From Raillietiella orientalis (lineage: Eukaryota), in assembly GCA_036172245.1 (NCBI GenBank), contig JAYWIR010000018.1:2418001-2482000 (forward strand): a stretch of 64,000 nucleotides of DNA, given 5' to 3'. The translations under genes and the position numbers were made by a program. Of the stretch, positions 1-64,000 are shown piece by piece. The number at the start of each line of letters is the position of its first letter. The stretch's first letter is position 1. The notes beneath the pieces were generated by a model, which was not told where the DNA came from, searched no databases, and was given only the letters and a program-made list of their open reading frames with translations.

Positions 1-790
1 CGGCCTCCCAATCGGTCAAGGAGCGCGGCACGGTTGCCCCTCGGGGCTGTCCTCCTCGACCGAGCCCGCGCTCGGTCACCCGAGAGAGTGATGGCTGCCT
101 TCCGTGCACGCACGGAGTACCAGCAGCTCCGCCCGCCGAGACGGGCACGCCGATCCGAAATTCGTCCAATCAGCATCGCACCTGTTGCGGCCCGTTCCTG
201 CTCTTTCCCCCGGCGAGCGCACATGGCACGATGGGGGCTCATCTCTCAGCGCACGTCGGGACCGACGGCGGGATTTTTGCTGTCCTCAAGAGAGGAGCCG
301 AGTTTTGCCCCCAAGGAAGGATGTCCACGCTGTAAGAGGGGAGGCGGCGCCTTTCATCTACCAGGCTGTTCCTCCTGTACCCCGACCCTCCGAGGTCAAA
401 AGCAGTTCTCTCCGAAGATCCTCTTTCTTTGGCACGTGCCGGGGGAACGATATGTCGCCGAAGGGCGGAACGGACGGCAGAGGCAGCCCGTAAGGGCAGG
501 CGCAGAGGGGCGGCAGGGGTGTTTCGGCGAGGCCAGGAGGCGTGACTCCGAGTGACGAAGGCAAAGGCAACCCCTGAAACGTGTGCCCCGTCCTCTCCCG
601 CACGGAATTCAGCGAAGCACGAGTGGACCGCGCGCAAGCAGTTGTGGAGTCATTAGCGTGAGATGTCTCGCGTCTATTCCCCCGTGGTATAACATTCCCG
701 CTTTTTGGTGCATCCTTCCTACCACCACCGTTTCGTTGAGTGCCTCCCTGCGAAATTCCTCGGTCATCACACGGGACCGCACGAGGACGA

Positions 791-824
<34 letters not shown>

Positions 825-828
825 CGTA

Positions 829-865
<37 letters not shown>
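791..865. repeat. (TC)n/(TG)n microsatellite followed by a T18-A19 tract
   Basis: Read directly: TC run 791-814, TG run, T18 at 829-846, A19 at 847-865. Confidence 0.95.
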
Positions 866-1276
866 CCTCACATGCGCGCGTACACACACATGTGCACATC
901 GCCAGCCTGATTTTTAGCTGCAGTTTTGGGTGCACGATCCTTCCCCAGCAGAGGATGATGTGTGCCGCGTTGTTCTGATACGCCTGCGAAGATGTGCGGC
1001 CCCAAAGTGACAATCCCCGCGCAGTACTGTTGAGCCAGCGGTAGTCACGTATGTTGCGATTATAGCTGCCGGGAATATGTGGAACGACCCTGTCTGAAAT
1101 TTGTTTTTGCTGTGTTTCAAGAAAAACGGTGAAATGCTGGGAAAAGTTTCGCATTAAGTCCTGCTTGTTGCACACCCTCGCAATGAGTGCCCGGCCCCAG
1201 CTTGCTAGGAAGCACGTGTAGAATATTGAACGGGAATATGGATGCAAGACATCTATGGATTCATGTGCGATGATTC

Positions 1277-4200
1277 ATGATGATCTTACTCCTTGTGATG
1301 ATTAGTGCTTTGACGGAAGTGATTTCCAGAGAGAACAGGCAGCAGTACGTCGAAGCGAGGTGCAAGTCGTTCTGCTATTCCTTGGTGAGATATAGGAAAT
1401 TCTTTTTGGAATGGATGCTTTTTCGCGTCGTCTCCGCAAATCTGCTTTTCGTTTTTCGAAATGCAAGCGTTCGAGACGAGCATCGTCTTGGCAAGCAAAA
1501 AGGTCTTTCTTCTTCTTCTACTTCTTTCCACCGGCAATGATAAATTTGGTAGGCATTTTTTATGCTAATTGAAGCTAATGGCTGCATCACGGGGAATGTT
1601 GGGAAATCTAAATGGAGGAGTTGTTGCTGTTGGAACGCCCGGGGCGATGGCTTTGCAAAGCTGGACGAGGGTGTTCCTTTGGTGTTCTTTCTGCATCGCG
1701 GCAGGGGGTTCGCCGGAACCAGCCGCGTTGCCTAGCAAAGTCGCCCCGTGCACCGAAGGAAGCGCTCGGTGCACGGGAGGACCACGTCGCGAAAGGACCA
1801 CCTTGCCCGTTGGCTAATTTGGCTTTTTCCCTTCTTTTCTCTCCTGATTCATGTGGTGGGATTTTGTATCAATGGGTGTTTCTCGGGTTTCCAGGGCTTT
1901 TATGACGTCCCGGATGGACAGTTTCATTCGGTAACAGCAAGTTGCAGCTACAACTGCAGTTACCACATGAAAAAACACCGAATGAATAGATCCTTACTTA
2001 CTAAACGGTCGGCGCCGATGATATTTGTAATTTAAGATGTCATGGTCTTTTTTTGCATATCGCTGGTTCATCATGGTTTCCCCACACCAGCAGCTGTTGA
2101 GCAATGGAAAGAAGAAAGAAAGAGTTATTTTGCGGGCATTCTTCTCCCCCCCCCCTTTTTTTTTTTACTTCTTTTTGAGCTTCAAGCATTCGTTTTTACA
2201 CTTCGTTTCCGTTTTTTCTTTTTTCGAATCCATAAATGATGATAAAAGCAAACAGTAAGTGAAGACGAACCCTGGAATTGCTTTTATCACTCTAAGCTAA
2301 TTGAGTGATTGCATCCCTCCCTGCCAGCGGCTCCACTTCCATCAGCACTTGTAGATCACCTGCCAATGCCTCTTAATTAAGTGTTTCAGGTTTATCTGAG
2401 AACCGCATGCAAGAACCCAAACAAACAGGCCGAGAGCTTCTCTCTAGCCTAGAGGGCACAGTCACATATTTAGGTGACGTTTCTAAAGTTGGAAGTTTAT
2501 TTTCATACATTGATTGTTAGTTCGTGTCATTTCACATTATTTTTCTTTTTCACTCGACAAAAACCTAGGATAATTTGTAATGATTCTCGCATTGCTTCTT
2601 CTTCTCCTCCCCCCCCCAGCAAAAAAAAAAGAAGACAACAACAACTGAGTATCGATCGTCTAAACATCCCGTGTTCACTGACGGCACTTCACAGGCAAAA
2701 AGAAAAAGTGTTTTTATAAAAACACTTTTTTCTTCCTGCCGTGTAATGTGAGAGAGAGTCGAATGTGAGTCGGAAGGTCTGTGTGGAAGTTCACGCCTTA
2801 AAACACGATGGAAGAAATCCCATGCACCCAGGGCTGCCATTACTGAATTCTGCTATCTTCAAAGGGAACCACCAAGAATTCCGAAAAAGGGAAAAAAGGC
2901 ATGGCGACTGCAGCAAGCAAACACTTGAAACGGAATAAGTCAAATTTTATTGAGGATCTCCTAGCAGAGGATGTGCCTCATCTCCAGCATCCAAAATTCG
3001 GGAATTCTTTCTTTTTTGAACGGCATCAGCAATGTGATTGTAAGTTTCCAGTAAATAGCAGGAGTGCCACCGACTCTTATCTCGCCTTTACATGTAATTA
3101 GCGATGTCAATAGAACATGTTATTCCCTCAGCTTTATTAATTAATGAAAGCCTGAGAAAAGAATTGATTGCTTGGAAATTTACTGAGCAAATGAAGTAGC
3201 AGAAATCGCCTCTGTTTGCTGCTTTGGAAAATGCGGCACCATAATGCGTGCAAATGTTTGCGTACACAAAAAATCATGGTGCATTCATCTTCGAGAGAGC
3301 TATGTATTGTACTTCCACCTAAAGAACATCCACGTTCGAATGCTTCAGCCTCCTTTATTTGCAATAGTAAGAATGGCCAATTAGTGATTAGTGCATTCCA
3401 TGCCCGTTGCACTATCTCGGCCGCTTCGTTGGTGCAGATGGAAGTCAGCTGATGGCCGTTCCCATGGATGCGTTTCAGTTAGGAATTTGGGTAAACTCCA
3501 CCGCAGATTGCCGGAGAAGGCTGTTATGTCCCTTTAACGAAATCGGAAAGCTGATCGATCTCTCTGATGCACGCAGCAAAAGTTTGGATCTGATTCAGAT
3601 TTTCCAAAATGAAGCAGAGCACTGCAATCTGTAGAGATCATCCACGCAAGCACTCGAAACTTTTCGTGGAGACGGCTAGTCATTGCATGGGTGAGTGAAA
3701 CGGCAGAGTAAACAACGGAAAAAAAAAAAAAAAACAGAATTACAGTTGGTAATAAATCAGATAAGAATAGTGAATGTCAATCATCCATCCACTAGTCTCA
3801 ATTGAAAGAGGTTTAAAAAGAAATGGTTTAAAAGATCCAAAATCCCCTGTCCTAGGAAGAGGCTCTCAAGACTCCGAAAGGACTTCGTCGAAGTGGATAT
3901 TCTAGAGAGTAACAAGGAAGCATGACCTTTGTCCAGAGTTTGGACAAGGAAAAAAGCAGCAGGGAAGATATTCCGATCCAGGAATTTTGCATTTAATGGG
4001 CGTATTCACGAAAACGGCATGCAGCAGCTATCTGTTTCCTTACGTCCGTATTGAAGGAACCGGAAGCATTAAGGATAGCTAAGAATCAAAACAGTTGAGG
4101 ATTTCGGGAACGAACTGTTTCTTTTGTGTAGGCACACGAGCAAGAGTTTTCATGGAGCAAGAGTTCTTTAACGAAGGTCAGCATGTCTGAGGACCTATGC

Positions 4201-7200
4201 TGGTGGTAACTCACGTTATCGATGCAATCTCCAGAATTGCACAAATCGTATTACCGGAATAGGTGCTTCCCGATCGAGTCCTCCTGGGTCAGATGCTTGG
4301 GGCGGAATTTCGGTTTGTTGAAGGCATGGGGTGTTGTGATCCAGATCTCATACAAGAAAGATGGGGGAAGCAGCGAGACGTTGAACAATTCACTATAAGA
4401 GTCTTCAACCTGAACATTCGCAGAGGGCATCAGCGAAACTACTAGAAAACTAAGCGTTTGCAAAGAGAGCAAAAATTCAAGGAAAATCGTATCGATCTGC
4501 TCCGCCCGCATGCGATTTGGGTGATCTCCTTCCCTACAGGAGAAAGCAGAATGATGAAATTGCAGGGCCAACACGAATCAAAGGAATGCAAAGAAAATGG
4601 TGTACGAGGGAAGAAGGTGTTTTCTCTGCGAAAAGTTCAATCCGATAGGAACGCACATAGGGCCAGTTCGCATTATAGGAAGTGGGCATCCGAAAATGTC
4701 TTCGTAATGACCTCTGAGCCCCAGCGGAAGGCTAGGGCTAACTGATGTTTTGCTACCTGGTGATGCATAGAGAGTCCTTTTCTGCCATTACTAAAACCAG
4801 GGGCGTTTTTGAAGAGACGTGCGCCCGCACCCTGTAATGTGGGTATGGGAATGCGATTTCTGAGATAATTTTCTGGAGGTCAAGGATGAACGCAGGAAAT
4901 AACAGGTTAAGCACACAGGAAGCAACGTAAATGAGAACGTGGAGGTTTAAAGTTTCAACTGAATCTCAAATGTAAGCCGAAAATGCAGTGGACGAAAAAG
5001 TCCACTCCTTACAAACACTTCGATTAACCTGAAAGTTCCGTCGGGATAGAAGGGGAACGACAAAGAGATGAATAATGCCGCAAAGATGCATCTTGGCAGA
5101 GTACGCAACACCTATCTTTTGCAGCATCTCAGCGTAGATTTCCGAGTTTCCACGGTTTGCAGAGCAAGCTTCTATATTCAATCGATTCCTTATGGATTTA
5201 CTGGACCCTCTGTATCCACTTCCAGTCCCAAGTGGAATCCTAGGTTCGTAGTCCCTGTAACATCCGGGAACCTTGCCTCTCTTGGCGACTTCTGTTTCTC
5301 AGAGCAGTTGTTGCTCTGGTAAGCGCACCTGCCTTCCGAGTTCACGGGAGCCTCTGTCTCGGTTTGCCTGTGGCAGTCGTAAAATTCATCATTTAAGAAT
5401 ACGCGTCCGTCTCTTGGAAGGTGCCACGTTATCTCTAAACACTTCCGTGAATTCTTTGACGACCCCGGACTTGATGGATTGCTTCGCATTTATACCTCAG
5501 AGAGAGCGGTGACAGATTTCAGAAGAACTTGGGTGTCGTAATTTGTGCAGTTCAAGTGTAGAGTAGGTGATTCAGCTTTAGGTCACGGAGGTCTTTTTCG
5601 AGAAGCGTAGCGTTTTCCTCAACATTACATCTTAGCATTTCAACTTCGTTATTTGAATATTTTCTGCATCTGAAGCTTCGTTCCTATTATATTAGTGCTT
5701 ACTCGGAATACTTTTTTTTTTTTTTTTTTTTAACAGCAAGCAAAGAACCGAACAGTCGCTGGAAAATGTGTCCTTTCTTTCTTTCTTTCTAGCCAGACTA
5801 ATGGTCCATCTGCAGTTGACACATCCTAAATTTTTGAATCGACCTTTGAAATGAAATCTTGGTGCATTCTTTCCCTCCAGTGGTAAGAATCAGGCAATGA
5901 TATTTACAGAAGGGAAATTTATTCTTTTTGTGGTTGGCATCTTTCGATTTAGCCACGTACTTTCGATTGGGGATGCTATCCTTTGAGTGCTTTTCCCTGT
6001 GTGAAACATCCCAAGGAAAACCACTCAAAGACGAGCATCCTATTCTCGCCACTCAAAGATATGTATCCCTATAGCACAATGACGCACACAGATTCTCATC
6101 AATGTTTAAGGTATCTGTTGAATATCTATTACTGCTTTACAAAAGTACGAACTTTTGTTTTTTATGGCGGCTTCTCCATGAATTATTTAGAAGCTTTTTT
6201 CGTTTACGAGACGTCCCGGAGATCCACCGAGGGAACAGAATGGAAATTAGTGGATGAATAGAATTTGTTCGCAAGAAGAAAGTCTTTCACGTCTTTCATT
6301 CCTACAGGCCCGAGTCTGATTTTGATCCAAGAGAGTTCGAGTTATACTCTCGTTCATGGACTCGGAAGATTTTCTGAGGATTGTAGCATTTTCTATATAT
6401 TCGCGCACGTCATCAAAATTGCATCGTCGGCGTTTTCATTTTGTGGATGTTTTTTTCATTCTAAAAAGAAAAAAAAAAGAGAATTTAGGAATTCATTTTC
6501 GCGGGCACCCCCAAAGCGTCTCTCTAGCGGATGAGTGATCTTACTGTACGCCATAAGTGCACTCCAGCAGCCTCATTTGGAAAACTTCTCATTGTGTACG
6601 TTCTGCTGGTACTCCACCGAAACGATGGCACTGATCAGGCTGCCTGGATGAATCTGGAACAAGTACAGTGCTGTCTTCAGCAGCAGAGCAGCGGGAAGAG
6701 GGGGATTAGTCCTTTTTTTCGGGGGGAGGGGGAAGCCAAGTACTGCTCTTTGGTCGAGAAGGCCGTAAGGTCAATGAATTCCAAAAAGTACTTGAACTAT
6801 CGATTCCGATTTTTTTAGATGAGCAATTTTGTTTTCAATTGTCTATGAAGAGAATCACTACCTAAAAGATTCGTGAACTTGCTGAATCACTGGATTTTAA
6901 TAGAAAACATGTATGGGTGTCTCTTCGGGAAGAAAGCGTTGCCAAAAGTACATACACCGAAATTTTAAGTATATTTCAAGTGTTTCTGAGTTTACTTTCT
7001 GTTGAGCACTTTTTTTTTCTTTTCTAAGAATTCTTTCACCTTTCTACCATCGAGAGAAGATTGCACGCTGCGAAGCATACTGCAGTCGTGAGGAAATTGC
7101 ATGATATTTTCAAGAAGAAAACTCGATTCATAGATTATTTTGTTTAAAAATAGGTACCAAATCGAAGTTTTAGAGATAGGAAAAGTTTGGGAAGGCATGT

Positions 7201-10200
7201 TGATTCTGAATAGCCATTTGCTTTTCGTCAGCCCCTTCATCTGCATGTCACGAAGAGATCCTTGGATCCGTATTGCCGCATCTATTTGCACCCCTCTCAT
7301 TGCCCATGTCTTTTTTTTTTTTACTTTTTGTGATAATCTGCAGCCCTTCGAAGAACCCCTGGTCCTCTGGTCTTCACCTTCGTGGGTTAGTCTACGGATC
7401 GGAGGATGGAAAGTTCATATTCTAAGGGACAGATCAGTAGGCTTCAGGAGGTTACTGGTTTCCTCTAGCATGGCCCTACTCTTATGATGATCTGCTGTGT
7501 TCCTCTTTCGGGCTTTACGTCACTGACTAGAGGCATCGCACTCAAAAGAGTAAGAGCATGTCTCACGATTTAGATTTATCGCTTCGGTGAGTGTAATGAA
7601 TATTGAAAGTGAGAGAGAGACAACAACTTCCAGCGATGCTCCTCTCTGTCTCCCATTCATCTCCCTGTCTTGTGGTATACTCGATGTAAGGAAAGCTAAG
7701 CTGTTTGCTTCCGGTTACCATCCCATCAGTCTCTCATTAGGCATGTTCATGTCAACATGAAAAGCTTGTCCGGAATGATTTCCTTGCTGTGCCTGTAGTT
7801 CTTCCCATCGTTTTTGCTTCCCGGGGCTCCGCCAGTATTCAGTTCTTAATGTAAATAGAACTTGCATTGGAACCTCTGAGAGTCTAATACCTTTTTGGAG
7901 TTTTCCTGAATAGTGAGTTTCTTGCACTGTGGCCCTTCTGCTCACCGTCCCTCACTTTCTTCCGTTTCGTTCAGTCAGAGGTCGAAAAGTGGAAGGCACC
8001 TCGTTATGATTTGGAGTGATCTCAGTCTGCTTCAGGTTGCTCGACCTTTCACCTTTCATTTATTTTGTGTTTTTTTTCCCGACACCTTTGATAGCTTCAC
8101 TGAAAGTGGAGGAGAAAAGTGGGTGCACTTGGAGGAGAACATTCATCATTCCGAACTGCTCATAAAGAAGAATAGCATTAAAGAGGGGTACTTCTATAGC
8201 AGATGGTAGCGTGAGGCCAGATGGAGGTCAGGAAAATCCGAATTGTGGGTTGGCTCTTAATCTGGCATGAAAAAATGATCAAAAAAAAAAAAGGAAACGA
8301 ATGAAAAGATTTCTGAAAGAAGAGTTCTCGCCCTCTCGAGCGAGCTCTTTCACAGTCCATCCTTCATCGCAGGAGTCGCAGCGGATTCACTGCGTGGTCT
8401 CCGCAGAAAAATCACTACGGCAACACGGGGAGATGCAGATCATGCCAGGCGTCAGTAGACTTGGGAAGACTTTCCACGGAGAACCAATGCACTGTTCTTG
8501 TAGAATTGCTGTGTAAAAGATCAGCTGATTTTAAAAAAAAAAAAAAAATTTGAGCATCTGTAAGTCTATTGACGCTTATGAGAGTATGTGTTGCTTCCGG
8601 ATGTTTCAGTTGTTGTTTCTCTCATTTTGCTCCAGGGAGGGAAACTTTACATGCGTGTTTCTCACAACTTCTGATGCTTTCTGCTTCTCGATTCTTGCGC
8701 TCTGCTCGATGCCGAGATGATTCTCGCTGCTCACCCTTTCCACTTTCTTCATCTGAAATCACCTGACCGATTTTTTGCGTTGCAGGCCAGACGTCCGATA
8801 CAGTATGGTGTTGATGATAAAGATATTTACTCCGTGACGCGTTGCCTATATTGCCAACAGGTAAGTGATGCTGTGCCTCCGTATCTGTTCAGCACTGCGA
8901 GACCATCTTCCGTTTCGCGAGTTTCTGGTCCAGGGACGAAACTGCCACCCCTTGAACTCTCGGCTGCAGAGAGAATCCATTCCCCCCCTCCCCCTCAGTG
9001 TGCTCTTTGGGTCTTTAGGATTAAATTCACGCGGTTTTTGAAGCTATTCCGTAGAGCAGCAGAGTTCATAGTAGATGTGTGCCAAATTTTTCAACAAGGT
9101 TTCTTTCAGTGCATCAGCGGGATGAAGAAACGATCGTGCGATCACATTAAATGTGTAAGTGTTTGTTTTATTGGCTCCTTTCCGAAGATTCTGACGCAAA
9201 GACGACATTTTTTTTTTTCTTTTTCTTAATGTTGCTTTTCGAAGTGAATCTTCGGCATCAAAGAACGGTCCTGTAAAATGAATGAACGAATCGTTTTATT
9301 CTTTGTGTTCTGTGATTTAGAAATCGGAAGACTTTTGCCCTGAGGCTGTGGGATGCGTCTGCATGCACGGGGGAGCGGAACACCACAAAAGTAAGTTTTT
9401 TTTTTTTTTTTTGCTTTCCTTTTTTTTTTTGGCGCTGCAAAATCTCTATTCTGCGTTCTATATGGATATTGGTTTAGCCCGAGGCAGTTCACGTTGGATG
9501 GCAATAGGAAAGCATACGAAACACGAAAAAAAGTGACATGCAAAGCTCTGGCAAGCTAGGATGAAGTTTCGTTAAAAAGTTTCGTTAATACATAGCAATT
9601 ATGTATTTCGCCTGTAGCGTTTTCGAATTGCTTGTTTGAAGAGAAACGCAGATATTTCTTCTCCGGAGAATCTTTCCTCGTCTTCTTTTGCTTTATGGTG
9701 CTCGGAGAAAAGCAGTAGGGCTGTTGTTTGTCTTCAGATGAATGCGTTCTGATTTGGGTTGAGCGAATAACTGTTAGAACTCCCTGAAATGAATTGATGA
9801 GGTTTTCCTTTTCGTTTCTTTTCTTTTCTTTTCTTTTCCAAATCATTTTTTTTTTTTTGTTTTTCTCTCTTCTCGAAGCGATGACGTTGTGCCTCATTTG
9901 AAATTTGGTAGCTCTGTTGGTTGGTTTGTGTTTTCACTTTTATTGCATTCTAATGATGCAGATTAGTTTTGTTCTTGTTTTTTTTGGCGTGTGACGTCAT
10001 ACAGACAATCGATCTATTAATTTTTTTTTTCCCCTCCTCCCCTCCTCGGCAAGATGGCTATGATCCTATTTCAGTGCTATCCCTATTTCAAACCTGGATC
10101 TCGGGTGTCATTACAAAACATGAATGGTATGCAAATTTGATATGAAAGCCACAAAAAAATAATCGAAGCTGTCGACTCGATGATTGCATATCAAGTTCGG

Positions 10201-13200
10201 CTGTAATTTTATTCTAAGATCATTTTTGTCGTCCATGGAGACGGACCCACTGTAAAGGCAACCCAGAAAAACTGACCAATTCGTGCTTTCTCTCTGGGTC
10301 GCTGGGCTCACTGGGGATAAGTGTTCATCAACACCTCCTGTTAAAGAAAGAGCTGCAGAATGAAAATGGGATCTGAAAACTTTCAGTGGGAGGGTAGTGG
10401 GCGAGGGTGCCCTCAAATGGTGACCACAGGGGCGCGCCTACGGTTCGTTCCTTCTATCCTGCTGCACACTCTCGCAGAGTGGCCACAACAAGAGATGTTG
10501 ATTTGGCAGAAGGACCGCGATGTCAGCCTCTTTTGCAGCAGCAGTTTTCCTCTCATTGAGCCTTTCGATCAATCCACTTGGCCTCAGTCTGTTTGAGCCA
10601 CGGGAGGGGACTTGCGGCTTACGCCGAAAATTAGGAACCTTCGCGGCGTGTGGAGAACACCCAAATCTCTTCGCCCAAGTCTTCAGGAGCTGACGTGAAA
10701 AAAAAAACACAGTGAAATGAACTTATTTTAATGTACTGAGAAATCAAATTCGATTCCTCTCGATTGGACACGCGTGCACTATGGAAGCGGCATAAAGTCC
10801 AGCGCATTACTGAAAAAAAATGACGTCAGTGACTTCGGTTCCATGCACACTTGAAATAAAGATAAGCAGATGAGTGAGTTTGGATCCCAAATGGAAAAAG
10901 TGACGAAAAATGAATGACCACAAGGGAGGAGGCGAGCAGCCAGTAATCGTAAAGGACATAAAATGGAGTCGGGCGGGACCAAGGAGGGAACATTCTTTCC
11001 TTGTCTGAGATGCTTCTCCTGTGATGGTGATGCGAGCGTGGAGCCAACTTCGACGCTGAAACTGAAATCGGAATCAATCTGTGCGTATGATAGGACTGAG
11101 GATTTCGGCATCTGTCATCCTCGACGATCGGGCAACGCCCTTTCTCGAAGAGTTCCGCTTCAACACTTCTTTCTTTTCGTGTGTTCCTGTCTCCCGTCAT
11201 GAATGAATTTCGAGGTGCGGTCGGGGGAGGGAAGGGGAACGATCATCTCATTCCGAAAGTCGGCAAAAAGATGGAAAAAACTAGGTGTGCAAATGTGAAG
11301 CTGCGTGGGGAAGGGAAAGAAGCAAAGAGTGTCCTAAATGAAAAAGAAACCGATCCAAGTGGTGAAAGATCATAGGATGACAAAACAAGGAAGACTTCCC
11401 AGAGAGCTGCACTGATTTCGCGGTAATGACCTCATGAATTCATGGAACTGTGCTTTAAAAGCATCCAACAGAAGTATGGAAGAATGGAAAGCCCAAAGGA
11501 ACAAAGCTAAGTAGTCGCCCGCTTGCACTTGAGCTCGATTCTCCCGATGAGGAACTAATTAGTGGGCTCGATGCAGGTCACCATCTGGAAACCGTTCACT
11601 TGCACGATCCCATAGGATTCTTTCTTCATTTCCAGATTTCAGCGTCTCTTTGGAAAAGTCTGTGCAAGAATTCAAACTGCATTGTGTCATACCCCGTATG
11701 GACTTCATTTCCGCTTTTCTGAAATGGAAACCTCAGTTTTTCGATGATAAGCAAGGACCGCCTATATTCATCCTGGATGCGAAGAAGGAACCAAGTGATG
11801 CCTGGCTATTCCTGGGAACGGTAAGAATTTCTGGTGAAGGCGTCTTGTAGGTGATCAAAGTTGTGTATATATCTTTGAGGTACCAACGAGAATTCAGCCA
11901 CTATAGTGTTTATATTAAAAGAGTGTCTTTTAATTAGTCCATAACTGTTGACTCTGTTTCCGTAGACGGAACGTGGCATGAAAGAGTTCGAACTCGACAA
12001 AAATAGTGTGTATCGCATTCGCCTACAGGTCATGCTGAGTAATGGATTGCTGTCTGATTATTCCATCGTTACCGTCAACACGTTCGGATTCAGTATGTAT
12101 AAGTTCTCCTGGCTTGAGGGCGCTCCCCATAAGTTTTAGCATCTCGCCGTAGCATTTCGTTCTGCGTCCTTTCGAACAGAATAAGGAAAAACTCCTTTCG
12201 TCTTTTGCAGATGATGTGGGACGACCTTCCTCCGTCAAGTCGGCTGCCATCGTGAACATCTTCCCGCTTGCCAACAAAAACGAAGTGGTGGCTACTCTTT
12301 CGTGGGAACCAGCGAATGGTAACAAAGATTGGAACAAGTTGTTGTGGTTTCGGCTGTGGCTTCCTTCTTCCTTTTCTCCAAAGATGTGAAAGGTCGATTC
12401 ATTCAGGGTTGCCCCCCCCCCTGCCCAACGCATTTGTTATGTCTATCGGAGAAGACCTTCATATGGCAGGTATTGGAAGAGCAGAATCTGACGAATCTTT
12501 TCCTTCTAAAGCATTTTCACGTTCTACCCCAACCTTCTAAACTGCTTTTTTAGACCCGAGAGCAAATGATTCTGCATTGGATTTTAGATACGTTTCGCAT
12601 GCGCATGTTGCCTGAAGCATGCATCCTTTTCTTCCAAATTTGCTTCAGAATGAGGTCTGTGTTTTTGACCGAAGAGAGGATTGTAGTAAGTTGAACGTTC
12701 CCAAGGGGAACGGAATCCAGCTTCCGGGGTTCCAGAACTGTCTGGAGGAAACTCGGCATGTTTTGCCGAGGTTCCCGCAGACAGTTCCGGATTGATTGAA
12801 GGGCATCGAGATTCCTCTCGAGCAACGGAGATGTACGTTGATCGGAATTTCAAACAGGATGTGGTCCAGCACCCGCTCTTTTTTGTTTGTTCCTGATGAT
12901 GCAATCCTCAGCGAATTTTGTCGAGTGATGAGTGATATCCTCATCAACCAGCCCATTCGTACCTGAGCATGAATTTGAGGAAAATGCCGCCGCGAGGATT
13001 TTTCAAAGAGTATGTCCTTAGCTGGACCAACGTACTTTCGTAGGTGTAATGGTGTCAATCTCTTGTTCCCGAATTTCGCCCTTATTCTCTCCCCCTCTCA
13101 AGTCGAGGAATCGGAGCTCCCACCACAGTCGTGTCCGTCGTATCGACATCCATTGGCCATATGTCGCGTATTCAATGTATTATGCGTGATTGGATTTGCA

Positions 13201-16200
13201 TGTTTTTCGTGTGTGTGTGTGTCATCGAAAATACCGAACTCCAATTGCTTTTCATGGCCGAACTGCGATAATCAGATAATAATTCCGTGATTGGGATTAT
13301 AACCGCCGGGATCATGACTTTGCGCCGTGACCTGATTAACCCGATCGCATCCTTACATGAAGGTGCATGCTGGGGGAGGGAGGAGTGGGGGGGGGGGAGG
13401 GTTTACTCATTTGAATTTCGTTTTGCAAAAATCCAGAAAATTCGGTGTGCCTTGGAAAGTATGTCCGAAAAGAAAGCTCTGTGCCTGCCTGCTATCTGTA
13501 CCAAATGTTTCGAAATATTGTGTTTGCTTCCTCCCAGATTTCTCGTGCTTCTACGATATATTTTACATGGATTCGTTTGGAGATGGCTTCCGCCAGATAA
13601 CTGTCAAATCTGTAAGTTGCGACTTTTTTTTCCCTCCCCCCCCCTTTCAAATGTGTTTGGTGTGCGTTTCTAACAGCCCCTTGATGCATTCATAACAAAT
13701 CTGACAGAATTGGAGTTGGGAAGTAACTATTCTGTCCGAATTTTCAGCAAGAGCTTCGAAAGCGTTGCCTTGGAAAGCTTACCGTATGAATTTTGGTTTC
13801 TCACGCCGACTTGTTATGAGATTTACAATTACAACTACTCAGTGTGCCGTAAGTGTTTCGTTTTGAAAGATGCTGGGGTACTCACCACCTTAGCTACCTG
13901 CCAACCGCTCCCATTCCACGCCTTCAAATAGCGAAGGAATCCCATTGCATGGCTTAACAGTCTGCTTGTGGCTAAATCACACACTGCTGAGATTAAGCCA
14001 CGACTGAGCTGACCGCGAACCTTAGTGGCGTCAACTTAGCCACAATTCGTTGCTTCCTTGGAAACGAGGATTCGCACCTTTAGTGAACTGTCTCCCACTT
14101 AGCTCCTCTGCTTCCAAGAAACCTGAGAGCGTCCACAAGCTTATTTCGAAATGCATCCTTGGAACTTGTCGTTCTTCAAATTATGTGGGATCCGCCCATC
14201 TTCGAATCGGACCATAACCCCGTCACTTCTTACACGGTGTTGGTTCAGCTGATCGACGTCCTAACGTATCCGTATCTGAACCCATACAAAGAAATCAAAG
14301 ACGTTGAACGAGTATGTTCTTTATTGCTCGTGTTATCCTTTAATCGACTCGATTTTCCTTGCGTGCCATTCATCCACTCTTCGCTTTCAAGATTGCACTG
14401 AATGCGACGTTCGTTCTTCCTGAAAAAGGGTTACAGTATCTCATCCAGGTTACGCCGAACTCCAGCGGGAACATCGGAAAGCATTCCCAACTTTTAGGTA
14501 AATGGTACTTGTAACATTCTGTTCAATTTTATCAGTGTGTGCTTACTGTAATACATCTTCGGTATCGGAAGATGGGCTGTCGATATCCAAGCAAGGTTTG
14601 CGGTCCCCCATTCCTGTAGGGTGATTCCTCCCTTGATCTCCTGCAGATGTCAGTAGGTTCGCCACCTCGTTCGAAAGCATTTTGATCATCAGCGTGGGAA
14701 TCACATTGCTCGTCACTTTCTACGCAGTCAGTTTCGCCGTTTACAGGAAGCATCGGGAGAGGCAGTCGAAGCTGGACAAGGTGAGCCCGGATGGCCCACG
14801 CGCGGGCGAGGAAGGGTGTCCCTCAGACGTCGTTGGCTCCCTTCGTCGCCGGAACTCCGAGCCCGCAGCCGCGCGAAGAGCGCGATGCCTACGAGATCGA
14901 CTTCAACAGCATCCTTCTCGGGGAGATGATCGGAGAAGGTGCATTTGGGATCGTGTACCGCGGAGAAGTGAAAGGAAGAATGGGCAGAGGAGAGAACGTT
15001 TGGCAAAAAGTCGCCGTGAAAATGCTGCGGCGTAAGCAATGCGGAGTAATCCCAAACGCGGTCGGAGCAGAAGTCTCGCAGCCAGTGCTTCCGAGCACGA
15101 GATCCGGAACTTCATCCAGGAGATTCAGTTATTCAAAAACATTGGAGTGCACCCCAACATCGTTAACATAGTGGGAGCATGCACCGTCCCTCAGGTGTCC
15201 TGTCTTGTCATCGAGTTCTGTCCCCTTGGCGATTTGCTCTCTTTTCTAAGAAAGGTTAGGAACGGTTTCGGAATACCGCCTGAACTTTGTCACAGGTCAG
15301 AAACAAACGTCTCGAAGAAGAATGTGCGTACGTGCTGCCATCAAAGGCACCATTATCATACGTGGATCTAGAGCATGGTACATTACATTACATAATGTTT
15401 TTTTTTTTTTTTTTTCCCTTTCCCCGATTCATAAATTTCTGAAGCAAGCCATGGAACATTTTAGAAAACTCTGAGGAGAGCCGGACTGCAAACACTGGCA
15501 GCAAAGCCGCATATCTGAAGATGGTAAACAATCGAATGTATCAGTTTGATACAGGTAAGCGTCGAACTGTTCAAAACATTCCACAGAATGTTCCATTGCA
15601 AAAATATGAAGCTGATGAAACATGCCTGCTTGATGTTTCTGCCAATCAGCTCATATCCATCGGCAGACAAGTTGCTATAGGCATGGTGTGTTATACTAAT
15701 TATCGATACATATACACTTCGCGTTTTTCTCAGGATTACTTATCTAACAACAAGGTCGTGCATCGTGACTTGGCAGCACGGAACATTTTACTTTGTGATA
15801 ATCTGCATGCAAAGATATCTGATTTCGGACTAAGCAGGGACACTTACGAAAATGGAATCTACCAGAACAAACATGCAGGCAAATTCCCGATCAAGTGGAT
15901 GGCTCTTGAATCGTTAACGAGACATGTGTACTCATCTATGAGTGATGTGTATGAGCTTGTCTGAAAAATTTAAAAAACATATTCAGAGTATTACCTAGAT
16001 GGTCATTTGGAATCCTCTTATGGGAAATTGTGACTCTGGGAGCAAATCCATATCCTGGAATGAAATCTCATGAAGTTGTGCAATTTCTAATTGGTGGTCA
16101 GCGAATGACAAAGCCAGGCAACTGCAGTAAACAAATGTAAGTTAATTCATAACTTTTAATGGAATTCACAATAGACAGATATGACATTATGAGAGCCTGC

Positions 16201-16612
16201 TGGCATGTATCACCTAACCATCGACCAACATTTAAAGTGTTGAGTGAACAATTAGACCAGATGCTCCAAGATACTTGCTCCCAAGAGTATCTGTCACTTG
16301 ATCTGCCTCAAATGTGCCCCGTCTCTGATTTCGACATGTCAGTAGGCCAAAATGTAGTGCCTGCTGCATTGTTCTTTCAGGCTTTTGAACACCAGTTTGG
16401 GTCAGCATTCAGCTGAGACCACCCAAAGCAGCTGTCCTTTAGACTCTTGCTCAGGGCGATCCTTTTCTGGAAGTGCATCAGAACTCCGGAATGTATATGA
16501 GCAGGATGATGGAATCATAACCAAATTAAGACAAAATTTTTCTAAATATAAAGTTCCTCGTTATGTGACTGTTCACCCCAAGTGGGCTCTTCCTGGATCA
16601 CAATGTTTCTGA
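1277..16612 (+). CDS. Torso-like receptor tyrosine kinase, multi-exon (signal peptide, Cys-rich box, 3 FN3-like repeats, TM, split TK domain)
   Basis: Phase-consistent GT-AG exons: 1277-1384 (MMILLLVMISALTEVIS...ARCKSFCYSL), optional 1895-1930, 8786-8860, 9110-9154, 9321-9390, 11636-11820, 11966-12092, 12211-12318 (VATLSWEPAN), 13538-13611 (DFSCFYDIF), 13677-13848 (LELGSNYSVRI..FLTPTCYEIYNYNYSVC), 14103-14311, 14392-14497, 14536-14595, 14647-14780 (TM ILIISVGITLLVTFYAVSFAVY then RKHR), 14827-15031 (GEGAFG, VAVK), 15082-15254, 15296-15377, 15465-15523, 15587-15685, 15734-15948 (HRDLAARN, DFG, PIKWMALE), 15999-16136, 16179-16337, 16381-16612. The kinase is certain. Exons upstream of 11636 and Torso orthology are less certain. 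Confidence 0.8.
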
Positions 16613-16667
16613 TGAACATTGGACATGGTGTAAAAACACCAAGATTTCATTGAATAAAATGTGTGAT

Positions 16668-18098
16668 TCAGCCACAAACTGCTTCAGGTCCTAAACGCTT
16701 CAAAAACGAGATTGGAATTCCTGCTTCTAACAGCCTGTGTCTTGAGCAGTAATGGAGGAATGGACAATAATACAACATAGCTTGCCAAGATATTTCTTTT
16801 AAACTTCCCACTGTCAGCCATGCATGATAAACATGATTTGTGCGTGTTCCGTGCTGAACACTATTAACTCCTCCAAAGATGAACATCTGCCCTGCCTTAA
16901 CTGCATAATCACCAGAGAAATACAGACATTAATGACTTACAGGGGTAAGAGTAGCTGAATGGAAGTAGACAGGCAAAGGAAGTGTAGCAGGCAGTCGATA
17001 CCATTGTATAGTGGCCAAGTCAAGTTTCCAAAGATCTGAGAAAATAGTGTTTCCATTGTAACCACCACAGAGGAAAGCACCTGTACAAGATAACAAATGT
17101 TTGCACACCAAGATCAGATTAAACTTACAGCAACCTAATTGCACCACACTGTGACAGCGACGTGCTGCAGGAAACCCTTGTTCTACTGTAGGGTCAGGAA
17201 CAGCCGCAACAACATTCCATACAGACGTATCTACATCAAAGACAGGCAGCTGGTCCAATGGATAACATTCCTCAGCAGTGCCACCACCAAGCATATAAAT
17301 TTTCTTCCCATAACAGGCCAATTCATGACGATACCTGAGCTTACAGTGATGATAAACAAGAATCATTACTCACCGTTCACCAGGCTTATTTTCAGCTTTC
17401 AGGTGATGCCAAGTCAGCATCTTCAAATTCAGTTTGTGGACTTCAGCTGAATACTGAAAACCAGTCGTACCCCCAATAGTGTAAAGATGCAATGATGCTT
17501 GGTCTAATAAAATTGCCTATTAAAAAAAGCATGCAGATCGCATTTTTATCCATGGTAATGGAAATACCTGCCCATACAATGCTGGTGGTAATTGTCCAGC
17601 TACTGGGATACGATTCCACTTCAGGGTTTTCAGATTACAGATATGCAATTTGTTACTGGAATTGTTCCCAAAAGGAATTCCTGTGCCTCCATATACTAGT
17701 ATCCAACTTTTATATAAGACAGCTGCATGAGATGCCAGATGGGATGGCACACATCCCATTATAGGCATTTTCAACCATGTCCTTGTACTCAGATTCAGTT
17801 GCCACAACTGTTAGAATGTAATTAAGGCAACCACCAAATTTAGTCTCACCTCTCTGAACAAGGGCCTACTTTCCCTCCAAAAAGGGTCATCTCGCATTTC
17901 ATCATCTCGAATCTCGGTATGTGGACTGAAACCACCAATTGAATAAAGATAACATTCATTACTGACACAGCGATGTCCACTGCGAGGCTTTGGTGCGGGG
18001 CCTTCAAGGGTATTATTCAGAGTATATGTAAACAAAATATAATTACCTTCTCTGAAATTTAATTTCTCAAATTTCAATGGTATATGTTTATAGATCAT
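16668..18098 (-). CDS. KLHDC10: Kelch domain-containing protein 10 (KLHDC10/slim-like), multi-exon
   Basis: Exons about 18098-18047, 18001-17850, 17807-17568, 17516-17374, 17334-17129, 17080-16941, 16895-16668. Motifs PKPRSGHRCV, RPLFRELWQLN, LASHAAV, YGGTGIPFG, RYRHELA, PAARRCHS, PVYFHSA, SLKEISW match the family as I recall it. Confidence 0.92.
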
Positions 18099-19801
18099 TA
18101 GTTCCTCAGAAGATCAAATTGTCTAGATATTTTTACACTGTATTATGTATATCAAACTGCAATTTGCGACTGGAGTGTTCCTAATTAAGAACTATCCTGA
18201 TATCAATGGATGATCAAATATAAGGTATTTCCTTGCTTATTTGAAAGTGCCCTTGGAACAATGGTACCCTGTCAACATGGTAAGATGTAAGGTAAACAGT
18301 ACATCCAATGGCAATCAATCAAAAGTCAGAAGGAGCACTTAAAAAAAAAATTCTTTTACGGTTACTTAAAATTGTCAGCCGCATAACAGTTTGTTATACA
18401 GTGTGCGTTCCCATTTCGCACGACACTTTCCGCACTTGCGTTAGAGAACACTTCACATACTGGTAAGGCATGCCAAGATCACATTTGATAGTAGCTACGA
18501 ATACAACTGTTTTTGTTTTCTAGTGTAAATAGGCACCTTAAATTTAATCCAAAAAGTCCAAAGCGGTTTAATTTTCCAATCCAAAAAATTATAAATTACA
18601 AAACTAAAAAAAGGTAGAAATTCTGGTGTATCTAAAATGAAATGGATTTTTGCATTCCAAAATTTCTGATTAGATTCTCAGGGATCAAAGCAAGAAAATT
18701 TCGCAGATACTCTAACAGTTTCTTAATAAATGCTAAAATAATACATAAGGTTTATAGAATGAATAAATGTTTGTATTTTAGTGAATTTGTTAAGGATCAT
18801 TGCATCAAAGATAGAACTTAGTATTAAGCTTAGTATTAAGCTAGAACTTAGAATTTAGTATGATCTTTGAGAGATTAATAATAAATTTGTGCATAATTAT
18901 AAGAAAAATTCGAGTTAAATATAACGGAGGAGTATGGATGCATATTTCGCATTGACCAGGGATGAAGAAATTCGTGAAAGAATTTTTTGGAATTCGCTAT
19001 AAGAATTTATGCTTAAAAATCTTTTTTCCTCTGATTAGGAATTTAAGTCGGTTAAACTTATGCATACATAAATATCTATGGAACTATGGATGCAATCTTC
19101 CACAGGGTGCACCTATTCTAATTCACGATTAGAGTTCCCATTAATTTATTCTCTCAATGAATTCCTTCTCTTCCACAACATTATTTTTAATTAATTCTCC
19201 ATTCAAAGTGGTAACGGACAGCGTTTGGAATGGATCACTCTTCACATTAGGAAAAAAATAAGAGTCATGTTTTAAATAAAGACATAAGTGATAATTATCG
19301 ATGCACGACATATGAGAATTTTTTGTTTTTGAAGCACGTTTGAATGGAATCTAACGTAATTACAAACCTAGACAACACGCATTAGGAATGCACTGAAAAA
19401 GTAGTCGATCATTTCATGGATGAAAAACTGCTTTGCTCTTTTCTTACAAAAACGCGAATCACAGGAATGCTTTTCGACGAATGGCACCTCTGCGTCTCCT
19501 CCACTCGAAAGCCTAGCAGATTTCCCGCACTCCGTGTGTGATGCGAAGGGCTGTCCCAGGGAACGGAGGGAGGCCCGCCAGAGAAATTGGAAACGAAATG
19601 CTTGCGAACGTTTAAACTATGCACACAACAGGAGTGTAATGAGATTCTCTTTGTAGTAATGAATTAAGGTTGGGTAGGTTTGAGAATGACTCGAAGAGAA
19701 GCACTCATAGTTTGAAGAAGCAATCTGAAAACATTTCAATTTGGAAGAGTTTTAAGTTTTTTAGCCTCGATGTATGTGGTGAAATAATATACATCTGAGA
19801 C
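18099..19801. promoter_or_regulatory. Putative bidirectional promoter region between divergent KLHDC10 and ACTL6
   Basis: Inferred only from head-to-head start codons 1.7 kb apart and patches of retained CpG. No TSS evidence. Confidence 0.4.
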
Positions 19802-22154
19802 ATGAGTGGTGGAGTATATGGTGGAGGTATGTATGTGTGTTGGCCTAGATCACTAAACGTCAGAGTAATTGACATGGAAATTATTGGCAAGAATTAAATC
19901 ATCGCTACTGAATTAATCAACAGTTAAACGTGTGAAAGTTACTTTTAAATCATGTCAACATCCATGAAAAAATAAGACCATTTGCAAAAATACAAGGCTT
20001 GTGTGATTCAAATGAAATGTATTTCATTGCTATGCATTTGATTTCACCAAAACTTGATAGCATTTACATGTTAACAGTAATTATGCTAAAATGTGGATGT
20101 GAGCTTACTAAAATGGAAATTCTCCCTCATTCATTATATTTCATTTTAGATGAAGTAGGTGCCCTAGTCTTTGATTTTGGCCATTACTCCTTTCGGGCAG
20201 GATATGCAGGAGAAGAGTCACCAAAAGTTAGTAAATGCATCAGTCTTTTGTTACTACATAGCAAAGTTGGAATTTATTAAGTTAAATTAAGATCTTTTGT
20301 TTAAGTTGCTGCTTTTTGTTAGCACAAGATAATTTTATTTTTGAGAGTATTGAATGCATGATGTCTGGATTATCTTATATATCTAGCGGATGAGTTCTGT
20401 TTTCGGCAGTCCAGTGTCAGTACTCTTGTGCATATGCATTGTATCAGAACATAAATAAAAGGTGTGCCAAGTATGTAAGATATGCAGCTCAAGTCTAAAA
20501 ATAAATATTAGTGTGTACATTTTCTTTGTAAATTGATTGTGAGATTTTTGAATAAGTATTAAATTTAACTATGTCACTGTGAAATCATTTCCTTTTATTA
20601 CTCACCTTATACTTGTTTGCATAGTGCAAAGTGACTTTGTTGTTAATGCACATTGTCCTGCAGAAACAATATTTTAAAGAATTATGACACATCTTAGCTA
20701 TTTGTTCTTAGGCAGAGATCCCTTCAGTGGTAGGTGTTAGGGAAGAACTGAATGACATTGCAAAGACAGAGAATGTGAATGGTGAATTGCCTCCATCTGA
20801 TCGCCACTATTATATAGACACTAATGCACTTCACTTTGTCAAATCAGGTCAGTGTTTTCAGTATCCAGAAACTAACATTCATGTATTAGGTATTGAAATT
20901 AGTAGTTTTCTCAAAGATGGTATGATAGAAGATTGGGATGCTTTTGAACAAATCTTAGATTATGTTTATGAGAAGTACATTAAATCAGAATCCCAGTATC
21001 ATCCTGTGCTTATGTCAGAGCCACCTGTAAGCTACATTACTAATTGCACTTGCATCAGTATACTTTCATGTGCTAGTGGAATGTACGCAGCAAACGAGAA
21101 AAACTGACAGAACTTATTTTTGAAAAATATAATGTACCTGCCTTCTTTCTGGTTAAAAATGCTGTTCTAGCAGCATTTGCCAATGGTCGCTCCACTGGAC
21201 TTGTTGTAGATAGTGGTGCTACACACACTTCAGCTGTGCCAGTTCATGATGGTTATGTGCTCACTCAGGGAGTAGTGAAGACGTTTTTGGCAGGAGACTT
21301 TATGACTCTGCAATGTAAACAATACTTTGAGGAACATGGCATTGAACTAGTGCCTCAGTATATGGTTGGTAGCAAAGAAATTGTCAAGGAATTTGAGCCA
21401 GCTCGTTGGACTCCAAAGAGTGGTCTTCCAGAAGTCACAAAGTCATGGCATAATTACATGGTCAAAGTGAGGTAAACACATTTCTTTACATGAGTAACCT
21501 TCTATTTTTCAGGAAGTTCTTCAGGACTTCCAGGCTTCAGTACTACAGGTAGCTGATAGTGGCTATGATGAAGAGTCTATTTCTAATATGCCTCTAGTTC
21601 ACTATGAATTTCCCAATGGTTATCATCAGGTTAGTTTCCTAGATTTGCATTTCTGTATTTGGCCAGGACTTTGGCTTGGAGCGTGTGAAAATTCCTGAGG
21701 CCCTCTTTGATCCAACTAATATCAAAGGCATTGGCAATAGTATGATTAGCGTAGGCCATGTGGTAACCACCAGTGTGGGCATGTGTGACATTGATCTTAG
21801 ACCAGTAAGTTCTTCGCAAATGTATCTGCATGTCTTTCTCTGTAGAGTTTATATGGTAGCATAATTGTAACTGGAGGGAATTCCTTACTACATGGTTTTA
21901 CAGAACGATTGAACAGAGATTTGTCACAGAAAACTCCTCCTGTAAGAGCAGTTCATTTTTTTCATTTTTTAACTCCAATATAAAAGAGCATGCGACTTAA
22001 AGTCATTAGTGCAAATGGTTCCACTGAAAGACGCCTTGGAGCCTGGCTTGGAGGCTCTATTCTTGCCTCTCTTGGATCTTTTCAGCAGATGTGGATTTCC
22101 AAGCAAGAATATGATGATGGTGGAAAGAGTCAAGTTGAAAGAAAGTGTCCATGA
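19802..22154 (+). CDS. ACTL6: Actin-like protein 6 (BAF53/Arp4), multi-exon
   Basis: Exon 1 at 19802-19826 (MSGGVYGG) splices to 20150 ([26 protein letters not shown]). Later motifs: [64 protein letters not shown] with stop at 22154. Confidence 0.96.
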
Positions 22155-24841
22155 AATATACCATGGTGCTGAGCTGTCAGCCAAAATTTCAATGACTGCA
22201 TTATTTGATAGGAGACATAAATAACTGTTAGCTATGCAGTATAATCGAGCAGCAAGATCAGTGATATTTGGAAGTGAAAACTTGAAATTATCTTGCTGTA
22301 TTAGGATTTGTCAAGGATGAATTCTTGGGCTTGGAGTCAAAAGTTCTGCACTTACAACAGTTAAATATATCACACAGCTCTTTTTGCTATCCATAATGTT
22401 AAATTTTATATTCAACCTGCACAAACTATTATAACCTCTGTATCACCACCAAGACTTTCTACAATCCTACATTTCTGTTTCCTTAATTGAAAATCATTTC
22501 AAACTTTCAGTCATTCCATACCAAAAACTTCATCATTATGCAAAGATAGAGACCAATCTGGGTTACGCATATCCTAACTACGTTAAGGATTTTCAGTTAA
22601 CAAATTGCTGCTGCAAGTCTTTCACTCCCTGCAGACACTGATCTTCAACATCTGATACCAAGGTCCCAAACCTTGGTATCAGTTCGAACGCTCCCTGAAA
22701 TTATGGTTTTTTCCCTTAGGATAAGTGCTACTTCCTAACAAACCATCTGCTTGTAAAGATCCACTCTGCACCATTCTCTCAGTGTTCTATTTTGGTCCCA
22801 CTCCTTCAACAGTCAAGGAGCACAGTTCTAAATGATCTTCTCATCTCTAGAGTAACTATAGATTTTTGCAATAACTAAGTTTAGAAGATACTCTTACCCA
22901 ACACAATCTTCCACTCATGCTATCAGTTGAATAGCTAATTTTTAAGCTACTTTAGTGCAGTCAAAATACTGCAGTTAATTACCAATACACAAATGCTATT
23001 CTCCCTATCACCTGTACGAAAATTTTTTTAAGGAATATTTGAAATAAAGCTGTGCCAAATTCCTTATTCTCTCCCTTCAAATAATATTCTCAATCCCTAA
23101 CTCTCACTAATTAAAGCGTCATTTTACATATATTAATTACATTCCATATACATAATAACTTGAAAGTATACCTTGGTATCAAAAACTCTACGAATGGCTA
23201 TCTCTACGCGCATATCTATTTCGATTATCACACATTAATAAAAAACAATTTGTGCTCTCTTTCTTGACATAGAAACAATCCTCAACTCTCTAACATGTGA
23301 GTAAATAAACATCCACTTAATTTTACTGACACAAAAGACCTGTACTTCTAGTACTCCAACTCTACACTTTTTTCAATCCTCTATCACTAGATCAATGCAT
23401 TGCTAAAAAACATCATGTTCTCGAGCGGCAACCGTAACCCGTAATGATACTAGTTCTGGGCTTTTTAATAGTAGGTCATCAGAGGCTGGATGAAAATGAA
23501 ATGCCTTTTTCATGACTAAAACACATTACATATCAGTATGGGAGGCATGCAGCACAATTTTGCATATGCAAAAAAATGAAAATAAACAAGTACTCTATGC
23601 TTACAAGCTTGATTGTCACTGGACTTGATAGATCAACTTCAATGATAATTAACTTTATAACAGATGCCCCTTTTGCAAAACGATACTTCTTGCATATATT
23701 GAAATATGCATAAGTTTACCTTCAGATGGCAAGCAATATAAGTCTAAGAAGAAACTGATTTGCTAATCCTGTACAATTTTCTATTTATTTTTTCCAATTA
23801 GTGATACTCCACATGATGATTAAACCAGATCAATGGTGAAAGGACTTTACAAAAATTGTGGCAAAATGAAGTGCCAAATGCCAGGAGAATTACCGTGTAT
23901 TCACCACATTGGTCCTTGGCAATTCAGATGTAATTTATGAACATGAAACAAGCTGCCACTGCTAACACCACCGTAGTTCATAAATTGTTTTGGTTTTTTC
24001 AAGAACTTCAGAAACTCATTGTTGCTGTTGAAGATGGTGCTCTTTTGTTCAGGAACTTTGAAGAATCTTGATTTTCTTGTTTTCCCCTCAGATTGTGCTG
24101 AAGCAGAACATTCAAAGCTACCCAATTAACATTCATCTTCACAAAGGTATAAGGATTGCTATGTGAAAAAATAGTTTTTTATACATGAAGGTTTCTGTAT
24201 ATTTTTTATGCAGGAACTCAAACCAACATAGAGAATTATATTAACGTCTACATGATCGACCATCAAAAATCGTCTGCATGAATGCAATGCTCACTGCACA
24301 CAGCACGTGAGCCTTCCAGAAAAATCTTTATGCACAAATAAATGTGACAATGCACAAAAGTTGGTAATAGATACTAAATCAAAATCAGCAAAACAAAAGT
24401 GGCCTCAGCAGCTGCGTTATTTTTTTTTTTTAAACAACAGATCGCTGAAAACCTGATAAACATAGAAAACACAAACATGCTTCACAACATAAGTTTGGAG
24501 TAAACTCTTTGCACCTTTGGCACACAATAGACGTAATGTAAGTATTAATTTTATACTTCGAGAATTTCCTCCTAAATTTACACCTAGTTTATTAGGAATA
24601 AAGATAAAATTACGTCTATCATCCCAATGAGTACTGAATGTACAAAAATTCTTTTGGAATTAAAACTATTTTGTCAATCATCAATCCTTGTAATGGGTAC
24701 TTTAGTCAAAAATTCTAGACAGCTGAGTTCCAGGTTAACATAAAAGTCACACTAGCATATAACAGTGTAACTTTTGTGAAAATGTTTTTTCCAGGTTACT
24801 TAACTTCAACAAAAGTTGTTTAAGGGATAGAAAGATTAACA

Positions 24842-27231
24842 CTAGTCCAATGTAAAGTCAAACAACTGGAATTGCTTCCTGAAGGACCGTGTCATTTCCT
24901 CTTCTTCCTCATGGGAGAATTTGCATTCTCGCCACTCCACTTTGTCAGCACAATTAAGCACATTTGGGCAGGCAAGTACCTCTCTTCCAAACTGTAAGGG
25001 AAAGTTCTTTCGTACCCGGTGAAACAGTTTCTCTCCCGTTGGAAGTTCTACATAAAAAAAGGGAACACCTGGATTAACAATTTTTTGTAATTGGGCATAT
25101 GAGGGTAACTCATCCAGACGAAAAGACTGGGATTCAGCTGAAATCTAAAGGTAAAACAGTTAGTACAGATGCATTATAAATACTATTACTCACTTGAAAG
25201 AGATCCTTTAAAAAATTAACACACTCCCTAGGAACTGGAACAACCTGCACCTGTGCATGCTGGCTACGAAAATTCCGTTCATAAAAGACCACTTCACGGT
25301 TCTGACTGTGGAAACAATCTTTCAGAGCATCTTTAAATCTGCACACACAATGAAACTGTTGGACTGAAGCCTATGCTTACCTGCTGATTTCTTTGAGCAC
25401 ATCCTCTGTTAATTCTACAGTAGATTGAAAATGTCCGATGGGAAGAATAAGCAAATGATCAGGAGTCAGACCTCCTTTTGCTAGAGCCAAGTATACCTAA
25501 AAAAGATGCAGAACAAAAGGGGACCAAAAGATTACCTGATCTCCAACACTAACAACTAAATGTTTCTCCACATCAGGACTAGCAAGACAAAACCAACATG
25601 GTTTTGGCGCATGAGAAAGAACCTGTCTTTTGCCACCTGAATGATTAACAGGGAGAATATTCTTCCTTTTTCTGCCAGCAGACTCTACATTTTCGGAACT
25701 AACAGTCATGTCATAAAAATACTGTGGTGCTTGAGGCTCTTGAATGTTCTAAACATATTTGTTTCCAACAAAGAATTAGACAGATAAATTGCATACCTTG
25801 GACTCCTCAAGTGGAACCTGAAAGTCTGTTTCATAAGGTATCTCAGTAACATCTGTAGGTTGCATAGTCAGTTCAGCTGCAGCAATGCTGCACAGAGGTT
25901 GAATGTGAAATGCATATAACCACTTCCGCTTTTCCACATTGGCTACCTTGGCCAAGGCAATGAATCGAGTTACATGTTGACTCTGCTCATTTAGTACTTT
26001 ATGATTTCTGATTATTAATGATATATGTGAATAGCTTTAGACAAATGTTATGTACCTGTATGGAAGTCTCTCATAAAATACATTTGCATATCCACAAAAG
26101 TGATATCGTGGCTTAAGGCGAACTACTAATTTGGCAATACTTGCTGAGCTACTGGCTTCCCAAGATGAGTCACTTGGTGTACCCGCATAACGTGTAACGC
26201 CTTGCGGCCAGCAATTGGTTATCAATACGTCAATACCTCGAAAACCTGGTACACTAGTAGCTTGCAGTTCCAGTGAACGCACATCAACATTAGTAAAGTG
26301 AGTATCATCAGACTCACTGCCCTCTAATCCACTCAGATAAGCAATACGCAGTCCTGAACTACCTGTCAGAATCCCTCTGCGACCTAAAAACCAATCTGGA
26401 ACATTTGATCGTTTAATTTCGTTTTTTACCCAAGTAAACAACATTAGGGCACAGCTCACAGCCATCTAAATCGGGATAATGTGCAACCTGACTTGTGTGA
26501 CATGGCCCCAATACATAGGTTGTTATGGGAACTGAAAGTAAAAGATATCTCAAGAATTTTTCATTTTTCCTACCTGTACACACTCGATTCAGATAGGCTT
26601 GCCACTCTGAATTGTCGTCATTACCAAAGAAATTCCCCACACAAAATAATGACGTGAAAGGACCACTTTTGGTATTAAGAGTACGAACTCTTTGGAAAAG
26701 TTGGTGGAAATGACCTTCCACATCACCTGACACCAGACTATAAATGGAATCGTATCAGTATCATATCAAAATGGGCACAAAAAATACTGCTAATTCATTC
26801 TAATATTGCATCGATTTACACAGTCCGTAATTCTAATTAAAGACAAATCTGCAAGCTGCATGACAAGCACTTTAAGTGATTTTCCCCCCAAAATAAGAAG
26901 CAAACTCTCAAATGAAATAGAATTACAAATTCAGTAAGACCAATGATTCATGTAATATAATACATCGAAAAAATACTTCACAAGCCTCATAAAATACATT
27001 CTCAAGAAACAGCTTCAATTTTAAAGACAGAATTTCAAGGGGAAATTAGCAAAACAATACATTGTGTGCCATCTTGATATTTAAACTAGAACATTACAAA
27101 ACAAAAAACCCAAAGGCAAAATCAAACAGTTTTAAACGATAGACATTATTCAACAAATAATTACATTTATGATTAGATGCAAAGAAAAATGTGAAGACTT
27201 ACATTTTAAGATTTTCGGAAACACTGGCCAT
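24842..27231 (-). CDS. CWF19L1: CWF19-like protein 1 (metallophosphatase-like N-terminus + CwfJ domains), multi-exon
   Basis: Exon 1 [10 protein letters not shown] (ATG 27231) joins [23 protein letters not shown]. Also [53 protein letters not shown], and FDFTLD with stop at 24842. Confidence 0.93.
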
Positions 27232-27591
27232 GAAAACAGCATATAAATGGCATCCTTTTAATTATGTTAAAATAAATCCACAATATCACTCTGTTATTTA
27301 GTAAACCAGCATATTACATGCACTCATATCTGCATACTAAATGCTTGGAGAACACAACAACCATTCAAAGTACATGTTAATAAATGCTGGAACCAATGCT
27401 CTTTCTGTAATCAGCAACAGTATTCCTACAATACACAAAGTCCCAATGCAGATGATATTTAGATTTGACTTTCATATTAGAGCTAAATAAATCAACATAA
27501 ATAAATTAATTTCCACAACTTCAAATTATATTGCTTCACATAGAAGCCCCTTATTTATTTATCGATGAAGGTTCACAAGCTCTCAGAAGTA

Positions 27592-28613
27592 TTATGCCGA
27601 CTTGTCTTCTGAAGGAGCTGCTTTATCTGATGATAGATCCTTGACTGTTTGCTCAGAATTCTGTTGAAGACCAGTAAATTGAGCAGCTTTCAAAATTCGC
27701 AATTCTTCTTTCTGTTTCTTTCTCTGTATTTTTTTTTGTTCTTCCTCTTTCTCCTTAACTCTTGCTTGGAATTTTGGATCATAGACACTTACACTTTGAG
27801 AAAACTCTTCACGGACCTCCTCAATTAATCTGTTCCTTTCCCTCTGCAATTCAGAAAATACCGGATATCAGTTTGATAATTAATCTTATAAGTGAACAAT
27901 CAATTTGTTGTTTACTTGCACAACTTCTCAGTGCAAATTGCTTACACAATAACAGCTACATAATTAGCATTTCATGACACTTTAGTTTAAAATGCCTGGG
28001 GAAACTTTTAAGATTTACGTAAAACAAACCTGCTTAGCCAGAATTTTCGCAAATTTCTCTTCTCTTCTAGCAAGTAAGTCCCGTTTCATCCGTTCCAAAT
28101 TCATAAGTTTCTTCTTTATTTCCTTTTCTCTTTAAATGTAATTCAAAAACGTTACAAGAGAATTATTCTATTCACTTAATTTTACCTTTCCCACATGCTA
28201 GCTATTTCTTCTTGTCTTTTTTTCTTTGCTTTGGCAACTGTTTCCAAGAAGGGCTCTTGAAATTCGAACTGTTCGTATTCTTTCATTACTTCCAACTGCT
28301 CTTCAGTAGGCCAAATAATTCCAGGATGAACTCCAGAATTCTCACCAAATCTGGCATATAATTTCCTAAAGTAGGTTACTTTTTCTTGATATGCATACTT
28401 TGCTCCACCTTTTGGAGGCTGATTTCTAATTAAATGAAATTCTCTATTTCTTAAACGAGAGACATTCTGTATATTAAAGTTCTCTTCACTTTCATTTGTT
28501 GAAGAATCTATTGGATTGTGGGTTGTACAAGTTCTTTTTGTTGATACATCTATGCACTTGTGTGAGACCAAGGATCCTAACCTTTTATAACAAACCGACC
28601 ACTTCATCAACAT
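27592..28613 (-). CDS. GADD45GIP1: GADD45G-interacting protein 1 / mitoribosomal protein mL64 (CRIF1), 3 exons
   Basis: YFRKLYARFGENSGVHPGIIWPT and LIEEVREEF...DPKFQ followed by a K/E-rich tail. Exons about 28613-28186, 28130-28030, 27845-27592 (boundaries approximate). Confidence 0.85.
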
Positions 28614-31600
28614 AGTTGAACTTTTTTCATAATATTCTGGAGCTCTGCTGATAGCAATGACAAAATTACAAGTGCATGCTCAGCACATGCACTTCATAAC
28701 TAAACAAACTCTGGGGTCTCAAAATATTCGAATCAAAAATAACTGGAACATTTCGACATTTATTTATAAATCTATATTCACGTGAATACTCCAAACATGT
28801 ACATTAAAGTTAGGAAGAAAAAAATCAGTTTACACCATGGCGCACACTAATGGATTCACTATAAAACTCGATAAAACTATCTGGAGCACAAATGAACAGA
28901 TTTCTACCCCTAACTTAACTCCAGGGGTGATTCCATCCTGCTCGTGCATTTTTAAATCATTACGCGATTTTAGAAGTACCAACAATTTTTCAATACAAGC
29001 AATGGTATATCACCTTTCACATAATTAAGTCTTACATCAGAATATTATCAGAAGAGAAAATTAGAACTTCCTACCTAAATAACAAAGCTTGCTGTGGAAA
29101 TATGAAAATTATTTGAATTGATTTTAATGCTTTTTGTTCATTTTTAAATGGCCAGAGCTTTTAATGTAAGTGAAATGAAGCGTACGTTTCCTTTAAGGCT
29201 TTATAAATTTACTGAAAGTACTTCACCTTTATTTATTTTTTTATTTCATTTATTTATTTCTTTCTGTAGATACTTACCACATCATGATTTTTCGAAAGAA
29301 TGACTAAATGACCAAGAAATTTCATGTAGGGGAAATTCAATTTCTTTTATGATTCAAAAAATCCCAGAACTATAGTTGAATATTTAAGAGAATGTAATAA
29401 CCATAAGTTGAAAGAAACCATAAGTTATAGATTAAGCAAAGCAAGCATTTCAAATGAATTACTGCATTTATATCTGCACATCACGCTAGGATGGAAGTTT
29501 ATAAAAACATATGAAACTTCACAGAGAAATAGTCAAGAGAATCGAAGCTCATCAGATTAACTTTGGAAAATTCTCTAGAAACATCCCTACAATTCAAGTC
29601 TACCCAAATATTCAAGACAACTTTTAGGTGACAAATATCTTGAGGCAATATACGTTATTCGAGTACCATTGAAACAAATCATCTGAGCAATATGGAAACT
29701 TCAAATTCTGGATAGCAATTAAGAAAAATTTTGTTGGAATCTGGTAGTGCATATCATGTATATATTTCGAAAAGCATTATATATATATAATTATATACAT
29801 TTCCAAAGTTAAAGGATTTCTTCAATTATTCATGTAAACTTCAGGGAAGAAAAAATCAACTGATAATAATAACAGGATGAAGATGCTGACTATAGGTTTC
29901 AGAGATAAATTTATAAAAATGTACTGGCTATGAATGACAGAAAACCTGATGAAGTAAAAAGTCCGAGCACAGAAAAGATTCATATAACCACTCACTTCTG
30001 GGAAATAGAAAAACAAATCTTCACAAACAATCTTCTGTCAACTTTTCAAATCAGTAGTATCCTAGTAGAAAATATATATAATAAAAAATATATAAATAGT
30101 ATTCTATTTAAAAAAAAATTAGATCTGCATGTGATAAATATGACATTAAACCTCTGAAACTAGACTAATGGAAGCACATTCCTTTCTTCAGTGTACATGA
30201 TTCCAAAATGGCAAGTTGTTATAATACCCACACCCAACTAGACCAATTAGAAATAAGAAAGAAAGTGCATTTGAATCAAACTAACATTCATAACTTGAAA
30301 TTAGTAAGTTATTTCAATGCAGAGTTGATATATATTAATAAGTACATATACATGAGGTGATCGTTTTGCTATTTTCGCAGACCTTACATGACAGTCTCAT
30401 GCCCAAATAGGTTGATTCTATTAAACAGAACTTATGCCTGTTTACTCTGGTTTCTGAAACTTGGAAAAATCTTCACACATGGTTTTGGAATCAAGATTAT
30501 GCTGATTGATTAATTTTTCGAAAAGATAGATGTCTGTGGATGAAATTCTAGTCATGAAGTTAGTATCGGATATGAATAAGATTGATCTTTAAAGAAGATG
30601 AAGCTTTTTAACGAAGTGATGGGTAATGAAGGATCCTGAAAACAGAAATCCAACATTTCTAATGATTTCTGAGTTCTATTATCTTGACGAACAAAGCTTT
30701 ATTGACATGAAGAATCCACTTCGATAGCCAACAATTTTAGCATCGCATTTTCCAACAATTTCTTGATAATTAAAATAAGCGTATTTCTCGTTTCATAAAT
30801 TCCGTAAATGTTCATGATTGGGTTTCTCCTCATCGAGTTTTCTTATTTCTAGCTTCTGTTTATCACGAAGTCAGGTCAACACTGTTGTAACAGTTGTTAC
30901 AGTACACAGTAATTCTGATGTTTTTCAGAATTACTTTCCCTTCAGCTCAAAAACAGCAAATTTCTCATTCCCGATATCCTTATTTCAACAGAATTTTTGT
31001 AAGCCTCTCATAAGAAAATCACACATTGTCTTTCACAAATATGTTAAATATTTTGTACTTAAGAGGAGATTCCTCTTTTCATGATGTGAAGTATTCTAGG
31101 GCTATTTCTTGGAATCTAGGTGCCGTCAGTTTTAATCTCAATGTATTGTAATTCCTTATGCAAACCTAAGAAATTTAAATAGCTATCCTTCTGAGGATCA
31201 CTACTACTCATTTTAAGTACATTTTCCTCGGAATTCACCTTTTCTTTTTCGAGTAGCAAGACAAAATAAAAACTAAAATTATTAAAGAATTTTAAATTTC
31301 ACAGATATGGTTCACAAACACGTTTAGAATTTTTGTAATCGAAGCAATCAACACAAACAAAACCAATTTTTAATGATTTCATAGTAGTTAATGAACACTG
31401 AAAATTAAGGTTTTAATAATTTTATGGAACCACAGATTCATAACGGCAACATGACATCTAAAATTATTTCATGAATAACTACAGATGCAATTCGAACGTT
31501 AGGATCGAAATTAACCGAAAGATTTCTGTTTCTTCAGATTTATCCAAGCCTGTGTTTGTACCGGACCCTGAAATGAAACTTAAGCAAACTCAAGCTTCGA

Positions 31601-32134
31601 TTTATGACATATATTCTGGAGTATTTACGAAACCCGTACTTTGTCATAATCTACATAAAACTGACTTTTCTCAGATGGGTTCAAAATCTGTTAGCATATA
31701 ATAATTGAACAAAGCCATCTTGACGTTCAACCTAATCTTGCCCTTGAATTAGGCATACCAACCCTAAAAGATCAACTTTAGAAAACCTCACGAATATCAG
31801 TTCTAAGAAAAGTGGAAATGTGTGCAGAGAAAATTCATGGGTTTATCATCATTCTCTATTTATGAACACGTCGTTGAAGGCAGTTACCTAAACTATTTGT
31901 TTCACTATTTTAAAGATCTGGGATACGGACTCAGTGGCAACGAAATCAAAGAACATTATTAGCAAATAATCTCTTACTCAATGCTCGAAACTCATTTCTG
32001 AAACATAAATAACCAAGCAATTTTAAAAACACCCGGAAATTCATTTTTGTTACCTACTTAATATTCATTAATGAAATTTACTTATACTGAAGTAGATGAA
32101 ATTTTGCTTTTTTCATTTATATTCAAAAATAACC

Positions 32135-32181
32135 GATATTGTGAATGATAAAGGAAAAGTTCTTGGAAAAATACGTGGAAT
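32135..32181 (+). pseudogene. 47-nt copy of IBA57 coding sequence
   Basis: gatattgtgaatgataaaggaaaagttcttggaaaaatacgtggaat matches 34267-34313 with one mismatch. Confidence 0.9.
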
Positions 32182-33489
32182 TTTCGACTTGTGTGGATTT
32201 GTTGTTAATGCCTTGAATGTTTACCAGTCTACTTAGTATATAAATTGCTAATGTAGTGAATACAGTTACATTGCTTTAAAATACATTGTCAATGTGGAAA
32301 TTCGCATTACAGAATGTATTAAATTATATAGATTTTCATTATGTGGAAATTCGCAAGACTATTTCATCAGCATGATGAATGACACAGTCTTATAATTTCT
32401 TTTCTAAGATAAAATGAGCCTGTGTTATAAACTGAAACAACACATTCCCATAACAGGCCCACGTTTGGGAAACTCCAAATATATAATTTGATGGATGACT
32501 TGGAATTTTGTTTCCAATGACATAAATCGACCGTCCACTAAACAGAACTGGGAGTGGGCAATGATCTTCAAGTAGCCAACCGTTTACTTGATGTCACAGA
32601 GAAATCATTTAGAGTAAACAAACACAGCTATTGTTAAAAAAAAAAAAAAAGAGTCTATGTAAGAAAATCTGAGAAAAACTTTTGCTATGGAGACATAACA
32701 TAAGCTTTTTTCAGATCCTTCAGAAAAGGGGATCTTTGTCATACAATTATCTTCAATTTTTGATGGATAAAGATAGAGTACAAAAGAACTCTTTTGTTGA
32801 GCAATACTTGATCTAGGAAAGTCTCTTATCTTTCTAAATAGATAATAAGAGGAAAAAGAAAAAGGATTTGGAAGAAACAAGAAAACAAGTGATGTAGATG
32901 AGGCTAAGATTTAAGAAAAATTAAAATGTGCATTTAATATTTTACCAATGTGCAGTGGATTAGGTGGATGTACATAATAATTTGCATTTACAGTTTTTGT
33001 GTAAGAGGAAGAAAATTAACTGCAATGTAACTGTATCTTCATATTGCCAGCCCCAATTCCCTTGAATGTGCTTTGTTCTCAATAGTTCCACGCTTTAGTT
33101 TATAGAGTTGTCGGTTAAAAAGAAAAAAAAAAAAATATTTGTGTTAAAATTTCTCATTTAGTACGCATAAGTGTAAACCAAATTGGATTGTAGTAAAGCA
33201 TTAGCAGAAAAAATGAGAACCTTCTCTTATAAACTATGAAAAATTATACTGCGATGTTTTCGAAGGCATTTTAGTTACTGTGACATATATCGTCGTATTT
33301 TTTAATATCAGTTTTTGTAAATCGTACTGAAACATTAGTGCAAAATGTAATCTGTATTTTAGTATTTTTTGGTTTCGGAATGGAGCTTGGCATTTGGTCA
33401 AAGGAAAAATCGATACACGTGAAAGAGAGAGAGAGAAAAAAAACAAGTGTAAATTTATTTATAAGGGTTTTTAAGCCTAAAATAATACC

Positions 33490-34431
33490 ATGATTTGGTC
33501 AAAATGTTCGTACATGGCCATGCAAGCCACCAGAAATACTTCACTATACCTAAAATGCTTTTACTCTGTGAAATGTTATGCCTGTGACACTTCATTTTTG
33601 GCTGTGAACGGTGCAGAAGCAAAAGTATTCTTGCAAGGAATATTAGCCAACGATGTGTACAAACTGAATAGACAGAGTGCGTTATACTCGGTTATCCTAA
33701 ATAATAATGGACGTATTATGTATGATGTGATTTGTTATCAACCAAATGAAAATTCTGTTGTTATTGAATGTGACAGTAGTGCAGTCGAAGATCTGAAAAA
33801 ATATCTGAATTTTTTTAAGTTGAGAAGAAAAATAGATATACAGAAAGATGTACGAAAATGTGTGGTGTGCTATTCTGATATTATCGGGGAAAAAATTAGT
33901 ATAGAAAAGTTGCAAACCGAATATTTTTCTAACATTTCATATTTTAGAGATCCCAGGTCAGAATTATTAGGATACAGGTTTATTTCTGATAAGTTTGATG
34001 GTACTGTGAATACTCTTTTTACTGCTAATAACATTGAGTATAGAAAATTTAGATATTTATTAGGTATAGCTGAAGGAACAGCTGAAATTCCTCCTGGAAA
34101 ATGCTTTCCTTTAGAATATAACTGTGATTTTTTAAATGGTGTTAGTTTTGACAAAGGGTGTTATATTGGTCAAGAGCTAACAGCCCGTGTCCATCACACT
34201 GGTGTTATCAGAAAGAGAATTGTTCCCTTTAAATTAAAGGAGATTACTAATGTGATGTTTGACTCTGATATTGTGAATGATAAAGGAAAAGTTCTGGGAA
34301 AAATACGTGGAATAACAGAATGTTATGGGATTGCTCTTGTTAGAATTACAGACATGGCATCTGAAAATGTGCTTACGCTTAAAAATGGTACACCATTAGA
34401 AATCTTTTTCCCAGTTTGGTGGCCACATTAA
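33490..34431 (+). CDS. IBA57: IBA57/CAF17/YgfZ-family mitochondrial Fe-S assembly factor, intronless
   Basis: 313-aa ORF with FLQGILANDV and the family signature GVSFDKGCYIGQELTARVHHTGVIRKR. Ends PVWWP. Confidence 0.95.
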   Translation: MIWSKCSYMAMQATRNTSLYLKCFYSVKCYACDTSFLAVNGAEAKVFLQGILANDVYKLNRQSALYSVILNNNGRIMYDVICYQPNENSVVIECDSSAVEDLKKYLNFFKLRRKIDIQKDVRKCVVCYSDIIGEKISIEKLQTEYFSNISYFRDPRSELLGYRFISDKFDGTVNTLFTANNIEYRKFRYLLGIAEGTAEIPPGKCFPLEYNCDFLNGVSFDKGCYIGQELTARVHHTGVIRKRIVPFKLKEITNVMFDSDIVNDKGKVLGKIRGITECYGIALVRITDMASENVLTLKNGTPLEIFFPVWWPH

Positions 34432-34447
34432 AGTTTGTCTTGCAAAT

Positions 34448-34792
34448 ATGAGTACTGCAGTTGAAGAATATGTAGCTACGTTTAAATGCTCTTGTTGTGA
34501 ATTATCGGAAAAATATCATTATAAAGGAAAAAATCCCCCATTTGTTAAAGGAATTTCATTTGTTACAGACTGCTATCTTATGAAGGATCCTTTTGCTCCA
34601 CATCCCCAAGGACTTTTTCTGTTATTGGGTTCTGACTGTTCAGTTTGTCATAAACCAGTTTGTCAAAATGTCAAATGCAGTTTGTTTTATGAGAAGTGGT
34701 TTTGTAAGTGGTGCTTCAGAAATTTGGCAGAAAAATTTCCTTTAGCAGTGAAGAATAAAGCCAAAAGTCTATTAAGTGATAATGATAATTGA
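34448..34792 (+). CDS. CDPF1: Cysteine-rich DPF motif domain-containing protein 1, intronless
   Basis: 114-aa ORF: FKCSCC...KNPPF...CYLMKDPF...LLLGSDCSVCHKPVC...CSLFYEKWFCKWC, the C6_DPF pattern. Confidence 0.92.
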   Translation: MSTAVEEYVATFKCSCCELSEKYHYKGKNPPFVKGISFVTDCYLMKDPFAPHPQGLFLLLGSDCSVCHKPVCQNVKCSLFYEKWFCKWCFRNLAEKFPLAVKNKAKSLLSDNDN

Positions 34793-34935
34793 AACTTATT
34801 GTTAGTTTATTTGAGTTAGTTTATCAAATACAAACTTTGTTTTTGATGTCCATGTAATAATAATTTTCGAAATTCTTTTTCAGTTTAATAATACAAAGAA
34901 ATTTTGACTTGCTTTTGCTTGCAAACATTTGAAAT

Positions 34936-36679
34936 ATGGCATCAGTAGTCAACAACCCATCAGTGTAAGTATATCCAAGTACATATGTAAAAATCAGTTT
35001 CAATAATTGCAAGCCTGCTTCTGGTCATAGTGCTCAGCCTGTGTGAAATGATTGAGAATATTTGATGAATATGTGTTTAATGTGCTCAGTATCAGGAAAT
35101 TTATTTTAAACTTTGCTGGTTTCTGATTCTTGAAAGCTAAGGGTACTGTAATCAGTGCTGATTTTCCTATTCTGCAAGAAGCATGCTATTTATATTTCCG
35201 TTTATAATACATTTTCCATCTTGATTAATTGAAATTCATGACTGCTGATTAATGTTGGATGTTAATCGGATTGAATAATTTGCATTTACAGTTGTGGTAG
35301 AATCGTAAAAAAATTCTTTTTATGAAAACATGCTCTGAAGTAAAAAAATGATGGCATATCATTCAATTTTCCCTTGTAAAAACGTAGACTTTAGATTGTG
35401 TTTGTGATTCTAGAGATCGACAAATGAAAGTGATTCAGAAACAATTGGAAGTAACAGAAAAAGTATTGGAATCTTTATGTTTGGCATTTGCAGCATACAC
35501 CCGCAAATGTTCTGGGTAATTTGTTTTCCATTATCCACAACTTTGCACTGCACCCTAGGATTTGTGATTAATTTTCTTTGTAAGTAGCTTTTCACAATGA
35601 CATGGTAGTGTTGCTTTGTAGTGTTCGGGATGCTGGGGATGAGCTAGTGATCGCATTGAAGAATTATGCAGATACTAATCACATGGCTCATACATCACAG
35701 ACAGCTATTCTTAAATTTGCTGATACATGGGCAGCCATTCAGGATCACTGGTGAGCTAATCCTCTAGAATCTATTGCTATTTGTGGGATTAGGGATGCCC
35801 AGGTACATGACTTAGAGCAGCAGGTAGTTACTGAACTGACAGTGTATGATCAGTATTTCAAGAAGATTAAAGAGAGTATCAAAGCAGTTGTATCAGCAGA
35901 GAAAAAAGAAAAGCGTAGTAAAGATCAGATGGAACGAACACAGAATAAAGGACCTTTGTTTAGTCATCACTTGGTAAGTTAAATACCTGTCATCTGTTGC
36001 CTTCAGGTGCTGACTGATTGTGCCTTAGGTGCTGGCTGAGGATGCCTTGGAAAGAAGAAGAGGAGACGTTTCCTTGGCTTCACGCATTCTAGAAAATGAG
36101 GTGTGTTTACGTTTCATTTTTACACATAGTGAGATTTTCTTTAGATGGATCAGTTTGAGTGGAGAAAGCTGTGTGATATAAAGCGGATTCTTAGAGATTT
36201 TGTTTGTATCCATATGTCAACATGTGCTCGTGGCTTGGAACTGGGTTCTCAGGCCTATCATTGTCTACAGCAGATAAATGAGATACAAGATCTGCAGGTA
36301 GGTACTTTTGCTATGGATAAAATTTCAACACGTGATTGTTTAGAATTTCCGAACTTCCATGAGGTTACCATTTACTCTCTGTCGTCTGGAGACAGTGAGC
36401 AGCATTAACAGTCATTCATGCCCATCAACACCATTGGGGGCAGCCAAATCTATTAGTTTGCCCACATCACCTTCACAACAAAATAAACAGACCATTTCAG
36501 ATGTGAGTTTGTAGACAATACACAATATGTTGTTGTAGTTGAATATTGCCAGAAAACGACTATCCTTTGGAACTTCTGATGCTTTTAAGGATACTTACTC
36601 CATGATAGACCTTGAAGATGTACTTAAGAGCAAAGATAATTCAGATTTGAAATGTCAGTCAAATGGAATTAAAGAATAA
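34936..36679 (+). CDS. FAM92: FAM92/CIBAR BAR-domain ciliary protein, multi-exon
   Basis: Exon 1 at 34936-34964 (MASVVNNPSV, phase 2, then gtaagt) joins 35413: DRQMKVIQKQLEVTEKVLESLCLAFAAYTRK..VRDAGDELV..FADTWAAIQDH..DAQVHDLEQQVV..FEWRKLCDIKRILRDF..INEIQDL. Last exon ends NGIKE with stop at 36679. Confidence 0.85.
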
Positions 36680-36725
36680 TAGTTGTGTCTTTGTAATATT
36701 TTTCTTATGATGTGTTCAAACTGAG

Positions 36726-36992
36726 TTAGTATTTTGATTGTACCAAATACAAAACAAGCCACAGGGCTGTGGTAACCCCCATCGGATTGAAAATTATAAC
36801 AGGGAGCAGAGAGGAGGGCTGTGTGTTCTTCAGCAACTTAGGTGCACATTGGATTGCTGCAGGAGTACCAACATAAACAAACTTCCTTATGAAAAATAAC
36901 ACATGCTTGTGGATTTTTATTATGTACAATGCTTTCTCAAAGGACTGGTTCTGGTTACCATATGTGTAAACAACCTTATTAGCAGGATAATG
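36726..36992 (-). CDS. Possible last two exons of an unidentified gene with a hydrophobic C-terminal tail
   Basis: Exons 36992-36928 and 36885-36726 are joined in phase by a 42-nt GT-AG intron, giving HYPANKVVYTYGNQNQSFEKALKFVYVG...TALWLVLYLVQSKY*. Upstream exons not resolved. Confidence 0.3.
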   Translation of the reverse strand, partial: HYPANKVVYTYGNQNQSFEKALYIIKIHKHVLFFIRKFVYVGTPAAIQCAPKLLKNTQPSSLLPVIIFNPMGVTTALWLVLYLVQSKY

Positions 36993-39009
36993 CTAAGGGA
37001 AAAACCTCTATTGCAAGACTGGAAATGTAAAGGCATCAGTGATCCATCCTGGACCCTTAATGTTGCACCTGAGAATGTTTCTAAGGTATTGCATGCATAG
37101 CACTCACGATACTTATCTAGTGTTCATTCCGTTCTGTACTCTTTTCATGTCTCTGGGTGTGTTTTGTTTTGTTCCTTCTGTCCATCATTCAGCTGGCATT
37201 TCATGAAATAATGGCTATTCCTACAAGTGAAGATAGCACCATAGAATTTGTGTTGGTTTGAGTGCAAATAATTGATCTCAGGGCCTACACAAGAATGCTA
37301 AATTGAAAAATTTCTGTAGCATTCAAGAAGTCAAAAGAGAACGAGTAATCACGGATAGTGATGTACCCAATAGTGTTTCAATTCATTGCGCAATAACCAT
37401 GATTTGTAACTATAATATTTGCCCCTTTCCACTTTCAAGTGTGCCTTCGTGTATTACTTTACCTTCGTTTATTAATTCGTCATTGACGCTCAAAAATCCA
37501 TTTTTAGGAAGTAGTCCCAGGTTAATGCAACATGAGGTTTTTTTTCAGTGTGCGTTCCACACAGCAACGAGCATCAGTCAGTCTTCCCACTCAGGTAACG
37601 TTGCCTCCGTAGTGGTCATGAAAACTCCCTTTTCACTCTTTCGTAGCACGAGCTACCTTTCAATGCAATACTTCAAAATTTATTTATTAATTTTTTTAAA
37701 AAGTATCTCGAAAAGGTTCGCAAACAAAGTCACTTGGTTTCTCTCGGTTTTAAGCTGTGATGCTGTTCGTGGTGCACCAGCGATCAATGCTGAGTACAAA
37801 GTCATCAGAATAACGAAGATATAAATGTAAACTGATTTAACCTCTATATTCTAAATTTTAATCCATTTATAGTATTTTTTTTTTACATCTACATTTACTT
37901 CTGATTTCTATACCCTGAACACAGTAATCCTATATTAATTCACATCGTATATAAGGAGCTATTCATATTTTTTCAAGGATGGTATTTATTCTTTCTGTAG
38001 CAATAGATTGAAAAACGTAAGCAAAGAATCTGAATGAATGAACACCACCAAAGAGTTGAATTGAAATGTTCTATTCCTCTAGATCAATTACATGCTTTTA
38101 CAACTTCGCAAGAGGGCAGCGTTGCCGCGCTCATTGCTTCCTTTTTGCCTCTTAGATTATTCTAGCTTTGCTCTATCGTGAAGAGTAGAAGTCTGACCTT
38201 TGTTTGAGTGCATTCGTAGCTTCTTCTGCACTAGCAGATTACGGAATCCCACTCAAGGAACTGAAATGCTGCTAAGTAATTCTTCAAGAGAAAACAAATA
38301 CACGACAGTGTACTGTTCCGAAAAGTGAGAGCAAATAAAGTGGTCACACGTTGACAAATGCGGAATCCTTGTAACTGAAAGCACAGTGACGATTTTACAA
38401 AATATGACAAAGGGGTGGTGTTCATACTTGATGAAGCCATATTACTTCTAATTGTCAATGGACCATATGCGAAACGTTTAAAAGTCCTTGAAAGAAAGAG
38501 AAAATTTCACAGATACTTCAAACTTCCAGTTTCTATCGACAAATGTGTCAGAGGTCACTTCAATTTTTCTGGAGGCAGGGATGCCATGTCGTAGAAGATT
38601 TGTTTATTTTCTCAGAACAGCTTCTTGAGGATTCGATTTTTAAACTGTTCACCCATCGTAGTTTTCTTTTCAAAATGGAACCGAGACAATTTAACATTGG
38701 AAACTTGAAAATTTTATAATTACATGCTTATGAAAAGAACACAGGCAATATTTTTTGATCATTCATCCTGATTTCATCTCCGGCTTGTAAACAAGAGATT
38801 GCAGGCCAGAGATTTTATGGATCATTTGATTTAACTATAGATTTCCTTTTCCCTACATGGCCTTAGACCACGATAATGATAAGAGCAAAGATAAGTATAC
38901 AGAAAGGCAAGACGGTGAAAACAAAGATAACGAACCCACGAGTGATAAAATCTAACTCTTTGTATTGGTATTCGGATTTCAGTACTGTAAGTATTTGTCT
39001 GGTACTGTG

Positions 39010-39150
39010 TTTTCCGGGTTTCCTTTAGAGAGGAAATGAGGAGTGGCTCCTAAAAACTGGATGGTCCCTCCGGAGAGAATAAGGAAGAGCTTCCTTTTGG
39101 GGTTCCCTTGGGAGATAACCAGGGCGAAGGTTCCCTCCAGACGCCCTTAG
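39010..39150. repeat. Diverged fragment of the repeat block at 41050-41190 / 52830-52970
   Basis: Shares gaggagtggctcc..aaactgg.tggtccctccggagagaat.aggaagagc with both copies. Confidence 0.85.
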
Positions 39151-40235
39151 AACGGAGATTAATAAAGAAATTTCGGTGCTAAGAAGACACTGGTTTTCTA
39201 CATTACTCAGTGAATTCAATGAAAATTGTGTAAAATTTCAAAGTATGGAAACAATTTCTCCGAAATAAAAACAAATTTTCGTATTTAGATTGGAAACGGA
39301 GGGTGTTCCCGCAGAGGGGCGGGGGAAAGATACAGTATTTACCTCCAGTTTTGACAGCTTTGTCTTGCCACAGCTTGTGCGGCCCCAGAAAATATCATAT
39401 GAAGTCAAATTGAAAAATGCTCATCATTTTCATAAACTCACCTGTTAGGTTTTAGAAACAAAACGGCAACCAACGCGAAAGCTGCTGAGCGTGTGGAATG
39501 CAGGCATCAACCGAAATGAATTTCTTTCCGAAACAGAATTGCGCTGTTATCCGAAACCATCCAGAATGCCAGGGAAGGTTTCCAGAGCCTGTTTAAACAC
39601 AAACAACCAAAGCATGAAAGAAAACTGATCCTGTGGGATCGATGGGAAGTACTCGATAAAGTAAGTTTCTAAAGTAGCTTTTCTCTTGGAACTGTGCAAC
39701 TAACCTCTCACGGATACAACGGGTCAAACTGAAGCAGAGTGGTTTGTAACTGGAAGCGTTTCAAGATTGCTAAAGGTGTGTGCATGTGAACGCTAGTAGT
39801 CCCTGGTAATCCAGTATGCGTTTTGTTCTCCGACGTGTTCCAGGAGAACGGAGGATCGTTCAAAGCGTTTCATGAGTCCAAGCTCGTCTATCGCTAAAAA
39901 AAAAAAAAAACAAGTACGAAATCGATGTGTTGAGAAAGAGAAATGAACCGATGTGCAAACTTGGAGGGAGAGTACATCCTCATTTAAGTTGATGGGTACC
40001 ATTTAGATGGAAACGTCAAAGAGGTGCACGTAGCACTACAAACCGAACAAGTGAATGTGTGAAAGCAACTGCTGCTTCGGTGTTGCAGTTGCTGTTTACG
40101 CAGACAGCAAGAGATTGCTCGAAATCTCTTTGCAGAATAAATTGAGACGAGAGTTTCAACAGGAACTGTGAATGGTCAGTTAGTCCCCTAAATGCGTGCT
40201 GTTTGTCCTAAAAATCAAGGGCTGTTTGCCTGCGT

Positions 40236-40300
40236 TGGCGGCCGTATGGCTGCGTTCTCCGCACATTGCACCAAGAGTTGCGGGTTCGAATCCCACCCGG
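40236..40300 (+). mobile_element. tRNA-derived SINE-like head (Pol III A/B boxes), copy 1
   Basis: A-box-like tggcggccgtatgg and B-box ggttcgaatccc at 40283-40294. No convincing cloverleaf. Homologous to 46811-46875. Confidence 0.6.
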
Positions 40301-41421
40301 AGAAGGATCGATGCCAGAGAAATCGGTGCGTCATGGGTTTCGAGTTCCCCCCGCAAGATGATGCTGGTTGGCCCGTATTTGGGGGTGACACTGGTTAACA
40401 CCTGGTCACGCATGAAAGTTTATGTATAAAATAAACTTTTATGTCGGTGGAAGGACCTTCGATCCTGCCACGTTACTTATGGATACGAAAAGGAACCTGT
40501 CGGGATCTGGCAAGCAGGCCAGTGCCTCGGCAGCACAGAGGAAGGGGAGACAAACAAAAAGAAAAGAAAAAAATCCAAAAAGGAGAGGGGTTCGGGAAGT
40601 GATCACTGTGTGCTAGAGGGCGTCCTCTGCATCTGCTGGCAAGTCCCTGTTTTATGGTTCCCAATCTTGACGCTGTCCTCATGAAGAGGACAGCAAAATA
40701 GATGGCGTCCCTGTAGTTCTGGCCTCTGGCGTTGCTCCATGCGGCCACGATCCCGAGTAGGCAGCACAGTGGTGCTAGGATGCCGCACTGGTGGAAGACT
40801 GATATTCCCGGATGCCCCCGTTGACTGGCCGGGAATTGAAACTTGACCCATTTTCAGGAATCAAGAGTCCTTCGTGGTTCCCATCCGGTTGTGAAAATGG
40901 CGCTGCACCGTGAAGTAGCATCGAGTACCATGGAGCTTGTTGACGGATACCTCTCCAGAGTATCAAGTAGCGCGCTGCTCCCTTCGACCTTCAAGAGAAA
41001 GGGGTAGCGTCCATTCGGGGTTCTCCTCAGGGGAGGAAACAAGGAGCGGATCCTTTCCGGGTTCCCTTTGGAGAAGACATGAGGAGTGGCTCCCACAAAC
41101 TGGGTGGTCCCTCCGGAGAGAATGAGGAAGAGCATTTCCTTTCCTTTCGGGATTCCTTTGGGAGACAACCAGAGCGGAGGTTTCCTCCAGGTTCCCTTTC
41201 AAGAGGAACAGCTCCTTCCTCCGGAGCCTTCCTGGATTCATAGAGTGTCCTTGAAGGGTTGCCTCCTAACTTGAGGAGTGACACGCACCCTCGGGTAGCG
41301 TGGACAGCGTCAAAGAGTTTCGTGAGTCCCCCTTAAGGAGGCCGACAGTTCTTCGGCTCTTAGCAAACCAAAAAAATGAAAACCCGAAAAAAAAAAAAAA
41401 GGCTCGAAGGAAACAGCGAAA
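40301..41421 (-). mobile_element. Internally deleted L1/Tx1-like LINE 3' remnant
   Basis: Minus-strand RDAIYFAVLFMRTASR...MQRTPSSTQ* and the 3' UTR align with the zf-RVT-bearing copy at 46880-48250. Confidence 0.6.
40884..41421 (+). repeat. About 535-bp near-identical direct duplicate of 52662-53196
   Basis: ORF-track peptides 41027..41284 and 52805..53062 are identical, as are 41086..41274 and 52864..53052 (offset 11778). Confidence 0.97.
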
Positions 41422-41429
41422 CTCAAAGG

Positions 41430-43900
41430 ATTTTCATCATGCGGAGTACAATCAAGGACGAAGAGTGCTCGTGAGATCGGGCATTGGGCACGACATACGA
41501 GAAAAGCCCGTTGCTGCAAAAGGAGCTCTTCCATACTACGCTTTTGGTTCCAGCGTCGCGAGGATCCCTGTTAAGGACTACCCACAAATTTTTGCCTGGT
41601 CCCAATGGCAGGCCCTGAACAAATGCAAGTCACGTGCAGGGATCAGTCATGATTCTGCCTCAGTTTTTAAAAACGGGGTGTGCCACGTGTGGAGTGGGAG
41701 GACATACAGCATTTGCATGCAGTTCTATTCTTAAAAGGAAACAGGACATATCGGAAAAGGGCGTCCGAAGCCAGAAGCTCGAGTGGGGCTGTAAAGGCAG
41801 GGTAACGGTCTACTATGGTACAGCGAGGCTTCTTGAGCTTCTTAAGATGGGAGGTGCATTTCTACAAAGGAAACAATGAAAGGGAAAAAATGCAGGGAAC
41901 GATATGCATGCGAATGTGTGCAAATTGTCTGTTTCTGGCATGGCCGTGACGAAGGCCCAATCAATGATTGGGCTTTCATCTCGGAGTATGAAGGAACCTG
42001 TGTAGCAGTGCCATGGAAGCAGTCTGCTACCCACTCCGACTGTCCACCTCTTTTACATGGATTTAAGTATTTGGGAGGGACCATCATTTAGTCTTAAGGC
42101 GTCAGTAAATGAGGGTTAGGGAAGGGAGATATGGGAAAGCAGATGCCTTCCTTGAAGATCCTAACATGAATTTTCGTTTCAAGAAAACCCATTCCCATTC
42201 TTACACAACAGATGCCTTATTGTTCTCACACCATCTATGACGTTCCAACACCTTTGCATTCTGTGCTACTCTGTAAGGATGGCTGTAAGGATAGTGCGGT
42301 TACATTGCTATCCAAAATTCTCACTAAAAATTATGAGCAGTTCAAGGGAGGGATATACTTTGAATCAGAATCGGTTCCATCAAGAAATAATAATTATCTT
42401 CAGTGGTAAAAAAAAGTACTTTATGCTAACTACTGTTTACTAATATCTCTAAAATACGTAAGAATAAAAAAAAAAAATCAATGATTGATCAACTGGAAGA
42501 GAAATGCAGTATGCCCAAAGAGGCATAAACCATCATGGCGTTCGAAACGGTGTCCATGGAAATCGATTGGAGTACGTATGGAGAATAAAATTCTCACAGG
42601 GCTCAGGATTGCTGAGTGATATAAGAATAACAGCACCATGATTCCTTAAGAAAGGAAGAAAGAATCCCCTCCGAAAGAGGAGGAGTCCGTAACTCCTGAT
42701 GGTGAAAGAAAAACCCATCTCGAACCTTTCACTCTTTCATTTGAAGGCGCGCGTTGCGGGTGCAGGGCCGTCGAAGGTAGGATGTGAACACGAAAATTTG
42801 GCAATACTGGCAAGAACAAAGTTCTCCTGTGGATTTGGGGAAGCGATCTGGAGATACAGCAGACACTCGATCAAGGAGATGCATCCGATGAGAAAGCATC
42901 CTTCTGAACTATTATTCACGGAGAGAAAGCATGTGGCTGGGATGTCGGAAAAGCGAGTTGCAATGGTTAGCTGCTCATCAAACACGTGACCAGGCAGAAC
43001 GCAAACTGTTCCTCAAATACCAGGGTTCTTTTCAGAGACTAGGATAATTCGGTGTCGTGAACCTTCATGAACATTTTTACCAAAGTGCTGATGAGACTGT
43101 TGTCATGCAACGCACATCAGCTGGAGAGATCGAAAGCCATGGGAATCTCCAGGGCGAAAAAATGGCGGCGTGAAGCAGTGAACAAGTAAGTCTTCTTGTT
43201 AGGCTACATGTGACAAACATCACCTCCTTTAAAAGCAGTTGGTCTTCCGGCGAACCCTGAAATCGTTGGCGATACAGACTTCCTGTGGCTTACTTCCAGA
43301 TTATTCAAGACACTATTTGATCCCTTTTACGCCTGTGCGAAGCGGGAGAGGCGGTCTCTTCTACGGCGAGTGATGCTTCTTGAGAACGTTCTGGAATTTG
43401 GGTTGGCCACATCACGAGAGATGGAAGGAAGATGAGGGAAGATTCATCCATGAACCACAAATCTGGTGGCGCACAATTTCTCAATCAAGAAATTGAGAGC
43501 CTCGGCTGTGTCCTTTCAAGCCGGGGCCATGAACAGAGCTGCTCCCTCCCCGGACAGGTATTCGACCTAGAGTCTTGCGACAAGTGAAAGACGAGCGTCT
43601 TGCGAGGCTGAGACAGCTGAAGACAGCAGATCATCCCCGCGGGTTCTGTCCTCGCTTCGCCATCCGAGAGCCGGAAGGGTGGAACCATCTCGGGGTTTTC
43701 ATCCGGTAGAAAGGATGCCAGCTCTTCATTCCAACAAAGAGTGAAGGAGTCAGCAGAACTTGGAGGATTCAACCGGTGACCCTTCCCCTCTCCTGTTCAT
43801 TAATTCTATTTATTTTCTCTTCCTCATAACCCTTCTGTTTGTTCTGTGCCGAAGTCCTGCGGGTTGGTGTTTTGGTCGTTTCTCTTGGATCCCGACAGCA
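41430..43900 (+). mobile_element. Decayed non-LTR retrotransposon (ORF1 zinc knuckle, possible APE remnant, family 3' end)
   Basis: Perfect CCHC knuckle CATCGVGGHTAFAC at about 41680-41721. Weak APE-like remnants at about 42060-42330. Pyrimidine-rich 3' UTR with the family tgccgaag motif at about 43780-43860. Boundaries approximate. Confidence 0.5.
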
Positions 43901-44479
43901 ACGCAGAACGGATCTTCCACTTGGTGTGTGTATAATCTACAGAAACTCGTCGCACGAAAGCGTTTCCGGGGTGACAGCGATGCTAGTGAGTGCTTTACGG
44001 GAGAGCTCGATGCAGCGTGTGCTGCCACTTCCAGAGCAGTGAGATCTCTCGAAGATCTCCAAGTCCTCCGGGAGAATTTCGAGGTGATCTACCCAGCAGA
44101 GTAGTTTTTTTTTTGAGGGAGGGGTGAGGGGGGAAGATGGACGGCAAGTTGGTTGGCCAGTTGTCCATCAGCCGCTAAAGGGCCTTCGCCTCCAGGAACG
44201 ACGGAGCCGAGAGAGGATGACAAGGCAGGGGAGCCACCACCCTCTTCGCTGTCCGGTTTCTTCGGGTAGCAGCGAGGTGGAACTGCCTGCCAGGTTACCA
44301 AGAGGAGCTCACTTCCAGCATCCTGCAAAGGATATAGAAGAATCCACATAGCAAGATGTGACCTCTTCCCTGTGTCCTCAATTTAACCTGACTGCTTTCG
44401 TTTTTCTTTTCTTTTATCTTTTTTTATTCCTCTCATCCCCAAAACCCCCTCCGTGATGTTGGGAACCTCGTCGGTGCCC

Positions 44480-45660
44480 TTCAGGCGATGGTCGGACTTG
44501 GTCGGAATAGCGCGGCTGCGGGAGAGGTGGCGAGAGTCCAGCCGTGCTTCCTCAAGTCTTGTACGGAGTCATCTAAGGTGAGCATCCCGAGATGTCTTGG
44601 TGATCCAGCGCACCATGGACCGATCTCTGTGACCTTCTCCCAAGTATCCATTCTCTTCTCACTGTACAGTAGAGTTTGCAGGGAGGAAGGGGATCCCAAT
44701 GATATTGTTACTCCATCAAGATGGCTGTCTGCCGAAGGGCGTAACCTGTGTTGTGCCAGACCTTGGTGGCAGCGAGGACGCTACTCCTTCGCAGCCAGCT
44801 ACCCACCTCGAGAGCACAGCAGGAGGGAGACGTCGGCTTGCTCTGTTCTAATCGCCAGGTCTGTCTTCTAGATCGGAGCTGGAGCTTGTCATGCTCCAGT
44901 GTAGGAAATCCAGTTCCTGTATCCCGACACGTAGCCTCCAATTCCTTCGGCAAGAAAGTCAACTTCTGTGCCTCTGTGGGGTTTTCCTCAGAAGGTTCTT
45001 GGCCTGCTTTTTAGAGCAGTGGATTCTCTCCATCTTCGAATTTTTCACTCCTTCCCTCATCCCGAGTGAAGAAGGGGAAGGGGCCGAAACTGTTCACTCC
45101 CTCAAACATGACGGTCATCATCCGCAGAAGAAACAAATAGGCGGACAGTTCAAGTACGATGCTCCCATTTCCTGGAAAGGGTTCCGATCCGCTTCCACGA
45201 GACATCTCCTCCCAATTCAAATACCGGAACACTTACATCATCTGGAAGATGTCCAAGGAGTTCAATCATTGCTGTAGCGGATATTCGAAGCCATCTTCAC
45301 GTGTCGCATCTTCTCCTCACGCCGCCGGTGGACGTGCGGGTGGACGTGGAGTCTCCAAGGACAGCGTCATTTTTCGGATCCCATGCACCAGGCGGTCCGA
45401 CACTAAAAGACGTCCCACCTCTCGCTAGTTGTCTCAGCAGGGTCATCATCCTTCCCCTTCTTGTTTTTAGGCCGAGCAAACAAAGGTCAAGAGGCGGAAG
45501 AAGGGAGCCGCACGAATGTACTGCACATCGAGGTCGCCTTAAGGTGTCATGAGTAGGCGTTGCTGGTCTTGCATTGGGGCGTCCCATGCAAAACTTGCCT
45601 TTACTGCTGGATCTGGGAGAGACTGTGCCAGATGAGGCGAAAGGGAGATCCTCCTGCACC
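44480..45660 (-). mobile_element. Decayed LINE ORF2 fragment (post-RT region)
   Basis: Minus-strand LPKELEATCRDTGTGFPTL and LGMLTLDDSVQDLRK resemble the post-RT region and the family LDxxKxPRR motif. Heavily disrupted. Confidence 0.35.
45197..45378 (+). repeat. 182-bp exact direct duplicate of 46516-46697
   Basis: acgagacatctcc...gtcatttttcgga is identical in both positions and the flanks are unrelated. Confidence 0.97.
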
Positions 45661-45749
45661 TGATTCTTTACTGTGTTGCTCCCCGGACCCTATAAGAACG
45701 TTCACTGAGGACCATCCGGGTTCCCGCTAAGCTAACCTAGGGACATCGC

Positions 45750-46230
45750 AAAAGACCTGTTCGTGCGTCACGCACTGCCATCATGCCGCGCTCCTGGCAG
45801 CCCTATGCGGGATGATGGGAAGCCACGAGAAGAGGACAAATCAAAGGGACGCTATCCACTGGGAAAAAATCCTCGTGAGGGCCGCCGCAAGATGGTTCCA
45901 CCTGGGCGACAAACTCAATGAACTTGCCAACATCCCAGACAGGATGTTGAGGACTCCAGGCAGCGAACATTTGAGGATCATTTCCCCAGTCGCCTCCTTC
46001 TCTCCCTCCCGAAAAAAACGAAAAAACTCTCCCGCCCTTTTTTTTCTTTGTTTACCTTTTTTCTCCTTTGTCCGTTCCTCCTCGTTGCCGAAGGGGACCT
46101 CGTCAGTCCACGTACCGGCAACTCGACAGGTTTCATGTCTTTCTTTTTTTGTTTCTTGTAGGACGTGGTAGGACGGAAAGTTCTACCCCAAAAAATGCAA
46201 ATTTCTTATATTCATGGCAATGGATACCCC
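45750..46230 (+). mobile_element. L1/Tx1-like LINE 3' end (ORF2 C-terminus + 3' UTR)
   Basis: RDAIHWEKILVRAAARWFHLGDKLNELANIPDRMLRTP matches the C-termini at 40600-40720 (-), 47200-47330 (-) and 53570-53680 (+). Shared 3' UTR motif tgccgaag..gacctcg. Confidence 0.65.
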
Positions 46231-46419
46231 AGCGAATCTGGAAGAAAAGCATCTAGGTCACTTCCGTCATAAGGAACTTGCCGACTGGAAACAGGTCAAG
46301 AGCCGACTCTGCTCTCCGGAGGTGGCCAGACCAGACTTCTGACATGAGAGACAAGGTAATCGAAATACCTTCTTGTGGTTATCTTCAGGAGAATCCAGTA
46401 CTTCTGTCTGGCCCACATC

Positions 46420-46800
46420 ACACTAATTGGCATAGCCGAAGTCTTTGTCCGAGCTACTCACGCTGCTCGCTTCCCGACGGATCCGTTCGAAGGAGTGGGG
46501 ACTCTTCGTGCTGGAACGAGACATCTCCTCCCAATTCAAATACCGGAACACTTACATCATCTGGAAGATGTCCAAGGAGTTCAATCATTGCTGTAGCGGA
46601 TATTCGAAGCCATCTTCACGTGTCGCATCTTCTCCTCACGCCGCCGGTGGACGTGCGGGTGGACGTGGAGTCTCCAAGGACAGCGTCATTTTTCGGAGGA
46701 GGTCGTCGGCCCAGACCGACGCGCCAGCGCCGAGGGGAACAAACTCGGTACGTCTTCCAGAATTTCTCCGTGGGCCTCCGGCACCAACTGAAGAATTGGG
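46420..46800 (+). mobile_element. Degenerate APE-endonuclease-like start of a LINE ORF2
   Basis: Frameshifted TNWHSRSL / LFVL-ET-HL / GRAGGRGV / VFQNF occur in the order of the APE motifs (WNxRxL, LQETH, GV, NxYAP). Inference from motif order. Confidence 0.4.
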
Positions 46801-46810
46801 GTACCCGTGT

Positions 46811-46875
46811 TGGCGGCGTGTGTCTGCGACCTCCGCGGATGGCAGCAAACGTCGTGGGTACGAGTCCCACCGGGG
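46811..46875 (+). mobile_element. tRNA-derived SINE-like head, copy 2
   Basis: tggcggcgtgtg...ggtacgagtcccaccgg is colinear with 40236-40300, and homology continues downstream (tttcgagttccccc, cactggtt.acacc.ggtcac). Confidence 0.55.
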
Positions 46876-46879
46876 GAAG

Positions 46880-48250
46880 GATCGGCGCCGAGAACAGGAG
46901 GTTCGTCGCAAGTTTCGAGTTCCCCCACAATATGACGCCAGTTGGCCTGTAGGCTTCAAAAGCGGCACTGGTTGACACCCGGTCACATCGGGGAGTTATT
47001 TATAAAATGAACATACACATCTGTGGCAGAACGTTTGTTCCTGCCAAGTTGTGAATACGGGAAGGAACCTGCTGGGAACTGGCATGCAGATCAGCGGAAG
47101 GGGTTAGCCTCTGAAGCACAGGGGAAGGGAAGATAAACAAAAAGATAAAAAATAGAACCAAAAACATACAGTCAAAAAAGTGGGGGGTTCGGGAAGGGAT
47201 CACTGTGTGCTGGAGGGCGTTCTCTGCATCGTTGTAGGCATGCCGGCAAGTTCCTGTTTCAAGACTTTCAGATGGGGCCATCTTGACTCTGTCCTCATAA
47301 AGAGGATAGCAAAATAAATGGCGTCCCTGTCGTTCTGGTGTTGCTCCATGCAGCCACGGTCCCGCTGCTAGGGATGCGGCCGGCATGAGGGCGTCGCGCA
47401 GGAAGAGGAGCTTCAGAACGTCTCTAGGGTTGCCGCCGCGGGTTCCAAGGGTCACGGCAAAGCGTTCCCAAAGGAGTCGGAGGGCAACACGGTCCACTAG
47501 GAGGTGCGGAAGAGATTCTTGCTCTCGCACCTTGCACAGTTCGGGTCCACCTCTTTTTCCCGTATCCAGTAATGCCGGCGTCGTTGCATGGGAAGTCCCA
47601 GTGCAGCAGCATCAACGCCGACTCTTGCCACTTCAAGGGAAGGGTGCGGGTGTTCCTGTGCATTGCAGGTCTTCTTCGCCTGGAATACCTAGTACCACGT
47701 CCCAGCGCAAAAGTCCATGAGGTCGAACACTCGGGGTTGCAGCCTCAGTGGGCTGGCCCATCGTCCACTCGCCCAGTCCTTTCCTCCTTCCGGAGATTTC
47801 CAGGTGCAGGAATGATGGAAGCCGGATACCCCCGTTGCGATCGGAAGTTGGCCCTCCGGGGGTTCTTCAAGGGATCAAGGAGCCGGCTCCCTTCTGGGTT
47901 CTCCGATTGTGCAGATGGAGCCATCCCTCCCCTTGAAGGAAGACCCTCCATTGCGTACTAGGGTTGAGACCTTCCTCGGGGGTTGTCTCTCCAGGGTGTA
48001 AGAAGCGCTCTGCTCTCTTCGGGTAGCGCCCTTCAGAAAAACTGGGAAGCGCCCCTTCGGGGTTCTCTTCAGAGGAGGTGGAAACAAGGAGCGGTTCCCT
48101 TCGGAGAAGAAATAAGGAGCGATTCCCTCCAGGGAGTCCCTCCCAGGGCGAGCATTCACTTCGGGGTTCCCACCTAAGGGTTAGAGAATGTAACAAAGCC
48201 ATCCCAGTGTCACGCACTGAAAGCGCACGGTCGTTCCGTCGGGAAACCGG
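46880..48250 (-). mobile_element. L1/Tx1-like LINE 3' remnant with zf-RVT-type zinc finger
   Basis: Minus strand TLPLKWQESALMLLHWDFP...VDPNCARC-(frameshift)-EQESLPHLLVDRVALRLLWERF, a degraded CxxC...ExxxHLxxxC..LW motif. Confidence 0.7.
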
Positions 48251-49755
48251 GGGAGGAGCAGTCGGTTCGGATGCCTTTGGACATCCCCACGCCCGACACT
48301 TCCAAATACTTTGGCGTGCCCTTGAGAAACTTATTAACTGCAGAAACGTGGTTCTACTACCTTGAGGTGGTAGTAGGTTCGTCTCGACAAGACCATCCCC
48401 ATTGTGGAACGATTTTACGGCCTCCTCCCTCCTCCAGCCCTTAATTTTTACCTATGAGGTCACAGATGACCCATTTAGAGAAGCTATGCTTATCTCGAGG
48501 AGATGAGTGGTCCACCTAGAAGACCTGTGATTTCATGTAAGGATGTGAAGACGTTGGTGGAGAGAGAAGCTACAGTTGCGAAGACTGACTTGGAGCGAGA
48601 CCATGGTCTTAACACTGCTGTCTCCCTCTAGATACATTTTCTGCAGTCTTTCTCGATGGATTTGGTTGGACCACTGCAAAATGAAGGGCTGATATGAGGT
48701 TTTAAGATATATTTTCTCATCTTTTATACATGCGATCATGCTAGCCACGCATAACTCATAGAGCTCGCACAAGGCGGAACGCGTTATACAAAGGTCTACA
48801 GAACTTCGGTAGACTTTCGTATTCGACCAGAGCGTTGGAGTGTTGGACGTGCGCACGCACACAATTCTTATCTTCAGAGAGATGAGCAGCATTGAAATCC
48901 GAGAGAGATCAAGCCAAAGGAGAAATGGAATGCCAAGAGTTTAGCCTTTTTCGATGCTGGGCTGAACATATAAGACAAGATGCTGAACATATCAGACAAG
49001 AATAAGACAAGATGTTTGTTCTACTGGAAAAGTAAATTAAAGTTTTAACAAAAGTGAATCTACTTGCAGGCATCTTTCCCATAGGAGATTACGGAGTCAG
49101 TGGATGGGGTCAACATAAGTAAAATCGATACCGTCGCGCAGCTGTGTGGAGGATTCCATCGACAGTTTTCCCAAGAGGATAACCTATACTCAGCTCGTGG
49201 AATCACCCTCAAGAACAAAAAGAGATGGATGACACGAGAATGGATGAAGATTTCGAAAAAGCGATTTAAGCTTCACTCGGGAGAGGGTAACGGTAGATCA
49301 AGATCAAACACCAATCAGACAACAGCAAGTTTTTGCATAAAAAATATGAGGCTATTGTAAGAATTTCAGAGATGTTTTTGAAATCAGAAAACATTACTAA
49401 TCTCAGTTTGTAGGATTCACACAACACTCTCGTCAGAAGACGCGATTTGTCAAATACCGTCCAATGGAGATCAGTGTTCCTCCTGAATGATGACCCAAAA
49501 GAGTTAGCTAAGCCCTCGGGCGAAATGATCATCAAAATTAGGCGTATTAGTCGTGTGATTTGCCATGGAAGATGCTTGCTGGAGTCAAATGTGCTCAGCT
49601 AGTCGCAGGTCACCCGGTACAAGAGGAATTTTCTATGCCCTTCGTAAGTGTAACGCCCACAAAGAACCTACGATGCCCTTTGTATTTCTTTTTATTGTCC
49701 CCGCAGCGCCTCTGGCGGCGCTAAGAACTCCAGCCGGTCTCTCATGAAGTAGACG

Positions 49756-50330
49756 TCAGCGCTCCAGAAGCTTCTCGGACTCCCGCACAGCTAGGCGAAG
49801 ATGGTTTCCCTTCTCGTGGGTGATGCTGCTGCTGGTGCAGCACCAGCTCGCGTCCCGCTGCAGGACTCGCAACGCATCTCGCCCGTCTGCCCGTTGAACT
49901 GGTTGCTCAGGCGGCGATTGCGGACACACAGCAGGGCAACGACGTTCCTTACTGGTGCGCCGTGGAGCTCCACGATCTTCCAGTAAGCTGCGTGCGCTCA
50001 GGTACTTCTCCACGCGGGCGTCTGTGCGGATGTTCGAGCCCAAGCGCGTCAGAGGGTTCCTGTGGATCGACTCCCGGCACATGTCGATGACGTCCTCCAG
50101 CTACTGGAAGAGAGGCAGCAGTTCGTTCCCGTATCGGTCGATTTCCTTGGGTATGGGCACCTCCACGCCCATCGTCACCCTGGATCCGGGGGTCGACAGC
50201 TTCCTGAGCAGGGATGCCGGCTGCGAAAAACGGATGGCATCCCGACTGGAAACCCTCGGAGCCTACTGGGAGAACGAGGTGGTCGCAGCCAGCAGCTTGG
50301 AGCCCTCGCGGTGAGAGAGGGCACCGGGGG
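49756..50330 (-). pseudogene. GC-rich fossil coding sequence of unknown, possibly tyrosine-recombinase-like origin
   Basis: A minus-strand frame interrupted by two stops and frameshifts reads as globular protein (EVPIPKEIDRYGNELLPLFQ*LEDVIDMCRESIHRNP...VEKYLSARSLLEDRGAP / VRNVVALLCVRNRRLSNQFNGQTGEMRCE). A long shadow ORF lies on the + strand. Confidence 0.4.
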
Positions 50331-52661
50331 GGAGGGGACACGGGGAGAAGAAGGAGGCAAGGCGCCGAACACTCTCAGGACCTCGCGAGGTCTTGAGACG
50401 AGAGAAGGCCTTGGAGGGGTGAAAGACACGGGCGGTCCCTGCAAAATGCGTCGTGGAAATGCTTCTTCTTCGGAAGCATGGCTGACAGTGGCGCTTCCGA
50501 CGGCCGGATGTCCTCGTGAAGGTGGAACTTCGGGGGGAAGGAGGGGGGGAGAACGCGCGTCGCGGCGGACAGGTGAGCTGCATCCTCGCGAAGGAGGGTG
50601 TTCGGGGGCAGTGGTGTGTATCTGAACAGCGAATGGTTCTGCCGAGTCTTCAAGGGCCACTTCTTCATGGCGCCTTTTCCTCACTCACTCCGAAGGCGAG
50701 AGAAAAGGGCCCGCGTAATGCCCCAGGGAAGACTGTAGATGGACGGACATACTTCGTTGGCGTCTTTGCTGATGTCTCTCCTTGAGAGAGAGAAGAGTTA
50801 TGATATCAGCTATCAAACCAGTTAGAAAAAAAGAAAAAGATGCAAACATCGACAACGTTCACACTGACCAGAATGTGTGGCATGGGTGTCTGAAACACAG
50901 CAATGAAGAGAGGCATCGGAAGAAAGATCGTTCAACTCAGAGTTATGGGCATTAGGTCCATAGGGTCCATGCGGTGTTAATCACCATGAAGCAAATAGGC
51001 CCCATCTAGTGTGCTCTAGATTAATCGACAGCACTTCAGGTGCCATGTGGATGCTGATCATCTGAAAAACAAGGCGGAGCAAAAAACGTTGCTAAGCCTC
51101 TTTTAGAAGATGAGAAAACGGTTGAAGATCATCCCGAAGAAGTTCAACATCTTCAGAATCGGAAGCCAGCAAGACTTATCGTCTAGCCAACCCCGGATTC
51201 CAAGAGATTAGGCATGACGATTGCCATTTTTGCCCAAGCAGCTATAGGGAGGCGACAGGAGGAGATTTGTAAGATAGTAAAAATGGGAACAAGGAAGTTC
51301 TATTCGTCGGAATAATCTCTCATGTGACCTCACATGCACTGCTGTATTTCTTGGTGTGGCTTCGACGGAAAAAGAGTCTTTTCAGGTGGATCAAAAACAA
51401 GGGAAAGAAAGGTTCAATATAAAATGTTGATACATTCCTATGGATACCCAGGAGATGAAAATGAGCAGGCGCGATAACTCTAGAAGATGAACCGACCATA
51501 CGGAATCTTTAGAAGTCGTCGCTACTCGTGTCTAAATGGGATGCGCGGTCACATAAAACACACTGGAGGAGCTCTTAAATAAGCCTGTAGGACCAGTGCC
51601 AGATTCAATAGGGAATTGAGGGAGATGGGAGGACGTTTGGCTGCGACACTGAAAAAACGCGAGACATTCACTGCGTTTCCTTCCTCGAGACCCAGTCTCG
51701 AAGAAGGAAAGACCTCGGTGGATGCCCATAGGAGAACTCAACAGAAGCATCGCAGAAAGTCAGACACAGAAAAGGATCAAATGCAGGCATCTCTCCTCTT
51801 CGCCATTAGAGGAGTAGCCGCTCCATCGGTGGTAGAGTCTGTGAGTGTCGGAGACCGAGAGGAAAGAAAAGAACTCAAACAACTTTCCAGAACAAAGGAA
51901 AGGAGTACGAAGAAGGGAATGGGGCATGCCAACATCCAGCAAAGCCGAGGCATGCGCTGGAGGCACCATTCTGGGTCGCCCACCAGGTGAGCAGCCATCA
52001 GAGAGCTCCCGACCAGATGCCAGATGGTGAAATTTGTGGAAAATCCCTCCAAACATACACTACATGTATCAGAATGAATTTGAAGGCGTTCGGCGAACGC
52101 ATTTCTTTCTGTGCCTGGATGTTTTGTCCGCTGGGGCAGGCATCTTGTAGAGCACGGCGCGACAGACACCATTCGTGTGCTGAAGCACGCTTAGTTCTCC
52201 AAACGTGTGCACCTCTAGTGCTCTACCGATGGTTCCACGCAGGTTAGGAAGTAACACACTGGAAAAGGATCACCAGAGGATGACAGCCGTTGAAAACGCG
52301 TGGCACACTCCGGGAATCGGACTCCTCTCCGGGTGCGTAGGACGTTCGATTCGGATTGGCCTTTCGAGAAAGGAGGCGATCGAGCTGTGGGGATCTGTCG
52401 GCGGCACTGTCACATAACCGTTATGAGTTTGAAGTGCGGTCCAGCAATCAAAGTGCATCCATCCATTCTCATCAGAGTCGGCTGCTGCGTTAAGGGCTGA
52501 CCAGCAGGAAGACGGTGAGCACCGTCTATCAGCACCGGTGGTTGATCTGTAGGGCTCGGGTGCAGCATTGGTGAAAACCGGATTCCCCTGTTGACCGGCC
52601 TGAATCAGAAGTTGACCCTTCTGGGGTCCTTCCAGGAATCGAGAGTTCTTCGAGGTTCTCC

Positions 52662-53196
52662 TCCGGTTGTGAAAATGGCGCTGCACCGTGAAGTAGCATC
52701 GAGTACCATGGAGCTGGTTGACGGATACCTCTCCAGAGCATCAAGTAGAGCGCTGCTCCCTTCGACCTTCAAGAGAAAGAGGGAGCGTCCATTCGGGGTT
52801 CTCCTCAGGGGAGGAAACAAGGAGCGGATCCTTTCCGGGTTCCCTTTGGAGAAGACATGAGGAGTGGCTCCCACAAACTGGGTGGTCCCTCCGGAGAGAA
52901 TGAGGAAGAGCATTTCCTTTCCTTTCGGGATTCCTTTGGGAGACAACCAGAGCGGAGGTTTCCTCCAGGTTCCCTTTCAAGAGGAACAGCTCCTTCCTCC
53001 GGAGCCTTCCTGGATTCATAGAGTGTCCTTGAAGGGTTGCCTCCTAACTTGAGGAGTGACACGCACCCTCGGGTAGCGTGGACAGCGTCAAAGAGTTTCG
53101 TGAGTCCCCCTTAAGGAGGCCGACAGTCGTCGGCTCTTAGCAAACCAAAAAAATGAAACCCGAAAAAAAAAAGAAGGATCGAAGGAAACAGCGAAA
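52662..53196 (+). repeat. Second copy of the ~535-bp block at 40884-41421
   Basis: Near-identical sequence. More diverged similarity extends left to about 52550. Confidence 0.97.
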
Positions 53197-53249
53197 ACAC
53201 AAGAACCTGAAAAGAGAAAGTTTCCATCATCTACTCGGCATCCTCCCCT

Positions 53250-53925
53250 TCAAGTGGCAGAAGTAGGTTAAATCCCATGCAAAGAGCGCCTTCGTCACTG
53301 GAAACGGATGGGAGGGGAGCATGGACGCTCAGTGAGACAGGTTCGGGAAGAAGGAGACCCTCCCGCATCTGCTGTTGAACTGTGCTGCCCTCCGATCCCT
53401 TTGGGATCGCTTTGCGACGATCCTAGGTATCCCAGTGGGCGGCCCAGGGATATTTTCAGATGCCTCTTCGTGAGTGCCTCACTGCCACCAACCGCGACCC
53501 TTGTTGCCGTTTTCTGCTGTGTTCGCGGGATCGCGGTGGCCTGTAGCGCTAGAAGAGGCCGAAGTGATAGGAGAGCCATCCACTGGGTGCGGATCTTCCT
53601 GAAGACCTCCTCGCGATGCTCCACCTGGGCAAGAGACGAACGGAACTTGCCAGCATCCTGAACAGGACGCCTGGCAGGGTAATGTGATACCTCCCTCGAT
53701 TCCTCCCCAGATTCCCCTTATAAAATTCCTTCTCCCCTGTTTTGTTTGTTTATTTTTTACACTTTTGTTTTCTCTTCCCCCGCGCTGCCGAAGCGGACCT
53801 CGCTGGTGTGTGCACTGCTCTTAGGAGGGTTCGTTGCACGTTTTAGAACCAAGGGTTCTGTCAAATAAATGCAATTTTATTACCCTTCGTAATAAATGCC
53901 TCTGCATAACCGGGTGTCATCAGTC
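53250..53925 (+). mobile_element. L1/Tx1-like LINE 3' remnant with zf-RVT-type finger and 3' UTR
   Basis: DAQ*DRFGKKETLPHLLLNCAALRSLWDRFATILG...RRAIHWVRIFLKTSSR. The 3' UTR is shared with the other copies. Confidence 0.7.
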
Positions 53926-54099
53926 GGATAGAGTTCTGCCTTCCTACCCTCTATGAAGTCCTTAATCGCCCTCTGGACGGCCACATTCTCCAGTGATCGA
54001 TCCCGACAAGGGTCTTATCAAATCAACGCCCATCATACATTCGTACAAATCACCGACATTCGTACATTTTTTTCTCCGCCACCACTTGCAGGGTGCTAA

Positions 54100-55350
54100 C
54101 GGGTCAGCGGTCAGCAGTGTAGATTAAAGACCTGGCAGTCTGGCGATGCTTACAGCTTAAAGCAGCCTCGACCACGAAGTCAGCTCCATCCAGCAGGTTG
54201 GGGGAGACCAAGGCATGGTCGCATTCGACCGGCGACTGGTCAGCATCCCTTCTAGACAAGCTTCGACACTTCCTGATGCGCTTTCCGAAGTGGAGCTGGC
54301 GAAGACCCAATCGACCTCCTTGAAGACTCCTAGTCTCCGGTAATGCATTGGACTTGGCAAATTAGTAAGTCCCCTGTGACATCCATTTTTTTTTTTTGGC
54401 CATGGAGATCGCGCAGAGGCTAAGAAGCTGACTGCTTTAGCTGGCAGCTGCTGATCGCATGGATCTTCTGGGAACCTCCACAAGCCGACCGGCTGTCCCA
54501 AACGGCTGTAGGTCTGGTGAACCTGGAGAGAAGGAATGGCTTGTTCTTTTACAGGAAATGGAGTGTCCCTAGCTACGCTTGGCTGTGTTGCACCAAAGTG
54601 CAGGCGCATCTAAAAGGGGTGATCGTGAACCCAGAATCGGTGCATAGCGCCTCGAGCATCTGGAGGAGAGAGCGCCTACAGATGGACCAAGTGCTTGGCG
54701 CCCTTAGTCGTCTGTCCTGTGTGCGAGAGATGGCGATTGCATGCCTGAAAAGCAGAAGTTCTGCGCGATCTCAGGAGTAAGGAAAGCCCCGAAAAGCTGG
54801 TCTGGTGGGAGTTGGTGGTCTATAGGGCCACGCCAAAAACCCGCATCTGGGGGAGGACCATTCTCCGGAGAACGCTCGCCATCAGCGCTTCTGGATGCTC
54901 CCACGGGACGATGGCGCCGTTCGACGGCACGATCGTCTTCCATGAAGACGTCACCATGGAGTTGCCGACCGTCGAGAGCCTCGTCAACTGTGGTTGACGA
55001 AGCTCGTCCTCAATAGCAGAATTTGAGTGTAGGTCAAGCTCCTGGCCTTTAGGGTCGAGGGCAAGAAGCAGTTTGGCGGCTTCTCGAGGCGGGAGATCGA
55101 CTCGCGAACGGAGGATCACTCACCCGGTCACTCCGTAGAAAACGTCGTAGAGGGCGATTCCCGTTTCCTCCGTCCCTTCTTCGTCCTCGAGCTGCTAAAC
55201 GGCCTGAATCCGAAAGAGGCGCTGTTGCAGGTACTTCTGCTCTGCTCACCTCTGCTAGGGTCCCTCCTTGTGACTTTCCGGAACCACGTGGTAGCGCTCG
55301 ATTTGGAAGCGGAGTGGATGTCAACGACCAGCGGACGGAGGACATGAAGA
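54100..55350 (-). mobile_element. Possible decayed LINE ORF1
   Basis: Minus-strand GTLAEVSRA and IVPWEHPEALMASVLRR fragments resemble ORF1 features. Many stops, weak support. Confidence 0.25.
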
Positions 55351-55699
55351 CCGACAGGGAAGTGAAAGCTTTCGCTCGTCCGCTGAATTTTGCCCGAAGT
55401 CTCGATGGGAGCGGCGAAACGTAGGAAGCATCCCCTTACGAGACTTCGGCCGAAGCATCCTGACCCTGGGTGGTGACCGGAAGATCCACGGGACGAGAGT
55501 CTTCCCGTCCAGTTCCGACGCCCGGATTTGGTCACCGCCAGCGGCATCCCTCTGCCGAGTGTCTGGGTGAGGAAGGGCATCTCCCCGAGCATTCTGGTCT
55601 GCTGGATCTCCCACGCTCCTGCTGATGGGCAGCGGTGCCTTCCGTTACACGTGGAAACAACCGGTGGCAGCAGCTCCGAAGGCTGCTCGCCGACGCCGC

Positions 55700-58130
55700 A
55701 CTGAGCTGACGAAGGATCCGATGAGGTGGGTATCAACCAAGAGAAGTCGCAGAAGGGTCGCCAAAGACTCCATGAAGGCCCTGACGAGGGCGCGGAGTAT
55801 CGGTGAAGCCCCACACATTCCTGACGTCCATTACTCCCCCTTCCCTCCCCCAACTTGTTGTCTCCTCCTCTTTTGCTCCACCCTCGGGATGCTTCTGACC
55901 TGAGAATCGGTCCCAAGCGAGCTTGTTTCCTCCCTATCAGGGACTCGGTTCCCACCGTCGCGTGCCTACCTCTCCATTTTTAGCACGGAACGCTGCGGCG
56001 TAACATGGAGAAAAAATGTCCGCTTCGGAACGGAACCCATGCCCATCCGCATGCAAGAAGAATGCGGGAAGACCCCGAAGAATTCCCTGCTACCTCCTCG
56101 AAAGGCTACGCACCCTGGTCCAGTCCTGAAGCAAGAAACGAGCTGAAGTGTCCCGGAGGGCATGAGAGCAAGCGATCCATGCTGCTGCGACCGGAAGCTG
56201 TGGAGGAGAAGATCGGGAAGTCCCGCCGGAATCGAACCGCTGGGGCGTGCGGACGTCAGGTCCATGGACCCCTTTAGTTTTATTCTTTCCTCAATTAGCT
56301 GACCAGGCAGAACGATCTTTCGAATGGGGACCTCTTCCTGCTCTTCCAGAGGTTCGCGTCCGAGCAGGACTCCTGCGCTATGAGCTGGTTCCTGTCTTTC
56401 ATCTCGTCCAGGTGCTTTGCGACTGCTTTGGTGGACTTCCGAGAAAGGCGGCGAGACAGAAATTGCCGGATGCTGCGGAGCAGCGAGCCGTCGTTCGTGA
56501 GCCCCTGAGGGGATGATCGCCGTTGTCGTGACTGGCGGCCTGCGTGCGGAGGGTCTCAAGACTCACCTCTTTGCTCGCCCTCCTGTTCGACCTCAGGATC
56601 ACCATCTCCGGCTGGAACAGTCCTGAAAGTGAATCAGAGCCTGAGCTTTCGCCAGAGACTCCAGTGCGCCAAAGACGTCCATTCCCCCGGCTCAGCTCTC
56701 TGTAAGGGTGGCTCGAACCGTGCGACGCCCAATTCCGTCTCGAGTGGTAAGGATAGTTTCTGCGACCGCAAGGCGCTTCCAGCCACAGTGGCGTGGCGGA
56801 GAGGGGTGTCTCGGAAAAAAAGAAAAAAAAAACCCAGCGTCGGCAAGAGAACGGAATGCCTGGTTCCGAGCGTTCTCCGTGGCGCGATAGAGACGAAATC
56901 ACGACTTGACAGTCCTGCCGTGGCACAGAAGGCCGGCGAGCTCCAGTCGCAGACTCAGAGCAGCCAGTCCCTTGAAGAGTCTGCACCCCCGTTACCCTCA
57001 CCAAATCGCGTTCCTTGTTGTGAACTTTTCTGTCCGAACACATGTCGATCCCGTCCCCTGGGGTAGGGTCGTCGGAGTTGCCTTCCCTAGCAGGCTCGAC
57101 ATAGTTTCCGGGAACACCGGAGTGTTTTTCGAGGTCCGTTTCGAACCCACCCCAGTGCAGACATAAATCCATTAATAAGAATCCCATTTACTCCTTTTTC
57201 CACTCAGATTTTCCTGCCCACGTGACTGACCGATGGCGTAGGCTCGGCAGTGAGGAGACGCCATCTTTTATTTTCGATAATTTTGGCGAATTCATTTTTC
57301 GAATATAATTTAAATTAAATACACATATATCATGCTGCTTGGCTAAAATTATCTATATATATAGCATTTAAAATTAAACATATATAACATTTTATCTACA
57401 CAATATAATAATATTTTATTTAATGGCATTCAATTCATGTGCACTGGCTATTTCTGTATGTGTATATATGTAGCCACTTTGAATGCCCTTAAATATATAA
57501 CAGAAGTGTACATCATTATTAACTGATTACTCTCCAACTGAATATGTCCATACTGATATGGCACCATTGCGTTCAATACTTTTATGTTGTTAAATATATC
57601 TTTGTTTTTATCATACATGCATCATTCTTCTATCAGCTTTTATCATACATGTATTTATGTGTATAATCTAATAACATGTATAATGTTGAATACACTCGGG
57701 GCAGACGCTCGGGGAACGCAATCGAAGAGACTTGCTGCCGAAGTTCTTCACTAGCGGTGGGCCTCCGTGCGGCGCCGCCATTTCAACCCTGCGTTGCATC
57801 TCTGCCCAGCATCTCGCGCCCCGCCTCGCCTTGGAGCTCCCTCCGAAGAGACGGGATGTCACCCAAAGAGCAGTCACAGTGACGGTGACCGCAGAGGGAT
57901 GACCTCGTTAGCGTGCAGAAGCCCTCTCGGTGCGAGATGCACACGAGGGAGCTCCGTGAACTCGGAAACCAAAGGGCGCCTCCCTTTTTCTTATTTGTTC
58001 ATTTTGTTTACCCCTTCCCTCTCGCTCAGGCTACCTACGTGTGATCCCATAAACTTCTGCTCGTTTCCGGTTGGACCTCGTCGCGTGTACTTGTTTTTTC
58101 GTTAACTAAACGCCCTGGAGTGACCGGAAC
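55700..58130 (+). mobile_element. Heavily decayed LINE reverse-transcriptase region plus family 3' end
   Basis: Ordered remnants GPD, ERLRTLV, PGRTIF, ALVDF-EK, VRVARTVRRPIPSRVVR and RDRDEIT correspond to RT motifs (GPDG, RL, PGRxIxD, DxxKAFD, GVRQG, YADD). AT-rich insert at about 57270-57690. 3' UTR-like sequence at about 57980-58130. Confidence 0.45.
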
Positions 58131-58377
58131 AGAAAGTTCCTCATTCCATCACGTGGTGGGCAGAGGGGAGAGGGCTGGCGTGCGCTCACATAGCGCCCCT
58201 GCTGGAGTGGGCCAGCGAGCAGGCGCCGGCGTCTCGGACGACGTCTCCACGTCCTTCGCGAACGGCGGAGGGAAGGCCTCCATGTCGAAAAGACCACAAG
58301 CGCCAAGCGCAGAGGATTTATTCTGAGAGAACGTCAAAACAGCATGCTCGAATTGTCGGCGAATTGAAACCCAGGAT

Positions 58378-61131
58378 TAGGGTTGCCAGTTCAGCGCTCT
58401 TCCCCTCTAGATACAACACTTTGATCTTAGTCAAAAGATCTAAGCCACCATTTGGCTACACTTTGAGCTTCCCCTCTAGGTCTAGCGTTTTTGGAAACCC
58501 ACCTAGCGGCAAAAATTATTTTATCCACTGAGCGAAAATTCTAGCAGTTTTTGAATCACTGGCTGTCGAATTTTAGAGGTTTTTCATCGTCTAAACGAAA
58601 ATTCTCAATGATGGGTGCTGTAAACCGTCTTAAATAGAATTCCGGATATCTATCCACCCCTGTTCCCATCTTGGCGGATGTAGAGTCGCATCAATAAATT
58701 ATTGCATTGCTGATAAAGATTTTCGAGGAAAGGACTTTCTTATTATGAAATTATTTTGATGTTTAAATCGTGATAAGGAGGTAATGAGACTGGAAGCGCA
58801 GCGCTCTCCTTACAAACGTATCGAACACGGGCAGCAGTAAGTTTCACGTCATCAGCAATTGACTGTTAGTTTGCATTTCATTTCTGTACTATGGAATCTG
58901 AAGAGTAAATGACATTGCGCATGTTGGGCGTGTGCTGTGACATAGTGGGCTTCAATACCTTGTGTTACAATAAATTATTAGGCGTGTATTGTATTATTTT
59001 TATCTATAGTTTCATTCAAGGTACGGGGTTCAATAATATCAGCAATGGTTTCGGAAAGAGTGGCAAAGAGAAGTGCTGCTTAGAGATTGGATCTTGGAAA
59101 TTCTGGAAGTGCTGATACAGCTAAATGCAAAATTTGCAAATGCGTGTTGGCTGCAAAGCACTGTGTGATCGAAGCATCGGTCGGCCAGCGCTGCATCTTC
59201 TTCTTCACGACAACTGGACACTTTTGTTTCAACGAACAGAGACGCAGCTGAAGCGTCTCTTCGCATAGCATGTTGCGAAGCAAAAGGAACAGTAGACCAT
59301 CTCGGGGGACCGTGTAAAGATAAATTCTCGGACAGTTTCACTGCAAACAAGGTCCAACTACATCGTTCTAAGTGGGTATTGCCTATAATAAAGTTCGCAT
59401 TGACAACTCACTTTGAAAAGGCTATTCTTGATGATGTAGGAATGGGTCCTTTCAGCGTTTTAGTTGATGAATCCAACGATGTTAGTGTAACTAAAATGCT
59501 AGGAATTGCTGTTGTAAATTTCAGTCATCAGTCGGGAAAGTAGATTCCTGCGGCACTGGCTGAACTTGACACCTGTGATGTTGAATCTATCGCTGCCGCT
59601 GCGAGGGAAACACTTGGCAGTAACGGATTAAACATCCAAAATATGAAAGGGATCGGAGTCGATAACGCGAGCACCACGACTGGCATAAACCATGGCGTGT
59701 GCGGTAAACTGCAGAGTGAATGCCCAGGGCTTACAATGATCCGTTGCGTGTCACTCTCCCCAATCTGCAGCCTCAGATTGCCTTCCCGCTGATATTGACT
59801 TTTCACTGAGAAAAATCTATAATTGGTTTTCCCATTCTGCCTTACGGTTGAATGATTACAAAGCTTTATTTGTTGCCATGAATAATAGGCGCAATCCTAG
59901 AAATATTGTACAGAAGTGACAGATTCATTGGCTGTCGACTGACTGCAGTAAACAGAATTCTGGATCACTGAGTGGAACTCATTGCTGTGTTTAAAACTTC
60001 GAGTACAAAAGAGGGGGATTATGCAACATCCCTTTTGAACAACATGCTTTCTCATGAAAAAAACCGTGCGTTTCTCCTCTTCCTACGACCAGTGTTACCT
60101 GACGTGCAGAAGGTAAGCAAACCACTTGAGACAAGTAATGCCGACTGTACCAAGCTCTTTCATGATCTGGCTGGTTTGGTGGAGAACACGACCAAGAAGT
60201 TTGTGCTTTCAACCTGCAGGAAGGACTTCATCACAGAAAATCTTGATGACTATGTTCACTGGCATTCCTATCTGGGCTATGGAGTTGAGGAGAAACTACA
60301 TCAACTAAAAGTGCCAGCGGAAGAAGAAGAAACAGACTTCAAAAAAAGATACACTATCCTCCTTATTAGGTTACATAAAGAGCTTCAAAAAAGACTTCCT
60401 GATAATATAGAGGTGTGTCAATAATCTCTGTGTCTCGTGCTCATCGTGTTGTCAAAGGTCCATTGATGCCACTAATGTAGCATCTCCGAATTCCATCAAA
60501 CAAGACAGCAAAAGCAGAAATCCATTGGAACAATTTAACAAGTGTAAAGTGAGAGGAAATCGCCAGTACAATTGAATTCTGGAGTGAAGTAGCTAGTTAT
60601 AAAAACTCATCTGATGTCAATCCATTTCATGAGTTGGTTAAAGTGATGATACATCTCACTGTTCTTCCATAGTCTAATGATCAAGTGGAAAGAATCTTCA
60701 GCTTGATGAGCAGCGTGAAGTCAAAACTACGAAACCGGATGGGAACGGCAATGGTCAATCCAATCCTCACAGTAAGAGAAGGTCTAGAGCGCGCTAACAA
60801 ATGCTGCAAGGATTATCAATTGTCATCAGAGGTTTTAAGAAAAATAGGAACCTTGACTGCCTACAGAAATGAAAGTGGACGAGCCGAGAGCCAAGCTCCA
60901 AACACCTCACAATCGTAGCACTATTTCTTAGATGAGGATGATCCAGAGTAACTGCTTTTTTGAGTGAGTTATATGTTAAAATTATTTTTTCCTTATCAAA
61001 TATTAATTGCAAGATAAAAATAATAATAATAAATTCCTTGGTGTTAAAATCTGGGGATTTTTTTTTTTGGAGAATCGCGGGTTTTCAAAGGCCATCTAGA
61101 GGGATTCCATTAACTTCTGTCGGCAACCCTG
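58378..61131 (+). mobile_element. Full-length but decayed hAT DNA transposon
   Basis: TIRs tagggttgcc (58378) and ggcaaccctg (ends 61131). 8-bp TSD cccaggat / cccagggt. Transposase remnants: CKICKC (BED-like), FSVLVDESNDVS, GVDNASTTTG..IRCVS, and LP*SNDQVERIFSLMSSVKSKLRNRM (hAT dimerisation). Multiple stops and frameshifts. Confidence 0.92.
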
Positions 61132-64000
61132 CCCAGGGTAAGTTTGGTAGTGATGAGTGGGCATACTGAAGAGTCGGTGTCGGTAGATGAGACTGTGGAT
61201 TCACGAGTAATCCGTGCTTATTGTAGTGGATCATCCGTGCGAAATTGGACAGAGATAAGAATGTTATTTTAAAGTGCTTAACACGTAAGAGTACATGCGA
61301 ATGTAGTTTGATTGTTAATGGTACTGACATATACATTCTTTTGCTGTTTGGATGCAACATTCCCATACTTGGGATCGAGGCATTTTCCAGGGTTTATTAG
61401 TGGACTTGGGTTGACGATAGAGCCGCAGTGAGGTTTTCTTTTGCTGCGCTTAAATTCATCCTAAAAACCTTCATCCAGGAGTGATATCCTATCATAGTTT
61501 TGCCTGAAGTCACTGACCGAGTGCATCCCTTTTGCTTCGAACCAAGTACTCCGTCTTCAAGTCCAACAATTCGTTTCTTCCTGTTCTCTATTACAAATGA
61601 AATTCAGAGCGTTCCTGGAATAAATGCTCCCATCCGTTTCTTCCTTGAAAGTTTATGCTATCAAGGAGACAATACTCGGGATAGCTGTTTGAAACAACAA
61701 CAGATAGCATTGAATTTCTGGTGACATCTCGGCGCTCGCGATGGAATAAGTTGAGCATCGAGTGTGTGTTTCATACTAAGGACCCCCTTTGTTAACAAGG
61801 GTGTAAAGTTTAACTCTTGGACCCCTCTCTTCCCCCTGTGGATAAAATGTCCGTCGTTAGAACTCGTAATTGATTAATAAAACACACGTAAAAAGAACGG
61901 ATGGCCAGGCCTTGGTGTACATCCTGCCACCGAGTGGTTCGCAAAGTCGAGTGACCCGAGGAACTCCGCTATCCCGCTCAGTGCTGTGCAGTACGGAGAA
62001 CCGAACTGAAGCAGTGTGAGCAGTAGAATGGACCACCAGCTCCGACAATCCGTACCCTCGGACCGGCCAGGTACCGACCCATCTTAAACGACGGCATCGT
62101 CGTCCGGGCAACCGGCTGCCCGCATTCTTCGCCACTAGAGGAGGGAAGGCAGCCATGTTGAAAAACCACAAGTGTGAAGCATGAACGAATCCACAGAAAA
62201 CGTGGACACAGCGGTGCACACTGCCACCTTTCCTATGGGAACTTCCGAAACACCTCGGTACGCGCGATCTTCCTCGCGTTGTATAAAAGAGACGAGCTCT
62301 TAAGGCCTTTTTTGAAGCGCACTCCCGGTATACTCCGATTCAGAAATATCGAATGAGTTACTTGAGGAATGCAGCGTTGACTTCAATGGAGGAACGCTAA
62401 TGGGAGCGAAGGACAACGCTGCCACGAGCCGTTTATCCTTGCAATCCCAGGGGAGCAAAGGGGAAGAACTTCGAGAGACGCAGTCAGAGGCACAGAGCTC
62501 CGGAAAAGAGAGGGTTCGCTTTCCACAATCCTTCAGGATTAAGAGATTTTCTAATGCGAATTCCTGCTGGTTTGTGTTGCCTTGCTTCTCGTGGTGTACC
62601 GGTTGAACGACTTGGCCAGCCTCCTGCCGATTTCCGACCCACAGCGCACCTTCGAGATCTTTGACATGGTCGTCTTCGGATCGAGGTTCTGTACGGTTCT
62701 TCTTCTTCGCGTTTCACTTCAGCTGGGAGAACGCGGCGCCAATCTGCGGTTTTTAATCTCATAGAGTTTTCGCTTTATGGTCCTTCCGTTCGGTAGTGTT
62801 TCCGTCCCGACTCTGCCATCTACTTGCACCTTCCCACGGCGCGTTCCAGGATCGGAGCAGTCTGGAGGAGCCAAAGTGATGACGTAAGGGGGAGCTGCAA
62901 CGCGAAAACACACAAACGTTTTTCCGGCAGACTTTCGCTTCTTTCCTTGGTCTTACCGCGGAGGGGTTTAAAACGAGACGGTCTCTGATTTGGCGGTACG
63001 AAGGTGGACTGCTGTCACGGACAGCAGGAAGACTACAAAGCCGATCAGAGAGTGCGCTTATCAGTACCGATGAACATCCCTGGCATTCCCGAATAAAAAA
63101 AGGAGAAACAAGAATTAATTCGTTCTCTGAGGTCTTGAGATGTAAATGTGACTGAGATCTCATTGAACCAACAGTTAGATTGCTTCGTGAAAATCTGGAG
63201 TGAAGATTCGAGAAAGTTCCAGATTCCTCTCTGTCCGTGTTAATTGACGCGAACGCTCCATACAAACCCATCAGCCACCCGTGTTGCGCACCCTACCGTG
63301 CAACTCGGCAATAGCGTCCTAACACCGCCTAGGAGCTCCTGGAACTCAATCTGGAGCTAATGGGAATTGTACTTCGGGAAGTCACTGTAATGAATCTCGG
63401 GGTGACGAGAGTGGCGTCTCGATGGAAAGATTAATGGTAAGTCGCAGCCACGAATCCGGAATTCTCGTGAAACACGCTAAAGTATCGGCTCGGTGCTATC
63501 GCGGCGAGATTTCTTGCATGGAGGAATTCGTGCCGAAGTTAAGGGGCGCGATCGGCTGCTACTGCGGCAACCGTTCACCTTCGTTCCCTCCAACAGGAAC
63601 ACGACTTTCTCAAAAATCCGCTTAATCCTACGTGCTTTCTGAAGACACGAAGGCAGCTCATACGGAAAGTGCCTCCGATGGTTGCATGCAGCCGTCCCAT
63701 AGTGATAATCCCTCTCGAAAATCAGATCGAACTGTGCTGCACATCTGAACGGCTCTGTACCGTAAACGAACATGACTTGCGTAGAATCTTCTCTGAAGAC
63801 TACATTAACAAACATGCAACAGAAAAAAAAAAACGATTGGGATCGCGGGGAATTCTGTCTTTTACAATATGCAGAGCGCGTCCAGACTCCCAGCTTGATG
63901 TTCCAGATAGTTCCGCAATCGGGATCCTGCAATCTAGGGAGATTTTGTGGACATGATCTGGAGCGTCCAAAGAAGGCAAGAGAGAAGTCCCTCTCTGAAG

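Follow-up and report, generated by a model that had tools for sequence, protein, structure and literature searches.

A conserved, closely spaced IBA57-CDPF1 gene pair in Raillietiella orientalis that looks like a known kind of overlapping transcription unit

Three genes lie on the plus strand between positions 33490 and 36679 of the window, i.e. the whole 64-kb stretch of DNA that was analysed, and they encode proteins of the IBA57/CAF17, CDPF1 and FAM92/CIBAR families (Table 1). The initial annotation had placed three plus-strand ORFs here with gaps of 16 nt and 143 nt between them, and every coordinate was found to be correct, the FAM92 start codon (34936) lying 143 nt downstream of the CDPF1 stop codon. 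It had also pointed out that IBA57 and CDPF1 are intronless amid intron-dense genes. This holds true: the FAM92 gene model (966 nt, 8 exons) contains 7 GT-AG introns, and a neighbouring gene of the actin family is likewise split by introns. Other pieces of IBA57 amount to a single short fragment at 32135-32181.

Table 1. Features of the IBA57-CDPF1-FAM92 locus, in window positions.
Feature	Position	Strand	Remarks
TCAGTTT behind a T-rich run	33308-33314	+	180 nt before the IBA57 ATG; candidate initiator or acceptor
Upstream ORF, 37 codons	33380-33493	+	TGA overlaps the IBA57 ATG (ATGA)
IBA57/CAF17 ORF	33490-34431	+	Single exon, complete, 313 codons; stop TAA at 34429-34431
tctttttcccag, pyrimidine tract and CAG in the IBA57 tail	34403-34414	+	CCAGTTT from 34411; candidate CDPF1 3' acceptor or initiator
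ATTAAA hexamer	34427-34432	+	Overlaps the IBA57 stop codon
Spacer from IBA57 stop to CDPF1 ATG	34432-34447	+	16 nt, AGTTTGTCTTGCAAAT
CDPF1 ORF	34448-34792	+	Single exon, 114 codons; every family-invariant residue kept
AATAAA hexamer	34754-34759	+	In the CDPF1 tail; ends 33 nt before the end of the stop codon
ttctttttcag followed by ttt	34873-34886	+	TCAGTTT from 34880, 54 nt before the FAM92 ATG; candidate initiator or acceptor
FAM92/CIBAR gene	34936-36679	+	8 exons, 321 codons
FAM92 exons	34936-34964, 35414-35515, 35622-35750, 35793-35973, 36029-36100, 36145-36297, 36344-36502, 36539-36679	+	
ATTAAA hexamer	36668-36673	+	Ends 6 nt before the end of the FAM92 stop codon

The identities of the three genes are clear. 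The IBA57 protein matches two Pfam families above their curated cut-offs, namely PF01571 GCV_T (3e-08, residues 37-107) and PF25455 CAF17_C (4.9e-13, residues 240-312), and has about 30 residues N-terminal to the conserved domain, where a mitochondrial presequence would be expected. In an alignment of 32 sequences that includes the window protein, residues K222, G223, C224, Y225, G227, Q228 and E229 of the KGCYxGQE motif and the C-terminal W310 and W311 are invariant. The IBA57 tree places the window protein, which has a long branch, within a well-supported clade (95/91) that holds all insect sequences and excludes Priapulus; it adjoins the insects in a weakly supported group together with unnamed sequences. 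The CDPF1 protein matches PF10170 (C6_DPF) over the full length of the profile (positions 1-92 of 94), with an E-value of 1.6e-30 and 105.7 bits where the cut-off is 27. Across 36 sequences, cysteines C14, C17, C64, C67, C72, C77, C86 and C89 are invariant and P48 and F49 nearly so, the DPF motif of the window protein reading KDPF. FAM92 was matched exon by exon to PF06730, and exons 2, 3, 4 and 6 correspond colinearly to profile positions 14-45, 49-88, 91-144 and 176-224; exons 2, 4 and 6 score 23.7, 33.8 and 36.7 bits (cut-off 23.6), whereas exon 3 stays below the cut-off with 17.7 bits.

The adjacency of IBA57 and CDPF1 was also found in insects. With the CDPF1 part of protein P0151 as the query and proteins limited to 213-681 aa, 8 of 41 candidates passed at E≤0.001, and 7 of these 8 carry both PF01571 (IBA57) and PF10170 (CDPF1), 2 of the 7 also having PF25455. 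The fused models belong to Trachymyrmex (2 species), Acromyrmex, Pseudoatta, Temnothorax (2 species) and the braconid wasp Microctonus. Among the best 150 CDPF1 representatives, an IBA57 part is present in P0151 and P0189 (2 of 150). The latter, an orthopteran-like insect protein, also fuses IBA57 with CDPF1, and its nearest named relatives are the orthopteran IBA57 proteins of Anabrus (55%) and Gryllus (52%). Judging from these protein sequences, the adjacency is conserved in insects and is not a matter of chance. It should be noted that the fused insect proteins are gene predictions, which reveal adjacency and do not imply co-transcription. They also call for caution in annotation, as predictors merge IBA57 and CDPF1 into false fusions in as many as 7 of the 8 proteins retrieved at this E-value. 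The pairing is not universal, because in the nearest CDPF1 relative for which DNA was examined (locus L001, 57% identity) the upstream gene encodes an RNase PH exosome subunit and not IBA57. The synteny that had been proposed as a check was borne out in the insect fused models and not in L001. This locus was the only one obtained from 314 pattern matches in metagenome contigs, and no relatives were found in prokaryote genome contigs (64 pattern matches) or in viral contigs (169 pattern matches). Our literature search returned no paper naming IBA57 and CDPF1 as a gene pair.

The window IBA57 corresponds to Drosophila CG8043. The neighbour of this fly gene, CG11755, is presumably the fly CDPF1, as would follow from the hymenopteran fused models, which place CDPF1 downstream of IBA57 in insects. 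Our literature search found no statement on the family of CG11755 and no paper linking the names CG11755 and CDPF1. Based on this assignment, the tight pairing probably extends to fruit flies. CG8043 is identified as Iba57 in PMC5817353, and in File S2 of PMC4528330 the FlyBase annotation gives Iba57 (CG8043) a promoter and 5' UTR in common with CG11755, the gene next to it downstream. The class to which the two belong comprises 130 fly genes with a common promoter and common 5' non-coding exons, and FlyBase assigns the shared promoter to only a subset of the CG11755 isoforms. CG8043 is missing from the dicistronic list of the same paper (File S1). The tight pairing is thus not a quirk of one genome, since ants, a wasp and an orthopteroid-like insect have it as well, as does Drosophila according to the annotation.

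Since the gap between the two ORFs is only 16 nt, the CDPF1 mRNA must have its 5' end within the IBA57 ORF or ahead of it. In all three ORFs, a canonical poly(A) hexamer begins at most 40 nt from the end of the stop codon. With a local rate of about one hexamer per 500 nt, the joint chance of three such near-stop hexamers is about 4e-4, a value calculated post hoc. No hexamer is present from 34760 to 35865, and hence none in the CDPF1-FAM92 gap, nor is there one from 36674 to 37400. The occurrence of a hexamer at each of the three stops favours three separate 3' ends. We therefore prefer, with a probability of roughly 0.55, a reading in which IBA57 and CDPF1 form a conserved, co-oriented and overlapping pair that gives rise to separate monocistronic mRNAs with very short 3' UTRs, while FAM92 is transcribed separately; all transcript ends and splices in this reading are predictions from the DNA. 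The IBA57 mRNA would probably end about 10-30 nt past the ATTAAA at its stop codon, i.e. at or just past the CDPF1 ATG, and such an end would in turn place the start of the CDPF1 mRNA inside the IBA57 tail. This start would be located within the last 20 IBA57 codons, at about 34413-34415, where the CAG/CCAGTTT site is found. The IBA57-CDPF1 pair thus appears to belong with the shared or overlapping transcription units that are already known, and does not look like a new operon.

The view that all three genes constitute a single transcription unit can be upheld only in part. The 16-nt gap and the conservation in insects indicate that IBA57 and CDPF1 are not fully separate, but the inclusion of FAM92 is not supported: the 143-nt gap in front of it can hold a core promoter, a FAM92 domain was detected in 0 of 5 scanned CDPF1 relatives with a C-terminal extension, and the related locus L001 has a different downstream gene. 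FAM92 would therefore be a multi-exon gene apart from the pair, with transcription starting independently about 54 nt ahead of its ATG.

The same hexamers bear on the possibility that one mature mRNA carries both IBA57 and CDPF1, or even all three ORFs, with ribosomes reaching CDPF1 across the 16-nt spacer through termination-reinitiation or internal entry, which we consider improbable. According to PMC4528330, there are 159 dicistronic pairs in D. melanogaster (FlyBase release 6.04), and fly loci making only polycistronic transcripts have stop-to-start distances of -34 to 319 nt, a range that includes the 16 nt observed here. A bicistronic mRNA would also be in line with the intronless state of both ORFs, for which about 9 introns would be expected from the density in FAM92 (a rough P(0) of about 9e-5), especially as orthologues elsewhere appear to contain introns: whole segments distinguish one ant IBA57 model from another, and among the 150 CDPF1 matches listed at least 11 are interrupted at residues 72-76. 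A processed transcript covering both ORFs would explain a joint loss of introns. However, the ATTAAA on the IBA57 stop codon predicts cleavage at about the CDPF1 ATG, and reinitiation after a long ORF, such as the 313 codons of IBA57, is inefficient. Moreover, the fly pair is classed among genes with a shared 5' UTR and not as dicistronic, and the marks of a retrocopy are absent, as neither flanking direct repeats around IBA57-CDPF1 nor an A-run or poly(A) remnant after CDPF1 were found. Reinitiation on a polycistronic mRNA, one of the mechanisms offered by the initial annotation, is disfavoured by the presence of a separate poly(A) hexamer at every one of the three stops. It is conceivable, if rather unlikely, that the pair descends from an old co-transcription unit, common to the non-insect-looking pancrustacean lineage of the window, Hymenoptera, an orthopteroid insect and Diptera, and that in the former lineage the introns were lost jointly through a retrocopied two-ORF transcript. 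If so, the 16-nt spacer would represent a genomic fossil of a bicistronic mRNA, and the long-kept coupling would hint that CDPF1 works, or is co-regulated, with the mitochondrial Fe-S/lipoate branch of IBA57.

With respect to the sequences ahead of the starts, the pyrimidine-rich CAGs ending at 34414 and 34883 are indeed present without an ATG before the following start codon, and the CDPF1 and FAM92 starts do share the context AAATATG, as had been described. Acceptor-like sites of this strength (at least 10 pyrimidines in 15, followed by YAG) are not significant when taken alone, for in the AT-rich region from 18 to 40 kb each strand has one in about every 180-200 nt. A T-run followed by YCAGTTT is rarer (12 in 22 kb, plus strand) and is found 35-180 nt upstream of all three ATGs, the joint chance of which is about 5e-5 for a motif that was defined post hoc. 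The sequence of this element is as compatible with a 3' acceptor as it is with an arthropod initiator. The seven real acceptors of FAM92 all end in TAG, while the three upstream candidate sites are all CAG, and this leans towards initiators over cis acceptors. It is possible, at well below an even chance, that each gene starts at its own initiator, with A+1 at 33310, 34413 and 34882. The CDPF1 core promoter would then reside inside the IBA57 coding tail, and the genes would share nothing but overlapping DNA. This idea is supported by the presence of the heptamer before all three ATGs, including that of IBA57, which needs a promoter of its own, by the difference between the CAG sites and the TAG of 7 of 7 FAM92 cis acceptors, by A/T-rich stretches about 20-34 nt upstream of each site, and by the use of the shared promoter by only some of the CG11755 isoforms in FlyBase. 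However, such stretches occur throughout DNA with a GC content of 31-34%, so that TATA-like elements carry no weight. The arthropod Inr consensus is TCAGTY, from which CCAGTT at 34411 differs at the first base, and the tight pairing in insects, together with the fly annotation, suggests at least some sharing of a promoter.

Within our preferred reading of an overlapping pair, the 5' end of CDPF1 might be formed as in the fly, which we regard as the best single, if tentative, proposal: transcription would begin at the IBA57 promoter, and a short non-coding leader would be spliced to the CAG at 34412-34414, thereby skipping the IBA57 ORF. A leader beginning at 33310 would contain two upstream ATGs, which speaks against this route. 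An internal initiator at 34411 (CCAGTTT) and the splicing of such a leader appear about equally likely, and both may perhaps be used. The suggestion of alternative acceptors on a shared leader can be retained for IBA57-CDPF1, where it agrees with the shared promoter and 5' UTR annotated in Drosophila, but not for FAM92.

We regard it as very unlikely that one pre-mRNA is resolved into three mRNAs by polyadenylation and spliced-leader (SL) trans-splicing at 34415 and 34884. T-rich CAG sites do precede all three ATGs, and the CDPF1-FAM92 junction is operon-like, with a CAG 91 nt past the stop. In SL operons the acceptor lies downstream of the 3' end of the upstream gene, which would fit CDPF1-FAM92 and does not apply to IBA57-CDPF1. 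The CAG at 34414 precedes both the IBA57 stop codon (34429-34431) and the ATTAAA (from 34427), and trans-splicing at this site would destroy the IBA57 mRNA from the same precursor; the geometry thus fails at the first junction. Insects are not known to use SLs, and the homologous insect pair is handled by cis mechanisms. A search of the 64-kb window with Rfam gave no SL RNA match at gathering score. The position of the window near the insects in the IBA57 tree speaks in favour of an SL operon, as does the occurrence of SL trans-splicing in copepods and amphipods that is described in PMC7986045 and PMC4664967.

To our knowledge, CDPF1 has no known function. Its predicted fold is a confident model (pLDDT 90.3) for which Foldseek gave no match in the PDB at E≤0.001, and a search of PDB sequences with the CDPF1 profile gave nothing below E 0.36. 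The best VIA-align hit was a RIM zinc finger (Z 4.0, rmsd 2.0, 47 aligned), and none reached Z 5. The model thus weakly suggests a resemblance to a cross-brace zinc finger, with no sign of an Fe-S protein; CDPF1 probably binds zinc, and an Fe-S link is speculative. A prediction of an IBA57-CDPF1 complex scored 0.00, with controls not run, and speaks neither for nor against binding. Searches for an RFX X-box ahead of FAM92 or CDPF1 were uninformative, as the loose pattern of PMC2375033 has 123 matches across the window, or 1.9 per kb, with none of them in 33706-35586, and the stricter palindromic form has no match at all. The long-kept pairing provides a handle on CDPF1, which may have a role connected with Fe-S/lipoate-dependent enzymes or may owe its position to purely regulatory architecture.

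The IBA57-CDPF1 pair reveals no new way of gene expression when it is compared with known systems. As in the dicistronic mRNAs of Drosophila, two unrelated same-strand ORFs are spaced within the range reported in PMC4528330, but in the window the stop codon of the first ORF lies partly within a poly(A) hexamer, and the orthologous fly pair is outside the dicistronic list. With the SL operons of Ciona, Oikopleura and nematodes the window shares a very short intercistronic region and T-rich AG acceptors before downstream ATGs (medians of 1 bp in Ciona, about 31 bp in Oikopleura and about 100 bp in C. elegans, from PMC7986045); unlike in these operons, its first candidate acceptor is located inside the upstream coding sequence, before the stop and the poly(A) signal. 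The hymenopteran fused models (e.g. P0273 of Acromyrmex insinuator and P0277 of Microctonus aethiopoides) are alike in families, order and strand, and in them the two genes are near enough for predictors to merge. However, these models splice across or read through the IBA57 stop, whereas in the window a stop codon keeps two clean ORFs apart, and ant IBA57 has introns, as its models show, where the window IBA57 has none. With regard to the fly, the window pair consists of two intronless ORFs 16 nt apart, whereas the fly pair, in which CG11755 is presumably CDPF1, has an annotated shared promoter and 5' UTR and no dicistronic flag; in both, the upstream gene is the IBA57 orthologue and its neighbour lies downstream on the same strand.

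The close packing of IBA57 and CDPF1 described in the initial annotation is real: the two ORFs are intronless, only 16 nt separate them, and the starts of CDPF1 and FAM92 are confirmed (see the Table). Both ORFs are intact. IBA57 matches a 32-sequence alignment in all invariant columns, those of KGCYxGQE and the terminal WW among them, and CDPF1 has all eight cysteines that are invariant in a 36-sequence alignment. At the intron density of the adjoining FAM92 gene, which has seven introns, about nine would have been expected in these two ORFs. The IBA57 protein shows best identities to its relatives of only 41-43%; in the tree it sits on a long branch, groups with ENA/Logan sequences, and falls within a well-supported clade (95/91) that contains all insect rows and leaves out Priapulus.

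Features of the IBA57-CDPF1-FAM92 region, in window positions.
Feature	Position	Strand	Remarks
CR6_interact (GADD45GIP1-type) gene	28185-28613	-	neighbour
IBA57/CAF17 ORF	33490-34431	+	313 codons, standard code; Pfam PF25455 (4.9e-13), PF01571 (3e-08)
Poly(A) hexamer ATTAAA	34427	+	overlaps IBA57 stop
CDPF1 ORF	34448-34792	+	114 codons; Pfam PF10170 (1.6e-30)
Poly(A) hexamer AATAAA	34754	+	just before CDPF1 stop
FAM92	start 34936	+	model: 8 exons, 966 nt, 7 GT-AG introns
Poly(A) hexamer ATTAAA	36668	+	just before FAM92 stop

Several smaller features surround the IBA57 ORF. A one-codon ORF (ATGTAA) lies upstream at 33345, followed by a 37-codon ORF (33380-33493) whose TGA overlaps the IBA57 start (ATGA). 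The 11-mer ATTTGGTCAAA is common to this ORF and to IBA57 codons 2-5, which looks like a duplication of the start region. A 47-nt copy of IBA57 coding sequence (34267-34313) is found on the + strand 2.1 kb before the original (32135-32181, 97.9% identical); at the protein level this fragment extends over 32132-32206 (68% over 25 residues, E 1.1e-4). Possible origins are filler DNA or what is left of a local rearrangement, and no further IBA57 or CDPF1 fragments were found in the window.

The pyrimidine-rich CAGs that had been regarded as acceptors do end at 34414 and 34883, with no ATG between either of them and the next start codon, and the start context of both CDPF1 and FAM92 is AAATATG; yet this AT-rich region has an acceptor-like site of such strength roughly every 180-200 nt on either strand, and taken alone these two mean little. 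More specific is a T-run with the motif YCAGTTT that precedes all three ATGs (33308, 34411 and 34880, which is 180, 35 and 54 nt upstream, respectively). Within 22 kb the + strand has only 12 such sites, which puts the joint chance at about 5e-5 for a motif that was, it should be noted, defined post hoc. As a sequence the motif can be read in two ways, as a 3' acceptor or as TCAGTY, the arthropod initiator consensus. By a small margin we favour an initiator, or else an acceptor of some special class, because the three upstream sites have CAG where the FAM92 acceptors all have TAG.

A canonical poly(A) hexamer is present at or shortly before each of the three stops (joint chance about 4e-4 at a local rate of about 1 per 500 nt, again judged post hoc). 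No hexamer occurs in 34760-35865, and hence none in the CDPF1-FAM92 gap, or in 36674-37400. This placement argues for three separate mRNA 3' ends with very short 3' UTRs, and suggests that 3' UTRs may be unusually short in this organism. Cleavage usually takes place 10-30 nt past the hexamer, and the IBA57 mRNA would end at this distance from its ATTAAA, at or just beyond the CDPF1 ATG. The CDPF1 mRNA would therefore have to start inside the IBA57 tail, and there only the CAG/CCAGTTT at 34411-34414 stands out as a marked site. A set of separate mRNAs in which CDPF1 has its 5' end within that tail agrees with the geometry, with the poly(A) pattern and with the precedent in insects. That 5' end could possibly be generated by splicing of a shared leader or, with the same tentative standing, by an internal initiator.

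A mature bicistronic IBA57-CDPF1 mRNA is unlikely. The 16-nt spacing falls within the range found in flies (-34 to 319 nt), and such an mRNA would neatly account for two intronless ORFs beside a seven-intron gene. Introns elsewhere are indeed suggested by ant IBA57 models that differ by whole segments and by the break at residues 72-76 in at least 11 of the best 150 CDPF1 matches. Against this stand the ATTAAA on the IBA57 stop and the fly annotation of the Iba57 pair; moreover, retrocopy marks were looked for at the locus and none were seen. Even more doubtful is an operon resolved by spliced-leader trans-splicing, which fails at the first junction, where the CAG comes before both the stop and the poly(A) signal of IBA57; also, no spliced-leader RNA family was found in the 64-kb window.

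The proposed single unit of three genes is not supported. FAM92 need not share anything with IBA57-CDPF1; it has its own YCAGTTT in the 143-nt gap, and the comparisons gave it no link to CDPF1. Its model is supported by PF06730 (FAM92) matches to four exons in colinear order. The tracts before its seven TAG acceptors (35414-36539) are G/T-rich and not strongly pyrimidine-rich (8-10 of 15 positions). An AT-rich stretch (18-38 kb, GC 0.31-0.37) with GC-rich repeats on both sides holds all three genes; a split actin-family gene, a kinase gene and a kelch gene are further neighbours. The flanks hold near-identical pairs (40854-41198 with 52605-52976; 45112-45552 with 46257-46952). Within each pair, long runs of peptide are identical between the stop-to-stop ORFs, and these segments are therefore interspersed repeats and not genes.

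The CDPF1 structure model is confident (pLDDT 90.3, pTM 0.81). Foldseek returned no solved structure at E≤0.001, VIA-align none at Z≥5 (best Z 4.0), and the sequence profile nothing in the PDB below E 0.36. The weak structural matches were cross-brace zinc fingers, and neither model, structure nor profile searches pointed to an Fe-S cluster.

A full HMMER scan with CDPF1 gave 373 representatives at E≤0.001. The best 150 were taken further, and 15 of the longer proteins among these were scanned with Pfam. Two predicted proteins (P0151 and P0189) carry the IBA57 GCV_T domain ahead of CDPF1, and 12 have the CDPF1 domain only, including 5 with C-terminal extensions; a FAM92 domain was absent from all 15, the five extended ones included. 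The remaining one, P0203 (1509 residues), is predicted to have REJ and PLAT (polycystin-1-like) domains followed by a C-terminal CDPF1 domain. Local BLAST of 151 CDPF1 proteins (the best 150 and P0001) against 120 listed IBA57 proteins retrieved P0151 and P0189 only; P0189 is closest to orthopteran IBA57 among the named rows listed. With the CDPF1 part of P0151 as query, 8 of 41 candidates (213-681 aa) matched at E≤0.001, and 7 of these 8 contain both families. They stem from Trachymyrmex zeteki, T. septentrionalis, Acromyrmex insinuator, Pseudoatta argentina, Temnothorax longispinosus, T. nylanderi and the braconid Microctonus aethiopoides, and two of them comprise a whole IBA57 with its C-terminal barrel, then CDPF1. 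As gene predictions, these fused models show that in such insects CDPF1 is the next gene after IBA57 and has the same orientation, which is adjacency and not co-transcription.

The pairing does not extend to the best CDPF1 relative with DNA (57% identity), on a 3.7-kb metagenome contig, where CDPF1 lies 21 nt past a gene for an RNase PH exosome subunit. CDPF1 is also tightly packed there, with partners that differ from those in the window. Positions 1-2574 of this contig carry four ORFs in one orientation, all without introns. They encode the RNase PH protein, CDPF1, a membrane-like product of 93 residues and an RRM protein; the first two gaps are 21 and 128 nt, and the last two ORFs overlap by 8 nt, which is operon-like packing for a eukaryote. 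Judged from the predicted models, the IBA57-CDPF1 coupling is conserved. A literature search (supplements of bioRxiv papers excepted) found no paper naming IBA57 and CDPF1 as a pair, and the breadth of this conservation is a small new point.

The fly CDPF1 gene is presumably CG11755, which the hymenopteran gene order fits; our literature search found no paper linking the two names. File S2 of the FlyBase 'Rule-Benders' paper has two rows at 85A5, CG8043 and CG11755, annotated with a common promoter and 5' UTR that only a subset of the CG11755 isoforms uses; CG8043 is absent from the polycistronic list, File S1, one of the 12 files searched (PMC4528330). CG8043 is described as Iba57 (PMC5817353). 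In a supplement row of a ciliary-gene study compilation, CG11755 is marked once, and the same source calls it 'novel', with the worm homologue D2089.3 (PMC2375033). Together with P0203 and the FAM92 neighbour, the ciliary listing gives a faint hint of a link between CDPF1 and the cilium. If CG11755 is CDPF1, the fly would provide a direct precedent for the first mechanism put forward in the initial annotation, in which a single promoter and a common non-coding leader serve both genes through alternative splicing, and this precedent would also include an unshared promoter for other isoforms. IBA57-CDPF1 probably belongs to a known class, the overlapping or shared-promoter pairs flagged in Drosophila, and not to a new polycistronic system.
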